From Chitinophagales bacterium (GTDB taxonomy: Bacteria; Bacteroidota; Bacteroidia; Chitinophagales; JADIYW01), in NCBI GenBank assembly GCA_044357355.1, contig JBIKPT010000002.1, positions 1 to 56,773 of the forward strand: a stretch of DNA of 56,773 bases. The letters are read 5' to 3'. A program made the position numbers and the translations under genes. The notes beneath the pieces are model-generated. The model did not search any database. It was not told where the DNA came from and was given only the letters and a program-made list of their open reading frames with translations. Shown here piece by piece: positions 1 through 56,773 of the stretch; position 1 is the first letter of the stretch; every line of letters starts with the position of its first letter.

Positions 1-355
1 CGCCTAACAGCTTTTTTCCAAATAATGTTATTCCGAAAGTTGAATTATTCTGGTCGGTCAGTTTCACTTTAACATCTGCGAATGTATTTCCTATAATATC
101 GCCTGCAACAGTGGAAGCAAACAACACTGTTGGATTGGCAACAAAGATGCCGTTAACGATTGGCGGTGTGGTGCCTTCGTGAATGGTGACACCGAGACTT
201 ATTAATGAATCCAGTTATTTCTGCGGAATGATGTCGCTGATACGTTTGGTTTGAATTTCTTCCGCTGATTGTTCTTTTTTGCATGAAGAGGTGCTGATTG
301 CACTGCTTTCTACTAGAATTGCAAGGATACTTTTGAGAATGATTAGTTTTTTCAT
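1..355 (-). pseudogene. Putative lipoprotein gene interrupted by an in-frame TAA (or a short lipoprotein ORF followed by a second open frame); 3' end runs off the window
   Basis: ATG at 355-353, then a signal peptide and lipobox-like Cys (MKKLIILKSILAILVESSAISTSSC). TAA at 217-215 is in frame. The same frame then stays stop-free for 71 more codons to position 2 (LDSLISLGVTIHEGTTPPIVNGIF...). Confidence 0.3.
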
Positions 356-465
356 GTGTTTTAGTTTTTATTGTTTGATGATGAATATTATTTGTTTAAC
401 TGCTCCCAGTTTTGTGTGGAGCCGATGTTCGGATTATAGTTGGTTTCATTGGTTAAAATGATTTC

Positions 466-1530
466 TCAGTTGCCGTTTTTCCAGGCAGTATTGTATGAAC
501 TTGGCAACTCGTAGCTTGCGCCATTGCCGTCTGAATAGATCTCAACGCCTTTGATGTATTGCGAAAATCCGTCGCTGGTGGGCTTGTACGTAGAATTTGC
601 CTTTTCGTAACTTTTATCTATGCTTGCAATCATGGCGTAGTTGTTGCGGCTGATTTGCTGACTGATGGCCTCAATATTACGTAAGCCCTGATAATACTGG
701 TCTGTCAGGTATTTTATAACCTGTGTTTGCGCACAGATAAATGCCGGTGTATAGCGAATGGATTTTAAAACAGCCTGACACAATTCTGTGTTAGTTTTTT
801 CATCTTTATCTTGTTTAATAAAAAACAGAATTGGTAATACCTGCCAGTTAGAAAAATTCAAACTCCTGTTTACCGTTCCGTTTATATATGCATTTATGAA
901 TAGCGTATAATTTTCGCCATTCTTTGTGAATGTGCCTTTCCTAATGACATTATCTGATATGAACTCTACCTGCGGATTTTGTTTTTTCGCCTGAATATCT
1001 ATCGGGTTGGTGCTTTCAATTTTAATGACTTTTGTTTCGGTGATTTTTACACCGGCAGGCAACGCATTCATTTCGTTTAATGTTCTCATCGTAGCCTCTG
1101 TTGTATTTGATGGCATGCTGGCCACCACTGTGCCACCCATGTATTTGCTGCCCAATCCAATGCCTGCGTACTGCATTGACTGATTAGACAACGTATAGAA
1201 TGAGGTTTTATAGATGTGTAATTGTGCCGTATTTTCAGGGTTATTTACGTGCAGATAGGCACTCGCCGGAAATTGTGTGTTTTGGGCATCCCAATCTAAC
1301 TGACTTTGTTGTTTCCAGCCTTGCGGCAATAAAAAAAGGACTGCATCGCTTTTCGTTACCTGGTTGTCCTTGATGGATGACAATTGCATAAGTAACACTT
1401 TTGCATCGACGTTCTTGTTTTTTGATGTGGCAGAAGTTGCCTGACTTTTGGAGTTTATATTATTTTGTGAATTGCAGGACATGCAACTGAACAGTGCCAA
1501 TACATAGCATAATGTGGTTACTTTTTTCAT
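466..1530 (-). CDS. Hypothetical lipoprotein
   Basis: 373-aa ORF. The internal Met at 1530 gives MKKVTTLCYVLALFSCMSC, a signal peptide plus lipobox Cys. No recognisable catalytic motif. Confidence 0.6.
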   Translation of the reverse strand: MKKVTTLCYVLALFSCMSCNSQNNINSKSQATSATSKNKNVDAKVLLMQLSSIKDNQVTKSDAVLFLLPQGWKQQSQLDWDAQNTQFPASAYLHVNNPENTAQLHIYKTSFYTLSNQSMQYAGIGLGSKYMGGTVVASMPSNTTEATMRTLNEMNALPAGVKITETKVIKIESTNPIDIQAKKQNPQVEFISDNVIRKGTFTKNGENYTLFINAYINGTVNRSLNFSNWQVLPILFFIKQDKDEKTNTELCQAVLKSIRYTPAFICAQTQVIKYLTDQYYQGLRNIEAISQQISRNNYAMIASIDKSYEKANSTYKPTSDGFSQYIKGVEIYSDGNGASYELPSSYNTAWKNGN

Positions 1531-1686
1531 AAGGTTTAATTTTGATGATGATGAGTCAAAAGTAGAATACATTATCACCTGAATCAATGAAAAAAGAGTG
1601 TGAAAATTAAGGCTCTTAAGCTACAGTTTTTAGCTCAAAATAGTGATAGTCAATATTTTAATTATTAAAAAACTAAATTTTCCGGC

Positions 1687-3197
1687 TTATTTATTGTTGA
1701 ATTTCTGGTAAATGGTTTTATGTTCCATTTTTGCTTCAAGCCAGAGGTGAATCGGAAAATAATTGATGATGTTTTGTTCGAGCTTATCCTGTAAAATAGT
1801 TTCTATGTTTTTTATGTTCTGTCAATATACTTACCTTGTTTGCGTTGTTATTGGCCAGACTATAATCTACCAGCATTTTTAAGATGGCATTTTTCCGCTT
1901 TGAACATCTTATCGTCGCGGTATAATTTTCTTCTCAGGTTCTCGATATTCGTATCGAAGTGGTGTATCTGGTTTAGCTCAACAAATACAAACATTTTTAA
2001 CAACAAGCTATAACTTTCCAAATCTTTCATGGTGTGCAAAGCCTTATGATTTAAAACTTTTGAAATAAATTCGAGACAAGCCTCAAACTGATCATTATAA
2101 AAGTAAATCATCGCCATATCATACAACATGGAAAGTTGAATATCCTGTCGTTTGTTATAAAAATCTAACACATTGCTGTATGTTGGCAGCAACGAGTATA
2201 TTTTATCAAACCGATTTTGTTTCAGGTATTGATTTTTTCTACCAACGCCAGATTCAATTTTTTAGACTGCACCAAATCAATATCCTTTGAGTTTTCCAGA
2301 TATTGCAGCAACGTATTTTTCACTTCATCAAAATATTCGAAATTGCTGACGTTCAGCATGCGCAATACAAAATTGCTCAATGCAACAATGGTTTCCTTTT
2401 CATTGGCTTTGCAATAATTCGGGTTGTTTTTTAATACTAGGTATTGAGTAACACTGTCTGCATATGCTGCTTCTGCATCGTTTATCATCAGGAAATAGCC
2501 GACGCGTACATAATGAAACAAGATTTTTGAAGCTGTGGTGGTTGCCTTTTCAATATCCGATAAATATGGAATTGCAAGTTTATCTGAAACAAAATCTATC
2601 TTATTTTTTTCTCTGATATAGGTGTTGGTATCTTGCCGAATCATCAGCCATTCATCCTTTAAATGTTGATAGTTCCGTGTGTTGTGAAGCTTGTCCTGAT
2701 TTTGTAAAAACTCGTTCGTCAGTTTTGATTTCTTAGTTTCATAATGTTTGTCCACTTCCAAAATCAACATTTCATATTGATAGATAATGGCGCAATAATT
2801 GTATAATTCAAAATCCTGCACAATTTTATTTGCTTGTACTATTTTCTTTTCCAATAGATTATTTACTCGTCTTTATATCAAAAAAGGCAATTGTTGTAAA
2901 ACAGAGAGCAGCTTGTTTTCGACAGAATTATTTTCCTGAATGGCAGAAAAAGTTGTAATAATTAAATCTGATAAATAATTTTTTAGCTGCAGAAAAATTA
3001 TTAATGAGTTTGGTGTATTTTAATTTTTTCTTTAATGCTTCTTCATCGTATTCTTCCTGTTTCAGGATAGCCTCAAACAACAAAAGATATGGATTTTCTG
3101 CATTATTTTTTGATTTATACGCAAATTTTTTTTAATAAGCTTTTTCGTTGGGTGTTAACGAATGAATTAATTTATGAAGTTCATTTTTTTCGATCAT
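1687..3197 (-). pseudogene. Decayed ~500-codon gene of unknown function (helical-repeat-like), broken into at least 5 frame segments
   Basis: ATG at 3197 reads MIEKNELHKLIHSLTPNEKAY, then a stop. Sense continues in shifted frames (AYKSKNNAENPYLLLFEAILKQEEYDEEAL.. / ..LSDLIITTFSAIQENNSVENKLLSVLQQLPFLI*) into track ORFs 2222-2854 and 1860-2192. The last segment is ..ILQDKLEQNIINYFPIHLWLEAKMEHKTIYQKFNNK, ending at 1687. Some breaks sit at A/T homopolymers. Confidence 0.55.
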
Positions 3198-3245
3198 TGT
3201 TTAGCAGAATGTTTAAATTTATGGAAAATAGTATACTTTTTACAG

Positions 3246-3746
3246 ATGAAATATCTAACCATCATTAGACATGCAAAATCCAGTTGGGATCATCCTGATT
3301 TGGATGATATAGCCAGACCGTTAAATGAACGAGGTGAAAGTGCTGTAAAAATTATTGGAAATTATTTGAGAGAAAATCATCTTATACCTGATTTAATTAT
3401 CAGTTCGCCGGCAACACGTGCCATCACCACTGCAAATGGAATTGCAGAATTGGTCTTATTTGATTTAAAAAAAATCTCCATAGAGCCGGTTATCTATTTC
3501 GGTACTTCTTCAGCCATACTGGAAATGCTTAAACAAACTGATAATAAATTCAGCGATGTTTTTTTGTTCGGACACGAGCCGATTTTGTCTTCGCTAATTT
3601 ATCAGCTGACAAAAACAACTCTTGAAAAATTTCCTACCTGCTCGGTATTCAGAATTTCATTAGAGATAAAATCATGGCATGATATTGGCTCTAAAAAAGG
3701 GAAATGTGAAATTTATGTGAACCCTAAATTATTGATGGAAAAGTAA
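3246..3746 (+). CDS. SixA-type histidine phosphatase (phosphohistidine phosphatase family)
   Basis: Internal ATG at 3246 gives MKYLTIIRHAKSSW...RPLNERGE...FGHEP, the RHG-type phosphatase signature. The upstream 24 codons overlap the pseudogene start and look spurious. Confidence 0.7.
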   Translation: MKYLTIIRHAKSSWDHPDLDDIARPLNERGESAVKIIGNYLRENHLIPDLIISSPATRAITTANGIAELVLFDLKKISIEPVIYFGTSSAILEMLKQTDNKFSDVFLFGHEPILSSLIYQLTKTTLEKFPTCSVFRISLEIKSWHDIGSKKGKCEIYVNPKLLMEK

Positions 3747-3774
3747 GTAAATTGAGCATTCCAAAAATTGCACC

Positions 3775-5841
3775 ATGACAAAAATTCCTATTATAAACCG
3801 AGAGTTAAGCTGGCTTTCATTTAATGAGCGTGTGCTGCAGGAAGCTGAGTGCAAAGATGTACCCTTACTGGAACGACTAAGATTTCTGGGTATTTACTCA
3901 AATAATTTAGATGAGTTTTTTCGCGTGCGCATTGCCACGCTAAAACGCATGATGGATTTTGACAAACGTGCAAAACAGGAATTGGGATTTTCGCCGGCAA
4001 AAGTGATGGTTGCCATTCAGGCAAAACTGAAAATTCTCCAAAAAAAATACACCAAAGCATACGTTGATATTATTAAAGAACTGGAAAAAGAAAATATTTT
4101 TTTCCTGAATGAAACAGAACTGGACAAAGCGCAAGGTGAATTCGTAAAAAATTATTTTCAGGAAAAAGTCCGTTTGGAAATTTTTCCTATCATGCTGGAT
4201 AAAGCAAAAGAATTTCCAACCTTATTAGATGCTTCTATTTATCTGTCCATTCGTTTTTCTAAAACTAAAACCAGGGAAACACATTATGCATTAATAGAAG
4301 TACCAACCGCATCCATCTCACGGTTTTTGGTGTTGCCTTCTAAAAATAACAAACAATACATTTTATTTTTAGACGATGTTATTCGGTATAATTTAAAATC
4401 TATATTTCAGATTTATGATTTCGATAAGATTGAAGCATACACGATAAAATTTACGCGCGATGCAGAATTAGATGTCGATAACGATGTCTCACTGACCTTT
4501 ATGGAGTCGATGGAAATGAGTCTGAAAAAACGTAAAAGTGCGGATGCATTACGTTTTGTATATGATGCACAGATGCCGAAAGATTTTCAAAATTACCTGA
4601 TTAAAAAAATGGAATTAGATAATAAAGTGCAATTGTATGCAGGTGCCCGTTATCACAATTTCAAAGATTTTATCAAATTTCCAACGCTAGGCAAAACACA
4701 CTTATTAAATCCTGATTTGCAGCATATTCCGCATCCTGATTTGGAAAAAGCACGTTCCATATTAGAAAAAATGAAAACGAAAGATATACTATTGTATTAT
4801 CCGTATCACTCGTTCGATTATTTTTTAGACTTATTGCGAGAAGCAGCCATTGATCCGAATGTATCTCATATTCGCTGTACGCTTTATCGTGTGGCATCCA
4901 ATTCTCATGTGATAAAATCACTGATTACTGCATTACATAATGGCAAAGATGTTACCGTGTTTATTGAGTTGCGTGCTCGTTTTGATGAAGAAGCCAACAT
5001 CGACTGGGCAACAATCCTGCGCGATGCCGGTGCGCGTGTCATTACTGGCATTGCAGGACTGAAAGTACATTCCAAATTATGCCTGATTACGCGCAGAGAA
5101 AAAGACACTAAAGTTTATTATGGCTGTATCGGTACAGGAAACCTGCACGAAAAAACAGCGCGTATTTATACCGATGCGCAATTGTTTACGTGCAACCAAA
5201 CCATAACGAAAGAAGCAAGACAAATTTTTTCATTTTTTGATAAAAATTATTCTGTTCCGAAATTCAATCAATTAATGGTAGCTCCCTTTAATTTGAGAAG
5301 TCGGCTTACCACTTTAATCAACCGTGAGATTAGAAATGCAAAAGCAGGCAAGAAAGCAGAAATATTTTTAAAGCTGAACAATTTGGTGGATGAAGATGTG
5401 ATAGAAAAATTATATGCTGCCAGCAAAGCTGGTGTTAAAATAAGAATGATCGTGCGTGGTATTTGTTCTTTAGTTCCCGGTTTACCAGGTATCAGCGACA
5501 ACATTGAAGCCATTAGTATTGTAGATAAATTTCTGGAACATAACCGTGTGTTTGTTTTTCATAATCTGGGAAAGCCTGATTTATTTATCGGAAGCGCAGA
5601 TTTAATGACAAGAAATCTGGATCACCGAATTGAAGTAGTGTTGCCGATACTGGATGATAAAATAAAGAAACAACTCTTGCAGATGATGGAACTGCAATGG
5701 AAAGATAATGTGAAAGCCAGGATTTTTAATGAAACACAATCCAATATTTTTAGAACCAGAACTACACCTGAAAAAGCTGTCAGAAGCCAGGATGCGATTT
5801 ATGATTTCTGGAAAGATTTTGGTGTGAAGAAGAAGCGCTGA
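3775..5841 (+). CDS. ppk1: Polyphosphate kinase 1
   Basis: 688 aa. N-terminal INRELSWLSFNERVLQEA and LRFLGIYSNNLDEFF, with two PLD-like C-terminal domains (KVHSKLCLI...), are typical of PPK1. Confidence 0.95.
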   Translation: MTKIPIINRELSWLSFNERVLQEAECKDVPLLERLRFLGIYSNNLDEFFRVRIATLKRMMDFDKRAKQELGFSPAKVMVAIQAKLKILQKKYTKAYVDIIKELEKENIFFLNETELDKAQGEFVKNYFQEKVRLEIFPIMLDKAKEFPTLLDASIYLSIRFSKTKTRETHYALIEVPTASISRFLVLPSKNNKQYILFLDDVIRYNLKSIFQIYDFDKIEAYTIKFTRDAELDVDNDVSLTFMESMEMSLKKRKSADALRFVYDAQMPKDFQNYLIKKMELDNKVQLYAGARYHNFKDFIKFPTLGKTHLLNPDLQHIPHPDLEKARSILEKMKTKDILLYYPYHSFDYFLDLLREAAIDPNVSHIRCTLYRVASNSHVIKSLITALHNGKDVTVFIELRARFDEEANIDWATILRDAGARVITGIAGLKVHSKLCLITRREKDTKVYYGCIGTGNLHEKTARIYTDAQLFTCNQTITKEARQIFSFFDKNYSVPKFNQLMVAPFNLRSRLTTLINREIRNAKAGKKAEIFLKLNNLVDEDVIEKLYAASKAGVKIRMIVRGICSLVPGLPGISDNIEAISIVDKFLEHNRVFVFHNLGKPDLFIGSADLMTRNLDHRIEVVLPILDDKIKKQLLQMMELQWKDNVKARIFNETQSNIFRTRTTPEKAVRSQDAIYDFWKDFGVKKKR

Positions 5842-5869
5842 TTTAAATGATTGGTTTTGATTTATTAGA

Positions 5870-5964
5870 TGCTGAAACAATCCCGAATCTTCGGGACAGC
5901 ATGTCGGACGGCTATAGACGAACCGTAATACACGCTTCGCGTCATTCCGAACTTGTTTCGGAAT
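5870..5964. repeat. Two stem-loops of the TTCCGAA/TTCGGAA hairpin family downstream of ppk1
   Basis: ATGCTG-aaacaa-TCCCGAA-tc-TTCGGGA-CAGCAT spans 5870-5902. ATTCCGAA-cttgt-TTCGGAAT spans 5944-5964. The same arm sequence recurs at 27241-27296. Confidence 0.6.
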
Positions 5965-6157
5965 CTATTCTTTTTACTTCTAGGTTTTGATTGTTTCCGC
6001 TTAATGAGTTAGAAATATTATTGCTCAACTCAAAAATCTTATTCTCTGTCTTTTTATCAAATATTGATTTAATAACTAAAATCAAATATCCAATTCCTAA
6101 GAAAAAAGAGAGTATCATTTTCCCTGTTATTTCTATTGGTTTAAAATTTATGTTCAT
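5942..6157 (-). CDS. Small hypothetical membrane protein (71 aa)
   Basis: ATG at 6157 (MNINFKPIEITGKMILSFFLGIGYLILVIKSIF...) with one hydrophobic helix. The 3' end overlaps the 5944-5964 hairpin. Weak support. Confidence 0.25.
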   Translation of the reverse strand: MNINFKPIEITGKMILSFFLGIGYLILVIKSIFDKKTENKIFELSNNISNSLSGNNQNLEVKRIDSETSSE

Positions 6158-6161
6158 TTCT

Positions 6162-6329
6162 CTAATAATTTTTAATAATTCCTGATATACAATATCCAGT
6201 TGGTGCAATGCCAACACCAAGCAGAGCTTGTCCTTTTAACAACAAGCCAATAATTATTACTGCTAACAACAACCACAGCATGACAAACATGATTAGTTTA
6301 TGGTTTTGTATTTTATGTTTTATATCCAT
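6162..6329 (-). CDS. Small hypothetical membrane protein (55 aa)
   Basis: Not in the track because it is under 60 aa. ATG at 6329 gives MDIKHKIQNHKLIMFVMLWLLLAVIIIGLLLKGQALLGVGIAPTGYCISGIIKNY. The stop lies 4 nt before the next small ORF. Confidence 0.25.
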   Translation of the reverse strand: MDIKHKIQNHKLIMFVMLWLLLAVIIIGLLLKGQALLGVGIAPTGYCISGIIKNY

Positions 6330-6653
6330 TTTATTTAATTTATTTAAAATTTTTTACTAAATAGAAAAACTTCATTACTATGAAAATCGAAATTAAACAT
6401 AAATGAAACTGATACTTTATGAATTTTATCTTATTTTAAAACATTCTTCTTGTCGGTTGGCGTTCTGACTAAAGGTAATTTAGTAGTTGATGAGGGCAGC
6501 AAACATTAGATATAGTGTTAAAATATGGCATTCATAATTACAAAGTTACACAACCGAAAATCAACCCTATTTACTATTTTGCAATAATTTTCAAATCTCC
6601 AACGCCATATATTTAGAATATAAAACCGTAACTTGCTTTCGTAAATCGCCTAC

Positions 6654-7556
6654 ATGAAATTCGCTGCTATAGATATTGGTTCCAATGCTGTCCGCTTAAT
6701 TTTTATTAATGTGTATGAAACACCAACCGGACCGCAGTTTGTGAAAGATGCCATGTATCGCGTGGCACTGCGTTTAGGTGAAGAGGCTTTTTTAAAAGGA
6801 AAAATCTCTGCTAAAAAAGAAGAAGAATTGCTTTCTACCATGAAGGCATTCAAACATCTGATAGATGTGCACAAGCCGGTGCAAATCATGGCGTGCGCAA
6901 CATCTGCCATGCGTGATGCCAAAAATGCTAAAGAAATTGTTGCCAAGGTTTTAAAAAAAACCGGCATCGATATCAAAATCATCAGCGGACAAAAAGAAGC
7001 GGAACTGATTCTCTCCAATCATGTAGAAACATTTCAACTGGATGTTTCAAAGAATTACCTGTACATAGATGTTGGCGGCGGCTCTACAGAATTGATTTTA
7101 TTATCGAAAGGAAAGCTTGTTGATAAATGGTCGTTCAATATCGGTACCCTGCGCATGACCTTGGGTAAAGTGAAAGAAAAACACTGGAAAGAACTCGACG
7201 TTTGGGTAGATCATTTCAAAGGAAAATATACGCCGTTGTTAGGCATCGGTTCCGGCGGAAATATCAATACCATTCAAAAGCATTTTGTGAAACGCAAAGA
7301 ACAGCAAGTGTACTATAGTGATTTACAAAAAACATTTGATGCGCTAAATGGAATGACTTTAGACGAACGTATTTTAAAATACGGTTTCCGGCCCGACAGA
7401 GCCGATGTGATTGTTCCGGCAGCGCAGATTTTTATGCATATCATGAAACGACTAAACATCGAAACATTACACGTGCCGAAAGTGGGTTTAGGTGATGGTA
7501 TGATACATGAAATGTATGAGAAGATGACCAAAGGAAAAAAAGTGAAAAAGAAATAA
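6654..7556 (+). CDS. ppx: Exopolyphosphatase (Ppx/GppA family)
   Basis: MKFAAIDIGSNAVRL..., DVGGGSTEL and IGSGGN are ASKHA-fold Ppx/GppA motifs. The gene lies next to ppk1. Confidence 0.85.
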   Translation: MKFAAIDIGSNAVRLIFINVYETPTGPQFVKDAMYRVALRLGEEAFLKGKISAKKEEELLSTMKAFKHLIDVHKPVQIMACATSAMRDAKNAKEIVAKVLKKTGIDIKIISGQKEAELILSNHVETFQLDVSKNYLYIDVGGGSTELILLSKGKLVDKWSFNIGTLRMTLGKVKEKHWKELDVWVDHFKGKYTPLLGIGSGGNINTIQKHFVKRKEQQVYYSDLQKTFDALNGMTLDERILKYGFRPDRADVIVPAAQIFMHIMKRLNIETLHVPKVGLGDGMIHEMYEKMTKGKKVKKK

Positions 7557-7560
7557 ACAC

Positions 7561-7974
7561 ATGAAAAACTTTATTTTTTTAATGCTGTTTGTTGTTGCCA
7601 ACAACGCATTTTCTCAAAAACTACACCTTTGTTTTACCTCCACAGATTCTGCTTATGCGGAAGATCCGATTCAGGTATCTTTTAATGTCATTGATAAAGA
7701 CTGGGCCAATGGTTTTGTGCAATATAAAGGACAAAAAGATGGTTATTTACTCAGCTTCAGTGTAGAGAAAACTATTGAAAAAATAGAAGGTGACGTTCCG
7801 CAAATAGAATATTCATTTAATGAAATTAAAAACGGAAAAACGACCGGCAAGTATTTTCTTGCTCTGAAAGGTCCGAAAGTTATATACTTTTATTATTTCG
7901 ATAAGCAACGAAAATCCAGGATTAATTTTGCGCAAGATTACAGCTCGGAAAACCAGTGCAGTTGCGAATGGTAA
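7561..7974 (+). CDS. Hypothetical secreted protein
   Basis: 137 aa with signal peptide MKNFIFLMLFVVANNAFSQ. No recognisable domain. Confidence 0.55.
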   Translation: MKNFIFLMLFVVANNAFSQKLHLCFTSTDSAYAEDPIQVSFNVIDKDWANGFVQYKGQKDGYLLSFSVEKTIEKIEGDVPQIEYSFNEIKNGKTTGKYFLALKGPKVIYFYYFDKQRKSRINFAQDYSSENQCSCEW

Positions 7975-7977
7975 ATT

Positions 7978-9921
7978 TTATTCTGTAAACATGTTATTTT
8001 GTGAAACCGCATTTATATTCTGTTCGTAAAGCTTGAACTGAAATAATTGTGCGCCGAAATCTTTTCCTTTCGGATAAAAACTAAATTGGAAATCCAGATA
8101 AGGCAACCCTAAATCCACACTTCTGATTCGAATACCGGTTCCGAGACCATATTGAAACCGGCTTTCAACAATAAGTTTTTTTTCGTTCTCACTCAGCCAG
8201 CCCATGTCGCAAAACGCATAAATCATTCCTTTGGTGAGTGCTACTATTTTATCGAGAAATAAATCGCTTTCCAGGCTGAGTGTAACGCTTTTTGAACCTT
8301 TTAAAGAAGGCGAATAAAATCCGCGGATGCCGTTAAAATCATTGATATTAAAGTAGCGCTCTTCCGGAATATAAAAACCTAAATCGGTGCCGCCTTTCAC
8401 TATTTGCCTGAAATACATATGCTTTGCAAACGACACTTTTTTGGAAACATAATCCATGCTTATTTTCGTCAGCATCTGCTCTCCTTTTTTGTTTCTGATG
8501 AAACCGCTGTAGTTTACCTGCGGATAGAGGAAGCCAAATTTTTTTAAATAAATTCCATAATTTATGGTGAGGTCTAAAACAGCTCTTCTGCCGTAAATTT
8601 CATCAATCTGCGTACCTGCCCAAATCGATGCACTGATGCCACGTGGAAAATACTCGGCTATATCAATATAAAATGCATTTTTCTCCAGATAAAAATCCCA
8701 ACGGGCAATGCCGAAACCAAACCGGTAATTTTGCTGCTTAATAAAAAGTTCATTGTAATTTCTATTGATAATAAATGGTCGTGTTTTATAATCTGTATAA
8801 TTTAATTTGGTGGCAATTATAAATTTCAGTTTATCATCTTTGCAAGGCATGAGTTTATTAACGGCAATGGCACCGGCCAGCCACAGGGAATAATAATTGG
8901 ATTTTGCATTAACAAAACTCGACGGGTCGCGCAGGTTTCCATTCAAACTTAAAGTACTGTTGTTGTAAATATATTGCGCATTAAAAGCCAGTGCTGTTTT
9001 TAAATTAAAAAACTTTCGGTTGACGGAAACGGCCACATTCTGATTTAATTTTTCAATGACAAAACTCGTGGTAAAATTTATCTGAGATGCCTGAATATTT
9101 TCATATAAATACGTACCGCCAACAGCCCAAAGATTGTACTTATTAAAATTGATGCCGCCAAAAACACTCAGCGTATTGGGCAAGCCGAAAAAATTAAAGG
9201 TGGAAGCGCTGAACACCACACGCTCGTTGTAATAGCCTGCAGCCATAGACCAGGACAACCTGTCTTGCAGAAAAATCATCACTTCTGCTTCATTCGTATT
9301 CAGGCTGTCCTGAAAGACAATGATTTTTACATCTTTGAATTTCTTTCGCTGCCAGAGTAATTTTTCGGTATCTGCAAATAAGGTTGGATTGATAGAGTCG
9401 CCTTCTTTAAAAAAAATATCACCACGTATATACCATTCTTTACTTTTAAAATGGATGGCATTTCCAAATTTTTGTCCTTTATTCATGGCAATGGGACAGC
9501 CTTCCGGTGTGCATCCAAATGGTTTAAAAACGACAACATCGACACAGGTAATTTTTTTGCCTGTATATTGTTCATACTTTTCGACGCCGGAAAAATCTTT
9601 GCCGTAGCCTCTGTCGTTGTAATTAAAATAAGATAAAAACTTAAATGCTTTTTTCGTTTTTTCAAACCGTGATTCCTTTTTAGATACACTGAAAAAATCG
9701 TCTGCAAAAATCAATGTATCTTCGGGTTCTTTCCATTCGGCAATAGTATCCTGAATAAAAAGCGGTACGGTTGTTTGCAGTGAATCCTGCGTTTGGGTTA
9801 AGTTACCGGATAGTGTATCCTGTGCAAAGCAGATATTTAAATGAACTATGAAAACAAAAAAAAGCAACGTACGCGAAGTGGTTGCTTTCTTTTTAATCAA
9901 ATCATAAATGCGATGCTGCAT
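7978..9921 (-). CDS. Outer-membrane beta-barrel protein (Omp85/BamA-like, family unverified)
   Basis: 647 aa. It has an N-terminal hydrophobic signal ending ...CFAQD and a long C-terminal region of alternating hydrophobic, aromatic and Gly-rich beta-strand-like sequence. Confidence 0.55.
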   Translation of the reverse strand: MQHRIYDLIKKKATTSRTLLFFVFIVHLNICFAQDTLSGNLTQTQDSLQTTVPLFIQDTIAEWKEPEDTLIFADDFFSVSKKESRFEKTKKAFKFLSYFNYNDRGYGKDFSGVEKYEQYTGKKITCVDVVVFKPFGCTPEGCPIAMNKGQKFGNAIHFKSKEWYIRGDIFFKEGDSINPTLFADTEKLLWQRKKFKDVKIIVFQDSLNTNEAEVMIFLQDRLSWSMAAGYYNERVVFSASTFNFFGLPNTLSVFGGINFNKYNLWAVGGTYLYENIQASQINFTTSFVIEKLNQNVAVSVNRKFFNLKTALAFNAQYIYNNSTLSLNGNLRDPSSFVNAKSNYYSLWLAGAIAVNKLMPCKDDKLKFIIATKLNYTDYKTRPFIINRNYNELFIKQQNYRFGFGIARWDFYLEKNAFYIDIAEYFPRGISASIWAGTQIDEIYGRRAVLDLTINYGIYLKKFGFLYPQVNYSGFIRNKKGEQMLTKISMDYVSKKVSFAKHMYFRQIVKGGTDLGFYIPEERYFNINDFNGIRGFYSPSLKGSKSVTLSLESDLFLDKIVALTKGMIYAFCDMGWLSENEKKLIVESRFQYGLGTGIRIRSVDLGLPYLDFQFSFYPKGKDFGAQLFQFKLYEQNINAVSQNNMFTE

Positions 9922-9938
9922 TTTTAAAAATACAACAT

Positions 9939-10586
9939 TTATTTCTTCAATTTTAACTGAATTGCTTTTATTATCATTGGTAAAACAGACAGGAAGACAA
10001 TCCCTAAAATAAATTTCTCCAGGTTTTTTTCTACAAACGGTATATTACCTAAAAAATAACCGATAATAGTAACAGAGCCCACCCACAGAATTCCGCCGAA
10101 AATATCATACGGTAAAAATATTTTATAATTCATTTTTCCCACACCGGAAACAAAAGGTGTGACGGTGCGTACAATTGGCATAAAGCGTGCAATAATTATT
10201 GTTTTGGTGCCATGCTTTTGAAAATAATTATGCACTTCTGTCAGCCAATCAGGATTTACTAAAGGTTTGCCTCTAAATTTCCATTTAAGTACTTTCTCAT
10301 TGAAATATTTTCCTACAAAGTAGTTCAGGTTATCGCCCAAAACTGCTGCAATAATTAATAGTGGAATTAAGATATAAATATTTAATCCTGAATCTTGTGC
10401 ACATAATAAACCGGCAGTAAACAACAGCGAATCGCCGGGTAAAAATGGCATAATCACCAGTCCTGTTTCTACAAAAATTATCAGAAATAAGATGGCATAG
10501 ATATAAGGTCCATACTGTTGAAACAACTGTAATAACACATCTTTGGTGTGTGTGAGCAGTTCTAATAAAAAGTGTATAAATTCCAT
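9939..10586 (-). CDS. DedA/VTT-family inner-membrane protein
   Basis: LPGDSLLFTAGLL and ARFMPIVRTVTPFVSG motifs, with multiple TM helices. Confidence 0.85.
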   Translation of the reverse strand: MEFIHFLLELLTHTKDVLLQLFQQYGPYIYAILFLIIFVETGLVIMPFLPGDSLLFTAGLLCAQDSGLNIYILIPLLIIAAVLGDNLNYFVGKYFNEKVLKWKFRGKPLVNPDWLTEVHNYFQKHGTKTIIIARFMPIVRTVTPFVSGVGKMNYKIFLPYDIFGGILWVGSVTIIGYFLGNIPFVEKNLEKFILGIVFLSVLPMIIKAIQLKLKK

Positions 10587-10705
10587 TTTTTTAAATTATT
10601 GAATCGGTGAATTGTAAAATATTAATATTTCTGCAAGATACAAGTTTTAATTAATTGTAGAATTATAGAATGTAGAAATAGTAAATTTGGGTTTAATTGA
10701 TCGTT

Positions 10706-11040
10706 ATGCAAACCATACTTCTGCTGATTCTTTCCAATTCATTTATGGCGTATGCCTGGTAGGGTCGGGTCACCTTAAAAATCCGAATTTAAAATTATGG
10801 CAGGCTGTTTTGATAAGTTGAAGTGTGGTATTTTTTGAGTATTTTTTTTATAGTGCCGGCCAACAGGATTGGTTATAAAACATTTAGTGCTTATCCGTTA
10901 AAATTATACAGGAAGTAATAACACCGAGCGTGTTTGTGGAGTTTGCCTGTTTTTTCTTAGGTCAAAAACGGCGATGGAATTATGCAAAACGTTTTCTCTT
11001 TTTTCAGAAAGCAGCTTATTCTTTAATAATTTTGAATAAT
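10706..11040 (+). pseudogene. Decayed DUF486/DMT-superfamily small membrane protein gene
   Basis: ATG at 10706 reads MQTILLLILSNSFMAYAW*G. Shifted frames read LWQAVLIS*SVVFFEYFF, then VPANRIGYKTFSAY, then KIIQEVITPSVFVEFACFFLGQKRRWNY. That is at least 2 nonsense codons and 2 frameshifts. The order of segments matches the AWYGHLK...VPANRIG...LKxIQEVIT...WNY layout I recall for DUF486. Confidence 0.65.
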
Positions 11041-12173
11041 TTATTTTCTACAATAACCATGTACATACCTTCAGGATATTCTTTTAAGTCTATGCTTTGC
11101 TCGCTTTTGCTGATGCTGGAATTAAAAATATTTTGTCCTGAAAAATTATAAATCTGCATATCGCTATCTTTCGTTTTGTTGTCAATTTTTACCCATAATT
11201 CATTATTAGCAGGATTTGCATAAACTGTTACATTTTCTTTGGTTTCAATTTGGTTGGTGTCTGTCTTTACCGAAGCAATTATGGAATAGCGGAATTTATG
11301 ATCAAAATCCATTTGTTTTAATTTATAATAGGAAAATCCCGGATATGGATGATCATCGGTAAATATATAAGTAGATACCCAATGTGAATTTCCATTGCCT
11401 TTTACACATCCAATACTTTCCCAGGTTTCTGCATCAACAGAGCGTTGCACGTCAAAATAATCATTGTTATATTCTGAGGCTGTTTTCCAGGTTAAAACTA
11501 CAGAATTATCATTTTTAAATTTAGGTTTAAAGGAAATGAACTCTATAGGCAGCACGCTGCTCATAATAATAACCGGATAATCCTCCACTTCTCCTGATGC
11601 AGCATAACCGCTTGCATATTGTACTTCTTTAACGGATGCTGCAATTCGAAAACGAGCAAAGGTTGCACCAAATTTCAGCTGACCACTTAATCCATTCCAG
11701 TTTACAGCTACTGAAGTAGCGCCATTTTCTACGATAGTGATATCAGAAGTTTCACCAGCATCACTAAAGTCGCCGTCACCGTTAAAATCTATGAAACCAT
11801 ATAAATAGGCATTTTCACCAGTTGTGTTGGTGACATTTGCATGGATGGTATAGGATGTATTGGAAGCATATAATAATGTAAACACCGGAACGCCGTCTTC
11901 ATCATTAACCGATCCGGATTTATCATCAGCAGTAGCATTTGAGTTATTCGATGCGTTCGTATCATAATCTACAGAAGCACCTAACATTAAATTTGGCTTC
12001 TGCTTATATAAATGCATAGGTTTGCCATAGCTGGTTGGTGCATCGCCAAAATCGTATAAAATAGTTGTTGATGCAGAATTGTTTTCAATGCCGTTTACCT
12101 TTGCGAATGAAGCTGTAATGCTACAATTTAAAAGTGTAAGTATAAAAATGGCGATGGTAAACTTTGTATTCAT
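11016..12173 (-). CDS. Secreted GEVED-domain protein with T9SS C-terminal sorting domain
   Basis: Signal peptide, YDFGDAPTSYG, SGEVEDYP and a C-terminal YANPANNELWVKI...GMYMVIVENKLFKIIKE sorting-tail pattern. It is a paralogue of the C-terminal third of 12243-14777. Confidence 0.8.
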   Translation of the reverse strand: MNTKFTIAIFILTLLNCSITASFAKVNGIENNSASTTILYDFGDAPTSYGKPMHLYKQKPNLMLGASVDYDTNASNNSNATADDKSGSVNDEDGVPVFTLLYASNTSYTIHANVTNTTGENAYLYGFIDFNGDGDFSDAGETSDITIVENGATSVAVNWNGLSGQLKFGATFARFRIAASVKEVQYASGYAASGEVEDYPVIIMSSVLPIEFISFKPKFKNDNSVVLTWKTASEYNNDYFDVQRSVDAETWESIGCVKGNGNSHWVSTYIFTDDHPYPGFSYYKLKQMDFDHKFRYSIIASVKTDTNQIETKENVTVYANPANNELWVKIDNKTKDSDMQIYNFSGQNIFNSSISKSEQSIDLKEYPEGMYMVIVENKLFKIIKE

Positions 12174-12201
12174 AAGGTTGGGTATTCTAAAACAATGAAT
12201 T

Positions 12202-12237
12202 AAAACAGCAGTATGGTCAATTCCACACTGCTGTTTT
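12202..12237 (-). terminator. Stem-loop terminator after the 844-aa T9SS cargo gene
   Basis: AAAACAGCAGT-(14 nt)-ACTGCTGTTTT forms an 11-bp perfect stem with A/T tracts on both sides. Confidence 0.6.
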
Positions 12238-12242
12238 TAATA

Positions 12243-14777
12243 TTATTCTTTAATTATTATATATTTTTTAGTACCTATTTTGATAAAATACATGCCTGCC
12301 TGATAATTGGATACGTCTACTTGCTGTACATTATCTTTCATAACGGAGGAATAAATTTTTTCTCCGGTAATATTAAAAAGATCAAGCGTCAGTTCGGTAT
12401 CTGTGTTTCTGTTTTGTACAGATTTTATCCAGAATTCATTTTTTGCCGGATTTGGATAGACAACAAAATCATCTTTTACTTCCGGTGTCGCCGCGGCATC
12501 CAGTTTCAACATAATGGTATTAGAGAACTCAAATTTTCCGTCAAAATCTACCTGTTGTAGTCTGTAATAATTTTCTCCTATTTCTGGTTTTGAATCAATA
12601 AAACTGTAAGAAATTAATTGATTGCTGTTTCCGTAGCCATCCACTTTTCCGATGGTTTCCCAAACGGTACCATCTTGTTTTTTTCTCTGCAAATCGAAAT
12701 AATCATTGTTTAATTCCGAAGCTGTTTTCCAGGTTAAAAGAGATGTTTTATCTTCTTTAAGTTCGCCTTTAAATTCAACTAACTCTACCGGCAAATTCAC
12801 CTGATAGATTGGAAAAGGATAATCTTCCACTTCTCCGTTTCTGGCAAAACCAAACGGACTTCCTGCCTCAGCAGCGCTTGAGGCCAATCTGAATCGAATA
12901 AAGCTGGAACCAGCGGAACCACCTGTTAAACCTACCCAGGTAACCGTTACTGACGTCGCACCGTTCGCCACTGTTGTTGCTAATGATCTTTCATTGGCAT
13001 CCGTAAAATCACCGTCTCTGTTAAAGTCCATATAGCCATATATTGTTGCATTTGCACCTGTAGTGTTTCTGACACTTACTGTTACATTATAAGAAAACCA
13101 GGAGGTTGAAATAGCCGGAAAAGAAGCGACTCCCTCTTCATCATTGATGGCGCCTGTATTTTTTACATCATCTGCTTTTGCAGGTGGATTGGAAGCACTT
13201 ACCATTTCATAATCGATAAGAGTACCAATGGTTAAATTAGGTGACACTCTGAATAAGTGATAAGTTAGTCCGTAAGATGTTGGAGCATCACCGTAATCAT
13301 ATGGATATTTAAATGCTTCTGCAGCATCTGTTAACTCTGTGGTGCCTGCACCTGTATACACAATTCTTGCACCTAAAACACCGGCATTATTGTATGCCTG
13401 ATATGCTGAATCGTAAAAATGGTAAATAGTACCGGTATAGTCTATTCCACTTTGAGAACCATTGATGATATCGGCAGTTAAAGAATAACCAACGGCTGCT
13501 ACCTGTGTGTTCAGGTCAATATGCTCTAAGCCGGTGTTGGCAGCTCGTCCAGCAGATGAATTGAAATTATAAAATACACCATTATTAATAACAAAATCTG
13601 CCCAGTCATATACAGAGCTACCTGTATTTCCTATTTTCGACCAAACCCGATAAGCAAATATTGGATTGCCTGTTGTGGTATCAATCTCCAATCTGTAAAC
13701 AGCGGCAGGTTCATTAACATTGAGCATGTCCTGACCAAGATATAATGCACCATCATAAAAAGATGCGCCACCGCTACCCATTCCGTTATCAAATAACTGA
13801 ATGCCATAATTTCTTACATCAGCAATCCAGGTTGATTTAACACCTGTTTTAATATCGTATTTATATACAGCTCTGTTACTTGGTGTACGTGCATTATCAC
13901 AAAAATAAACTATCTGATTATATGGATCGTATGCTAAAGAGTTGATTGCCGGAGCAAACAAGGTATCAATTAGGTTTGTATTTCCTACTTCATATAATAA
14001 CTCAACTATATTGTTTGTCATGTCAACCGCTACTATGCTATCACCATAGCTGGCTATCATGTATGCAGGCTGTCCAACTTCCGGTGTAGCAATTGCCTGA
14101 TAGCCGATTGCCCATGTTCCTGTGGTAGTGTTATTATTACATGCAGTAATATCAGAAATCCATATTTGGTCATTACCAGCAGTTGATTTTGTAAAAGTAA
14201 GGACTACTTTCTTTACAGGTCCAGCTATGGTAACATTTACTGTTCCCTGTGTTTCTGTTACACCTCTAAGGTATGCGTCTGCTGTTGCTGTTGCTGAGGT
14301 TGAATTATGTCCGGTAACAATAATTGTTCCTGAGGTTGGTCTCACTAAACCAACATTCAGCGCTGTACCGGCTGCATTATACGCTCTCACATTCATTGCT
14401 TGTCTGTTATCTATATCATACACACTGAATCGAAGGTTAGAAACTTCTTTGTCAAATACTATTGTATCTGCACCAGCACTAACAGAGAATTCCATATCGC
14501 TTCCGGTAGCTAAACTCCTTCCTTCTCCTGTGTGTGTACCATTGATTCCTGTCAAAACGTTATTTGCACCACCAGACCATGCAAAACGCAAATCATTTTT
14601 TCCAATAGCAAATTGCAATGGACTTGTTGGCAAGGATGCTGCTGCAAAATAATGCATATCAAAATTGATTTGAGCATTAGTGAAACCATCAGAACATTGT
14701 GCTTTTGCCTGTTGGTTGTAGAAGTAACCTAGCATCAATGTGATAATAAGTACTGTTTTTTGTAAAAAGGTTTTCAT
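12243..14777 (-). CDS. Large secreted GEVED-domain protein with T9SS C-terminal sorting domain
   Basis: 844 aa. Signal peptide ending AKAQC, YDYGDAPTSYG, NGEVEDYPFP and the tail YPNPAKNEFWIK...GMYFIKIGTKKYIIIKE. Confidence 0.8.
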   Translation of the reverse strand: MKTFLQKTVLIITLMLGYFYNQQAKAQCSDGFTNAQINFDMHYFAAASLPTSPLQFAIGKNDLRFAWSGGANNVLTGINGTHTGEGRSLATGSDMEFSVSAGADTIVFDKEVSNLRFSVYDIDNRQAMNVRAYNAAGTALNVGLVRPTSGTIIVTGHNSTSATATADAYLRGVTETQGTVNVTIAGPVKKVVLTFTKSTAGNDQIWISDITACNNNTTTGTWAIGYQAIATPEVGQPAYMIASYGDSIVAVDMTNNIVELLYEVGNTNLIDTLFAPAINSLAYDPYNQIVYFCDNARTPSNRAVYKYDIKTGVKSTWIADVRNYGIQLFDNGMGSGGASFYDGALYLGQDMLNVNEPAAVYRLEIDTTTGNPIFAYRVWSKIGNTGSSVYDWADFVINNGVFYNFNSSAGRAANTGLEHIDLNTQVAAVGYSLTADIINGSQSGIDYTGTIYHFYDSAYQAYNNAGVLGARIVYTGAGTTELTDAAEAFKYPYDYGDAPTSYGLTYHLFRVSPNLTIGTLIDYEMVSASNPPAKADDVKNTGAINDEEGVASFPAISTSWFSYNVTVSVRNTTGANATIYGYMDFNRDGDFTDANERSLATTVANGATSVTVTWVGLTGGSAGSSFIRFRLASSAAEAGSPFGFARNGEVEDYPFPIYQVNLPVELVEFKGELKEDKTSLLTWKTASELNNDYFDLQRKKQDGTVWETIGKVDGYGNSNQLISYSFIDSKPEIGENYYRLQQVDFDGKFEFSNTIMLKLDAAATPEVKDDFVVYPNPAKNEFWIKSVQNRNTDTELTLDLFNITGEKIYSSVMKDNVQQVDVSNYQAGMYFIKIGTKKYIIIKE

Positions 14778-15104
14778 AACAAAGGGTTTATTATGTTTAA
14801 AATGTAAAGTTTAAATCATGAACTTATTTTAAGTTTATCATTAAACATGAACACTAAGATGAAAGTGAAGAGGTCGGTAATTCAGACAAACGAAAAATAC
14901 TTCGTGTGTTTAATTTGTATCCTTGGAATGTGTGTAGAATTTAGGGTTTCTATGTACATCCGCAGGTATTAAAAACCTTTAAACATTACTTAGGGTTATG
15001 TCACTGTAAAAATAGCAAAACTTTCCACATGTCGCATCACTATTTATGGTGATTTTTTTGATTTTTGTTAATTATTTGGGTTAAAATGTTTAATGAACCA
15101 ATAG

Positions 15105-15136
15105 AATAACATTTGAATTAGGGCTCAAATGTTATT
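15105..15136 (-). terminator. Strong stem-loop downstream of the mnmG / Ig-like gene pair
   Basis: AATAACATTTGA-attagggc-TCAAATGTTATT is a 12-bp perfect stem. There is no clean U-tract, so its function is uncertain. Confidence 0.4.
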
Positions 15137-15291
15137 ACAAAAATAGTTAATCTGTTAGTAAGCCGCATACCCATAAATGGTGATACTTAAGCAGACATCA
15201 CTATTTTTACTATAAAAATGTGACATGTTTATAAGTACCAAATAATGATTACATAGTAGAATTTTAGGTACTTAATAGAAATTTTAAGGAT

Positions 15292-17061
15292 TTATTCGCC
15301 GAAACCACCTTTTCTATTGCCTGGTTTTAATTGTTCTGTATTCTTAGAGTTTCCAAAATTACCTGCTGGTTCAGGATTTGTATTTAGGTTTGGAGTTTTT
15401 TTATTGAAATCTACCTGGATGATTTCTTCTGCATCCCAGTTTTCTTTTATGATAATTGGTTTGGGTTCTTTATATATTTTTTCCGGTAATGTTTTATTTA
15501 TAAAACTTCCTGAGTTCCAAATTCCGTTGTTGTTTTCATCATCGATAATTTCTACAGAATAATTTCCGGAAAAGAGTAAACCGTAGTCAATTTTAACCGT
15601 CTGAGAATCGCGTAGAATTTGCTTATTCAGTACTTTACCCGTATTATCTTTTAAAATTGCGATATAATTACGGTATTTTAGTGGTAAGTTATACGTTATC
15701 AATAAGTTACCTGATTTTTTAACGTAAGTCACTAAAAATGAAATTTCCTGCTTTTTATTAAAATTTCCTGCCAAATCTGTAAATGCTGAGTCTAAAATAG
15801 TCAATTTGTATTTTATGCCCGGATTCCAGCCTGCCATAAAATTATACGTTTGCAAATCAACTTCTTGTGAAACAGAAAATGGAATTTGTATTCCTGAAGT
15901 ATCTGTAATGATCATTTTAGAAGTGTCTGGTTTTTCTAAACCATAAAAAGAAGCAATTAATTTTAATGGCTTTGTTTCAATAACATTTAGTGTTTTGTAA
16001 GTTGTTGTATCGGTAAAAAACAAAATCGGCATTTTAGAGCTTTTACTTTCTATTTTTATTCTTAAGGTATCTATTAGTTGGTTGTTGTGTTTAAAAACCA
16101 AAGTGAAATTATTTGTATCTGACTGAAGTTTAGGAAAATAAACGGTCATCTTCTTAGCATCTTTATCCTGAAAAGCTACAGGAACAATATCCTTATTTTC
16201 TACCACCTGAACTGTTATTTCGTCTTTTGTAAAAGAAAGTTCTTTGTTGAAAGTAAGATGTAAAATGCCATTTTTTATGACTCTGTCAAATTCAAAAATA
16301 CGTAAAGCAGCATCTTCCGGTAAAAAAAGCTGCATTTCCAATGTATCCAAACTTCCGTTTATATGATAAACAGTATCCGTAAATGCAATTGCTTCTGTAG
16401 GTAAATCGTAGTAATAATTACTATTTTTATCACTTAGTGCATAGATTCTATAGTCGCCTTCTTTTACATTTTCTAATGAAAAAGCACCATCCTGGCCAAT
16501 TTTTGCAATATAAAATGGTCTATTTTTGGTAAAAGCAGAGTCTTCTTTTTCTTTATAAAGCAATAAATAGGTGTTGTCCGGAATTTTATCCAGCATCGTT
16601 TTTACCGTTCCTTTCACTTTTAATGAATCGATATATTGACCGGTGGAGAAAATGTATTTAAAATTCGTGAAGGCATTTCCTTCGTTATTATCTTTAATAT
16701 TATCACCAAAGAAGATACTGTAAGTGGTATTTGATAGCAGTGTATCTTTTAGCTTTATAATTAATTCATTTCGTGCTATGTCAATTTCCGGAAAAGGATC
16801 AATATTTGGAGAAATCAGTACCTGCGTTTTAGGGTTCGTTAATGGTTGAATCCATTCATCAAATTCAATTTTTATCTGTTTTTGATTGAAATTAATTGAA
16901 TAATTTGCTGGTGTTGATGTTGAAATTACCGGTGGCGTTTGATCACGGTTTCCACCTGAAGGTGCTGTGATTTGAGCACAGGAAGCAATAATTAAGCAAT
17001 GAAATAAAGAGATAAGGAGATAATGAAACCAATTTTTTTGTATGCTTTTATGTTTATACAT
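15292..17061 (-). CDS. Ig-like (Big_5/SbsA-type) domain lipoprotein
   Basis: 589 aa. The lipobox (IIASCAQ) is followed by ITAPSGGNRDQTPPVI..., typical of Bacteroidota Ig-like domain lipoproteins. Confidence 0.6.
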   Translation of the reverse strand: MYKHKSIQKNWFHYLLISLFHCLIIASCAQITAPSGGNRDQTPPVISTSTPANYSINFNQKQIKIEFDEWIQPLTNPKTQVLISPNIDPFPEIDIARNELIIKLKDTLLSNTTYSIFFGDNIKDNNEGNAFTNFKYIFSTGQYIDSLKVKGTVKTMLDKIPDNTYLLLYKEKEDSAFTKNRPFYIAKIGQDGAFSLENVKEGDYRIYALSDKNSNYYYDLPTEAIAFTDTVYHINGSLDTLEMQLFLPEDAALRIFEFDRVIKNGILHLTFNKELSFTKDEITVQVVENKDIVPVAFQDKDAKKMTVYFPKLQSDTNNFTLVFKHNNQLIDTLRIKIESKSSKMPILFFTDTTTYKTLNVIETKPLKLIASFYGLEKPDTSKMIITDTSGIQIPFSVSQEVDLQTYNFMAGWNPGIKYKLTILDSAFTDLAGNFNKKQEISFLVTYVKKSGNLLITYNLPLKYRNYIAILKDNTGKVLNKQILRDSQTVKIDYGLLFSGNYSVEIIDDENNNGIWNSGSFINKTLPEKIYKEPKPIIIKENWDAEEIIQVDFNKKTPNLNTNPEPAGNFGNSKNTEQLKPGNRKGGFGE

Positions 17062-17088
17062 GGATAAATTATTTCATTGTTGAATTTA

Positions 17089-18951
17089 CTATCTTCCTAA
17101 ATAAACCATCAGTACAGAAATATCTGATGGTGAAACGCCGGAAATTCTGCTGGCTTGTCCCAGTGTTTGCGGCTTCATTTTAGTCAGTTTCTGGCGTGCT
17201 TCCATACTCAGTGATGGCAGGCTCATATAATCAAATTCCGGCTTTAGTCTGACGTTTTCAATTTTATCCATCTTTTGCACCTGATCATACTCTTTATTGA
17301 TATAACCGTCATATTTTACGGATATTTCTGCTTGTTCCAAAAACTCTCTTTCGTATTTAGATAAGTGTTCTTTTACTACAGGTACATGTTCCATTAAGTC
17401 TAAAATACCTATCTGCGGTCGTGTAATTATCTTTTCCAACTTCATTTTATGCATCATTGGAGTTGTGCCTTTAGACTCCAGGTATGCATCTATATCTGCC
17501 GGTTCAATGCTAAATTCTTTTATGAAGCGTATAATTTCTTCCGTTGCTGCTTTCTTTTCCTGCACTCTGTCCATTCTTTCCTGCTCTGCAAAGCCAATTT
17601 TATGCGATAACTCGGTAAGTCGTAAATCAGCATTATCCTGACGTAATAGTATACGAAACTCAGCTCTTGAGGTAAACATTCTATAGGGTTCTTCCGTGCC
17701 TTTATTCACAAGATCATCGATAAGAACGCCAATGTAAGCTTCACTTCTTTTCAGGATAACAGGTTCCAGATCATTAATAGCACGATGTGCATTTATTCCT
17801 GCCATCATACCTTGAGACGCAGCTTCTTCATATCCTGTGGTGCCATTTATCTGACCGGCAAAAAACAAATTTTTAATCAATCTTGTTTCCAGCGAGAGAG
17901 ACAATTGTGTAGGCGGAAAATAATCATACTCAATTGCATAACCAGGTCTAAACATCTTTACCTTTTCGAAACCCGGAATTTGGGTTAGTGCTTTGTATTG
18001 CACATCTTCCGGCAGTGAAGTTGAAAATCCGTTTACATAGATTTCCACAGTGTTCCATCCTTCCGGTTCTACAAAAATCTGGTGTCTGTCTTTATCAGCA
18101 AAACGGTTAATTTTATCTTCAATCGACGGACAATATCTGGGTCCTAAACCCTGAATTCTACCCTGAAACATCGGCGATTTTTCAAAGCCGGTTTTGAGTA
18201 AGTCGTGTACTTTATCATTGGTATAGGTAATCCAGCAGCAGCGTTGTTCTTTTGGTTTTTCTATGTTTTTATAAGAAAAGCCTACTATATCTTCATCACC
18301 GTTCTGAACTTCCATTTTGGAATAATCCAGGCTCCTACCGTCTACGCGTGGTGGTGTTCCTGTTTTCATTCTGCCACTCTCAAAGCCTAAGGCCACCAAT
18401 TGTTCTGTAATTCCTTTAGATGCCTTTTCTCCTGCTCTACCACCGCCAAATTGCTTTTCTCCGATATGTATGATGCCATTTAAAAATGTACCGTTGGTTA
18501 GTACTACTGCCTTTGAACGGATTTCCATACCCATACCAGTTTTTATACCACAAACCACACCATTTTCTACTATGAGTTCAGCAACCATATCTTGCCAGAA
18601 ATCAATATTTGGTGTGTTTTCCAGCATTTCTCGCCAAACCAAATGGAACTGCATTCTATCGCTTTGTGCTCTCGGGCTCCACATGGCTGGTCCTTTTGAT
18701 AAGTTCAGCATTCTGAATTGTATCATTGTTTTGTCGGTAACAATTCCAGAGTATCCACCCATAGCATCAATTTCTCGCACAATCTGACCTTTTGCCACGC
18801 CACCCATTGCCGGATTGCAAGACATTTGAGCGATGGTTTGCATATTCATGGTGGCCAGCAGTACCTTGCTACCCATTTTAGCAGCGGCAACAGCAGCCTC
18901 ACAACCAGCGTGGCCGGCACCAACAACTATTACATCATACGATTGAAACAT
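17089..18951 (-). CDS. mnmG: tRNA uridine 5-carboxymethylaminomethyl modification enzyme MnmG (GidA)
   Basis: [19 protein letters not shown] motif and full-length GidA-like sequence (620 aa). Confidence 0.97.
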
Positions 18952-18970
18952 GTTGCAAAGATATACATAA

Positions 18971-18998
18971 GTCGTAAGTCGTGAGTCGTAAGTCGTAA
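18971..18998. repeat. Tandem heptamer array (GTCGTAA/GTCGTGA) x4
   Basis: gtcgtaa gtcgtga gtcgtaa gtcgtaa sits directly upstream of the mnmG start. It has the same period-7 GTAAG register as the arrays at 26974-27017 and 27109-27134. Confidence 0.8.
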
Positions 18999-19071
18999 GA
19001 ATTTATTACTAAATTCTAATTCCACAAAATAATACACATGTTTATAACCCGTATGTGGATTAGGGTTAACA

Positions 19072-19087
19072 AGTTTCACGTGAAACA
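19072..19087. other. parS (ParB/Spo0J binding site), 15/16 match to TGTTTCACGTGAAACA
   Basis: aGTTTCACGTGAAACA, with a perfect 14-bp palindromic core at 19073-19086. Confidence 0.75.
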
Positions 19088-19154
19088 ATTTAAACTATGG
19101 CCAAATATCACCTATCCACAAATTCATTCACTTTGTGAATTCTGTGATGTGAAT

Positions 19155-19170
19155 AGTTTCACGTGAAACA
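19155..19170. other. parS, 15/16 match
   Basis: aGTTTCACGTGAAACA, core at 19156-19169, 83 bp from the first copy. Confidence 0.75.
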
Positions 19171-19244
19171 ATATTGAGTTAATCACCTTAAGAAAGAAAA
19201 TAAAATTTGAATTCCTAAAATTGAAAATGAAATAACTTAGTGTT

Positions 19245-19260
19245 TGTTTCACGTGAAACA
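19245..19260. other. parS, perfect 16-bp palindrome
   Basis: TGTTTCACGTGAAACA, 90 bp from the second copy. Confidence 0.8.
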
Positions 19261-19311
19261 AAAAAGTGGATGAAAATTCATCGGCCTGTAGAGTATACTA
19301 TGTGTGATTAT

Positions 19312-20346
19312 TTAAAACTTAGGACACAATAATGGTGAGTATGCTTTTTTCTTGTCCAATGGTTTTCCGGTATAAATTATGGAAGCTTCTAAAGCACCAA
19401 AAGATTTTACGGCTTGACTCAAATCCTGTTTAATAGTTGCATCATAACTGATGCCAATTTGCAGGCCTGAGAATGAAAAACCGGTAGACGCAATAATCGC
19501 ACCATTGCCATCATACCAAACACCTGCAGAAATAGCTGTTCTATATGGTTCGCTTTTACCGGATAAATTAAAAGAAAAAGAAGAACCGGCTATCCATTGT
19601 TGCGCTTTTGCCTGGAACATATACATACCATTTGGTGAAATTAAGACCACTCTTTTGATATCTATAAACAAGCCTGCGTGTGCATTAAAACGCATTGCTC
19701 TTTCATTGTCAGAATTGAAAAAAGAGTCTTTTGGTTTGATGATATTAAATACAGACGCGCCTGCATAGGCACCTAACATCTTATTGAAGTTAGAAGACCA
19801 AAATAAACCCAGGTTTAAATTGGGCTTAAAATATCTTTCACTGGCGAAATTCTCCTGATTATTCAACGATAAATCAAAACCAGTACCTGTGAATTGAGAA
19901 GCAAAAGCAAGATTGCCTAAATCAACAGATCGTTGAATGAAACCAGCCTGTGCTCCAACGCTTAGATAATGATTTTTTTCTTTCCCTAAGCTTTTATGAT
20001 AGGCCACAGATATCATACAAACATTGGAACGAATGGCTGTTTGTCTGTCGTTCGTAAAAACAACACCCACACCGAAAATATCGCCTTTCAGCTTGTCTCT
20101 TAAAATACCAAAATCAGCAGAAGCACTTAATGTATTAAAAGGTGACGGCGACTGCAACGGCAAATACTGAACTCTGTAATTGGCTACAAAGCGATAAAGT
20201 GAATTTATTTTACCGGTAAAGGCCGGATTTAAATTCAATGGTGAATTATAAAATTGCGAAAACTTATAATCCTGTGCATTTGAATTAAATACAAATGATA
20301 ATATAATTAGTGAAAATATTATTTTAAAATTCAATTTATTTTTCAT
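19312..20346 (-). CDS. PorP/SprF-family type IX secretion system membrane protein
   Basis: Internal ATG at 20346 gives MKNKLNFKIIFSLIILSFVFNSNAQDYKFSQFYNSPLNLNPAFTG, the characteristic PorP/SprF N-terminus. The rest is beta-barrel-like. Confidence 0.75.
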   Translation of the reverse strand: MKNKLNFKIIFSLIILSFVFNSNAQDYKFSQFYNSPLNLNPAFTGKINSLYRFVANYRVQYLPLQSPSPFNTLSASADFGILRDKLKGDIFGVGVVFTNDRQTAIRSNVCMISVAYHKSLGKEKNHYLSVGAQAGFIQRSVDLGNLAFASQFTGTGFDLSLNNQENFASERYFKPNLNLGLFWSSNFNKMLGAYAGASVFNIIKPKDSFFNSDNERAMRFNAHAGLFIDIKRVVLISPNGMYMFQAKAQQWIAGSSFSFNLSGKSEPYRTAISAGVWYDGNGAIIASTGFSFSGLQIGISYDATIKQDLSQAVKSFGALEASIIYTGKPLDKKKAYSPLLCPKF

Positions 20347-21610
20347 CCCCTGAATTTGTTTGTTGATTAATAAACCTGAAAACACCCCAATATTTTTCCA
20401 TAGCGAGTAAATCGTTGTGGAATACTGCAACTAATTTACCATTAATTTGTGTAAGTTGGTTAAAAAGCGTTAAAAAATTATGTTGTATTTCATCATTATT
20501 TAATGGTTGATAATACGCGTAAGTTGCATCCATCCAACAGGAAGGTTGTAATATAATACTTGTGGTTTTATTATCAAGTAAATCAAATAACGAAAATGCT
20601 CTGCTGGTACCGGCACGAAAACCCGCAACATCCGGATACATCAATGAATAATCTAACTCTAATGAATTTGCAGATTCCATATTTTTTATAAATTCCGGAA
20701 ATGAAATTCTTAAAAAATGTTGTCTTGTGTGGTAAACGTTTCTATTGGAAATTTGGTATAATTTATGGTATTCATCAGCCACTTTATTTTCTTCCAAAGA
20801 AGTATAAGAAGGATGCAACCCAATCTCTGCCAGGCTGCTTATATACTGAATTAATTTTTTGAGTTCTACTGATTCCGGAGAAACCTTACTATTCTTTTCA
20901 CCATCATCATTCAGTAAAAAAAAGAAGATCTTATGCAAATCATATTTACTTGTTTCGCTCAAAATTTTATCATAAATGTCAAATGGATCTATTTGTTTTC
21001 CAAGCAATGTTTTCCAGTAATTCACTTCAAAAATATTTGGAGGATGTTTTAGCCAGTTTCTTCCCAAATACTTGAATGCATTATCTATATCGAATGTTGG
21101 CAAATATTCGAACTCGTATTTTTTAAATTCCAGGCTCGAATTGATTTTTAATAATTCCTGCTTAAAAAAATGTAGCCAGGTTTCTACGATGGGTGAAAAA
21201 TTGAATTCAGGTTTCGCAAGTATGGAGTTGCCCGATTTATATCTACCATGCATATCTTTATCATGCGGCAGGTATTCTTCATATCTAGTTACTAAAAAAA
21301 AGATACAGGAAAAGATATCGAACTTCATCTCAAATGTATCTGTCGTCTGAAAAAAAACCGGCATAGCAGCTTCACGTGAAACAAAAATATTTTGCGGCCG
21401 AATTTCCTTATCCAGCAATAAATCATCCTGAAAAATATTGTAGAAGTTAGCTAGTCTATTTTTTGAATAATTGAGGTACACATTATCCGAAACTATAGCG
21501 TTATCAGGGTTTTCAGTAAACACATATTGCATACCAAAATACTGGGTGAATACAAAATCTGCCGTGTATTTTATTCTGTTAGTAACTTTTGGTGTGTAGA
21601 TAACTATCAA
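20336..21610 (-). CDS. Conserved hypothetical protein, possibly polysaccharide-deacetylase-like
   Basis: 424 aa. The N-terminus MIVIYTPKVTNRIKYTADFVF resembles a Bacteroidota family I recall being annotated as polysaccharide deacetylase. This is unverified. The stop overlaps the PorP/SprF start by 11 nt. Confidence 0.4.
   Translation of the reverse strand: MIVIYTPKVTNRIKYTADFVFTQYFGMQYVFTENPDNAIVSDNVYLNYSKNRLANFYNIFQDDLLLDKEIRPQNIFVSREAAMPVFFQTTDTFEMKFDIFSCIFFLVTRYEEYLPHDKDMHGRYKSGNSILAKPEFNFSPIVETWLHFFKQELLKINSSLEFKKYEFEYLPTFDIDNAFKYLGRNWLKHPPNIFEVNYWKTLLGKQIDPFDIYDKILSETSKYDLHKIFFFLLNDDGEKNSKVSPESVELKKLIQYISSLAEIGLHPSYTSLEENKVADEYHKLYQISNRNVYHTRQHFLRISFPEFIKNMESANSLELDYSLMYPDVAGFRAGTSRAFSLFDLLDNKTTSIILQPSCWMDATYAYYQPLNNDEIQHNFLTLFNQLTQINGKLVAVFHNDLLAMEKYWGVFRFINQQTNSGDEK
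21368..21383. other. Degenerate parS-like site inside a CDS
   Basis: aGcTTCACGTGAAACA, 14/16 match to the parS consensus. Confidence 0.4.
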
Positions 21611-21649
21611 GCTGATATGTTTAGCAGTATTTGTATTTTTACAATAATA

Positions 21650-22399
21650 ATGTCAGCGCCATTTCTCATACATCTGCCTCAATTTGAAGGACCATTCGAT
21701 TTATTGCTGTTTTTCATTGAACGTGATGAATTGAGTATTAACGATATTCCAATCCATAAAATTACAAATGATTTTCTGGATTATATCCAACATATGGAAC
21801 GATTAAATATCGAAGTGGCGAGTGAATTTATTTTGGTAGCTGCAACGTTGATGCGCATTAAAGCAAAAATGTTGCTTCCACGAAAAGAAATAGATGAACA
21901 GGGAAATGAAATTGACCCGAGAGAAGAATTGGTACAAGCGCTTTTAGACTACAAACGATTTAAAGAAATTGTAGAAGTACTGAAAGAATTTGAAGGAAAC
22001 CGTGCATTGCGCTATTCCCGTGGAAATCAGAAAAAAGAGGTAGAAAGTCTGGTAAAATTATTAGCTGAAGAAGCAGAACTGGAAACCATCACTTTATTCA
22101 AGTTGTTGAAAGCTTATCAGCGCACAATGGATAAGTATAAAACAAAAAATGAAAAGGTAGTACATACAGTAGATCCGTTTAAATTCTCCATTGAAACGGA
22201 AAAAGATAAACTAACAGCCTTTATATCCAGCAAAACAAAAGCCTCCTTTGCTGAAATCTTTACGACCTGCGAAAGTAAAATACATGCCGTCTTTATTTTT
22301 CTTGGAATGTTAGAACTCATACAACAGCAAATTATTTCTATCATTATTGGTGAAGGAAGAAACAATTTTTGGCTGACTACAGACGTTGTAGAAGAATAA
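21650..22399 (+). CDS. scpA: Segregation and condensation protein A (kleisin)
   Basis: Internal ATG at 21650 gives MSAPFLIHLPQFEGPFDLLLFFIERDELSINDIPI, the ScpA signature. Confidence 0.85.
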   Translation: MSAPFLIHLPQFEGPFDLLLFFIERDELSINDIPIHKITNDFLDYIQHMERLNIEVASEFILVAATLMRIKAKMLLPRKEIDEQGNEIDPREELVQALLDYKRFKEIVEVLKEFEGNRALRYSRGNQKKEVESLVKLLAEEAELETITLFKLLKAYQRTMDKYKTKNEKVVHTVDPFKFSIETEKDKLTAFISSKTKASFAEIFTTCESKIHAVFIFLGMLELIQQQIISIIIGEGRNNFWLTTDVVEE

Positions 22400-22413
22400 T
22401 ACTATATTTAGTT

Positions 22414-22962
22414 ATGCTGAAAAAACAACACCTGGTTGTCATTGTATTTTTAATTGCAATGATCTTTACTTCATATTCTGCAAAAGCACAGGAATATACC
22501 GGTGCTGTAGGTGGTAGATTTGGCTATGGTATTGGTATTACCGGTGTCTATTTTTTTGATAGTCAAAATGGCCATGCCATTGAATTTCTTTTACGGTATG
22601 GTTATCATGGATTGATTTTAAACAGACCGGGCATTCATATTCAGGGTTTGTATGAAAAACACTGGATGTTGGGAAGAAGTAATTTTTCTGCCTATGTAGG
22701 TGCCGGACCAGGTATCGGATTTGGAAAGAAAAATTCAATAAGTAAACAATTATATTTCGCTTTAGGAATTTCTCCGATAATTGGTTTTGATTATACATCA
22801 CAACGGCTAAGAATACCGTTAATACTGGCATTAGACTACAAACCTACCTTTCATGCAGATTTTCCGGTAAGCAATAAACGTGAAAAAGTAGGAACAGATT
22901 TTTCCTATTATGAAATCGCTTTTTCTGTAAGAATTGGTATTGGTAGAGGAAGAAGAAGGTAG
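22414..22962 (+). CDS. Hypothetical small outer-membrane beta-barrel-like protein
   Basis: ATG at 22414. Signal peptide ...SYSAKAQ followed by Gly/aromatic-rich alternating strands. Confidence 0.5.
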   Translation: MLKKQHLVVIVFLIAMIFTSYSAKAQEYTGAVGGRFGYGIGITGVYFFDSQNGHAIEFLLRYGYHGLILNRPGIHIQGLYEKHWMLGRSNFSAYVGAGPGIGFGKKNSISKQLYFALGISPIIGFDYTSQRLRIPLILALDYKPTFHADFPVSNKREKVGTDFSYYEIAFSVRIGIGRGRRR

Positions 22963-22965
22963 CTG

Positions 22966-23211
22966 TTATAAACCTCTGATTTTAGAGCGCAATGCATCTT
23001 TGAAATTTTCACCGCAACACATTCTGGTTACTTTTTGAGATACATTCTTTTTGTATGCTGCGTGGTTATTGAAATAATGTTTGCACGTTTCGCATTTCTC
23101 AATTTCTTCTCTGAGCATGTTTTCTGAATGACGATCTAATTCTCCGTCTAACAACAGAGAAATATCTTTCATCAGTTCGTTGCAATTGTGCGGTGGTCTG
23201 ATATGGCTCAT
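22966..23211 (-). CDS. Anti-sigma factor (zinc-finger type)
   Basis: ATG at 23211 follows the sigma-factor stop codon by 1 nt. An H-x3-C...C-x2-C pattern (PHNCNEL...CETCKHY) is present. Confidence 0.6.
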   Translation of the reverse strand: MSHIRPPHNCNELMKDISLLLDGELDRHSENMLREEIEKCETCKHYFNNHAAYKKNVSQKVTRMCCGENFKDALRSKIRGL

Positions 23212-23212
23212 A

Positions 23213-23794
23213 CTATTCACTTTTATTATAACCCATTTTTTCTGCATATTCTTTTAAACTTTCTTTGAGCATGTTTCGTGCTCTATGCAACCTGGAACGA
23301 ACCGTTCCAATGGGAATGTCAATTATTTTAGCAATTTCTTCATACGTAAATCCTTCAATATCACATAAAAGGATAACTGTTTTGTAATCTATTGGCAATC
23401 TGTTAAGTGCAATAGTGATTTCATCACCCATCATTCCATCAAAAATATCTTCTCTTAAATCGAAAGCAACGCCTCCGTTTTCTTCATCTGCATCCTGGTA
23501 CGCAATAATATCTTCGTAATCTACCTTATTGGGCTCCTTTTTCTTACGGCGATACTCATTGATGAATCCATTCTTCAATATTTTAAACAACCAGGCCTTG
23601 GCATTAGTTCCCGAATCAAAAGAATTGATGAACCGGAAAGCCTTCATAAACGTTTCCTGCACCAAATCATTTGCGTCTTCTTCATTATAGGTTAAATGAT
23701 AGGCAAAGTTATACAAGGCATCTGCGTGCGGCAAAAGTTCGTCCTCAAAGAGTTGTTCTTTATCTGTAATCTGGTCGGTTGACACTGCGGTCAT
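23213..23794 (-). CDS. ECF-type RNA polymerase sigma-70 family factor
   Basis: Region 2 (DLVQETFMKAF) and region 4 (GFTYEEIAKIIDIPIGTVRSRLHRAR). Confidence 0.85.
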   Translation of the reverse strand: MTAVSTDQITDKEQLFEDELLPHADALYNFAYHLTYNEEDANDLVQETFMKAFRFINSFDSGTNAKAWLFKILKNGFINEYRRKKKEPNKVDYEDIIAYQDADEENGGVAFDLREDIFDGMMGDEITIALNRLPIDYKTVILLCDIEGFTYEEIAKIIDIPIGTVRSRLHRARNMLKESLKEYAEKMGYNKSE

Positions 23795-23958
23795 AAAGGT
23801 AACAATAATTTAGATAGATAAACAGTAAATTTGCAGGGTTAGTTCCAATAAACAATCGTATTATTTTAACAACAGCTCAAATAAAAAATACCTTCACTGC
23901 TATTCTTATTCTATGGATAGCCGGAATTTTCTTTTCCCGGTTTTTACAAAGTGTATCG

Positions 23959-25077
23959 GTGGTTGCCGCTGCGTTGCTGTTTCTATCCGCCAGAAATCCT
24001 GCAACTAAGTTTAATGAAACATCTAAGAACTTAATTACTGTTTCACTAATAGGTATACTGTTGGTTTATCTGCTTTCATTTTATAATTCGGAAAATCACA
24101 GCGAATATTTTAAAGTGATAAAAAATAAAATACCGTATTTATTTATTCCGCTTAGTTTAGTAAGCGTAGATAAATTATCAAAACAGCAGCTAATTTATAT
24201 TCAGTATTTTTTTATCGTTTGTTGCTTATATAGTTCTGGCTGGAGTTATTTTCAATATTTGCAAAACAGTGAAATCTATACCGACTTATATGCAAGAGGT
24301 GAAGTAATACCTACACTTATACATCACGTATCACTGGCTGTTTTACTTTGTTTTGCAGCGATACTTGTTTTAAACAATAGTGTATACAAAAACGGAAAAT
24401 TTGAGAAACTAATAAATGTACTGTTGTTAATCTGGTTTATTTATTTCCTGCATATTTTATCTGTAAGAACCGGAATTCTTTTGTTATACGTAAGTCTGTT
24501 CTTGTACGGTGCTATACTTTTGATTACTCAAAAAAAAATAGTGATTACAATAAGTTTATTATTACTGCTCATCCTAAGTTCTGTAATTTCTTATCACAAA
24601 ATTCCAACCATAAAAAGTAAAATAGCTTATACTTTTTATGGTATAGAACAATATCAAAATAAGCAAGATACTGCCAATGTGGTTTCAGACTCACGCAGAA
24701 TATTATCAGATAAAATTGGAATAGAAATCCTGCAAAAAAATAAACTTTCCGGTGTTGGAATAGGTGATATAAAAGATGAAATGCATATAATTTATAAACA
24801 ACGCTATCCGCAATTTAAAGTAGAAGTATATTCGCATATTCACAATCAATATTTATATACAATGTGCGGTGTTGGTTTACTAACAGGTTCTCTTTTTTGT
24901 ATCCTATTGTTATTACCTATGATTCAATTTATAAGAGATAAAAATTATGTTTTTGTTTTACTTTATGGAATGTTATTAATGGTGATGTTATGGGAACCCT
25001 TTATTGAAAGTCAAATTGGAAATTCAATTTTTTTTGTGGTTTGTTGTGTAGGATTTTTAAGTAAGCAAGAGAGATGA
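23959..25077 (+). CDS. O-antigen ligase (Wzy_C) family membrane protein
   Basis: Polytopic membrane protein with a periplasmic loop ...HIHNQYLYTMCGVGLLTG. The 5' boundary is uncertain. The frame is open and TM-like from 23818 but has no ATG, GTG or TTG before the GTG at 23959. Confidence 0.7.
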   Translation: MVAAALLFLSARNPATKFNETSKNLITVSLIGILLVYLLSFYNSENHSEYFKVIKNKIPYLFIPLSLVSVDKLSKQQLIYIQYFFIVCCLYSSGWSYFQYLQNSEIYTDLYARGEVIPTLIHHVSLAVLLCFAAILVLNNSVYKNGKFEKLINVLLLIWFIYFLHILSVRTGILLLYVSLFLYGAILLITQKKIVITISLLLLLILSSVISYHKIPTIKSKIAYTFYGIEQYQNKQDTANVVSDSRRILSDKIGIEILQKNKLSGVGIGDIKDEMHIIYKQRYPQFKVEVYSHIHNQYLYTMCGVGLLTGSLFCILLLLPMIQFIRDKNYVFVLLYGMLLMVMLWEPFIESQIGNSIFFVVCCVGFLSKQER

Positions 25078-26144
25078 AAAAAAGAATACTACATATCATT
25101 TCATCTGTCAACTGGCGCGGTGGCGAACAACAGGTAGATGCCTTATTTAATTATAGTCACGCTGATTTTGATTATTATATTTTTTGTCCGGAAAATGCTG
25201 AATTACAGAAACGAAACGAAGTAAAAAAAAACAAAATATTTACATACAAAAAACGTTTTGGTGTAGATATATTAGCAGCATTCAAATTGAAAAAAGTTTG
25301 CGCTGGAAATCAAATTGATTTAATACATCTGCACGATAGTCATGCTATCAATACCTATTATATAGCTTGTTTATTCGGATTAAAAATTCCATCCGTTATA
25401 CATAGACATGTTAACTTTCCTGTTACCAAAAAATGGAAATACAATGCTGAGAAAATCAAAAAAATTATCTGTGTTAGTGAAACAGTAAAAGCCGGTTTTC
25501 AGTCTTTTATAACAGAAGAAAAATTAGTAGTCATACAACCTGGAATACATATTAGTCAGTGGACTGAAAACAATAATTCACATAAAATAAAAAATGAGTT
25601 AAACTTGTCCAATGAACATAAAATAGTGGGAATGGTGGCTGCATTGGAAAAAGAAAAAAATATTGATGCCTTTTTAGAAATAGCAAAAAAAGTAATCGAA
25701 CAAAATAACAACATTCATTTCGTACTTATAGGCGATGGAACTTTGATGCATACTTATACACAATCAACTAACCAACAAAAAATGAATATTCATTTTTTGG
25801 GTTTCAGAGACGATGTGAAAGAATTAATTTCTGGTTTTGATGTGTTTTTATTTACTTCTAACAATGAAGGATTTCCGTTGGTATTACTGGAAGCCATGGC
25901 TGCTAAAATTCCAATACTTAGCAATAATTTTCCATCAGTTAATGAATTATTGCAATACCAACAAAACGGACTTCTTTATAAGAATATGGAAGATGCTGTG
26001 TATAAACTACAACTACTGAACAGTGAAACAACACAACGAAATCAACTTGTTGAAAATGCATTTCAATTTGTACAACAATTCGATATAACTTTAATGAATC
26101 AAAGAATAGCAGACGTTTATAAATCCATCTTTACACATGCATAA
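25074..26144 (+). CDS. Glycosyltransferase family 4 (GT-B)
   Basis: NNEGFPLVLLEAMAAKIPILS (E-x7-E motif). 4-nt overlap with the ligase gene. Confidence 0.85.
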   Translation: MKKRILHIISSVNWRGGEQQVDALFNYSHADFDYYIFCPENAELQKRNEVKKNKIFTYKKRFGVDILAAFKLKKVCAGNQIDLIHLHDSHAINTYYIACLFGLKIPSVIHRHVNFPVTKKWKYNAEKIKKIICVSETVKAGFQSFITEEKLVVIQPGIHISQWTENNNSHKIKNELNLSNEHKIVGMVAALEKEKNIDAFLEIAKKVIEQNNNIHFVLIGDGTLMHTYTQSTNQQKMNIHFLGFRDDVKELISGFDVFLFTSNNEGFPLVLLEAMAAKIPILSNNFPSVNELLQYQQNGLLYKNMEDAVYKLQLLNSETTQRNQLVENAFQFVQQFDITLMNQRIADVYKSIFTHA

Positions 26145-26709
26145 AAATATAGGCTTATTTTTCGGATCGTTTAATCCAATACACATCGGACATCTGTTGC
26201 TCGCCACTCATATGCGCGAAGCTGCAGCATTAGATGAGGTATGGTTTATTGTTTCACCGCAAAATCCGTTTAAAAAATGCAGCGAACTGGCCGATGAACA
26301 ACATCGTTTAGAAATGGTAAAACTGGCTACAGAAAAAGTAGAATATTTTAAAGTATCTGATATAGAATTTCAATTAGAAAAACCATCTTACACACACATC
26401 ACTTTAAAAGAACTCAGTAATAAATATCCTGAATATACCTTCCACCTTATTATAGGAGAAGATAATGTGGCTAAATTCCACGAATGGAAAGAAGCAGATT
26501 TGATTTTAGAGAATTATAAAGTGCTTGTTTACAGAAGACAGGTAAATCAAGAAAAAATGCAAGATTCAAGATTCACAACTTACGACTTACCCATGTTTGA
26601 TATATCATCGACTAATATCCGAAATAGAATCCGTACTAATCAAGCAATTAGCTTTTTTGTCACCCAAAACGTGGAACAATTTATCACGTTTCACAAGTTA
26701 TATAAGTAA
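26137..26709 (+). CDS. nadD: Nicotinate-nucleotide adenylyltransferase
   Basis: GLFFGSFNPIHIGHL (HxGH) and ISSTNIRNRI (ISSTxxR). Confidence 0.9.
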   Translation: MHKNIGLFFGSFNPIHIGHLLLATHMREAAALDEVWFIVSPQNPFKKCSELADEQHRLEMVKLATEKVEYFKVSDIEFQLEKPSYTHITLKELSNKYPEYTFHLIIGEDNVAKFHEWKEADLILENYKVLVYRRQVNQEKMQDSRFTTYDLPMFDISSTNIRNRIRTNQAISFFVTQNVEQFITFHKLYK

Positions 26710-27240
26710 AAAAAGAGTTATACACACAGGTGTTAACTTCAGTTCAAAACACCATATTTTATTGGGTTAGTTTCCAACAAAAGAATATGTTCAAAATTTG
26801 TGGATTATGTGAATGAATGTGGACAGAATAATCTATCCACAACTTTTAAAATCACTGTAAAATAATCTCCACGGACAATAGCACTTATTAAAAAATTAGA
26901 AACATAAAAACTGAACTAATACACGAAAAGCAACATTAAAAAGTATACACATTGCAGTATGGATAAAGTTATTCTAAGGTGTTAGTAGTAAGCAGTAAGG
27001 CATAAGGTGTAAGTAAGTGTAATGATAACAAAATGAAGAGCTTGTTAAATAATAAGAGTAAAAGAAGGAATGTTTAAAGTATGTTGATAAGAGACAGGTA
27101 TAATAAAACTTATTACTTATTGCTTATTACTTACAACTTTTTCTCCACCAATTCACACTGGTAATAAATAGTAATAAATAAAAATTTTTAAATAGATATT
27201 TATATATTATTAGTCAAAACGGTTCAGCTAAAAAATTTCG
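26710..27240. other. Non-coding spacer with clustered DnaA-box-like 9-mers and an AT-rich tract (candidate oriC or DnaA-titrating locus)
   Basis: TTATACACA 26718-26726, TGTGGATTA 26799-26807, TGTGGACAG 26818-26826, CTATCCACA 26833-26841, GTATACACA 26943-26951 and TATGGATAA 26958-26966. An AT-rich tract lies at ~27170-27215. Confidence 0.3.
26974..27134. repeat. Two inverted period-7 arrays of (G/A)TAAG
   Basis: 26974-27017 carries CTAAG/GTTAG/GTAAG/GTAAG/ATAAG/GTAAG at 7-nt spacing. 27109-27134 carries CTTAT/CTTAT/CTTAT/CTTAC at 7-nt spacing, the reverse complement. About 90 bp separates them. Confidence 0.7.
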
Positions 27241-27300
27241 TTCCGAAGGTTCGGAATTTGAAAAATCAAATTACCTTTGATTCCGAAGATTCAGAACGAA
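27237..27300 (+). promoter_or_regulatory. Tandem palindromes in the nadA leader
   Basis: TTCCGAA-gg-TTCGGAA at 27241-27256 and TTCCGAA-ga-TTCAGAA at 27281-27296. The outer arms TTCGTTC (27237-27243) and GAACGAA (27294-27300) could also pair. Confidence 0.4.
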
Positions 27301-27318
27301 CCAACAAAAAAATTCTAC

Positions 27319-28335
27319 ATGGCAGAAACAATCGATTTGAAAGAAAAAATTTCCCGGCTGGCGCAAGTAGGTTTCCTCGATGTGGATATCGACCCGACAA
27401 TGGATTTATTTGCGGAAATTGAAAAGCTGAAAAAAGAAAAAAATGCCATTTTGTTGGCGCATTACTACCAGGAAGCTGATATTCAGGACATTGCAGATTT
27501 TATTGGCGACAGCCTGCAACTGGCACAGAAAGCGCAAAGCACCACTGCCGATATTATTTTATTTGCCGGTGTGCATTTCATGGCAGAAACCGCCAAAATT
27601 CTGAATCCAGGCAAGAAAGTCATTTTACCGGATTTAAAAGCCGGTTGCTCATTGGCAGACAGTTGTCCGCCGGAAGATTTTGCGGCTTTCAAGAAAAAAT
27701 TTCCCGGCTACGCCGTCATTTCGTATATCAACTGCTCTGCAGAAATTAAAGCGTTGAGCGATTATATCTGCACCAGCTCCAATGCAGAATTTATTGTGAA
27801 TGCCATTCCCAAAGACCGCGGCATTATTTTCGCGCCCGACAAAAATCTGGGTGGCTATCTGGCAAAAAAGCTGAACCGTGAAATGGTGTTGTGGGACGGC
27901 TCCTGTATGGTGCACGAAATTTTCTCGCTGGAGAAAATCCGCAAACTGAAAGAAAAAAATCCGGAAGCTAAGATGATAGCGCATCCGGAATGCGAAGCCG
28001 ATGTGCTGGAACTGGCCGATTATATTGGCTCTACGACCGGCTTGCTGAAATACACACAGACCGACGACGCACAGGAATATATTGTAGCGACAGAAACCGG
28101 CATCCTGCACAAAATGCAACAGGCTTCTCCTTATAAAACCTTTATACCGGCACCACCTAACAATGGCTGTGCCTGCAACGACTGTCCGCATATGAAGCTC
28201 AACACGCTGGAAAAAATCTACCTGTGTCTGAAATACGAACTGCCGGAATTGCTGATGGATGAAGAGCTGCGCATTAAAGCAAAAGTTCCGATTGACAGGA
28301 TGCTGGAGATAAGTGCTGCTGCTGGATTGAAGTGA
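27319..28335 (+). CDS. nadA: Quinolinate synthase
   Basis: ATG at 27319 ([10 protein letters not shown]...). [21 protein letters not shown], and Cys ligand contexts [17 protein letters not shown] and CNDCPHMK. Confidence 0.9.
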
Positions 28336-28540
28336 TAAGTTTATATCTTTAAAAGAATACATATAGTTGCGAACAAAAAAGTAGCGCAAAGCCATACAAT
28401 TTCTGTAGGATTGCCGCATAATTTTATATAAGAGTTGCGTATGTTTATGAGTTAGTGGCAACCCTTTTTGCGACCGACAGAGTAACAATAAACTGACTGG
28501 AAATCGACCTGAAATGCCAACCGCACAAAATGGCACATTT

Positions 28541-28578
28541 GGTTTTGCCAGACACAAAAGCCAACGCTTCGCAAAACC
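28541..28578. repeat. Hairpin with C/A-rich loop in the left flank of the cassette
   Basis: GGTTTTGC-(cagacacaaaagccaacgcttc)-GCAAAACC. The loop and stem resemble the hairpin at 33487-33545. Confidence 0.5.
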
Positions 28579-28630
28579 AAAAGAGCTAAAATTTTCCAAC
28601 AGCACGGACTGACATTTAGAAAATAATTAT

Positions 28631-28657
28631 TACATTTGACACTTCTTGACAAGTCAA
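28631..28657 (+). promoter_or_regulatory. Candidate promoter -7 element and operator of the XRE gene
   Basis: TACATTTG (28631-28638) fits the Bacteroidota TAnnTTTG -7 motif. TTGAC at 28636-28640 is repeated in the palindrome TTGAC-aa-GTCAA at 28646-28657. Confidence 0.35.
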
Positions 28658-28953
28658 AATACAGAAACGTGAGTTACCTAGGACAGAAAATTAGAGAAAC
28701 GAGAGAGAAGCAAAATCTGCTACTCAGACAAGTTGCTGCTCATATTGAAGTTGACACTGCATTAATGAGTAAGGCTGAAAGAGGTGAAAGGAATTTGAAT
28801 AGAGACCAAGTTGTAAAGCTTGCCAAATTCTTTAACTCATCAGAGGAAGAGTTTATTTCTCTATGGCTTTGCGACAAAGTAATTGAAGCGGTTGACAATG
28901 ACCCTTTGGCGACTCAAGGAATAAAAAAAGCGTTAACCAAAATCAAGAATTAA
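28636..28953 (+). CDS. XRE-family helix-turn-helix transcriptional regulator
   Basis: LGQKIRETREKQNLLLRQVAAHIEVDTALMSKAERGERN is a Cro/C1-type HTH. The TTG at 28636 or, more likely, the in-frame GTG at 28669 is the start. Confidence 0.8.
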   Translation: MTLLDKSKYRNVSYLGQKIRETREKQNLLLRQVAAHIEVDTALMSKAERGERNLNRDQVVKLAKFFNSSEEEFISLWLCDKVIEAVDNDPLATQGIKKALTKIKN

Positions 28954-28958
28954 TTTAG

Positions 28959-30935
28959 ATGCAAATCATTCATAAAATAGACAACTTTCTTTACACGATA
29001 TTTCCATCGGTTATTCAGGGCGACCAGCAATCATTGCTCAATGCTATTCAAGAATTTTATACTTACGGACCTTACAAGCCTAAAGTAACAATAGACAATG
29101 ACTTTGTCAGTATTGAGATTGACACACCCACAATTTTAGCTCAAGATTTAGACTACCAAAATGTTATTGCATTTTGTGAGAAAGGTAAATATGCTGATGC
29201 TAAACCTATTCTTAAAAAACTAATCGAGAAGAATCCTGCTATTTCGGAATATCACCGAATTATGGGACAAATACTTTCAGACGAAGGCGACCAAGAAGAA
29301 GCAATCAATTGCTTAATTGATGCATTACGTTGGGACTCAAAAAATGGATGGGCATTGCTTATGATGGGAAACATTTTTGCTAAGTTCAAAGATGATGTTC
29401 CAACTGCTATGAAATATTATGACCAAGCACTAATTGCAAATCCAAAGGACAATATTACCATAAACAACATTGGTGCAAACCTTATGCAACAAGGCAAATT
29501 GGAAGAAGCTAAAAAATATTTTTATGAAGCTCTAAAGATTAACGACAAATATGCAAACACTCATTTTGCATTAGGAATGATTGCTGAAATGGAAGCAGAC
29601 TTGCAGTCTGCTTTTTACAGCACCATTCAAGCTATTAAACTGAATAAGAGTAAGGATGTGTTATATCAGAACTCTGTAAGACAAGCTTTCGAGATTTCAA
29701 AAAAAATAATTGCAACTGATACTGGCAAAAAAATATTCAGGGAATACAGACATAAACTTGAATTTGATGGTGACAGAAAAATTGACATAATTCAAGATGA
29801 AGAAATACCAACGGCAGCAAAATTTGAGTTTGCCGAAAACTATGAAAGAGAAACTCACATTGTAAAATACAAACCAAGTTACCCAGCGGTTGAACATTTG
29901 ATTATGCATGAATTAGTGCATTTAGATTTTGTTATTGAAGCAAGAAAAGGTGCGTTAAACCAATTATTTATTTCTACTCAGAATCATAAAACAGAATTCA
30001 TAAAAGGACTTGAACCGACAATCAAGAAATTCAACAAAATGGGAATTTCTGAAAAGTCAATTGCGGATTATTGTTCGAATCTATTTGAAGGCATGAACCG
30101 TCAAATATTCAATACTCCAATTGACTTGTTTATTGAGAATTTCCTTTATAATGAATTTGCAGAACTCAGACCTTTTCAATTTATCTCTCTTTACAATATG
30201 TTACAAGAAGGCCTGAAGGCTGTAACAGATAAAAAGATTGTTGAACTCTCTCCTAAAGACATAATTTCAAAAAGCAAGGTTTACAATATTGTAAATGCAA
30301 TTCAGTTCAAAGAATTATTTGGTTTTGACTTTATCAAAGACTTCAATGCTACTCCATCAGAAATGAAACTTGCTACAGATTTTTATGACGAGTATCTTCA
30401 ATACAAAGATGATAAAGAACCTGCTGAAGAATATGAATTGGTTTTACATTGGGCTGAAGACTTAAAGGTTGACAAGAACTTTGAACTTGTTAATGAACAA
30501 GAGTATAGAACCAAAAGAACAGATATTGACAACCTTTTATCTTCAATAGAAAAAGATCCTTATGATTTAGAGTCCAAAGACCCATACAAACAGAGGGAAA
30601 TGGACAAATTTCAAAAATCGCAAGAGCAAATAGGTATAAACATGGCGACAGCCATGTTTATGGTTGATGCCTTGCAGTTTTTTGAAGGTAAACCAAAAGA
30701 GGAAATTAAAAAGATTGCTTTTGAAATAGCAACACAAGGAACTCAAGGCTATAGACCAGACAAAGATAATTATCGAATTAACTCTATTAAAGACAAGACT
30801 TTTTCAGGCTACCATATTTTAGCTTATTACTACGTTAGTTGGTCATTAGCAATTCCCGAAATGGTATCTCAATTAAACTTGCCTTATGAAGCAGAATATA
30901 AAATGGCATTGACAATGCATAAACCGAATAAGTAA
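28959..30935 (+). CDS. TPR-repeat protein with HExxH (HELVH) metallopeptidase-like motif
   Basis: 658 aa. TPR-like repeats span ~aa 62-230 (..GKYADAKPILKKLIEKNP.., ..AMKYYDQALIANP.., ..AKKYFYEALKIN..). H317-E318-L-V-H321 lies at nt 29907-29921, with Glu346 25 residues downstream. Confidence 0.65.
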   Translation: MQIIHKIDNFLYTIFPSVIQGDQQSLLNAIQEFYTYGPYKPKVTIDNDFVSIEIDTPTILAQDLDYQNVIAFCEKGKYADAKPILKKLIEKNPAISEYHRIMGQILSDEGDQEEAINCLIDALRWDSKNGWALLMMGNIFAKFKDDVPTAMKYYDQALIANPKDNITINNIGANLMQQGKLEEAKKYFYEALKINDKYANTHFALGMIAEMEADLQSAFYSTIQAIKLNKSKDVLYQNSVRQAFEISKKIIATDTGKKIFREYRHKLEFDGDRKIDIIQDEEIPTAAKFEFAENYERETHIVKYKPSYPAVEHLIMHELVHLDFVIEARKGALNQLFISTQNHKTEFIKGLEPTIKKFNKMGISEKSIADYCSNLFEGMNRQIFNTPIDLFIENFLYNEFAELRPFQFISLYNMLQEGLKAVTDKKIVELSPKDIISKSKVYNIVNAIQFKELFGFDFIKDFNATPSEMKLATDFYDEYLQYKDDKEPAEEYELVLHWAEDLKVDKNFELVNEQEYRTKRTDIDNLLSSIEKDPYDLESKDPYKQREMDKFQKSQEQIGINMATAMFMVDALQFFEGKPKEEIKKIAFEIATQGTQGYRPDKDNYRINSIKDKTFSGYHILAYYYVSWSLAIPEMVSQLNLPYEAEYKMALTMHKPNK

Positions 30936-31264
30936 TGAAAGAAAGCGAAGAAATAATAGAAGCACTTTTGAAATTCAGAAATGAAAGAGATTGGGAACAA
31001 TTCCACAATCCAAAAGATTTGGCATTAGCTATAAGCATTGAATCTGCTGAGCTTTTAGAATTATTTCTTTGGAAGAAAGCAGAGGATGCAAATACTGAAA
31101 AAGTAAAAGAGGAACTTGCTGACATTTTTTCATTTGCGTTTTTGCTAGCTGATAAATATGGATTCGATGTTAAAGAAATTGTCTTGGACAAAATCAAAAC
31201 GAATGGAGAGAAATATCCTGTAGACAAAGCAAAAGGAACATCAAAAAAGTACGATGAACTATAA
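30935..31264 (+). CDS. MazG-like nucleoside triphosphate pyrophosphohydrolase
   Basis: 109 aa. RDWEQFHNPKDLALAISIESAELLELFLWK and VKEELADIFSFAFLLA form the EExxE...ExxD metal-binding pattern of all-alpha NTP-PPases. TAATG start/stop overlap with the upstream gene. Confidence 0.8.
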   Translation: MKESEEIIEALLKFRNERDWEQFHNPKDLALAISIESAELLELFLWKKAEDANTEKVKEELADIFSFAFLLADKYGFDVKEIVLDKIKTNGEKYPVDKAKGTSKKYDEL

Positions 31265-33461
31265 CCAAGATTTTGAAATAAATAAAATTGCGTTCAATAA
31301 TAATGGATTGAATTCTATTCAATCACAATATTTTGTAAGCGAAAATTGGCCTGTCGTATATATTTTAAATAACAATGGTGTAAGTCAAGCCTATGTTGGT
31401 GAAACTATTGATACTAATTCTCGAATTTTCACACATTTGCAAACACCAAGCAAAAGTCATTTACAAGAAGCTCACTTAATTTCAAGCAGAAAATTCAACA
31501 AATCGGTGACTTTAGATATTGAATCCAATTTAATAAAATATTTACATGCTGATGGCAAATACAAATTATTAAATGGCAATTTAGGATTGGTAAATCACTC
31601 TTATTATCAAAGAGATGAGTTCTATTGGGACATGTTTAAAAATATTTGGAATGGTCTTATAAGTAACGGACTTGCCCAGCATAGTTTAGAACATATCTCA
31701 AATAGCGACTTGTTTAAGTATTCACCTTATAAGACCTTATCTGCCGACCAAAGAAAGAATTTGATGTTAATAATTGACGCACTTCTATCTGAAAATAAAA
31801 AATCAATATTGGTAGAAGGAGGCGCAGGCACAGGTAAAACCATACTTGCTATTTTTCTTTTTAAGTTAATGTTAACTTCTGATGAGGATTTTAATTATAG
31901 AGAATTCGGTGAAGACGAAAAAGAATTTGTAGATAAGGTAAAACAATTAAAGATAAAGTTTCCCAATCCTAAAATGGGTTTGGTGATAGCAATGGGTTCT
32001 TTTCGAAAAACTATTAAAAAAGTTTTTCGAAACATTAATGGCTTAAATTCTAATCTTGTTATTGGCCCTTCAGATTTGGAATATGAATCATATGATATTC
32101 TTTTTGTGGATGAATCTCATCGTTTGAGAAAAAGAGTTAATCTTGGCCCGTACTTCGCAATTTATGACAGGGTTTGTAATGCCCTAAAACTAGACAAACT
32201 AAACACTTCAGAATTAGCTTGGACTCAATTAAGGTCAAATAAAGTATTATATTTTTACGATGCTAAACAGTCTATAAAACCTTCTGATGTTGATGCTGTT
32301 GATTTTGAACACTTAAAAAATGCGTCTAACTCTATAAATGTAAAATTACATTCACAGTTCAGAGTAAAAGGAGGCAATGGATTTGTTGATTTTGTAAATA
32401 ATTTATTAGACAATAGTTTTAAGAATAAAGTATTCAAATACAACGACACCAATTATGACTTGCTTCTATTTGAGAATTTTTCTGATTTCGTTAATGAACT
32501 TAGAGAAAAGAACGAAAAACATCAACTTTCAAGATTCATAGCTGGTTATGCCTGGCCATGGATAAGTCAGAATGATCCTAATGCATATGATATTGAAATA
32601 GAAGATATAAAACTAAAATGGAATTCAACTGCAATTGATTACATCAATTCTGATATTGATGCACAAGAAGTAGGTTGTATTCATACCACTCAAGGTTACG
32701 ACCTCAATTATGCGGGAATAATTTTTGGTCCAGAAATTATATACAATCCAATATCAAAAGAAATTGAGATAGTAAAGGAAAATTATAAAGATAGAAATGG
32801 TACTGCAACAATAAGAGATAACGCAGTTCTTAAAGACTACGTAATAAATATTTATAAAACTATTATGCTCAGAGGCATACTAGGTTGCTATATTTATGTG
32901 TGTGACGAAAATTTGCGAAATTATTTTAAAAAGCATATCTATTTATTTAAGGAAAACAAGAATCCAATTGTTGAGATTGCTGAGTCAAAAGAAATTCAGT
33001 TGATTCCATTTGAAAATAGTGTTCCGCTATATTCCTTAAAAGTTGCTGCAGGTGAATTTAAGTTTAATGACAGTATCCCTGAAGAAAAATTCATTGCAGT
33101 TCCTGATGGCGTAAAAATTACACAAGACCATTTTGCGTGTAAAATAATTGGTAACTCTATGAACAAAATAGTACAAGATGGTCAAATAGCTTTGTTTAAA
33201 AGGTATACTGGTGGCAGTAGAAATGGCTTAATGGTCATTGCTGAATATTACGACCATCAAGATTTAGATTATGGTTCTTGTTATACATTCAAGGAGTATT
33301 ACAGTCAGAAAACTATTAACGAGGAAAGTTGGCAACATGAAAGAATAATTCTGAAACCAAAGTCATTTGATGCTTCATATCAAGATATAGTGATAGACCC
33401 GAATGCAATAAATGAAAAGACCTTTAATGTAATAGGAATATTTGACAGAGTAATTGAATAA
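31254..33461 (+). CDS. Three-domain fusion: GIY-YIG nuclease + P-loop SF1/DUF2075-type helicase + C-terminal LexA-like S24 peptidase domain
   Basis: GIY-YIG: VVY36IL..AY47VGET..R57..H61..E90..N92. Walker A: GGAGTGKT, aa 189-196 (nt 31818-31841). Walker B: ILFVDESH, aa 282-289. Helicase C-terminal motif: IHTTQGYDLNYAGIIFG. S24: PLYSLKVAA|GEF (A599/G600, nt 33048-33053), GNS635M (nt 33150-33161), TFK680EY. Confidence 0.8.
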   Translation: MNYNQDFEINKIAFNNNGLNSIQSQYFVSENWPVVYILNNNGVSQAYVGETIDTNSRIFTHLQTPSKSHLQEAHLISSRKFNKSVTLDIESNLIKYLHADGKYKLLNGNLGLVNHSYYQRDEFYWDMFKNIWNGLISNGLAQHSLEHISNSDLFKYSPYKTLSADQRKNLMLIIDALLSENKKSILVEGGAGTGKTILAIFLFKLMLTSDEDFNYREFGEDEKEFVDKVKQLKIKFPNPKMGLVIAMGSFRKTIKKVFRNINGLNSNLVIGPSDLEYESYDILFVDESHRLRKRVNLGPYFAIYDRVCNALKLDKLNTSELAWTQLRSNKVLYFYDAKQSIKPSDVDAVDFEHLKNASNSINVKLHSQFRVKGGNGFVDFVNNLLDNSFKNKVFKYNDTNYDLLLFENFSDFVNELREKNEKHQLSRFIAGYAWPWISQNDPNAYDIEIEDIKLKWNSTAIDYINSDIDAQEVGCIHTTQGYDLNYAGIIFGPEIIYNPISKEIEIVKENYKDRNGTATIRDNAVLKDYVINIYKTIMLRGILGCYIYVCDENLRNYFKKHIYLFKENKNPIVEIAESKEIQLIPFENSVPLYSLKVAAGEFKFNDSIPEEKFIAVPDGVKITQDHFACKIIGNSMNKIVQDGQIALFKRYTGGSRNGLMVIAEYYDHQDLDYGSCYTFKEYYSQKTINEESWQHERIILKPKSFDASYQDIVIDPNAINEKTFNVIGIFDRVIE

Positions 33462-33486
33462 TAAATAATTCAGCCCATGCAGCAGT

Positions 33487-33780
33487 CACACACATTTGCA
33501 AGCCTCACAAGCCAACACACAAGCCAAAGCTTGCAAAAGAGTGTGCCTGCCCAACCGCACAGACACCGTGACACAGTGGACAAACAAACCACGACAGAAA
33601 GAAGGGCAGCTTGTAACAGCACCTACCCAAAAGGCGGGGTTTCGTGTTCCAAAGACAGTTTTGTGGTTAATCAATCATTAGTTTTTCAAATCAAGTTTTG
33701 TGGTAAAAGTCCCGCCCTTCGGGTAGCTGCAAACCGTTAAAAATAAAAAAAGAGCAACTGACGCTGCTCTTGGGTTTTTC
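33487..33780 (+). ncRNA. Candidate structured RNA / structured 3' UTR downstream of the cassette
   Basis: C/A-rich and G-poor on the + strand. Hairpin CACACA-TTTGCAAGC...GCTTGCAAA-aga-GTGTG at 33487-33545. CTGCCC/GGGCAG helix at ~33547/33603. Long helix GCA.CTACCC....GGCGGG (33619-33638) pairs with CCCGCC....GGGTAG.TGC (33711-30). That helix encloses the direct repeat AGTTTTGTGGT at 33657 and 33694. The element ends in a terminator hairpin. Confidence 0.35.
33750..33780 (+). terminator. Rho-independent-type terminator
   Basis: AAGAGCA-actgacgc-TGCTCTT followed by gggTTTTTc, with an A-tract upstream. Confidence 0.55.
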
Positions 33781-33892
33781 TGTTTCTAGTGGGAGTTTTT
33801 GTTTCTAGACTTCAGGGTAGGTTTTGGGTTTCTTTTCTTTGGGTTGTTTTTATGTTTCTACACTTCAGGGTTGGGTTTCTATGTTTCCAGCC
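33776..33892. repeat. Imperfect tandem repeats carrying TGTTTCTA motifs
   Basis: Two ~48-bp units: gtttttgtttctagacttcagggtaggttttgggtttct.. and gtttttatgtttctacacttcagggttgggtttct... TGTTTCTA/TGTTTCC occurs at about 33781, 33800, 33853 and 33882. Confidence 0.6.
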
Positions 33893-34086
33893 TTTCGCTG
33901 TTTGATAATGTAAAGATGCAGCAAAACCCGTTCAAAATAAATTAAGGATAAACACCATATGTGACATGCTTATTTTCAGGCATTAAAATAGCTAGCATTA
34001 TCTTAATTTGATAAATCCTGAAATACAATACACAATAAGCTCAACTTTATTTGCAGAATACTGTTTATGCTGTTATACTTTACAGC

Positions 34087-34542
34087 ATGAAGCCATTAGA
34101 ATCACTTATTCAGCAACTGGAAAATCAAATTTCTAATGCTTCAATATCCAATCTGTCCGTATCGCATTCTTCTGTCGGATGGCAAATAGAACACAGTTTA
34201 TTAACCATCAAACTCATCACGGAACAACTGAAAAAATCAGATACAGGTCAATACAAATGGACATTCAATATTGGCAGAATGCTGATTTTAACCATGCAAA
34301 AAATTCCCAGAGGCAAAGCAAATGCGCCAAAAATTGTAGTACCCAAAGAAGACATTACTTCAGAAAGTCTGAAAGAAACGATACGACAAACCAGAGAAAG
34401 TATACAGGTATTAAATACCTTACAAAAGAATCACTATTTCGAGCATCCGTATTTTGGAAAATTAAATGTGCAACAAACGATGCGTTTTCTGCATACACAC
34501 ACGAAGCATCATCTGGCTATCATTCACGATATTCTGAAATGA
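34087..34542 (+). CDS. DinB-superfamily (DUF1569-like) protein
   Basis: ATG at 34087. Four-helix-bundle-like sequence with the C-terminal FLHTHTKHHLAIIHDI His cluster. Confidence 0.6.
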   Translation: MKPLESLIQQLENQISNASISNLSVSHSSVGWQIEHSLLTIKLITEQLKKSDTGQYKWTFNIGRMLILTMQKIPRGKANAPKIVVPKEDITSESLKETIRQTRESIQVLNTLQKNHYFEHPYFGKLNVQQTMRFLHTHTKHHLAIIHDILK

Positions 34543-34609
34543 AAACCGTTCTTTACATAAAGCAACGTTATCTTTATCTTGAAGTAATTTCTTTTAACTA
34601 ATTTTACTT

Positions 34610-35275
34610 ATGTATTCTCCGGTAACCTATTTCATTGGCGGCATCGCATCGGATGAACGCATTTTTAAACACCAAATGGTAGCAATAGAGAATGCGGTGT
34701 ATCTGCCGTTTCCGAGGCACGATAAGCAAGATACAATGGATACCTACGTTAAAAAGTTTATTCCGTTAATAGATACTACAAAGCCTTTTAATATGGTAGG
34801 CAATTCCATGGGCGGCATCATGGTGATGGAACTCATTAAACACATACATCCGCAAAAAGTAGTGTTGATTTCATCCGTAAAAAGCAGGAAAGAAATGCCA
34901 TTTATCTTAACGCATTTGAAATACACCAATGCACATAAATTGCTGCCCGGCAAAGGCTTCATTGGTTTTATTCAGTTTGGAAGTTTGTTTAAAAACGAAA
35001 TTTTAAAAGTACCCGGAATGCGTAGGCTTGCGGTGAGTATGGCAAAAAATAACGATCCGGGTTTTTTGTACTGGTGTGTGAATGCCATTGTAAAATGGAA
35101 AGGCAAAGAAGATTACCGAAAAGATATCATTCATATCCACGGAACAAAAGATGAAATGTTTCCATACAGAAATATTAAAAATGCCATTGCTGTAAAAGGC
35201 GGTGCACATTCCATGCTCCTTATTCAGCATGAGGAAGTCAACAGTTTGCTGGCAGAAAGCCTGCAATTAAATTAA
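34610..35275 (+). CDS. Alpha/beta-fold hydrolase
   Basis: Nucleophile elbow VGNSMGG. C-terminal HGTKD...GAH fits the Asp/His of the triad. Confidence 0.65.
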   Translation: MYSPVTYFIGGIASDERIFKHQMVAIENAVYLPFPRHDKQDTMDTYVKKFIPLIDTTKPFNMVGNSMGGIMVMELIKHIHPQKVVLISSVKSRKEMPFILTHLKYTNAHKLLPGKGFIGFIQFGSLFKNEILKVPGMRRLAVSMAKNNDPGFLYWCVNAIVKWKGKEDYRKDIIHIHGTKDEMFPYRNIKNAIAVKGGAHSMLLIQHEEVNSLLAESLQLN

Positions 35276-36297
35276 GCAGATTCTTCGGTTGTACCGGCAA
35301 ACTCGTTGGCATATATTCTTGCCATTAATAATAAATAGGACACCAGTAAAGGACCGAAAATCAAGCCGATAAAACCAAATAATTTCAATCCGGTGATGAC
35401 ACCAAATAAGGTAATAAGCGGATGAATATTGGCAAATGCTTTTAGTAAAAATAAACGCAATACATTATCTACATTCAAAACGACGACCGCACAATAAATG
35501 GCTAATCCGGTAGCAGCAGAGGTATTTCCACCAGCGTATAAATAGACCACCAGCGGAATCCAGATTAAACCGGAACCTACAAACGGAATGACAGAACACA
35601 CACAGGTAATAAAACCCCAAAGCATCGGATCGTTGATTCCAAAAATTGAGTAACCAATGTAGGCACAGAATCCTTGTGCAATTGCCAGCACGGGAATTCC
35701 AATAGCATAAGATGTAACAATATTTTTAGTTTCAGAAGTTACCTTTTGCTTGTTTTCCGGCTTCAGCGGAATATACCTCAACAACGAAGATTCTATTTTT
35801 TGAGCATTGCCCAACATGAAAAACAACACAAAATACATAGTGCTGATATTGAAAAATAAATTGGCTGCCGTACTTAGAAAATCAGGTAAATACGATGAAA
35901 CGATGCCCGGAATATTGCTCATATTTTTTTCAGACAACAATTCGATTCCTGTTGCTGCATCAATGCGTTGTATAATTTCTTTAACACCCTGAAATAACTC
36001 TTGCGCATTTTCGGTAAAGTTTTGCAATTTAGGCACTACGAAGATGGTGGCCAAACCAAAAGGAATGAGCAGAATGATTGCGTCAACAAGCATTAACAAC
36101 AAGGCAGCCAGATAGCGGTTCCATTTTCGCTGATAAATGAGATTGTATAAAAATTTCCTGTTTAAAACATACAGTGTAACACCACCTAACAATCCCGGAA
36201 TTAAAAATCGCACCTGAATAAAAATAAGAATTGCCAGTGAGAGCAGAATGACAAAGAAAATAACCTGTCTGAACCGTTCGTTAAATGAATTTTGCAT
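35272..36297 (-). CDS. AI-2E family (PerM/UPF0118) transporter
   Basis: 341 aa polytopic membrane protein with the typical C-terminal ...IPFVGSGLIWIP... and ...HPLITLFGVITG...GFIGLIFGP segments. Confidence 0.75.
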   Translation of the reverse strand: MQNSFNERFRQVIFFVILLSLAILIFIQVRFLIPGLLGGVTLYVLNRKFLYNLIYQRKWNRYLAALLLMLVDAIILLIPFGLATIFVVPKLQNFTENAQELFQGVKEIIQRIDAATGIELLSEKNMSNIPGIVSSYLPDFLSTAANLFFNISTMYFVLFFMLGNAQKIESSLLRYIPLKPENKQKVTSETKNIVTSYAIGIPVLAIAQGFCAYIGYSIFGINDPMLWGFITCVCSVIPFVGSGLIWIPLVVYLYAGGNTSAATGLAIYCAVVVLNVDNVLRLFLLKAFANIHPLITLFGVITGLKLFGFIGLIFGPLLVSYLLLMARIYANEFAGTTEESA

Positions 36298-36510
36298 AAG
36301 TAATGGAAAGATAAATCAAAAAATTAAAAAAAAATTTCTTTCTTTTTGAACTTTTTTAAGAAAAGCGTTGTTTTATTAATACTTACTCAATATACCAGAG
36401 TATTTTATCTCATAATAGTGTGTGTTGGCGGCCTCTCTGGTCGCCATTTTATTTTTAAAAAATGGAGATATTTTCTGTAAAAATACACTAAACGGGAAAA
36501 CGAAAACCGC

Positions 36511-37281
36511 TTACTCTTTAGGTTTTATATATGATTTTGTGTACGGTAAAATATATTTTACTTTTTTAGGCTTTCCGGCATCTGTTGCCGGAAGGAATGC
36601 CGGAAGTTTTTTTATGGCAGCGACAATACTTTCTTCACAAACCTTACAGTTGGATTTTATCAATGAGATATCAGACAAGGCTCCTTTTTCATCTACAAAG
36701 AAAGAAAAGTATACTTTGTATAATTTATCCGTGTCGCTTGGTTTTGCGTCTTTTGGCAGCACCACATTTTTATCTAAGAATTTTTGTAATGCGCCTGCAC
36801 CGCCGGGAAAATCAACATTTTTATAGCCTTTTCCCTGATTGTCATACGATTTCAAAATAGAATCTGTTTTTCTGAAAAAGTCGCATTTAAACACAGAATC
36901 CAGTTTTGACTGAAACGCTTCATTATAGCATCTTTTAAAGTCTGCGCTGGTGTCCAGAGCTTGAGATTTAGTTATTGATGCTTTACCTGCATCCATACCA
37001 ATTTTCATAGATAATTCTTTAGAACCTGCGGCTGTATCTTTAATTACGGCTGTAACAGGAGCATTTTTTACCTGAATTTTCTGATAATTATCCTTGGTTA
37101 TTTTGTAGTAATGAACCACTTTAGGGTTACTTTTACTTGGTAAATAAAAATTGAGCTCACCACGTTTAAATTGCGTTTTCATACTGTCTTTAGCTGCAGT
37201 ACATATAGCAGTATTTTGAGCATTAGACAGCGTGGAAAATAAAAAAAGGAAAGAAAAAATAAACGTTGTTTTATAATACAT
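36511..37281 (-). CDS. Secreted protein with TonB-C-like C-terminal domain
   Basis: ATG at 37281, chosen to avoid overlap with ridA. Signal peptide ...STLSNAQ. C-terminal FPGGAGALQKFLDKNVVLP...VYFSFFVDEKGALSDI resembles the TonB C-terminal fold. Confidence 0.5.
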   Translation of the reverse strand: MYYKTTFIFSFLFLFSTLSNAQNTAICTAAKDSMKTQFKRGELNFYLPSKSNPKVVHYYKITKDNYQKIQVKNAPVTAVIKDTAAGSKELSMKIGMDAGKASITKSQALDTSADFKRCYNEAFQSKLDSVFKCDFFRKTDSILKSYDNQGKGYKNVDFPGGAGALQKFLDKNVVLPKDAKPSDTDKLYKVYFSFFVDEKGALSDISLIKSNCKVCEESIVAAIKKLPAFLPATDAGKPKKVKYILPYTKSYIKPKE

Positions 37282-37327
37282 GGTGTTTTTATTTACAGAT
37301 AAAGTTGACATAATTTTCTTTTTTACA

Positions 37328-37708
37328 TTATCGTACGGCAATACAAGATATTTCTACATTGGCGTTTTTTGGCAGCACACTCACTTCTACGGTTTCTCTT
37401 GCCGGCGGACTGCTTTTAAAATATTTACCATACATTTCATTCACTTTTGGAAAATCGTGCATGTCTGTTAAAAAGATAGAACATTTCACCACATTGGAAA
37501 AATCCATTTCAGCAGCATGCAAGATAGCTTTTATATTTTCCATAACCTGCTGTGTTTCTTCGGTGATTCCGTCTTTTATCATAGCACCGGAAAAAGCATC
37601 TATTGGTATTTGTCCAGAAACAAACAGCATACCATTAATATATACTGCCTGCGAATATGGACCAATGGGTTCAGGTGCATCGTCTGTATAAATAATTTTA
37701 CGTGCCAT
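37328..37708 (-). CDS. ridA: RidA/YjgF-family reactive intermediate deaminase
   Basis: APEPIGPYSQAV...GQIP...PARETVEV. Confidence 0.9.
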   Translation of the reverse strand: MARKIIYTDDAPEPIGPYSQAVYINGMLFVSGQIPIDAFSGAMIKDGITEETQQVMENIKAILHAAEMDFSNVVKCSIFLTDMHDFPKVNEMYGKYFKSSPPARETVEVSVLPKNANVEISCIAVR

Positions 37709-37782
37709 AATAACTATCAAAAGTACGAAAATTCAGAAAAAGTAAGTGTGAAAGTTTCTTAATAAAACAGGAAGGTAATTTA

Positions 37783-38526
37783 TTATTTCTCTTCTTTTTT
37801 CTTGTAGACAGCATCTATATACCACATTTCATTTTTGTAAATAAATTCTACAATGTGCTTTTTGGTCTCTTCGTCGTATTTGGAAAACAGATCGTATCCT
37901 TTTTTTAATAAAGTTTTTCCGAGTTTTATACCGTTAATTTCCTTTTGAGGAAATACCTCCGGTTTGTTTTCCATGGTATGAATAACGTGGTCTAAGATGT
38001 CCAGTGTTTTTGCCAGCAACACGGTATTAACCATTGCACCAAACAAGCTTTTTACATCGTGTATGAATTTTTCAATGTCTTCGCGTGGCAGCTGATACAT
38101 GGTATCTTCAAAATCTTCGTCGCTCATAGGCGGAAGGATACCGTTTTTATTGGCAATTTCAGCCATATGCGTTTCAAAATTTTTTGCACCCATAAAGGAA
38201 TCCAGCGAGTCCATGCCTGCTTTCAGGGCCACCATAAAATGTCTGCCGAACTTGAATAATGCACGTGCCATATCGCCGAACAGGTTCCACATTTTACGTG
38301 GCTGTTTTACGTAATCCGCTAAGTCTTTAAAGGCCTCTTCCAGTTCTTTTCGCTCCGGAGCCGGCGGATAAATAGTAGATAAAAAGTAATTTTCGATTTC
38401 ATCAATTACTTCTTCCGTAATAGCCGGCGGCAAATCAAAACGTTGTTTCAATTCATTAAAATCATAGCGTTTTTCCACCATTTCCCGGAACTTCTCTATG
38501 ATATGGTAATCCTGCGTTTCAGCCAT
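37783..38526 (-). CDS. Conserved hypothetical protein
   Basis: 247-aa helical, acidic ORF with no recognisable motif. Confidence 0.55.
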   Translation of the reverse strand: MAETQDYHIIEKFREMVEKRYDFNELKQRFDLPPAITEEVIDEIENYFLSTIYPPAPERKELEEAFKDLADYVKQPRKMWNLFGDMARALFKFGRHFMVALKAGMDSLDSFMGAKNFETHMAEIANKNGILPPMSDEDFEDTMYQLPREDIEKFIHDVKSLFGAMVNTVLLAKTLDILDHVIHTMENKPEVFPQKEINGIKLGKTLLKKGYDLFSKYDEETKKHIVEFIYKNEMWYIDAVYKKKEEK

Positions 38527-38561
38527 GAGATTTTATTTGTTCAAAAATAATAAAAACAGCC

Positions 38562-40166
38562 TTATGTTTTTAGAATTATGCCTCCTAATCCAGGTAATAT
38601 CATTTCTTCTCCTGCAAAATCAACAGATTTAACCGAATAAAGGGTTTCTTTAAATTCCTGATTAAATGAAATTCGGTTGCTTGCGTTGCTGAAATTAATC
38701 AGTACCATGATTTTTTCTTGATTATAAGAACGGATAAACGCGAGTATATTTTTGTTCCCTGTATGTACAATTTCAATTTTTCCGCTATGCAATGCAGGAT
38801 TGTTTTTTCTAAGATGTAACAGCTTCTTAAACACATTTAACAATGAATCTTTATCTGTTAATTGCAGATCCACATTTCTCTTCTTCACATCTTTATTGAT
38901 TGGCAACCAGGTTTTTTCCGCAACAGAAAATCCTGCATTTTTCTGATTGTTCCATTGCATCGGTGTTCTGCAATTATCGCGGTTGATGCCTACCGGTAAA
39001 AGGTCTGCAATAAATTGAGGCACCCAGTTATATACTTTCACCATAGGGTCCTTACCTTCCTTTAACGGAATCTTTCCATCTGTCATTCCTATCTCTTCAC
39101 CATAATAGACACAAGGAACAGCACGCATAGTGAATTGCAACAAGGCCAGCAGTTTTGCTTTTTCAAGATGATTTCCGATTCTATGTATACTTCTTAACTG
39201 ATCGTGGTTGCTGAAAACTGCCGTCGGAATATTGGGTGCAGGATAATGGTATTCATATTCCAGTATTTTATTTCTGAAAAAATCTGCGGTGAATTTATAA
39301 AACAAAATATCGAACAGAAACACCAGGTGCAAGCCATCTTGTTTTTTACCCAGGTATTGTTTGATTTTCTCGTGTCCGCCGAACACCTCACCCAACAACA
39401 TCCGTGGAGGATCATTGAACTCATCCATCACACGTCGAAGTTCTTGTGCCAGTTCAAAATTTTCCTCCTGATTCAAAGAATATTTTCGGATTTGAAAATT
39501 GCCACCCGGATGTTCTTCACTTGGAATGATATGAAATAATGAAAACGGATTGTTTTTAAAATCTTTTTCTTTTATGATGCAATTGAAAATATCGAGGCGG
39601 AACCCATCCACGCCTTTTTGCAGCCAGAATCGACAGACATCGAACATGGCTTTTTTCACTTCAGGCTTTCGATAGTTCAAATCCGGCTGAAAAGGTAAAA
39701 AAGATGCATAATAATATTGATTGCGCTCTGCACAAAATTGCCAGCCATTCGGACCAATAATGCTTTTCCAGTTGTTGGGTTGGTCGCGCCAGATATACCA
39801 ATCAACCTTTGGATTATCTTTAGAGGCGCGCGATTCCAGAAACCACGGATGTTTATCTGAAGTATGGTTCATCACCATATCAAACACCACTTTCATATTG
39901 CGCTGATGAATTTCTGCTATCAGTTGTTCCACATCCTGCAAGGTGCCATATTCCGGAGCGATGCTGTAATAATCAGAAATATCGTAGCCGAAATCTTCCT
40001 GAGGAGAACTGTAAAAAGGAGAAATCCAGATGGTTTCAAAACCAAGGTCTTTGATGTAATCCAGTTTTTGAATAATACCCTGAATATCGCCGATGCCATC
40101 ACCGTTGCTGTCGTAAAACGACCGCGGATAAATCTGATATATGGTAGTGGTAGCGTGCCAGGACAT
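38562..40166 (-). CDS. GH13 alpha-glucosidase / oligo-1,6-glucosidase-type alpha-amylase family enzyme
   Basis: IYQIYPRSFYDSNGDGIGDIQG, DMVMNHTS, GFRLDIFN, GEVF and SNHDQ are conserved regions I-IV. Confidence 0.9.
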   Translation of the reverse strand: MSWHATTTIYQIYPRSFYDSNGDGIGDIQGIIQKLDYIKDLGFETIWISPFYSSPQEDFGYDISDYYSIAPEYGTLQDVEQLIAEIHQRNMKVVFDMVMNHTSDKHPWFLESRASKDNPKVDWYIWRDQPNNWKSIIGPNGWQFCAERNQYYYASFLPFQPDLNYRKPEVKKAMFDVCRFWLQKGVDGFRLDIFNCIIKEKDFKNNPFSLFHIIPSEEHPGGNFQIRKYSLNQEENFELAQELRRVMDEFNDPPRMLLGEVFGGHEKIKQYLGKKQDGLHLVFLFDILFYKFTADFFRNKILEYEYHYPAPNIPTAVFSNHDQLRSIHRIGNHLEKAKLLALLQFTMRAVPCVYYGEEIGMTDGKIPLKEGKDPMVKVYNWVPQFIADLLPVGINRDNCRTPMQWNNQKNAGFSVAEKTWLPINKDVKKRNVDLQLTDKDSLLNVFKKLLHLRKNNPALHSGKIEIVHTGNKNILAFIRSYNQEKIMVLINFSNASNRISFNQEFKETLYSVKSVDFAGEEMILPGLGGIILKT

Positions 40167-40187
40167 CTGACGTGAAAATACTAAAAA

Positions 40188-41576
40188 TTACACAGCCTGA
40201 CTAAACTTCGGAGTATCTTGTTTTGGATTCAGCTTGTCGTCATTCATTTTTTTATCAAAAACAGCACAAATATTTCTGAGAAAACTCCAGCCTAAAGGAG
40301 TTACCTGCAGGTGACTATTTTCCCACTCTATTAATCCGTCTTTTTGTAAATCGTTTAACTGATTTTCCATTATTGGTGTCAAGGTAATTTCATGTGTCCA
40401 GTCTGTTTTTCCTTTGCAGGCAATATTCAGAATATGTTTGCGGTAAAGAATGTCTTCGTCGCTTACATTAATGCCGCGATGTACAGGCAGCAGACCTTTG
40501 TTGACAGCTTCATAATAATCTTCTACTGTTTTATAATTCTGACGAAACCCGTAGAAGACATCGCTGATGGCAGAAACTCCTAATCCTATTAAGACGTCTG
40601 TATTGGTAGTGGTGTAACCCATAAAATTTCTGTGCAGCGTTCCATTTTGTTTGCTGATGAGTAAGCCATCTCCTGCCAATGCGAAATGGTCCATGCCTAC
40701 ATCTGTATATCCTGCTGCTGCAAATAATTCCTGACCTAATTCATACAAAGCAAATTTATCTTTTCCTTTCGGCAAATCATTTTCGTCATACGCGCGTTGT
40801 GATTTTTGAGTCCAGGGAACATGCGCATAACTATAGAAGGCAATTCTGTTGGGTTGAAGAGTAATAACCGTTTCTATTGTTTTCCGAATACTATCTGTTG
40901 TTTGGAACGGCAATCCATATATTAAATCGAAGTTGACAGATTCGTAGCCGATTTCTCGCGCCCATTCCGTTACCTGTTTGGTTTTTTCAAACGGCTGAAT
41001 GCGGTTAATGGCGGTCTGCACTTTTATATCTAAATCCTGCACGCCAAAACTCACCCGGCGAAATCCAATTGTATACAGAGATTGCAACTGCTCTTTTGTG
41101 GTGTTGTTTGGATGTCCTTCAAAACTGAATTCACGTTCCGGATGTATGCTGACGTCTTTGAATAATGCTGTCATTAAATACACCAGATTTTCCGGACAGA
41201 AAAAGGTTGGAGTTCCGCCGCCTAAATGCAATTCACGAATAACCAGATTTTTGCCGAATATTTTTTTATAGTGTGACCACTCTTTTAAAAGCGCTTCTAT
41301 ATAGGTAGTTTCTACCGAATGGTTTTTGGTGATGCGTTTGTTGCATCCGCAATAGGTACAAAGTTGTTCGCAAAAAGGAAGGTGTATATATAAACTGATG
41401 CCTTCTGTCGTTTTAGTTGCTTGTATAGCTTTTTGAATTTGCAGTGTCCAGTCTGCAGTATCCGTTAAATTATCTTTCCAGTAAGGCACTGTTGGATAGC
41501 TGGTATATCTTGGAATAGGAATATTATATTTATCAATTAATGCAAATGGTAACACTGGTTTGTATTTACAGGACAA
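40188..41576 (-). CDS. hemN: Oxygen-independent coproporphyrinogen III oxidase (radical SAM)
   Basis: PRYTSYPT, CEQLCTYCGC (CxxxCxxC) and GGGTP. The start codon is uncertain, either the TTG at 41576 or a downstream GTG. Confidence 0.9.
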   Translation of the reverse strand: MSCKYKPVLPFALIDKYNIPIPRYTSYPTVPYWKDNLTDTADWTLQIQKAIQATKTTEGISLYIHLPFCEQLCTYCGCNKRITKNHSVETTYIEALLKEWSHYKKIFGKNLVIRELHLGGGTPTFFCPENLVYLMTALFKDVSIHPEREFSFEGHPNNTTKEQLQSLYTIGFRRVSFGVQDLDIKVQTAINRIQPFEKTKQVTEWAREIGYESVNFDLIYGLPFQTTDSIRKTIETVITLQPNRIAFYSYAHVPWTQKSQRAYDENDLPKGKDKFALYELGQELFAAAGYTDVGMDHFALAGDGLLISKQNGTLHRNFMGYTTTNTDVLIGLGVSAISDVFYGFRQNYKTVEDYYEAVNKGLLPVHRGINVSDEDILYRKHILNIACKGKTDWTHEITLTPIMENQLNDLQKDGLIEWENSHLQVTPLGWSFLRNICAVFDKKMNDDKLNPKQDTPKFSQAV

Positions 41577-41623
41577 AAATAGAAGGAAAAACCGGTGTTT
41601 TTATATGATTCTTATCAGCTTTA

Positions 41624-42223
41624 TTATGGCATCATATCACCTAGTGCCTGTTTCAGTGAGTCTTCGCTTTCTGTAAGGTGTTTTTTTACATTCAGGCGGT
41701 CTTTTTCACTTTTATTTTGGTTGAGTTTTTCTTTTGCCTGCAATTTTGTTACCGTTATTTCGAACGCTACAATGCCTTTTAATAAACCATCAATATACTT
41801 TTTATCCAGCGTATTAAATTGTTCAATAAAGCCTGCTTCAAAAAATTGCATTTGTTTATGTAAAACGTTTAATTTTTCTTCGTCACTATTCTGTAATATC
41901 ATTTTTCCGTATGCATGTACAGCCACATAATTCCAAGTAGGCACATTTTGTTGTTGCTCATATAAAGAAGGTGATATGTATGCGTGTGGTTCTGAAAAAA
42001 TCACCAAGACGTCTTTCTCAGAAATTGTTTTCCATTGTTCATTGGCTTTGCTCATATGAGAAATCAACACGATTTCATTTTCTCTTTCTTCAACAACAAA
42101 TGGTAAATGTGTTGCAATCGGAATATCCTCTTTTACCGAAATAACAATAGCAAAATTATACGCATTCATAAATGCGATGCTCTTTTTGCGGTCCTTTTGT
42201 TCAAAATGTTTTGGTATATACAT
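41624..42223 (-). CDS. PaiB-family FMN-binding negative transcriptional regulator
   Basis: MYIPKHFEQKD... N-terminus and overall ~200-aa layout typical of PaiB. Confidence 0.65.
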   Translation of the reverse strand: MYIPKHFEQKDRKKSIAFMNAYNFAIVISVKEDIPIATHLPFVVEERENEIVLISHMSKANEQWKTISEKDVLVIFSEPHAYISPSLYEQQQNVPTWNYVAVHAYGKMILQNSDEEKLNVLHKQMQFFEAGFIEQFNTLDKKYIDGLLKGIVAFEITVTKLQAKEKLNQNKSEKDRLNVKKHLTESEDSLKQALGDMMP

Positions 42224-42262
42224 ACTAGTTGTTAGTCGTGAGTAATAAACTGTACCTGTATT

Positions 42263-43246
42263 TTACCACGTAGAAATAGTTTTTATGAACAAGGTATCTC
42301 TGTTGTCAATCGTTTTATCTGCTGTTCTTATTTTAATATTTCCACTACCTGCAAACTCAATCAGATTTTGACGAGCCTCAAACACCTCTTCACTCGGTGC
42401 GATGAAGGTTGCCAGTTGCTGCCATTTGCCTCGTTTGAAGCTGTATAAAATGACTTCACCAACTTGTCCATCCGGTTTTTTTATAACAATTGAAAAATCA
42501 TCAGAACCATCTCCGTCGACATCATTTTCATTCAACACATTTACACCGACACAATTTGGAAGTACAATTTCGGGTAAATCCATATTCGTAAATGAGATTT
42601 TTGTTTCAGTACTTAAATAGTTTTTACTGCTGTCCATTTCTGGTTTCAACACAATCAGGTCTTCGTTTTCACCATCGCCGTTGAAGTCACCGGAAGACAG
42701 ACTTTCACTCTCCTGAAAATTTTCGAACAGCGAAACAAGCTCCGGCCGAAGGTCTGCTTCTTTGTCGCTTTCAACAATAATACGCCAGGTGCTGTCGGCT
42801 TGTTTTTTAAAAATAAGATAAGAGTGATACACATTTGGTTTACTGTTGATAGTTACCAGTTTCAAAAACTCGCATTTATAGTCGCCTGTATCAGATGCAT
42901 AAATACCGATGCGACCAACAATTCTTTCGCGATAGGTGTCTGCATGTTTTATTTTATATTTTTTAGAAGCCAGAACGGATGGACGAGGAATTCTTTTTTT
43001 AAAAAATAAAACAGGATCATTATAATAATTTTCAAGACTGTCGATGTGTATACTATCATGTAATGAATTCCATTGGTATACCAGATCAATTACAGTTTGC
43101 TGCTCACCCGGCAACATTTTGTACGATTCTTTTATATTGTCTGCCTCCACTTTTTCAGTATCATTTTTTTCATTCTTGCAAGATGAACAGGCACTTAAAA
43201 AAATGCTGATAACGATACAAACGGATAGGATAATTTTCTTTTTCAC
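42263..43246 (-). CDS. Hypothetical lipoprotein with FG-GAP/Ca-binding-like DxDGD motifs
   Basis: The GTG at 43246 gives (M)KKKIILSVCIVISIFLSACSS. SGDFNGDGENEDLIV and NENDVDGDGSDDFSIV are present. Confidence 0.5.
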   Translation of the reverse strand: MKKKIILSVCIVISIFLSACSSCKNEKNDTEKVEADNIKESYKMLPGEQQTVIDLVYQWNSLHDSIHIDSLENYYNDPVLFFKKRIPRPSVLASKKYKIKHADTYRERIVGRIGIYASDTGDYKCEFLKLVTINSKPNVYHSYLIFKKQADSTWRIIVESDKEADLRPELVSLFENFQESESLSSGDFNGDGENEDLIVLKPEMDSSKNYLSTETKISFTNMDLPEIVLPNCVGVNVLNENDVDGDGSDDFSIVIKKPDGQVGEVILYSFKRGKWQQLATFIAPSEEVFEARQNLIEFAGSGNIKIRTADKTIDNRDTLFIKTISTW

Positions 43247-43916
43247 TGTTTTATTTTCACACGAAAGATAAGAAAATGAATGATGCCAGATACAAGAAAA
43301 GAAGTTATTTTTTATTTGTCCTTGCATCATTTTCTTTTTGTTACATGCATTTATAATGATTCTGGTTTTAAGAAAGTTTATAAAAATCCGCAGCGATAAA
43401 AATATTTTTCATTCACTGACGCGATTTATTTTATCCACTGAAATAAACATCTGTTGTTTTTACATGCGTTTATTTTGCGAAGAGCACTATATTTTTTACA
43501 GAAAAAAATAATGAAAACGACGCAACATTTGAATGAAATCTTTTCATACAAGATAAGGCTTTTAAAATTTATTACTGCTGATTGTCTTTCAAAACACTAT
43601 TGTTTACTACTAGTTTCAAGCGAAACAAAAAATCTGTAAAAATAATTTTTGAGTTAACAAGCTCGCTAAAAATACCTGACAACATTTTTATTTAAAAAGA
43701 AAGAACAAGATTTTAAAGACTAAAAAAGCGAGTTTTACGTTATCCACAATTATCAACATTTATGAATAACTCAGGTATTGTATAAAATGAATATTGTATT
43801 ACTTTTATATTGCAGAATAGTTAAAGGAGTATTTCAATCTGCAGATAAATAATAAAGTGCTCCAACAGAAAAGTTTCAACTGTTTAAAAATGAAACAAAA
43901 AACAAAATAAAAAACA

Positions 43917-44195
43917 ATGGCAAAGAAAACAGCAAGCGCAAAGCCAGCAGCAAAAAAAGCAGCAGCTCCAGCTAAGAAAGCGGTAGCGAAAAAAGCTCCA
44001 GCGAAAAAAGCAGCAGCTCCAGCTAAGAAAGCAGTAGCGAAAAAAGCTCCAGCAAAAAAAGCGGCAGCTCCAGCTAAGAAAGCAGTAGCGAAAAAAGCTC
44101 CAGCAAAAAAAGCGGCAGCTCCAGCGAAAAAAGCAGTAGCGAAAAAAGCTCCAGCTAAGAAAGCGGTAGCGAAAAAAGCTCCAGCAAAAAAGTAA
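43917..44195 (+). CDS. Histone H1-like Lys/Ala-rich repetitive DNA-binding protein
   Basis: 92 aa made almost entirely of AKKAAAPAKKAVAKKAP units. Confidence 0.75.
   Translation: MAKKTASAKPAAKKAAAPAKKAVAKKAPAKKAAAPAKKAVAKKAPAKKAAAPAKKAVAKKAPAKKAAAPAKKAVAKKAPAKKAVAKKAPAKK
43959..44192 (+). repeat. 51-bp tandem repeat (~4.6 copies) inside the histone-like CDS
   Basis: Units start at 43959, 44010, 44061 and 44112. They differ only at a few mostly synonymous positions. Confidence 0.9.
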
Positions 44196-44220
44196 TCGCA
44201 AACTTGCGATGAAAACAATA

Positions 44221-44255
44221 AACCCGATGTCATAAGACATCGGGTTTTGTTTTTG
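44221..44255. terminator. Bidirectional stem-loop terminator between the histone-like gene and the SDR gene
   Basis: AACCCGATGTC-ataa-GACATCGGGTT followed by TTGTTTTTG. An A/T tract on the other side serves the convergent gene. Confidence 0.8.
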
Positions 44256-44301
44256 TATTCTTTTAAAGAATTAGTTTATGTAATAAGATTCTTCACTTTG
44301 T

Positions 44302-45162
44302 TCAGAATGACAAGAATGAGAATTCACTTTTACGCTCACTTTCTTTCCACAATATTTCCTGTATGTTTTTATCATAAGAAATCGCAGATGATTTTTTTGC
44401 TTTGCAATTATGAAAATATTCACCGCTTGTATTTTTAACCTCACCGCAACTTGCAAGATAAATATGCGAGCTGGCACCTTTCTCTACCGTTAGTCCAAAT
44501 AATTTTGAAGCCGCATTCCAAACGAATCCGAAAAAGGCATTTCCATTTTTATTGCCAATTGGTGTGTACACAAAACCAGGATGCAAGGCATTGACAGTAA
44601 TATTAAACGGCTTCGCTTTTTCAGCTAATGCATAAGTAAATAAAACATTTGCCAGTTTGCTTTGCTCGTAAGCGCTCATTACAAAGTATCTGCCTTTCTT
44701 TTTGTAGAATGATTCCACATCGATATTTTTTGCACTACAATGAGAATCACTGGCAACATTTACGATTCTTGCTTCTGTTCCGGCTTTTAATAAATCAAAC
44801 AAATAGTAAGTCAGCCAGAAATAATTAAAGTGGTTGTTGGCCATTGTCATTTCAATGCCGTCTTCGGATAACTGAAAATCGGAAAAAACACCACCTGCAT
44901 TGTTCAGCAATACGTCCAGTTTGCTGAAGTCTTTTTTAATTTGTGTGGCAACCGTCTCCACAGATTTTTGAACGGCTAAATTGGCTGTATAGAGATGTAT
45001 GTTCTGGTTTCCTGAAAAGGATTTGATATCTGCAACGGCCTGTTCGCCTTTTTCTTTATTGCGGCACAACAGAATTATTTCGTGGCCTTGTTTTGCCAAT
45101 TGTCTGGCGGCTTCGAAACCTAAACCGGAATTAGCACCGGAAATGAGGATTGTTTTTTGCAT
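44302..45162 (-). CDS. Short-chain dehydrogenase/reductase (SDR)
   Basis: ILISGANSGLGFEAA (Rossmann), NNAG, and SAYEQSKLA (YxxxK). Confidence 0.85.
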   Translation of the reverse strand: MQKTILISGANSGLGFEAARQLAKQGHEIILLCRNKEKGEQAVADIKSFSGNQNIHLYTANLAVQKSVETVATQIKKDFSKLDVLLNNAGGVFSDFQLSEDGIEMTMANNHFNYFWLTYYLFDLLKAGTEARIVNVASDSHCSAKNIDVESFYKKKGRYFVMSAYEQSKLANVLFTYALAEKAKPFNITVNALHPGFVYTPIGNKNGNAFFGFVWNAASKLFGLTVEKGASSHIYLASCGEVKNTSGEYFHNCKAKKSSAISYDKNIQEILWKESERKSEFSFLSF

Positions 45163-45240
45163 AGTTGGTTATTTTGATTATAACCACAAAGTTAGGCAAA
45201 GTTACTTCGCAAAGAACACAAAGATTGTTTGGTTTTTCAA

Positions 45241-45378
45241 TTAATCAAAAAGATCATCTATTAAACTATCTCTTGATTCTTCATACTTATTTTTATCTTT
45301 TATAGAAAATAAATTTTTAAACCGAATTATCCATAAAAGGATAACAACGAGAAAAACAATTAGAAATATAATTTCCAT
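45241..45378 (-). CDS. Small hypothetical membrane protein (45 aa)
   Basis: Not in the track. ATG at 45378 gives MEIIFLIVFLVVILLWIIRFKNLFSIKDKNKYEESRDSLIDDLFD. It lies 10 nt downstream of the uvrB stop. Confidence 0.3.
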   Translation of the reverse strand: MEIIFLIVFLVVILLWIIRFKNLFSIKDKNKYEESRDSLIDDLFD

Positions 45379-45387
45379 AAAGAAGCT

Positions 45388-47415
45388 TTACAATTTTTCC
45401 TGCCATTTAAACATCTCATCTCGTAATCTGGCTGCTTCCATAAAATCCATTTGTTGCGAAGCGCGCTGCATGGCTTTTTTCAACTGTGCAATTTTCTTTT
45501 CCAGCTGGTCATTGGTCATGTATTCACTTTCAGCTTCAGCAGCAAAATTCATTTTGTCTACTTGTTCTTTATAATTGCGTTCTTCTCTGGTTTCCGGTCG
45601 CTGGCGTATATCTAAAATAGAAGCACGGTGCAAAATTTCTTCTTTACTTCTGAACACCGTTTTGGGTTTCATGTTGTGTTCGATGTTGTAGGCTATTTGT
45701 TTTTCACGTCGACGGTTGGTTTCATCAATGGTTCGCTGCATAGATTTTGTCATCACGTCTCCGTAAAAAATGACCAGGCCGTTGGCATTACGTGCCGCAC
45801 GACCAGCCGTTTGTGTCAGCGAGCGTTCGTTGCGCAGGAAACCTTCTTTATCGGCATCTAAAATAGCGACTAAAGAAACTTCCGGAATATCCAATCCTTC
45901 ACGTAAAAGATTCACACCAATCAATACATCAAAATCTCCTAAACGCAATCCCTGAATAATTTCCACACGTTCCATGGTATCAATATCACTGTGCAGGTAT
46001 TTGCATTTGATGTTGAGTTTTGTTAAATATTTTGCCAACTCTTCTGCCATGCGTTTGGTCAGCGTGGTAACAAGTACACGCTCATCTACACTAATTCTTT
46101 TCTGAATTTCATCCAGTAAATCATCAATCTGATTAATGCTTGGTCGCACATCAATTGGCGGATCCAATAAGCCGGTTGGTCTCACTACCTGTTCGATGAA
46201 TTCACCATCCGTTTTTATCAACTCGTAATCTGCCGGTGTGGCAGAAACAAAAATGGTTTGATTTAGTAAAGATTCAAATTCCGAAAAATTTAACGGACGA
46301 TTGTCCATAGCACTTGGTAAACGAAAACCATATTCTACCAGATTCTGTTTTCGGCTTCTGTCGCCGCCGTACATACCACCGATTTGCGGAATGGTGACGT
46401 GACTTTCATCCACCACCAGTAAAAAATCGTCCGGAAAATAATCCAGCAAACAGAAAGGCCGGTCGCCCGGATTTCGCCTGTCAAAAAATCGTGAATAGTT
46501 TTCGATGCCGCTGCAATAGCCTAATTCTCGAATCATTTCCAAATCGAAATTTACACGCTCGTCCAGACGTTTAGCTTCCAATTGTTTACCGGTAGCATTA
46601 AAATATTCTACGTGTTCTTTTAATTCATCCTGTATTTCATTAATAATAGTTGGCAGTTGGTCGCGTGGTGCAATATAGATATTTGCTGGAAAAATCGCGA
46701 TGTCTTTCATTTGTTCGATGCGTTTACCTGATACCGGATCGAAGGATTCCAGCTCTTCTACTTCATCGCCCCAGAATGTAATTCGATAAGCATAATCTGC
46801 ATAGGCTAAAAACACTTCTACATTATCGCCTTTCACGCGAAAATTTCCGCGCTGGAAATCTGCCGTAGTGCGTGCATATAAAATTCCAACTAAATCAAAC
46901 AAAAAAGTGTTTCTGCTTAATGTTTGTCCTTTCGTAATTCGGATTATTTGATTTTTATATTCAGCCGGATTTCCCAAACCATAGATACAAGAAACAGATG
47001 CTACGACAATCACATCGCGTCTTCCGCTCATTAATGATGTGGTGGTGCTTAAACGCAGCTTTTCAATTTCTGCATTAATAGACAAATCTTTTTCTATATA
47101 AGTGTCTGTAACGGCAACGTAGGCTTCTGGTTGATAATAGTCGTAATATGACGTAAAGAATTCTACTTTATTATCCGGAAAAAATTCTTTGAATTCGGTG
47201 TATAACTGAGCGACCAATGTTTTGTTATGAGACAAGACCAATGTTGGCCGTTGAGTCTTCTCTATCACATTAGCAATCGTAAATGTTTTTCCTGAACCGG
47301 TAACACCAAGCAAGGTTTGGTATTGTTCGTTTTGCATAACACCATCACTCAATTGCTGAATGGCATTCGGCTGATCACCTGCCGGTTGATAATTAGAATG
47401 TAATTTGAATTCCAT
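45388..47415 (-). CDS. uvrB: Excinuclease ABC subunit B
   Basis: LLGVTGSGKTFT, VDESHVT, the C-terminal UVR domain (..AARLRDEM..) and 675 aa full length. Confidence 0.97.
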   Translation of the reverse strand: MEFKLHSNYQPAGDQPNAIQQLSDGVMQNEQYQTLLGVTGSGKTFTIANVIEKTQRPTLVLSHNKTLVAQLYTEFKEFFPDNKVEFFTSYYDYYQPEAYVAVTDTYIEKDLSINAEIEKLRLSTTTSLMSGRRDVIVVASVSCIYGLGNPAEYKNQIIRITKGQTLSRNTFLFDLVGILYARTTADFQRGNFRVKGDNVEVFLAYADYAYRITFWGDEVEELESFDPVSGKRIEQMKDIAIFPANIYIAPRDQLPTIINEIQDELKEHVEYFNATGKQLEAKRLDERVNFDLEMIRELGYCSGIENYSRFFDRRNPGDRPFCLLDYFPDDFLLVVDESHVTIPQIGGMYGGDRSRKQNLVEYGFRLPSAMDNRPLNFSEFESLLNQTIFVSATPADYELIKTDGEFIEQVVRPTGLLDPPIDVRPSINQIDDLLDEIQKRISVDERVLVTTLTKRMAEELAKYLTKLNIKCKYLHSDIDTMERVEIIQGLRLGDFDVLIGVNLLREGLDIPEVSLVAILDADKEGFLRNERSLTQTAGRAARNANGLVIFYGDVMTKSMQRTIDETNRRREKQIAYNIEHNMKPKTVFRSKEEILHRASILDIRQRPETREERNYKEQVDKMNFAAEAESEYMTNDQLEKKIAQLKKAMQRASQQMDFMEAARLRDEMFKWQEKL

Positions 47416-47481
47416 TTTGCTTCATCAAAGATATACAAAAGATAAGAATGCATCATTGGTTGTAAATGAAAGTAAATAGTA

Positions 47482-48831
47482 ATGAAAAACCTAGTATTTT
47501 TAAATAAACTAAAAAGTATGCAAAGAGTTATTTACACGATTATATATTTATCATTTATTATAACATCAGGCAAGGCCACGGATTGCTTTAATGGCAGATA
47601 TAAGAATAAAGTATTTGCTGAATATTCAATTCTCAATAATATCCATTATGCATGGAAACAAACCAGTGACGGAAGATGGCAGAATTTGGTATATGATGTC
47701 TATCAACCAAAAAATGATACGGTATCAAACAGACCAGTCGTTGTGCTGGCACATGGTGGAGGTTATATTGATTTATTAGATCAGAAAAGTCCGGATATCG
47801 TGGAGCTGGCAATTGATTTAGTAAAAAGAGGTTATGTCGTTATTTCCTTAGAATACAGAGAAGAAGCCAATCCATTGGTTTTGTTGTCAGAAGAAAGTAT
47901 GATTAAAGCGGTAGGTCGTTCTTTGATAGATATTAGAGATGCGACCTGCAGTATAATGGATACCACCATTAACTTCGGAAATCCGTATAAAGTTGATTAT
48001 AGTAAGGTAATTATCGGCGGTGTTTCAGCCGGTTCGGTAAGTTTTTTACATGCCTTATTTTTGGATAGTTTATCCTGGATGCCGCCACAATATCAGCAAT
48101 GGATTTTGCAGGTAGAGCCCAATTCACAGGCATTATTAGATAATAGATACTGCGGTGCAAATGTTATAGGCATGCTTAATATTTCCGGAGCCATACTGGA
48201 TACAGCCTGGATACAACCCAACAGAAATTATCCGCCTATTTTGTCACAACACGGCACCGCAGACCCGATAGTTCCATATAATTATGATCATCCGTTTCAT
48301 TTGCCCATGTTGCCAAAACTGATGGGCAGTTTTTTAATAGATAATCGTTACAAAGAATTAGGATTGCGTAGTGAGTTTCAATCCTGGCTTGGATATTCGC
48401 ATGTGCCGTTTATTGGCGGATTAAATATAGAAGCACTTTTCAGTCCAAATCCATTGGCGCTTATTTTTAATCCTTATGTTTTGGACAGCACCAAACGACA
48501 TATTGCTAATTTTTGTTACAGCCTGATAGAATGCGATGAGCGTATTACCGGAATAAAGCAACAAGTAATAGCATCTAATCTATCTGTTTTTCCCAATCCT
48601 TCTGCAGGAAATTTTAACATTCAGCTACCAAAAGAGATTTCGGTGAATAAATGGAATATTGGAATCTATGACATCACCGGAAAAGAATTGTTTTCTAGTG
48701 AATTTTCCGGGAATTCATCTTTTGTTACTATTAATGAAAAGCTGACATCAGGTATGTATTTCATAAAGTTGCAATATGAAAAGAATAGTGAATTACATGT
48801 TTATACCGGAAAAGTGACGATTACGGAATAA
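47482..48831 (+). CDS. Secreted alpha/beta hydrolase (esterase) with T9SS C-terminal sorting domain
   Basis: VVLAHGGGY oxyanion motif, GGVSAGS nucleophile elbow, and the tail VFPNPSAGNFNIQLP...GMYFIKLQ.... Confidence 0.7.
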   Translation: MKNLVFLNKLKSMQRVIYTIIYLSFIITSGKATDCFNGRYKNKVFAEYSILNNIHYAWKQTSDGRWQNLVYDVYQPKNDTVSNRPVVVLAHGGGYIDLLDQKSPDIVELAIDLVKRGYVVISLEYREEANPLVLLSEESMIKAVGRSLIDIRDATCSIMDTTINFGNPYKVDYSKVIIGGVSAGSVSFLHALFLDSLSWMPPQYQQWILQVEPNSQALLDNRYCGANVIGMLNISGAILDTAWIQPNRNYPPILSQHGTADPIVPYNYDHPFHLPMLPKLMGSFLIDNRYKELGLRSEFQSWLGYSHVPFIGGLNIEALFSPNPLALIFNPYVLDSTKRHIANFCYSLIECDERITGIKQQVIASNLSVFPNPSAGNFNIQLPKEISVNKWNIGIYDITGKELFSSEFSGNSSFVTINEKLTSGMYFIKLQYEKNSELHVYTGKVTITE

Positions 48832-48902
48832 CTTTTCCTCTTAACATCTTTTTTCTCTTTCATTCATAACATTTTCCTACTTTTGTAGACTAAAATTAGT
48901 TT

Positions 48903-49418
48903 ATGGAATTCAGAGAAATTATTGCCGTAACCGGCATTGCAGGCTTGAAAAGAGTAGTAGCCAACAGAAATGATGGATTGATATTGAGTGAACTGGACGG
49001 TTCCAACAAAAAATTTTATTCCAATCGCCAGCATATGTTTTCTCCTTTAGAAAACATTGCAATTTACACAGATAACGATACCGTGCCATTGCTCGATGTG
49101 CTTATTGAGATGAAAAATCAAAAATCAACCAATGCACCTGTTGATGCGAATGCAGCAAATGATGTATTGAGAAATTATTTAGCATCCATTTTGCCAAATT
49201 TTGACAGAGAACGTGTCAATGTATCTGACATTAAAAAGTTAATTAAATGGTATGCTATTCTGGAAGATTTAGATGTAATCAAAAAATCAGAAGCAACAGA
49301 TGAAGCGAAACCGGTTGTGAAAAAAGAAGCATCACATACACCGAAAGCTCCGGCAAAAGATATGACGGTGCACCAGCAAAATGTGGCAAAACCGAGAATG
49401 ACGAAAAATAAAGTTTAA
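48903..49418 (+). CDS. Conserved Bacteroidota hypothetical protein (resembles DUF5606 family from memory)
   Basis: MEFREIIAVTGIAGLKRVVANRNDGLILSEL... with a basic C-terminal tail. The family assignment is unverified. Confidence 0.5.
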   Translation: MEFREIIAVTGIAGLKRVVANRNDGLILSELDGSNKKFYSNRQHMFSPLENIAIYTDNDTVPLLDVLIEMKNQKSTNAPVDANAANDVLRNYLASILPNFDRERVNVSDIKKLIKWYAILEDLDVIKKSEATDEAKPVVKKEASHTPKAPAKDMTVHQQNVAKPRMTKNKV

Positions 49419-49428
49419 TTTTCAAGCT

Positions 49429-49467
49429 ATAATTCCTTCAAGGTTTCCAAAACCTTGAAGGAATTAT
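49429..49467 (+). terminator. Strong stem-loop terminator
   Basis: AATTCCTTCAAGGTTT-cca-AAACCTTGAAGGAATT is a 16-bp stem followed by a T-rich tract. Confidence 0.75.
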
Positions 49468-49486
49468 TATTTATAAAGATGAATTT

Positions 49487-51190
49487 ATGAAAACTGTTAC
49501 CAGAAATAAACGAAACTACCTTTCCGAAGATTTAATTGTCAATACCTGGGAAGATGTGGCATCTTACTATGATGAACTGCAGTACCGCGCAATTGTAGAT
49601 AAAGACGGTTTATTGAAATGGATGGCTGACAGAAGTGAAACGGATGCCGTGGTGGACGAGGAATACCGTTGGCGTTATATTCGTCAAACCTGCGATACGG
49701 AAGATGAAGCACACGCCAAAGTCTATGAAAACTTCATTGAACACATCATGCCGAAATGGATGACGGTGATAAATGAATTAAATAAAAAAGTAGCAGCTTC
49801 TCCTTTTGTAAATGAATTAGATCAGGAACGCTTTTTTGTCTATCTGAGAAATCTGCAATCGCAGTTAAAACTTTTCAGAGAAGAAAATATTCCGTTGTCA
49901 CAACAAATACAATTATTGTCGCAGGAATATGGTTCTATTATTGGCGCTATGACCATAGAACACGAAGGCAATGAATATACGTTGCCACAGGCTGGAGTTT
50001 TTCTGCAAAACCAGGACAGAGCATTGCGCAAAACAATTTACGAAAAAATCAGCAGTCGCCGTTTTCAGGACAGAGAAAAGCTGAATGATTTATTTTCTCA
50101 ATTACTGAAAATCCGTCATCAGATAGCACAAAATGCTGGCTTTTCTACTTTCAGAGATTATATGTTTGCAGAAATGGGTCGCTTTGATTACGATGTAAAA
50201 GCCTGTGAACAATTTCATGAAGCAATAAAATCAGAAGTAATTCCGTTGGTTCAAAAAATTCATCAGAAAAGAAAACAACAACTCAACGTAGAAAACTTAT
50301 ATCCTTATGATTTAGAGGTAGACGCTGAAAATTTACCAGCACTGAAACCTTTTACTACTCAGGAAGAACTTATTGAGAAATCGGTGAAATGTCTGGATGA
50401 CGTAGATTCATTTTTTGCGGAATGCATTTCCATTATGAACAACATGAACTACCTGGATTTGAATTCGCGCAAAGGCAAAGCGCCTGGTGGTTATAACATG
50501 ACCTTGCCGGAAATCGGTGTTCCATTTATTTTTATGAATGCTGCAGGCACGCACCGCGATTTAGAAACTATGGTACACGAAGCCGGACATGCCGTGCATT
50601 CCTTTTTGATGCGCACGCTGCCGTATAATTTCGATCAGGAAATTTCTTCTGAAATGGCAGAACTGGCATCGATGAGTATGGAGCTGATGACGTTTGACGG
50701 ACTCGATGCTTTTTATAACGAAGCAGATAAAAAACGTGCGATAGAAACACATCTCGAAGGCATTATCACGATGCTGCCATGGATTGCACTGATTGATAAA
50801 TTCCAGCACTGGATTTATACAAATCCAAACCACACGAATGAGGAACGCGAGAATAAATGGGAAGAATTGCATAAAGAATTAAGCAGTGATGTGATTGACT
50901 ACAATCCGTATGCTGATTTCAGAAAAACCATGTGGCATAAGCAACTGCATATTTTTGAAGTGCCGTTTTATTACATAGAATACGGAATTGCACAACTAGG
51001 TGCGATTGCGGTCTGGCGCAACTACAAGCAAAACAAACACAAAGCGGTAGAGGATTATAAAAATGCCTTGAAATTAGGCTATACCAAATCCATTCCTGAA
51101 ATGTATAAAGCAGCAGGCATTGAATTTAATTTTACAGCAGCTTATGTGAAGGAGTTGATGGAATTTCTGAATAAGGAAATTGAAAATTAA
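49487..51190 (+). CDS. M3-family oligoendopeptidase (PepF-like)
   Basis: HEAGHAVH zinc motif in a 567-aa protein with PepF-like layout. Confidence 0.8.
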   Translation: MKTVTRNKRNYLSEDLIVNTWEDVASYYDELQYRAIVDKDGLLKWMADRSETDAVVDEEYRWRYIRQTCDTEDEAHAKVYENFIEHIMPKWMTVINELNKKVAASPFVNELDQERFFVYLRNLQSQLKLFREENIPLSQQIQLLSQEYGSIIGAMTIEHEGNEYTLPQAGVFLQNQDRALRKTIYEKISSRRFQDREKLNDLFSQLLKIRHQIAQNAGFSTFRDYMFAEMGRFDYDVKACEQFHEAIKSEVIPLVQKIHQKRKQQLNVENLYPYDLEVDAENLPALKPFTTQEELIEKSVKCLDDVDSFFAECISIMNNMNYLDLNSRKGKAPGGYNMTLPEIGVPFIFMNAAGTHRDLETMVHEAGHAVHSFLMRTLPYNFDQEISSEMAELASMSMELMTFDGLDAFYNEADKKRAIETHLEGIITMLPWIALIDKFQHWIYTNPNHTNEERENKWEELHKELSSDVIDYNPYADFRKTMWHKQLHIFEVPFYYIEYGIAQLGAIAVWRNYKQNKHKAVEDYKNALKLGYTKSIPEMYKAAGIEFNFTAAYVKELMEFLNKEIEN

Positions 51191-51193
51191 TTA

Positions 51194-52549
51194 TTAAGAT
51201 AAATTCGTCAACAACCAATCTTTGCAGGATCTATGCAGGTCTTGTATTTTGTTTTTCTGATTTTTTTCCAACAGTATAAACATGAAAAATCCTTTTACCG
51301 ATATGAATAATTGATACCAGTAATAGGCAAATAAACCTGTGCAGTAGGCAAATACAACACCACCGATACCTACACCAATTTTTTGCAAGTTGGTTTCTGA
51401 TTCAAATTCAAAAAACACTGGAAAGAAAAAGAAATAAAAAATATACAGAAAAAGGAATAAAAACATACCAACCACCACACGAACAGTACTTTCAAAAACA
51501 GGATTTTTTACTTTCTTTTTTACAATAATTTTTGGCAGAAAGAACGGAATTGCATTTAAGGATAATCCTGTAAGAAATACCGGAAAACTAAGAAACAAAG
51601 CAACACTTAATAAAATCCAATTTGCAGCGTTTTTATTAAAAACGTTCAACGGAATTTGTAAATCCGATAATTTATTTTCTAATTGTGTCAATTCGTTTTT
51701 GAAAGCTAAAAATGTTTCTTTTTGTGTAGTATAATGATGCGCTAATTGTTTGGTGATATGTGCGCGCAGATCAAATAAATTTTCAACATCAGTTTTGTTT
51801 TTAAATTGCTGCGCCAACTCTTTACCGATTATTTCTTCTGCAGCTATTTCCATTCCGTACAAATCAGCTTCTGTTTGAATAATCATATATTCAGCTAATT
51901 TTTCCTGTGTTTTATCTGTAATCAGCTGTATACTTTCTTTACTGTTGATGTCTTGTAAATTCAAATCCTGCAAAGTAAAAGAAGCACCAAAATTTATAAT
52001 TAAATCAGCACGAAACTTATTATAAATATGGTAGTTTAAGCCAATTGGCTGAATGTGAAGTTTATTCAAATCCTGTTTTTCATTGGCATAATCTATCGCA
52101 ATATGCGCTGTTCCTTTTCTGAAATTGCGAATGGTTTTTTCCTGAATACATTTGCCTTCGCTGAAAATTAAAACAGGTCTTGCTTTGTCAAACAATTCAA
52201 ACATTCTTCCGAAGGTTTCCTGATTTTTTTCGAGATTATCATCGCACTCTTCTTTTCGGTAAATAGGAATAATATGATATTGCCAAAGCAGCCATTTCAG
52301 AAAATTATTGGCGAAAGCATCACCGCGCGCCAGAAAAAAAATACCTCTTTTTACATTTACAGCAATGGCAATCGGATCTATTACAGCATTCGTATGATTG
52401 GCAACTATTAAGGTGGGTTTTTTAAAATCAATATTTTCTTTACCGATAAACCGGATAGTATAAGCCGTTTTCCAGGTGAGCTTTAACAGCGGCTTAAAAA
52501 TCCAGTATAAATAATTTATTGGCAACATAATATTCTTAATAAACGGCAA
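51194..52549 (-). CDS. PlsC-family lysophospholipid acyltransferase with C-terminal membrane domain
   Basis: NHTNAVID (HX4D) and FSEGK motifs. C-terminal TM helices. Confidence 0.7.
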   Translation of the reverse strand: MPFIKNIMLPINYLYWIFKPLLKLTWKTAYTIRFIGKENIDFKKPTLIVANHTNAVIDPIAIAVNVKRGIFFLARGDAFANNFLKWLLWQYHIIPIYRKEECDDNLEKNQETFGRMFELFDKARPVLIFSEGKCIQEKTIRNFRKGTAHIAIDYANEKQDLNKLHIQPIGLNYHIYNKFRADLIINFGASFTLQDLNLQDINSKESIQLITDKTQEKLAEYMIIQTEADLYGMEIAAEEIIGKELAQQFKNKTDVENLFDLRAHITKQLAHHYTTQKETFLAFKNELTQLENKLSDLQIPLNVFNKNAANWILLSVALFLSFPVFLTGLSLNAIPFFLPKIIVKKKVKNPVFESTVRVVVGMFLFLFLYIFYFFFFPVFFEFESETNLQKIGVGIGGVVFAYCTGLFAYYWYQLFISVKGFFMFILLEKNQKNKIQDLHRSCKDWLLTNLS

Positions 52550-52620
52550 AACTACTCATAAAAAAATGAATAATGCTACCTGCAATCTACTACTCAGCAG
52601 TAATGAATGATTTGTTTAAT

Positions 52621-52656
52621 TAAAAACAAAAGCCCGAGTTGTATACTTCGGACTTT
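52621..52656 (-). terminator. Stem-loop terminator after the redoxin gene pair
   Basis: Minus strand AAAGTCCGA-(11 nt)-TCGGGCTTT, including one G-U pair, followed by TTGTTTTT. Confidence 0.5.
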
Positions 52657-52676
52657 TATCGTGTTATTTTTTCTGT

Positions 52677-53282
52677 TTATTTTTTCCATTTAATTCCGCA
52701 GCCGATAGCTTTTGTGTTCGCCACAGCTACAGGTTTACCAGTTAGTAAAGCATCCACAGCACTTTCCACATATTTTTCTGTCACAGCTGATGCGTCTTCC
52801 GAGTTATCGTCAATGGCTCCAATATATTTAATCATTAATTTCCCGCCTTCTTTTTGTACCACATACATATGTGGTGTTTTCAAGGCACCAAATTTTTTCG
52901 CCACCGCCTGAGATTCGTCGTGCAAATATGGAAACGTAAATTGTTTGTCTTTTGCACGTGTTTGCATGCTTTTAAAATCATCATCCGGATATTGCACGGC
53001 ATCATTCGGATTAATAGCAATGACAGGATATCCTTTTGCAGCATATGTTTTATCTAATGCAATAATTCTGTCTTCATAGGCTACAGAATAAGGACAATGA
53101 TTACAGGTGAACGTAATAATAAATCCTTTTGAATCCGGATAATCCGCTAAAGACACATTTTTGCCATTGATGTTTTTTAAAGAAAAATCAGAAACAGCAT
53201 CACCGACATGATAGCCTTCGTGTGCGGTTGATAAAAAAGATAAACCAATAACGGCCATTACTGTAAAGAATAATTTTTGCAT
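52677..53282 (-). CDS. Secreted thioredoxin-fold redoxin (AhpC/TSA-like)
   Basis: Signal peptide and FTCNHCPY (CxxC). Confidence 0.7.
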   Translation of the reverse strand: MQKLFFTVMAVIGLSFLSTAHEGYHVGDAVSDFSLKNINGKNVSLADYPDSKGFIITFTCNHCPYSVAYEDRIIALDKTYAAKGYPVIAINPNDAVQYPDDDFKSMQTRAKDKQFTFPYLHDESQAVAKKFGALKTPHMYVVQKEGGKLMIKYIGAIDDNSEDASAVTEKYVESAVDALLTGKPVAVANTKAIGCGIKWKK

Positions 53283-53285
53283 AAT

Positions 53286-53783
53286 TTATAATTTAGAATG
53301 AATAATTTTTTCGAGTTCATCATACGTTTCATAATCACCTTCGTGATAATAAATCTTATTTCTGTTTTTATAAAATAAAGTCATGGGAATTGTACCTGAC
53401 CAATTCGAGTCAATTTTATCTATCCATACATTTGGATTTCCGGCAGATAAAATAAATGATTCTGAAGTATACTTGTTTTTTTGCAGGAAATCATTTACCT
53501 GAACGGCACGTGTTTTGGCGTCTTGACTTACTAAAATTATTTTTACAGGTTGTTGTGTATAGGTTTGTGCAACTTTTTCAAAAATTGGTAATTCTTGTAT
53601 ACATGGTTTGCACCAGGTTGCCCAGAAATTTACAATATACAGTGTATCATTTTTGTGCAGTATTCTGTTTTCGTATTTTGTAAAATCAAAAACAGGAACG
53701 GAATTTTGAGCATCGGCAAAAAAAGAAATACAGCATATTGCTGTTGCTAAAAAAAAGCTTTTATCCAAAACACCAAAATTCAT
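53286..53783 (-). CDS. TlpA-like thiol:disulfide oxidoreductase
   Basis: ATG at 53783. FWATWCKPC active site. Confidence 0.8.
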   Translation of the reverse strand: MNFGVLDKSFFLATAICCISFFADAQNSVPVFDFTKYENRILHKNDTLYIVNFWATWCKPCIQELPIFEKVAQTYTQQPVKIILVSQDAKTRAVQVNDFLQKNKYTSESFILSAGNPNVWIDKIDSNWSGTIPMTLFYKNRNKIYYHEGDYETYDELEKIIHSKL

Positions 53784-53847
53784 TCTACAAATTAACACAT
53801 TGAAAGAAGAGATGTTCAGATAAGAATGTTAAATAGCGTGAAGAGTA

Positions 53848-55068
53848 TTAATATGGCTTGATTTTAATAAGCGGATAAAACCAATCCCTTACTTTTTCAA
53901 TAGCAATAATGTTTCCTTCAAAATGCGAATAATTTCCTATATCTATTAACGATACATTGCCGCCTTTTTGTAAAAAAGTGTTGTATGCAATTTCGCTGTT
54001 GTCATAAAATGCAATTTCATCTGTTTTACTATGAAAAAAATGTGTCGGTGATTTGGGTGCCCAATCATTTATTACATCGTATTTTTTAACTGCTTTCAAA
54101 AAGAGACTGTTTGGATTATTGCGCAGTTCATATTTAAATGAAGGTTGCAACGTGTTATAAAAATAATCAGGATATTTCGTGCTGACTTCGCCTATGGTGC
54201 GCGTTCCATCAAACAATACAGCAGTAAGTGAATCATAAGGCGGAATGAATATGCTTTTAAAGTTGGCATAAGGCCGTTGAGTTGTTTGTATACTGTTAAT
54301 TAAAAATGCATATGCACTGGAAAACGGAAAACTAATTGAATCTTTAAGAGGATTTAATTGAGCAGATTTTTCTAATGCAAACCAGCTTGCCATTGGCGCA
54401 CTTGCTTTTATACTAAACTGATAAGGATATTTTGTTTCCAGTTTTCGTTGTGCAGACAAGGAGGCATGTCCACCCTGAGAATAACCCATTAAAAAAACCT
54501 CTGCATTAAACGTCAGCGGCCGATTCGTTTTATTCAATAAAATCTGTACACTTCCAAGCATATCTACTACGGCATTTGCTTCTTCTTCAGGATGATAAAA
54601 ATGATGGATACCTTCACTGAAACCCAAACCTATATAGTCAGCTGCACAAACAATAGTTCCGGTTTCACTGGCCATAATAAATGGAACATAATAACCCATA
54701 TCTGCAGCAATGGAAGAAACTTCCTGCTTTTGAAAAGCGGTACCATGCTGATAACATACAACAGGTAAAAAATAGCGTTCAATCTCAGGAATATAAACCA
54801 ATCCACTGGCTGTGATTTCGTTATTCAGGTAATCATGTGTTTTATAAAAAATCCTATAAACAATAACATCATATTTTGGCTGAATAAAACTATCTGCATT
54901 TGAGATAAAAGTATTAATTCTCGCAACTAATTGAACTTTAGTAAGTCTGTCTTTATAACGATGGCTGACGTAAGTAGGTTGCAATTGTTCATATACAACA
55001 GGTGTTGGTTTTTCTTTAGAACAAGAAATGAGAATACCAATTAACACGATAAATAATAAACGATGCAT
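53848..55068 (-). CDS. Lipoprotein alpha/beta hydrolase (lipase-like)
   Basis: ATG at 55068 gives MHRLLFIVLIGILISCS (lipobox). GYSQGGH nucleophile elbow. Confidence 0.6.
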   Translation of the reverse strand: MHRLLFIVLIGILISCSKEKPTPVVYEQLQPTYVSHRYKDRLTKVQLVARINTFISNADSFIQPKYDVIVYRIFYKTHDYLNNEITASGLVYIPEIERYFLPVVCYQHGTAFQKQEVSSIAADMGYYVPFIMASETGTIVCAADYIGLGFSEGIHHFYHPEEEANAVVDMLGSVQILLNKTNRPLTFNAEVFLMGYSQGGHASLSAQRKLETKYPYQFSIKASAPMASWFALEKSAQLNPLKDSISFPFSSAYAFLINSIQTTQRPYANFKSIFIPPYDSLTAVLFDGTRTIGEVSTKYPDYFYNTLQPSFKYELRNNPNSLFLKAVKKYDVINDWAPKSPTHFFHSKTDEIAFYDNSEIAYNTFLQKGGNVSLIDIGNYSHFEGNIIAIEKVRDWFYPLIKIKPY

Positions 55069-55069
55069 A

Positions 55070-55858
55070 TTATTGTGGAATTTCTTCACTTATATAATAT
55101 CTGAACAGAAAAAAGGTTGACAGACCACATAATAAATGCCAGACGCCATGCCATTGAAACAACGAAGTTGGGTTACAAAAACAATGTCCGTCCCATCCAA
55201 AATGCCAAACAAAAAATGCGATTAAAAAACTGAGAGAACAGAAAATGGCATATTTAAATTGTACAACAGGTCGGTTTTTTTTAAGATTTAAATATTCAAA
55301 CAACATACCTAAACAACAGACCAATCCAAATGCGGCACTTCCGGCATAAAAATCAAACCCAAAAACAGTGCGGTAGGTTCCGGCTATATTACAAAGAATT
55401 ACACTGATGAAATAGATGGAAATAAAAACCAGCGAATTCAGGTTGTAATATCTTGCTAATGCAAATGCAAACATAAATGAGCCAAACAAATACATACTGT
55501 TCATGTCAAACAAACCACCAATACGTGTCTCTGTTGCGTGCATTGCCATAGAACACGGACCAAGCAGAACTGTAATTAAACAGTAAAACAAAGGAATAAA
55601 CGGATGCTTAAAAAAGAATCCTGTTTGGTTAACATCACGATGACTTAATATCCAGGCGCAAGAAATTCCGGACAGAATAAAACCTATATTTGAAAAGGAA
55701 TTAGCAGGTTGCAATATCAGACCATTTCCGGGATCTTCACAAAAATTACCGCCTACACCTTGTGGACTACCAAACCATCCGGATGATAATGCAATATAGA
55801 AAAGTACCAATACTATTCCTGTGAAAACTAGCGTAATGCTGAACGTTTTTTTTAGCAT
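55070..55858 (-). CDS. Ceramidase-family (alkaline ceramidase-like) 7-TM membrane protein
   Basis: FCEDP...QPANSFSNIGF, SMAMHAT, DMNSM and WHGVWHLL resemble the CE..N..SN / S..H / D...M / H..WH pattern of the ceramidase family. This is a recollection, not verified. Confidence 0.5.
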   Translation of the reverse strand: MLKKTFSITLVFTGIVLVLFYIALSSGWFGSPQGVGGNFCEDPGNGLILQPANSFSNIGFILSGISCAWILSHRDVNQTGFFFKHPFIPLFYCLITVLLGPCSMAMHATETRIGGLFDMNSMYLFGSFMFAFALARYYNLNSLVFISIYFISVILCNIAGTYRTVFGFDFYAGSAAFGLVCCLGMLFEYLNLKKNRPVVQFKYAIFCSLSFLIAFFVWHFGWDGHCFCNPTSLFQWHGVWHLLCGLSTFFLFRYYISEEIPQ

Positions 55859-55874
55859 ATATGCTTTCTGTTGT

Positions 55875-56773
55875 TTATAAAAACGGCAATTTCACCACTT
55901 TTGCTTTCAGTAATTTTCCGCGTATATCGATATAGATTTCCGAATCAACGGCACTGAAAACAGTCTCTACATAACCAAGTCCGACACCATAGCCTAATGT
56001 TGGAGATTGAGTACCGGAAGTGACGTGTCCGATTTCATTTCCGTTAGCATCTTTTATCAGATAATGACCGCGCGGAATACCTCTGTCTACCATTGTAAAA
56101 CCAACAAGTTTATGTTTTAAACCGTCAGCTTTTTGTTGCAGTAAAATTTCTTTAGCAATAAAATCTTTGTTGAATTTGGTGACCCAGCCCAAGCCAGCTT
56201 CTAAAGGAGAAGTGGTGTCGTCGATATCATTGCCGTACAAACAAAAACCTTTTTCTAAACGCAAGGTATCACGTGCACCTAAACCGATGGGCTGTAATCC
56301 AAACGGCTTTCCTGTTTCTAAAATTTTATTCCAGATATCTACGGCATGTGCTTTATTGAAATACAATTCGAAACCACCTGCACCGGTATAGCCTGTTGCA
56401 GAAATAATTACATTTTCCACGCCGGCAAAACAGCCGCGCAAAAAACGATAGTATGGAATCGAAGCTAAATCTACATCTGTAAGTGATTGCAATGCTTCAG
56501 CAGCTTTCGGTCCTTGTATGGCCAGTAATGCGGTATTCTCAGAGATATTGTGCAGTTCCGCACCTTCTGTATTGTGTTGATTAAACCACGCCCAGTCTTT
56601 ATCAATATTTCCGGCATTCACCACACACATGTAATGTCCATCATCTAAATGGTAAACGAGCAAATCATCCACAATGCCGCCGGTTTCATTCGGCAGATAT
56701 CCATATAAAGCCTGACCTCTTTCTAATTTAGAAACATCGTTGGAAACAATCTTTTGCAAGAGCGGCAATGCTT
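55875..56773 (-). CDS. gcvT: Glycine cleavage system aminomethyltransferase T (5' end outside window)
   Basis: ...[15 protein letters not shown]..., RDTLRLE, C-terminal [10 protein letters not shown]. The frame is open to the window edge, and the TTG at 56768 is an artefact of ORF calling. Confidence 0.9.

Follow-up and report, generated by a model that had tools for sequence, protein, structure and literature searches.

Nhi and Nhi-like are validated defense proteins of the DUF2075 class (10.1101/776245; 10.1101/2022.05.11.491447), to which AbiO likewise belongs (supplement, PMC13092281). In these proteins, an N-terminal PD-(D/E)xK nuclease is fused to an SF1-type helicase core, and both Nhi of S. 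epidermidis (SERP2475) and Nhi-like of B. cereus FSL H8-0482 have been described as single-gene systems.

The locus described here lies in a stretch of 56,773 nucleotides from a Chitinophagales bacterium, referred to as the window. Its 735-aa effector resembles Nhi, Nhi-like, and AbiO in joining an N-terminal nuclease to a DUF2075 SF1-type helicase core. Unlike in those proteins, however, the nuclease is of the GIY-YIG type, a predicted S24 autoprotease domain follows at the C terminus, and the effector has a constant MazG-like partner encoded by an overlapping gene and, often, a front end that consists of a TPR protein with an HExxH motif and an XRE regulator. An earlier note on this DNA had set Nhi aside and had matched the gene set to no named system. 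The latter point holds: PADLOC returned only partial matches to Nhi (1.9e-10; profile positions 259-372 only, 114/470) and PDC-S14, no PADLOC model matched any of the four proteins over its full length, and the AbiO model did not match the cassette proteins. Nhi should not have been dismissed, however, because the helicase belongs to the same DUF2075 class as Nhi, Nhi-like, and AbiO, which are the closest named systems. BLASTP of the effector against Nhi-like, in which 399 of the 611 aa of Nhi-like were compared, aligned only the Walker A (P-loop) region. The reading that we prefer, with a probability of about 0.6, is that the cassette spreads horizontally and acts against phages or mobile DNA, and that it is composed of two separable modules.

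Architecture of the operon

Four ORFs on the same strand (+) make up the operon (Table 1), and the ORF list and translation bear out the layout first proposed for it in coordinates, junctions, and domain calls alike. The XRE ORF is followed after a 5-nt gap by that of the TPR-HExxH protein, which is joined to the MazG-like ORF by a TAATG stop/start (30933-30937), and the MazG-like ORF overlaps that of the effector by 11 nt. The HELVH, GGAGTGKT, VAAGE, GNSMNK, and YTFKEY motifs were confirmed by translation of the four ORFs. The GC content of the cassette is below that of the surrounding DNA. The genes on either side encode NadA (Pfam 7e-122) and a DinB_2 protein (Pfam 9.5e-07), a setting that the earlier note had pointed out but that proved incidental, neither neighbor being conserved in any other locus.

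The XRE ORF opens at a TTG (105 aa), but the gene itself probably begins with the GTG at 28669, which gives a protein of 94 aa, the length called for the gene in L029. Against PADLOC, the protein matched control-protein and capH-like HTH models (4e-07 to 1e-05). In the leader alignment of four-gene loci, AGAGCTAAAATTTTCCAACCGCACGGACTGACATTTAGAAAATAATTATTACATTTGAC is conserved, and the leader as a whole is a candidate promoter region. A search upstream of the operon for a Bacteroidota SOS box found none, a point that counts against the preferred reading. The claim of structured DNA on both sides of the operon held in part: hairpins are present in the flanks, but over its full length the 3' flank folds no better than shuffled sequences (z = -1.33). 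Neither flank is a copy of the other. The CA-rich element that follows the effector gene is conserved in 12 loci, in two-gene and four-gene forms alike, with compensatory changes in 3 of the 8 stem pairs of its hairpin; a 3' UTR, a terminator, and a recombination site are all conceivable roles for it.

Table 1. Features of the operon and of the proteins that it encodes (positions in the window; res, residues of the respective protein)
Feature	Position	Strand	Basis or remark
Upstream leader/promoter region (candidate), four-gene form	28554..28635	+	DNA homology to other four-gene loci begins at 28554-28582
Candidate Bacteroidota-type -7 box, TAcaTTTG	28630-28637	+	Within upstream leader region
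XRE/Cro-C1 HTH regulator	28636..28953	+	Pfam HTH_3 1.1e-07
Palindrome TTGACAAGTCAA, candidate operator	28651-28662	.	Within 28636..28953
TPR-HExxH protein, 658 aa	28959..30935	+	Pfam TPR_2 9e-13
Small N-terminal domain of TPR-HExxH protein	res 1-55	+	Part of 28959..30935
TPR repeats	about res 66-250; 29154-29708	+	Pfam; TPR is the sole Pfam match in the protein
HExxH domain, 409 aa, novel	29706-30932	+	No Pfam match
HELVH motif	29907-29921	+	Translation
NTPIDLFIEN motif	res 385-394	+	Family signature NxPxDLFIE(D/N)
MazG-like all-alpha NTP pyrophosphohydrolase (predicted), 109 aa, DCTPP1/RS21-C6 type	30935..31264	+	Pfam MazG-like PF12643 1e-20
Effector fusion, 735 aa: GIY-YIG + helicase + S24	31254..33461	+	Pfam
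GIY-YIG nuclease domain	about res 30-115; 31341-31598	+	Sub-cutoff Pfam E 0.003; homologs
DUF2075 (PF09848)/Schlafen-group-3 SF1-type helicase	res 183-551; 31800-32906	+	Pfam SLFN-g3_helicase/DUF2075 1.4e-54
Walker A of helicase	31818-31841	+	GGAGTGKT
LexA-like S24 autoprotease domain, predicted	res 591-735; 33024-33458	+	Pfam Peptidase_S24 1.4e-07; 8.8e-09 on isolated C terminus
Predicted cleavage site A599/G600 (VAA/GE, res 597-601)	33048-33053	+	Aligns with LexA RVAAGE
Ser635 (S24 dyad)	33156-33158	+	Invariant
Lys680 (S24 dyad)	33291-33293	+	Invariant
CA-rich 3' element, hairpin core TTTGCAAG...CTTGCAAA	33462..33565	+	Directly after effector stop codon
Bidirectional intrinsic-terminator-like hairpin, closes operon	33750..33781	.	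Hairpin

The MazG-like protein and the nuclease-helicase form a constant pair

The gene set had been taken for a fixed four-gene system; comparison across loci resolves it into two modules instead, with the MazG-like and helicase genes as an invariant pair and a TPR gene that fronts other effectors too. MazG is directly upstream of the helicase in all 23 of the genome loci in which that side could be seen. XRE and TPR genes are present in only a minority of the MazG-helicase genome loci, and because most of these loci lack both, the two are dispensable for keeping the effector. In two-gene loci, DNA homology begins precisely at the MazG start codon, and remnants of the 3' end of the TPR gene persist, an indication that the gene was lost secondarily. 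The pair of MazG and a nuclease-DUF2075 protein, without S24, was also found on all 20 of the Bacillus cereus-group plasmids (megaplasmids) compared and on one high-GC contig, with helicases 33 to 36% identical to that of the window; the MazG-helicase linkage spans phyla. Nhi/AbiO-class DUF2075 nuclease-helicases have, on this evidence, an ancient cross-phylum DCTPP1-like partner, of which no report was found in the literature searched.

In the PDB, the MazG-like protein matches dCTP pyrophosphatase 1/RS21-C6 over nearly its full length (1e-16), and it combines the MazG-like fold with the ExxE...EExxD metal-binding motif (IESAELLE...EELAD in translation). Its signature, ERDWEQFH...E..EL.ELF.WK...EEL.D...YP...KY..L, is one that we take to be common to DCTPP1. 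Unlike DCTPP1/RS21-C6, it is encoded by an accessory gene of bacteria that is locked to those of nucleases, either DUF2075 or McrBC-like.

The GIY-YIG call for the effector falls below the Pfam cutoff in the window protein but is upheld by Pfam matches in homologs and by the invariance of Y36, Y47, G49, E50, R57, H61, and E90; the GGAGTGKT and DE (Walker A and B) of the helicase are invariant as well. Invariance in the effector was scored over 23 homologs with 72 to 96% identity, plus one variant with 57% identity for residues of the S24 half. A PD-(D/E)xK (HsdR-like) nuclease was not found at the N terminus, where the GIY-YIG domain stands instead; a version of the effector with such a nuclease occurs in the related locus L036.

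A predicted LexA-like switch at the C terminus of the effector

The C-terminal domain shares with LexA, UmuD, and lambda CI the S24 fold and an Ala-Gly pair 35 residues before the serine of a GxSM motif, all invariant, a distance that is the same in LexA. The lysine in its hTxK+h context and the L-x-P strand, both invariant, are further features of LexA-type S24 domains. A598, A599, G600, S635, and K680 are invariant in the 23 homologs and retained in the 57%-identity variant, in comparison with which the linker is the best-conserved stretch of the S24-side half; BLASTP against E. coli LexA aligned the VAAGE and Ser motifs. Unlike LexA, the effector carries no N-terminal DNA-binding repressor domain, the cargo of its S24 domain being a 590-aa nuclease-helicase, and its Ser-to-Lys spacing is 45 residues versus 37 in LexA-type domains. 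The self-cleaving S24 proteins also include the noncanonical LexA of Bacteroidota (PMC8565304). The presence of S24 at the C terminus of the helicase is a feature of this Bacteroidota clade, and effector relatives that lack it are found in the Bacillus plasmid copies and in loci L031 and L036.

The TPR-HExxH protein fronts several kinds of defense genes

The C-terminal 409 aa of the TPR-HExxH protein represent a large unannotated family (711 clusters at 50% identity) that is tied to at least five kinds of defense system. Its signature is the conserved HExxH together with NxPxDLFIE(D/N), with H317 and D389 invariant and E318, H321, and E393 at least 90% conserved. In the AlphaFold (AF2) model of the domain (pLDDT 93.2), three beta-strands precede the HExxH helix. 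No structural relative was found in the PDB (best E = 0.67), and matches in BFVD were weak, with CobT/VWA-type phage proteins at E values of 5e-3 to 0.07 and a TM of about 0.3; all matches to annotated peptidases had E > 0.3. The label "metallopeptidase" derives from the motif, and protease activity is putative.

The earlier comparison with ImmR/ImmA and CapH/CapP applies to gene layout: a small XRE HTH gene stands at the operon head, that of an HExxH protein follows 5 nt later, and the pair is modular, occurring upstream of several unrelated defense systems. It fails for the HExxH protein itself, which is no M78 homolog: Peptidase_M78 (PF06114) gave no Pfam match to it even at E <= 10 and none to 62 members of its family, and hhalign against one Bacillus ImmA/IrrE protein returned a probability of 0.2%. 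Unlike in CapP and ImmA, the HExxH domain comprises about 400 aa and is preceded by a TPR array; also unlike in those systems, the protein is translationally coupled to MazG and frequently lacks a detectable XRE partner, such a gene lying upstream of TPR-HExxH homologs in 19 of 57 loci.

The downstream same-strand genes were surveyed in 80 metagenome loci encoding TPR-HExxH homologs with 56 to 95% identity. MazG and DUF2075 genes follow directly in 25 loci, and DUF2075 only in 4 more. A McrBC-like pair (PDC-M26A, 3e-49, then DUF2357 + PDDEXK_7) is present in 10, after MazG in 9 of these, whereas BREX genes were found in 8 (BrxA, 3.7e-19; BrxB, 9e-58; BrxC, E = 0), a type III methyltransferase in 4 (4e-117), and type I RM in 3 (HsdR, 1e-47; HsdM, 5e-197). 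The proposed association with defense is borne out by the homologs that immediately precede BREX, type I RM, type III methyltransferase, and McrBC-like genes, and the TPR-HExxH family is a concrete candidate for the control of BREX, RM, and McrBC-like operons in Bacteroidota. More distant TPR homologs (26 to 41% identity) are still found upstream of MazG or a MazG remnant.

Some loci are mosaics, with identities of 91% for TPR, 93% for MazG, and 57% for the helicase (L030); 77% for MazG and 97% for the helicase (L015); or 95 to 99% for the front end, combined with a McrBC-like effector (L048). The flanks of the cassette differ in every locus, two copies occur in one MAG (L006 and L014), and frameshifted (decayed) copies were found in L020, L021, and L040. 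Neighbors in other loci include GmrSD/HNH, EcoRI methylase, SIR2, PIN, DpdF, mad2/3, and PsyrT. Such traits, together with the lower GC content of the cassette, are typical of defense genes, but many of the loci lie among housekeeping genes, not in classic defense islands. Copies are plasmid borne in Bacillus, Hymenobacter, and Marivirga, and most Bacteroidota copies are chromosomal, with no integrase, transposase, or repeat boundaries found there. No close relatives were found in IMG/VR, so phage carriage is uninformative either way.

Proposed mechanism and alternatives

The domain data fit the earlier idea of a regulator pair combined with a nucleotide enzyme and a proteolytically switched nuclease-helicase. 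In the scheme outlined here, we infer the defense phenotype, all enzymatic activities, what triggers the system, and in which direction each of the two proteolytic switches works. Module 1, the XRE HTH and TPR-HExxH proteins, would be the front end of a defense operon, with the HTH most likely as its repressor. Via its TPR array, the TPR-HExxH protein most likely detects a ligand that arises from infection or damage, upon which its zincin-like active site would most likely act on the repressor or a downstream component. By analogy with the related Nhi, the GIY-YIG nuclease and DUF2075 helicase most likely translocate on and cut invading or replicating DNA, whereas S24 most likely cleaves itself at Ala599-Gly600 upon formation of a RecA-ssDNA filament, switching the activity of the effector. 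The DCTPP1-like MazG protein most likely hydrolyzes dCTP or 5-modified dCTP, which could starve phages using modified cytosine; it could also exclude modified nucleotides from host DNA, so that the nuclease spares self. A more far-reaching version is possible but on the whole doubtful: XRE and TPR-HExxH would be a new, widespread sensor-protease family that gates many unrelated defense systems (BREX, type I and III RM, McrBC-like, and MazG-nuclease-helicase) and so performs the function of CapH/CapP with a fold unrelated to theirs; no nuclease-helicase before the effector would have had its activity set by RecA-triggered LexA-type self-cleavage; and the DCTPP1-like protein, an obligate partner of the effector, would eliminate (modified) dCTP to starve cytosine-modifying phages or to prevent autoimmunity.

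The switch logic might also be the opposite, a rather unlikely alternative in which S24 cleavage is a safety OFF switch: RecA filaments arising from host damage would create a ...KVAA ClpX-type degron, and destruction of the effector would spare the stalled forks of the host. Cleavage would leave a new C terminus, ...LKVAA in translation, that resembles the LexA 1-84 fragment, which, as Neher et al. reportedly described in 2003, is recognized by ClpXP; moreover, the S24-less relatives evidently work without the domain, which makes S24 an added control layer. Many immune effectors, however, are kept inactive and then released by a trigger, and the strong conservation of the linker is compatible with either direction. 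As to the front end, TPR-HExxH (with or without XRE and MazG) could be an independent accessory or defense gene that is co-localized in hotspots, in which case the window would hold two unrelated systems. We consider this improbable: in most loci, TPR-HExxH is coupled to MazG by a stop/start overlap or a gap of <=15 nt, including split and 26 to 31%-identity versions, and the TPR remnants in two-gene loci point to secondary loss, even though the gene is absent from the majority of MazG-helicase loci and in L037 and L038 adjoins an integrase, a WYL regulator, and DUF2779, where no more than a remnant of MazG is left. The 85-1500 nt that separate TPR-HExxH from the next gene in BREX and type I RM loci also suit independence, and the genes there may be neighbors by co-location and not for the sake of regulation.

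That the cassette is instead a module for DNA damage repair or tolerance, with a UvrC-like GIY-YIG nuclease and helicase, a nucleotide-pool sanitizer, and SOS-type posttranslational control by S24, is very unlikely. Its distribution is patchy, with mosaic modules and some pseudogene or duplicate copies; the flanks vary in every locus, with neither DinB_2 nor nadA conserved; the front-end gene is common to BREX, RM, and McrBC-like systems; the SOS box is absent upstream; and the DUF2075 nuclease-helicases characterized to date are defense proteins. Set against this are the LexA-like site of S24, the role of DCTPP1-type enzymes in house-cleaning, the DinB_2 neighbor in the window, and the photolyase genes that adjoin two loci. 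Least probable of all is that the cassette acts selfishly, as an addiction or anti-plasmid module, to stabilize the mobile DNA that carries it, with the nuclease-helicase as toxin and MazG as antidote. The two tightly overlapping genes do resemble a toxin-antitoxin architecture, E. coli mazG sits in the mazEF operon, and plasmid carriage fits, but most Bacteroidota copies are chromosomal and without mobile-element boundaries.

Under the preferred reading of a mobile, two-module defense system, the protein provides a clean, testable example of the fusion of an immune effector with a LexA-type autoproteolytic switch, with a bearing on the sensing of DNA damage or ssDNA by bacterial immunity. Related versions are carried by cultured hosts, namely, Lacihabitans sp. 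CS3-21 and Hymenobacter canadensis PAMC 29467, and by B. cereus-group plasmids.

Operon structure and domain content

The four-gene operon that the earlier note had predicted (here, the cassette) was reproduced with its coordinates, 5-nt gap, TAATG stop/start, and 11-nt overlap. It lies, as proposed, between the genes for quinolinate synthase NadA (Pfam, 7e-122) and a DinB_2-superfamily protein. Pfam also matched HTH_3, TPR, MazG-like, DUF2075 helicase, and Peptidase_S24 domains; the remaining proposed domain, GIY-YIG, is subthreshold in the window copy (E = 0.003) but is matched by Pfam in homologues, with invariant catalytic residues. The true XRE start is probably GTG 28669, which has a Bacteroidota-type -7 box upstream of it, and the GC content of the cassette (0.30 to 0.34) is below that of its surroundings. 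Elsewhere in the window, a glycosyltransferase gene upstream of nadD shows a weak secondary match to GT4-conflict (PF20706, 1.2e-07) under stronger generic GT1/GT4 matches and is probably an ordinary polysaccharide gene.

Features of the window and of homologous loci (L-numbers)
Feature	Location	Strand	Match or remark
XRE HTH ORF	28636-28953	same for all four cassette ORFs	Pfam HTH_3, 1e-07
TPR-HExxH protein ORF	28959-30935	same	Pfam, TPR repeats only
MazG-like ORF	30935-31264	same	Pfam MazG-like, 1e-20
735-aa protein ORF	31254-33461	same	Pfam SLFN-g3_helicase/DUF2075, 1.4e-54 (residues 183-551), and Peptidase_S24
Glycosyltransferase	25074-26144		
Hairpin element, ~65 nt	28525-28595		GCACATTTGGTTTTGCC...GCAAAACCAAAAGAGC
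Copies of hairpin element	L029, 9575-9637 and 14938-14996		93% identity
26-nt tandem repeat	33801-33887		3.2 copies, GTTTCTACACTTCAGGGTTGGTTTTAG
51-nt tandem repeat	43948-44170		4.4 copies, 94% identity, unit CAGCAAAAAAAGCGGCAGCTCCAGCTAAGAAAGCAGTAGCGAAAAAAGCTC
7-nt tandem repeat	18968-18999		TAAGTCG x 4.6
207-aa chimeric ORF	L022, 99-719; L023, 6185-6805		directly upstream of MazG
Long MazG-like variant	L108, 7228-7842		~204 aa
Locus with five co-directional genes	L036, 1-12000	same for all five	

Separable front-end and effector modules

The XRE and TPR-HExxH genes (front end) and the MazG-like and GIY-YIG/DUF2075 helicase genes (effector pair) were traced in homologous loci, the majority of them on contigs of MAGs or on short contigs of metagenomes; genes there are simple ORF calls. 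A metagenome scan with the TPR-HExxH family alignment gave 80 loci (56 to 95% identity), the best 80 of at least 495 matches. Among these best 80, HExxH is intact in 74, the N-terminal TPR part is kept wherever the contig reaches far enough upstream (63 loci), and XRE is detectable upstream in 19 of 57. ORF clustering placed MazG plus DUF2075 directly downstream on the same strand in 25 of the best 80, DUF2075 only in 4, and MazG followed by the contig end in 8. The same-strand genes directly downstream in the other loci are an McrBC-like pair (10 loci, 9 with MazG; PADLOC PDC-M26A, 3e-49; DUF2357 plus PDDEXK_7), BREX (8 loci; BrxA, 3.7e-19; BrxB, 9e-58; BrxC, E = 0, or DUF6079/PglY type, 7e-271), a type III methyltransferase (4 loci; 4e-117), type I restriction-modification (RM) genes (3 loci; HsdR, 1e-47; HsdM, 5e-197), and other or unresolved genes (18 loci). 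The defense neighborhood that the earlier note had proposed looking for is thus present, with BREX, RM, McrBC-like, and MazG-DUF2075 genes after TPR-HExxH in raw counts, and the variety of these downstream genes shows that front end and effector can be parted from each other as modules. A long MazG-like variant, with an N-terminal extension of ~100 aa that carries no annotation, occurs mainly before the McrBC-like pair (L064, L065, L093, L094, L108, and others).

More distant TPR-HExxH homologues (26 to 41% identity) are also followed by MazG-like genes (L034, L035, L036, L039, and L040); in L035, TPR and HExxH are in split genes, followed by MazG and then GIY-YIG-DUF2075, and in L037 and L038 only a MazG remnant follows. 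L036 is a divergent version of the system; its genes encode, in this order, TPR-HExxH, MazG-like, a 743-aa DUF2075 helicase without S24, an MkoA-like AAA_11/12 helicase (2.7e-31), and Endonuclease_NS; read from the sequence, the N-terminal region of the 743-aa helicase is apparently PD-(D/E)xK, not GIY-YIG. L039 is a mobilizable plasmid (NZ_CP114769.1) of the cultured Hymenobacter canadensis PAMC 29467, on which TPR-HExxH (41%) precedes MazG, a hypothetical gene, AAA_5, and McrBC; with a second DUF2075 gene, PLD-like genes, and a SIR2 gene in the vicinity, this is a plasmid-borne defense island. No homologous extra upstream gene was found in L036 and L039.

The effector pair is also found by itself. 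With the 735-aa protein as query, a genome scan gave 28 loci (73 to 97% identity) in freshwater Bacteroidota MAGs of several orders and in the isolate Lacihabitans sp. CS3-21. Wherever the upstream side is visible (23 genome loci), the MazG-like gene lies ahead of the helicase and overlaps it in the same way; XRE and TPR accompany them in L002, L005, and L010 only, and the TPR gene of L020 is decayed. In two-gene loci, DNA homology starts at the MazG start codon, and because several of them retain 40 to 180 nt of the 3' end of the TPR gene, the front end seems to have been lost secondarily. No flanking genes are common to the window and the other genome loci. The neighbors of the 28 loci are mixed, with many housekeeping genes; others are DpdF, PDC-S04/S13/S22, mad2/3, PsyrT, SIR2, PIN, Fic, and Bro-N, to which L029 adds an EcoRI-type methylase and GmrSD/HNH. 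Farther away, tblastn against plasmids detected GIY-YIG-DUF2075 proteins without S24 on Bacillus cereus-group megaplasmids (33 to 34% identity), with a 109-aa "nucleotide pyrophosphohydrolase" immediately upstream on the same strand in 20 of the 20 accessions common to both match lists; the same overlapping MazG-helicase pair is present on a high-GC contig (L031, 36% identity). Judged by sequence, the MazG-DUF2075 helicase pair is old. A phage origin of the cassette is unsupported, as GenBank phages gave four weak matches, none with S24, and IMG/VR gave no close relatives.

Individual genes of the cassette also differ in their relatedness. L030 is a mosaic (TPR, 91%; MazG, 93%; helicase, 57%), as is L015 (MazG, 77%; helicase, 97%); helicases that are 76% identical lie on contigs whose TPR proteins are 98% identical, and L048 combines a front end of 95 to 99% identity with a different effector. 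Two cassette copies occur in one MAG (L006 and L014), and frameshifted copies are found in L020, L021, and L040. The chimeric ORF of L022 and L023 has the appearance of a recombination scar; its C-terminal 90 aa match the TPR-HExxH end, and its N-terminal part bears a weak resemblance to an MmeI methyltransferase domain (2.7e-05).

A conserved HExxH domain outside annotated peptidase families

The C-terminal 409 aa of the TPR-HExxH protein matched nothing in Pfam, even at E ≤ 10. An exhaustive family search recovered 711 representative clusters (208 with E ≤ 1e-30); most members share the architecture and a length of ~650 aa, some being split or without the TPR region. H317 and D389 never vary across 62 diverse members, and conservation is 90% or higher at E318, H321, H300, H313, and E393. 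An AF2 model of the full protein from a shallow alignment was unusable in the HExxH region (pLDDT 59.5), and with the 62 diverse homologues AlphaFold reached a pLDDT of 93.2. The HExxH domain is modeled as a helix, three strands, the HExxH helix, and a strand, followed by a large helical bundle. With Foldseek, the PDB yielded no match (best E = 0.67), and the matches in BFVD, to CobT/VWA-type phage proteins, were all weak; a profile search against the PDB was swamped by TPR proteins, and hhalign against an ImmA/IrrE protein gave 0.2% probability. From the conserved residues, the model topology, and the lack of PDB, Pfam, and ImmA matches, we conclude that the domain is conserved, is probably metal-dependent with a zincin-like local topology, and is outside every annotated peptidase family.

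A predicted S24 module in the nuclease-helicase

In 23 homologues (72 to 96% identity), A598-A599-G600, G633, S635, M636, Y677-T678-F679-K680-E681-Y682, L700, and P702 are invariant. The invariant S24 residues persist in the 57% helicase variant, where no other segment of that half of the protein is as well conserved as the linker. In BLASTP against E. coli LexA, LKVAAGE pairs with RVAAGE and GNSM with GMSM, and the Ala-Gly to Ser spacing of 35 residues is the same as in LexA. The 735-aa protein bears the full sequence signature of a putative self-cleaving S24 module, fused to a nuclease-helicase and not to a repressor domain. A phmmer search of the S24 part against the PDB gave no match at E ≤ 0.01 and one weak, unrelated match (E = 0.64). 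Bacteroidota employ S24 repressors in the SOS response (PMC8565304). The published SOS box, CTAA-N5-TTAG, or a near match was not found upstream of the operon, and across the window the box occurs no more often than expected by chance.

Comparison with known systems

In agreement with the earlier note, which could name no matching system, PADLOC 2.0 matched none of the four proteins over its full length; its best results were a partial match to Nhi (1.9e-10) and one to PDC-S14 on the GIY-YIG part. The Bacillus and high-GC relatives likewise match the Nhi and AbiO models only partially, and phmmer found no match for the helicase among PDB sequences. The validated Nhi-like protein has, as read from its sequence, a PD-(D/E)xK N terminus, whereas the cassette helicase has GIY-YIG, and BLASTP similarity over the 399 aa recovered from the supplement is limited to the P-loop. 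DefensePredictor also predicts a "MazG" system, but with other genes (MazG plus MazG-C kinase, NMAD, and UDG). The literature searched contained no pairing of DUF2075 or Schlafen with MazG, no combination of MazG, GIY-YIG, and helicase, and no TPR plus HExxH protein tied to phage defense. On the basis of the partial PADLOC matches, the P-loop-only similarity, and these literature results, the cassette is filed within the nuclease-DUF2075 helicase defense class, with a putative, undescribed regulator family in front.

Proposed mechanism

All functions of the cassette are ones that we infer. In the most likely scheme, the front end would control the operon or its products: the XRE HTH protein would repress, the TPR array would bind a trigger, and the HExxH site, by analogy with CapH/CapP and ImmR/ImmA, would cleave the repressor or a downstream protein. 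The DUF2075 helicase would load onto DNA that is invading or being replicated, to be cut there by the GIY-YIG domain; for Nhi, a related protein, such loading and cutting has been shown (10.1101/776245). The S24 module would add RecA-ssDNA-responsive self-cleavage at A599|G600, which might either activate the enzyme or mark it for ClpXP through the new ...KVAA end. Enzymes of the dCTP pyrophosphatase 1/RS21-C6 type favor dCTP and 5-modified dCTP, and the MazG-like protein is homologous to them (PDB, 1e-16). Because MazG accompanies both DUF2075 and McrBC-like (modified-cytosine) nucleases, its suggested role is to remove (modified) dCTP; in the most speculative step of the scheme, this could starve modified-cytosine phages or keep salvaged modified nucleotides from host DNA.

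Noncoding flanks and repeats

The structured DNA that the earlier note saw around the operon holds up in part: ~100 nt after the helicase stop codon, including a short hairpin, are conserved in 12 loci, but a structured RNA in the 3' flank was rejected (z = -1.33, not significant). Rfam and tRNA scans of the whole window gave no matches. The flanks were also rejected as terminal repeats of a mobile element, since the 5' and 3' flanks do not align and share a single piece of 22 nt (82% match). Just 5' of the cassette lies a separate small repeat, a hairpin element that flanks the cassette on both sides in L029 (Saprospiraceae) but does not occur in any other four-gene locus; a small REP/MITE-like repeat and a recombination site are possible identities. 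Three tandem repeats were also observed in the window: the 26-nt repeat is intergenic, past the terminator; the 51-nt repeat lies between ORFs 42263-43330 and 44302-45162; and the 7-nt repeat is inside the highest-GC kilobase of the window (18001-19000, 0.42).

Follow-up and report, generated by a model that had tools for sequence, protein, structure and literature searches.

A GIY-YIG nuclease and DUF2075 helicase fusion with a predicted LexA/UmuD-type autoprotease domain in a two-gene cassette

The locus and its three-domain protein

The window analysed here, a whole stretch of 56,773 nucleotides from a Chitinophagales bacterium, holds a gene for a 735-aa protein in which a GIY-YIG nuclease, a DUF2075/Schlafen-group-3 SF1 helicase and a LexA/UmuD-type S24 domain follow one another from N- to C-terminus (Table 1). 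The open reading frame, which begins with ATG, is present as an earlier note on this DNA had described it, and a scripted check found GGAGTGKT, VDESH, VAAGEF, GNSM and TFKEY at the positions claimed there and located the helicase motif IHTTQGYDLNYAGIIFG at residue 476. The three folds and their order, likewise proposed from the letters alone, were borne out by Pfam, by profile matches to the PDB, by an AlphaFold2 model of the protein (mean pLDDT 89.8, pTM 0.75), by Foldseek and by family-level matches to PF01541.

Membership of the N-terminal domain in the GIY-YIG superfamily is apparent at the level of the family. The 735-aa query alone scores 16.3 bits against PF01541, below the cut-off of 22.6; all 16 N-terminal domains sampled from the family match this model, the best at 1.5e-10. 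Searched against the PDB, a profile of the family's N-terminal domains finds T4 endonuclease II, UvrC and I-TevI as its top matches (E about 0.01). The catalytic set expected on the alpha/beta core, namely GIY...YIG, Arg, His/Tyr, Glu and Asn, is represented by Y36, Y47, G49, R57, H61, E90 and N107, which are invariant or nearly so in an alignment of 106 sequences. The residues through E90 had been picked out correctly beforehand, but N92 had been listed in place of the conserved Asn, which is N107; N92 is invariant in relatives of at least 72% identity and falls outside the invariant and near-invariant columns of the wider family (106 sequences).

The helicase domain matches PF09848 (SLFN-g3_helicase) across model positions 2-354 of 354 (1.4e-54, 186 bits), and this full-length match with intact Walker A and Walker B motifs places it in the DUF2075/SLFN-g3 family. 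K195, D286 and E287 are invariant in the family alignment. Foldseek searches with the model retrieved the SF1B helicases RecD2, Upf1 and Dna2, together with SLFN11 and SLFN14. The link between DUF2075 and group III Schlafen proteins, which the earlier note had drawn, is correct; PF09848 now carries that name.

Table 1. Features of the cassette and its surroundings, in coordinates of the window.
Feature	Position	Strand	Basis
XRE-type HTH protein, 105 aa	28636..28953	+	PF01381 at 1e-7
Accessory 658-aa protein, TPR repeats (N-terminal) and HExxH region (C-terminal)	28959..30935	+	TPR Pfam matches
MazG-like NTP pyrophosphohydrolase, 109 aa	30935..31264	+	PF12643 at 1e-20
GIY-YIG / DUF2075 helicase / S24 fusion, 735 aa	31254..33461	+	ORF, Pfam, AlphaFold2
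GIY-YIG nuclease core, residues about 30-112	31341..31589	+	Invariant columns, PF01541 family matches, profile matches
SF1 helicase core, DUF2075 / SLFN-g3_helicase, residues 183-551	31800..32906	+	PF09848, Foldseek
Walker A GGAGTGKT, residues 189-196 (K195)	31818-31841	+	
Walker B VDESH, residues 285-289	32106-32120	+	
Inter-domain linker, residues 564-588	32943..33017	+	pLDDT <50 at 571-585
LexA/UmuD-type S24 domain, residues 589-735	33018..33458	+	PF00717, profile-PDB, Foldseek
Predicted self-cleavage site A599-G600 in KVAAGEF (VAAGEF 597-602)	33048..33053	+	Aligns to LexA A84-G85
S635, predicted nucleophile, GNSM (633-636)	33156..33158	+	Aligns to LexA S119
K680, predicted general base, TFKEY (678-682)	33291..33293	+	Aligns to LexA K156
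Conserved non-coding element directly 3' of the 735-aa gene	33475..33739	+	Comparison with L052

The gene pair and its surroundings

The stop of the MazG-like gene and the start of the 735-aa gene overlap by 11 nt, a coupling that the earlier note had overlooked. Of the 77 loci across the family that could be assessed, with or without S24, 73 have a MazG-like gene immediately upstream in the same orientation, and its product keeps E36, E39, E42, E60 and D63 invariant or nearly so (at least 99% of 81 sequences). A homologue on a B. cereus plasmid is annotated ‘nucleotide pyrophosphohydrolase’; PADLOC models gave no match to the MazG-like partner. The two genes form a conserved, mobile cassette in which the MazG-like gene comes first and the 735-aa gene second. 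The pairing of a MazG-like gene with GIY-YIG-DUF2075 spans Bacteroidota, Proteobacteria, Bacillota, Actinomycetota, Saccharibacteria and one archaeal MAG, and appears to be without an existing name. No published account of the pair or of the three-domain architecture was found in the literature searched, in agreement with the earlier note, which had not recognised the architecture as a described effector.

Upstream of the pair, the stop codon of the gene for the TPR protein (30933-30935) abuts the MazG-like ATG, the two genes sharing nt 30935 in the ORF-list coordinates. The HExxH motif of the 658-aa protein, MHELVHL at residues 316-322, is invariant in seven near-full-length homologues, and all eight of the loci with this gene that could be judged adjoin S24-bearing forms. 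The gene for the XRE-type HTH protein, possibly a local regulator, lies five nucleotides upstream of the TPR gene; an HTH is kept in L001 only, as a called HTH_31 gene (100 aa) just upstream of the TPR gene. A conserved third partner was considered and rejected: among 81 loci the TPR/HExxH gene occurs in only 9, and the HTH in a single one. A DinB_2 gene lies downstream of the cassette within the window and is not conserved at other loci.

The non-coding element directly 3' of the 735-aa gene is 91-92% identical to the sequence at the same position in locus L052, where the helicase gene shares only 41-51% amino acid identity. This element is probably the end of the mobile cassette, and the comparison indicates that the central gene is exchanged as a mosaic between conserved cassette ends, with rapid turnover. 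The element has an RNA fold z-score of -2.2 and no Rfam match, and neither the window nor the 3' spacer gave a hit when scanned for tRNAs and Rfam families. Beyond the cassette, the flanks differ in every genome, with toxin-antitoxin modules, a Y1 transposase and Bro-N among them, and a locus on a Bacillus megaplasmid is flanked by HNH plus TnpB. Neighbours matching defence models include SoFic (three), WYL (three), a type III methyltransferase, a dCTPase and PADLOC candidates, and a Pfam scan added two AbiEii-type ATPases (PF13304 AAA_21). The neighbourhood is only moderately defence-flavoured, with housekeeping genes present too, glycyl-tRNA synthetase for example.

These surroundings bear on whether the cassette might be a module for DNA-damage tolerance or repair instead of immunity. 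A UvrC/Slx1-like GIY-YIG nuclease and a helicase would then process damaged or stalled forks while the MazG-like protein sanitises the dNTP pool and a UmuD-like S24 domain couples the timing of activity to SOS, on the model of plasmid-borne umuDC or rumAB cassettes. The profile matches to UvrC, the likeness of the S24 domain to UmuD, the housecleaning family to which the MazG-like protein belongs and the DinB_2 gene downstream would all suit such a role; mobile repair cassettes are known, and viral collections hold next to no members of the family. However, the DinB_2 neighbour is not conserved, and the patchy spread, variable flanks, toxin-antitoxin and defence-type neighbours and mosaic turnover are more typical of conflict systems. 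Nhi and Nhi-like, the nearest characterised relatives by architecture, are moreover anti-phage, and we consider a repair role unlikely.

The S24 domain and its distribution

Residues 591-667 match PF00717 (Peptidase_S24) at 31.7 bits, above the cut-off of 23.3. A profile built from the family's S24 domains retrieves LexA chains exclusively from the PDB (E 1e-5), and the alignment places AAG onto VAAGEP, GxSM onto GMSM and TVK onto TVKRL; LexA was reached solely via this family profile, a PDB search with the single C-terminal 176-aa sequence having returned nothing meaningful. With the AlphaFold model of the domain as query, the top 37 Foldseek matches are LexA, lambda cI or UmuD (E down to 3.5e-6; best TM-score normalised to target 0.77). 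The domain combines the S24 beta-barrel fold, the GxSM Ser and Lys and an Ala/Cys-Gly site in the N-terminal strand-loop; the loop that follows the predicted cleavage site, residues 601-610, is modelled at pLDDT <50. By HMM as by modelled structure, the C-terminal fold came out S24-like, as the earlier note had anticipated, and the assignment goes well past what chance would give.

The note had also held that all three LexA determinants, the A-G site, the Ser and the Lys, are retained, and they do align onto LexA and are conserved in distant relatives. Across 20 diverse S24-bearing members, A598, G600, G633, S635, M636 and K680 are invariant and position 599 (P1) is either A or C, with C-G as in UmuD, while distant members share about 25-45% identity with the query within the domain. 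P0169 is the single degenerate member, in which the A-G site is gone and K680 is replaced by Arg. Because the site, Ser and Lys are invariant at such divergence, selection appears to have been for catalysis and not for a scaffold. The best reading of the C-terminal domain, made from sequence and model, is that of a predicted catalytically competent LexA/UmuD-type autoprotease. A LexA repressor proper was rejected as an identity for the protein, which lacks the N-terminal winged-helix DNA-binding domain and has GIY-YIG and helicase domains there; the NCBIfam lexA model reaches 15.6 bits (cut-off 110.95), over the C-terminal part only.

The protein is not unique, a point that the earlier note had missed. 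A survey of the three-domain order revealed a widespread family, with this form occurring in Bacteroidota, Gammaproteobacteria, Lentisphaeria, Saccharibacteria and others in a distribution that is patchy over many phyla. Many Bacteroidota, for their part, are not known to possess a LexA. Within the family S24 is an optional C-terminal add-on: the commoner relatives are GIY-YIG-DUF2075 proteins of 560-590 aa that stop at about residue 563-590, the position of the linker. Among the best 150 representative clusters, 17 match the query-type S24 profile, and P0184 and P0186 are two more S24-bearing members. Since most GIY-YIG-DUF2075 relatives do without S24, the domain is best taken as a regulator and not as part of the core machine, and the putative switch would be dispensable for core activity.

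In the helicase tree, S24-bearing members are intermixed with S24-less sisters. Moreover, in P0184 and P0186, and in the Saccharibacteria loci L040, L057 and L062, the S24 domain resembles E. coli LexA (52-62 bits) more than it does the query-type S24 (33 bits or less). These domains are found at the same place in the chain, the C-terminus, and they too have C-G or A-G, GxSM and Lys. Tree and domain comparison together indicate that S24 was captured at least twice independently, and on these grounds a single origin of the fusion was rejected. A word-indexed search restricted to the S24 domain gave, for the most part, short-contig fragments of the same fusion. P0146 (194 aa), a candidate stand-alone S24 protein or split system, begins at the equivalent of residue 538, in the helicase tail, and was set aside as a 3' relic. 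An origin in phages or prophages was also rejected: six loci turned up in 2.9 million viral contigs, along with four phage records, and S24 is absent from all of them.

The S24 domain could also be an adaptor that only dimerises the enzyme, docks it in the groove of a RecA-ssDNA filament, or both, with self-cleavage irrelevant or absent. S24 C-terminal domains dimerise and bind RecA filaments, and LexA, cI and UmuD on such filaments (8gms, 8gmu, 8gmt, 8trg) are among the fold matches; P0306, which has an HTH in place of S24 at the same C-terminal position, suggests that this end of the protein can take up targeting modules in general. Against this reading, the site Gly, the GxSM Ser and the Lys have remained invariant as the rest of the domain diverged, and the catalytic residues recur in independently captured S24 domains. 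P0169, furthermore, lost site and Lys together, and a pure scaffold would not keep them. We regard a non-cleaving role as quite improbable.

A possible RecA*-licensed effector and its known relatives

Our preferred reading, which we hold tentatively, is that the protein is an Nhi-like nuclease-helicase in conflict with phage or other invading DNA and is licensed by RecA*-stimulated self-cleavage; we infer the cleavage, its trigger, its direction and the role in defence. The 735-aa protein would be the effector of the mobile cassette, most likely acting against phages or other invading DNA, and its GIY-YIG and DUF2075 core would be the same kind of machine as Nhi and Nhi-like, unwinding and degrading phage replication intermediates. 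The S24 domain would dock on the RecA-ssDNA filaments (RecA*) that form upon phage DNA replication or DNA damage, and would cut its own chain at A599-G600 by means of S635 and K680. This cut would free the 599-residue nuclease-helicase, thereby licensed to act, from the 136-residue S24 core (600-735), which probably serves for dimerisation and autoinhibition. Cleavage could alternatively depend on another co-protease or be spontaneous.

Self-cleavage might also run in the opposite direction. The enzyme would be active from its synthesis on, for instance as a dimer held together by S24, and RecA*-stimulated cleavage during SOS would inactivate or destabilise it, much as cleaved LexA fragments are degraded, sparing the ssDNA-containing repair and restart intermediates of the host. 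This reading draws on the same structural indications that the S24 domain is competent. Cleavage inactivates LexA and lambda cI by splitting the functional domain from the dimerisation domain, UmuD alone being activated, and an enzyme that targets replication intermediates, on the model of Nhi, would put a damaged host chromosome at risk. Yet S24-less relatives are common, and cells evidently tolerate the core enzyme without such a safety device; we give inactivation by cleavage only a small chance.

If the protein is indeed licensed by cleavage, the built-in LexA-type module suggests how Nhi-type defences might tell phage from host DNA, namely by reading the RecA-ssDNA filament. A broader and more doubtful proposal is that bacteria have repeatedly added S24 to a Schlafen-type helicase-nuclease as a portable sensor of RecA* filaments, yielding a one-chain immune effector that phage replication, through its ssDNA-RecA signal, would arm by proteolysis. 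Were this so, LexA-type autoproteolysis would for the first time be seen to control an enzyme directly, as opposed to a repressor or a polymerase accessory factor, and the reach of S24 autoproteolysis would grow beyond transcription factors and UmuD to the direct control of enzymes after translation. The arrangement would provide a direct route from a DNA-damage signal to an immune effector without a transcriptional relay, a bacterial counterpart of SLFN11 recruitment to ssDNA at stressed forks, with the MazG-like partner working on the nucleotide pool as its second arm. Natural controls exist within the family: the S24-less sisters, P0169 without site and Lys, and the independently captured S24 domains.

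Among known systems, Nhi (S. epidermidis SERP2475) joins a nuclease to a DUF2075 helicase, breaks down replication intermediates of phages and can be counteracted by a phage SSB (Bari et al. 2022), and the anti-phage Nhi-like system has a domain organisation in common with it (Millman et al. 2022). The 735-aa protein resembles both in carrying an N-terminal nuclease and a DUF2075-type SF1 helicase on one chain, in being accessory and horizontally spread and, as we propose, in targeting DNA replication intermediates. The PADLOC Nhi model matches it partially (1.9e-10, 38 bits; residues 273-418, model positions 259-372 of 470). It differs in that its nuclease is of the GIY-YIG type and in its MazG-like partner and C-terminal S24 domain, neither of which is described for Nhi or Nhi-like; both of these are stand-alone single-gene systems, whereas here the upstream MazG-like gene is a near-constant companion.

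With LexA, UmuD and lambda cI (MEROPS S24) the C-terminal domain shares its fold and the order and spacing of the Ala/Cys-Gly site, the GxSM Ser and the Lys. As in LexA, the site is found where the domain begins, beyond a flexible linker, and predicted cleavage would part an N-terminal module from the S24 core. That module is a 599-residue two-enzyme machine, in contrast to the DNA-binding domain of LexA and cI and the 24-residue peptide of UmuD, and the query-type S24 departs from LexA in two insertions, around residues 668-676 and 685-694.

The helicase is homologous (PF09848) to that of the group III Schlafens, human SLFN11, SLFN5 and SLFN14 (Foldseek matches 7zel and 9uie). SLFN11 acts on ssDNA at stressed replication forks following DNA damage, and the existence of GIY-YIG-DUF2075 fusions is stated in the same source (PMC6765204). 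The parallel with the 735-aa protein is conceptual, a link to DNA damage that here would run via S24 and RecA*. Identity as a Schlafen was rejected, as Pfam finds no Schlafen core (AlbA_2) nuclease domain and the N-terminus is GIY-YIG.

In CBASS with CapH/CapP, activation of defence is tied to DNA damage. For the helicase-containing defence AbpAB, phage SSB or host DNA damage is reported as the trigger. These systems resemble the proposed effector in linking activation to ssDNA or DNA-damage signals; there the signal passes via separate proteins or transcription, whereas here the presumed sensor-protease lies inside the effector chain itself.

Active sites of the nuclease, helicase and S24 domains

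The 735-aa open reading frame is present as the earlier note described, with every reported motif at the residue it named. Pfam assigns residues 183-551 to SLFN-g3_helicase (PF09848, formerly DUF2075; 1.4e-54, full model length) and residues 591-667 to Peptidase_S24 (31.7 bits, above the 23.3-bit cut-off). A GIY-YIG match on residues 34-71 scores 16.3 bits, below the 22.6-bit cut-off. While the query alone is sub-threshold, its family is above it and bears out the proposed GIY-YIG fold: PF01541 was matched by all 16 sampled family N-terminal domains (best 1.5e-10), and the top PDB matches of a profile of family N-termini were T4 endonuclease II, UvrC and I-TevI (E ~0.01). Across 106 sequences there is little or no variation at Y36, Y47, G49, R57, H61, E90 and N107. 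The residues first picked out for this domain stand with one correction, as the conserved asparagine is N107 and not N92, which is invariant in close relatives but not in the wider family. In the helicase, K195, D286 and E287 are invariant, and the confident full-length AlphaFold2 model (pLDDT 89.8, pTM 0.75) matches the SF1B helicases RecD2, Upf1, Dna2, Pif1, Dda, SLFN11 and SLFN14; this model and the full-length PF09848 match support the helicase fold. Both active sites of the nuclease-helicase are intact.

For the C-terminal domain, we built a profile from 16 members with 26-43% identity to the query. LexA chains were its sole PDB matches (E 1e-5), and the alignment places A-A-G on the VAAGEP of LexA, G-x-S-M on GMSM (S119) and T-V-K on TVKRL (K156). 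The first 37 Foldseek matches of the domain model (pLDDT 80.7) were LexA, lambda cI and UmuD, with signal peptidases next. Profile, model and the above-threshold PF00717 match agree on the S24 fold that had been read from the query. A598, G600, G633, S635, M636 and K680 are invariant in 20 diverse S24-bearing members, in keeping with the claim that all three LexA determinants (site, Ser, Lys) are retained. Confidence in the full model is low in two segments, the linker (571-585) and the loop that directly follows the scissile bond (601-610). As judged from these alignments, the catalytic apparatus and the scissile bond of the S24 domain are intact and conserved, and a flexible linker precedes the domain.

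The domain could instead serve as a non-cleaving adaptor for dimerisation or RecA docking, which we consider improbable given the conserved residues and the one member that departs from them. P0169, a 728-aa homologous protein from a representative cluster, is the single S24-bearing exception with a degenerate site: it has T-P-I-G in place of A-A-G and arginine for the catalytic lysine, and keeps the serine as G-E-S-M. The loss of site and lysine is coordinated, which likewise disfavours an adaptor, and P0169 could act as a natural non-cleavable control.

Features of the locus, in + strand order, and motifs of the 735-aa protein (L052, L001 and L030 are homologous loci)
Feature	Position	Strand	Remarks
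NadA gene		+	
XRE HTH gene	28636-28953	+	
TPR protein gene, 658 aa	28959-30935	+	N-terminal TPR repeats
MazG-like gene, 109 aa	30935-31264	+	
735-aa gene	31254..33461	+	ATG-initiated ORF
Non-coding stretch			~590 nt
Conserved non-coding element	33475-33739	+	directly after 735-aa gene stop codon
Counterparts of 3' element	L052:10170-10434; L001:10263-10346; L030:10230-10276		
DinB_2 gene		+	
GGAGTGKT	residues 189-196		735-aa protein
VDESH	residues 285-289		735-aa protein
IHTTQGYDLNYAGIIFG	residue 476		735-aa protein
VAAGEF	residues 597-602		735-aa protein
GNSM	residues 633-636		735-aa protein
TFKEY	residues 678-682		735-aa protein

Distribution and origin of the S24 fusion

The three-domain order proved common in databases, across many hosts. 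PF00717 and PF09848 are both present in the best 120 matches of a word-indexed search (72-96% identity), except for one without a precomputed PF00717 match, and their only database name is 'DUF2075 domain-containing protein'. Searched exhaustively, 1.84 billion cluster representatives yielded 2687 relatives, 399 of them at E <=1e-30. The best 150 of these 2687 are mostly 550-600 aa long and end at query residue ~563; the query-type S24 profile was matched in 17 of the 150, and two further bearers, P0184 and P0186, have a more canonical S24. Across the 80 best loci, taken as one genome per species, and the locus L001, a sample biased towards relatives of the query, S24 directly follows the helicase in 54 and is clearly absent in 25. 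Hosts of the S24-bearing form include Flavobacterium, Mucilaginibacter, Chitinophaga, Pedobacter, Sphingobacterium, Marinobacter, Alcanivorax, Vreelandella, Nitrincola, Lentisphaeria, Balneola, Firestonebacteria and Saccharibacteria. Viral collections contain almost no members of the family, and no S24-bearing form was found in those searched.

In a rough neighbour-joining tree of the helicase core, S24 bearers are scattered and often paired with an S24-less sister. At least two unrelated S24 types sit on the GIY-YIG-DUF2075 scaffold. In the long type, that of the query, the site is A-A-G or A-C-G and two insertions set the domain apart from LexA. The compact, canonical S24 domains of P0184 and P0186, also found in the Saccharibacteria loci L040, L057 and L062, are of separate origin; those of P0184 and P0186 score 62 and 52 bits against E. 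coli LexA, at most 33 bits against the long type and 39 bits against each other (E. coli LexA and UmuD sequences served as yardsticks, the LexA part agreeing with PDB alignments). Apart from P0169, every S24 type keeps site, serine and lysine. Other additions to the scaffold are a C-terminal XRE HTH (P0306) and an N-terminal HsdR_N domain (P0164). We read the S24 domain, from these sequence comparisons, as an optional regulatory accretion, captured more than once and under selection for catalysis.

Separately, a 194-aa protein (P0146; loci L087-L089) is a 3' relic of the fusion gene, with helicase tail and S24 from the equivalent of residue 538, and lies after an unrelated 625-aa PLP-enzyme-like gene, which is evidence for cassette decay or rearrangement in some genomes.

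The two-gene cassette and its limits

The MazG-like stop codon overlaps the start of the 735-aa gene. Of 81 loci, 77 were assessable, and in 73 of these the next gene upstream, on the same strand, is MazG-like, whether the form bears S24 or not; the hosts belong to Bacteroidota, Proteobacteria, Actinomycetota, Clostridia and Saccharibacteria, with an archaeal MAG besides. The same pair, annotated 'nucleotide pyrophosphohydrolase' and 'DUF2075 domain-containing protein', occurs on Bacillus cereus-group megaplasmids, adjoined by HNH and TnpB genes. In 81 MazG-like sequences the ExxE...ExxD acidic residues E36, E39, E42, E60 and D63 vary little or not at all. Because this gene is conserved upstream and keeps its acidic residues, the conserved unit is a two-gene cassette, in which the 735-aa gene has an NTP pyrophosphohydrolase as its partner. 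Candidate substrates of the partner are modified or canonical dNTPs, or a regulatory nucleotide.

The stop codon of the TPR gene abuts the MazG-like ATG. Its product has an invariant HExxH (MHELVHL, residues 316-322) in a C-terminal region that matched no peptidase family; it occurs in 9 of the 81 loci, beside S24-bearing genes in all 8 that could be judged. The small XRE HTH gene recurs at one other locus of the 81. Together the two resemble an XRE plus metallopeptidase regulatory pair. Further upstream, before NadA, 23959-26709 (+) holds ordinary surface-polysaccharide genes unrelated to the fusion gene (Wzy_C O-antigen ligase-like, GT4 glycosyltransferase, cytidylyltransferase).

Cassette flanks vary between genomes and include HigB/A-, HepT/MNT- and UPF0175-type toxin-antitoxin pairs, a Y1 transposase and Bro-N. 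Defence models run on 116 ORFs that flank the cassette at 31 loci matched SoFic (three), WYL (three), a type III methyltransferase, a dCTPase and PADLOC candidates, and Pfam matched two AbiEii-type ATPases (PF13304 AAA_21); housekeeping genes such as GlyRS were also present. The distribution of the cassette is accessory and mobile.

L052, a Flavobacteriaceae MAG locus, marks the cassette limits at ~30930-33739, as its similarity runs from the MazG start to the 3' element. The MazG-like gene is 93% identical in DNA (30930-31262 vs L052:7622-7954) and the 265 nt that follow the central gene are 91-92% identical, whereas the central gene itself shares just 41-51% protein identity. This mosaic indicates recombinational turnover of the effector, the central gene having been swapped or strongly diverged. 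The 3' element is single-copy in the window, contains an inverted repeat, CACACATTTGCAAGC (33489-33503) ... GCTTGCAAAAGAGTGTG (33528-33544), has an RNA fold z-score of -2.2 and matches no Rfam family; it could represent a 3'UTR RNA or a cassette recombination boundary. In the spacer between cassette and DinB_2, a short direct repeat, TGTTTCTA-N-ACTTCAGGGT-like, occurs twice (~33775-33900, +), closely preceded by a terminator-like stem (~33745-33775).

Proposed self-cleavage and comparison with known systems

All that we say of the cassette's function we infer. The S24 domain would cut A599|G600, parting residues 1-599 (GIY-YIG and helicase) from the S24 core, topologically the same case as LexA. 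The stimulus, by analogy, would be RecA-ssDNA, to our knowledge that of every characterised S24 family member. The cut would license the enzyme; conversely, it might be a safety off-switch during host SOS, which we think unlikely. Self-cleavage leading to activation in a defence role is our tentative preference, at slightly under an even chance, because Nhi-type enzymes target phage replication intermediates, the helicase-based defence AbpAB is reportedly triggered by DNA-damage or ssDNA signals, and the evolutionary pattern is conflict-like. The view of the cassette as a mobile module that serves damage tolerance or repair, not immunity, also seems unlikely to us.

The earlier note did not recognise this architecture as a described one, and we found no published description either: full-text searches, with many subscription papers outside their reach, returned no paper on DUF2075 with S24, on DUF2075 with MazG or on S24 inside a defence effector, and database names are generic. 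The nuclease-helicase and the autoprotease are each of a known type; their combination is undescribed in the literature searched. Fusions of DUF2075 to GIY-YIG, PD-(D/E)xK or HsdR_N domains are on record (PMC6765204).

By fold and catalytic motifs the protein belongs to the S24 peptidases. Lacking a winged-helix domain, it does not count as a LexA repressor (NCBIfam lexA, 15.6 bits vs 110.95). With group III Schlafens it has the helicase domain in common, but not the Schlafen core domain. In its working, a nuclease joined to a DUF2075 helicase, it is similar to Nhi and Nhi-like defences, as a candidate member at most, with the PADLOC Nhi model matching residues 273-418 only; unlike them, it has a GIY-YIG nuclease and belongs to a system of two genes.
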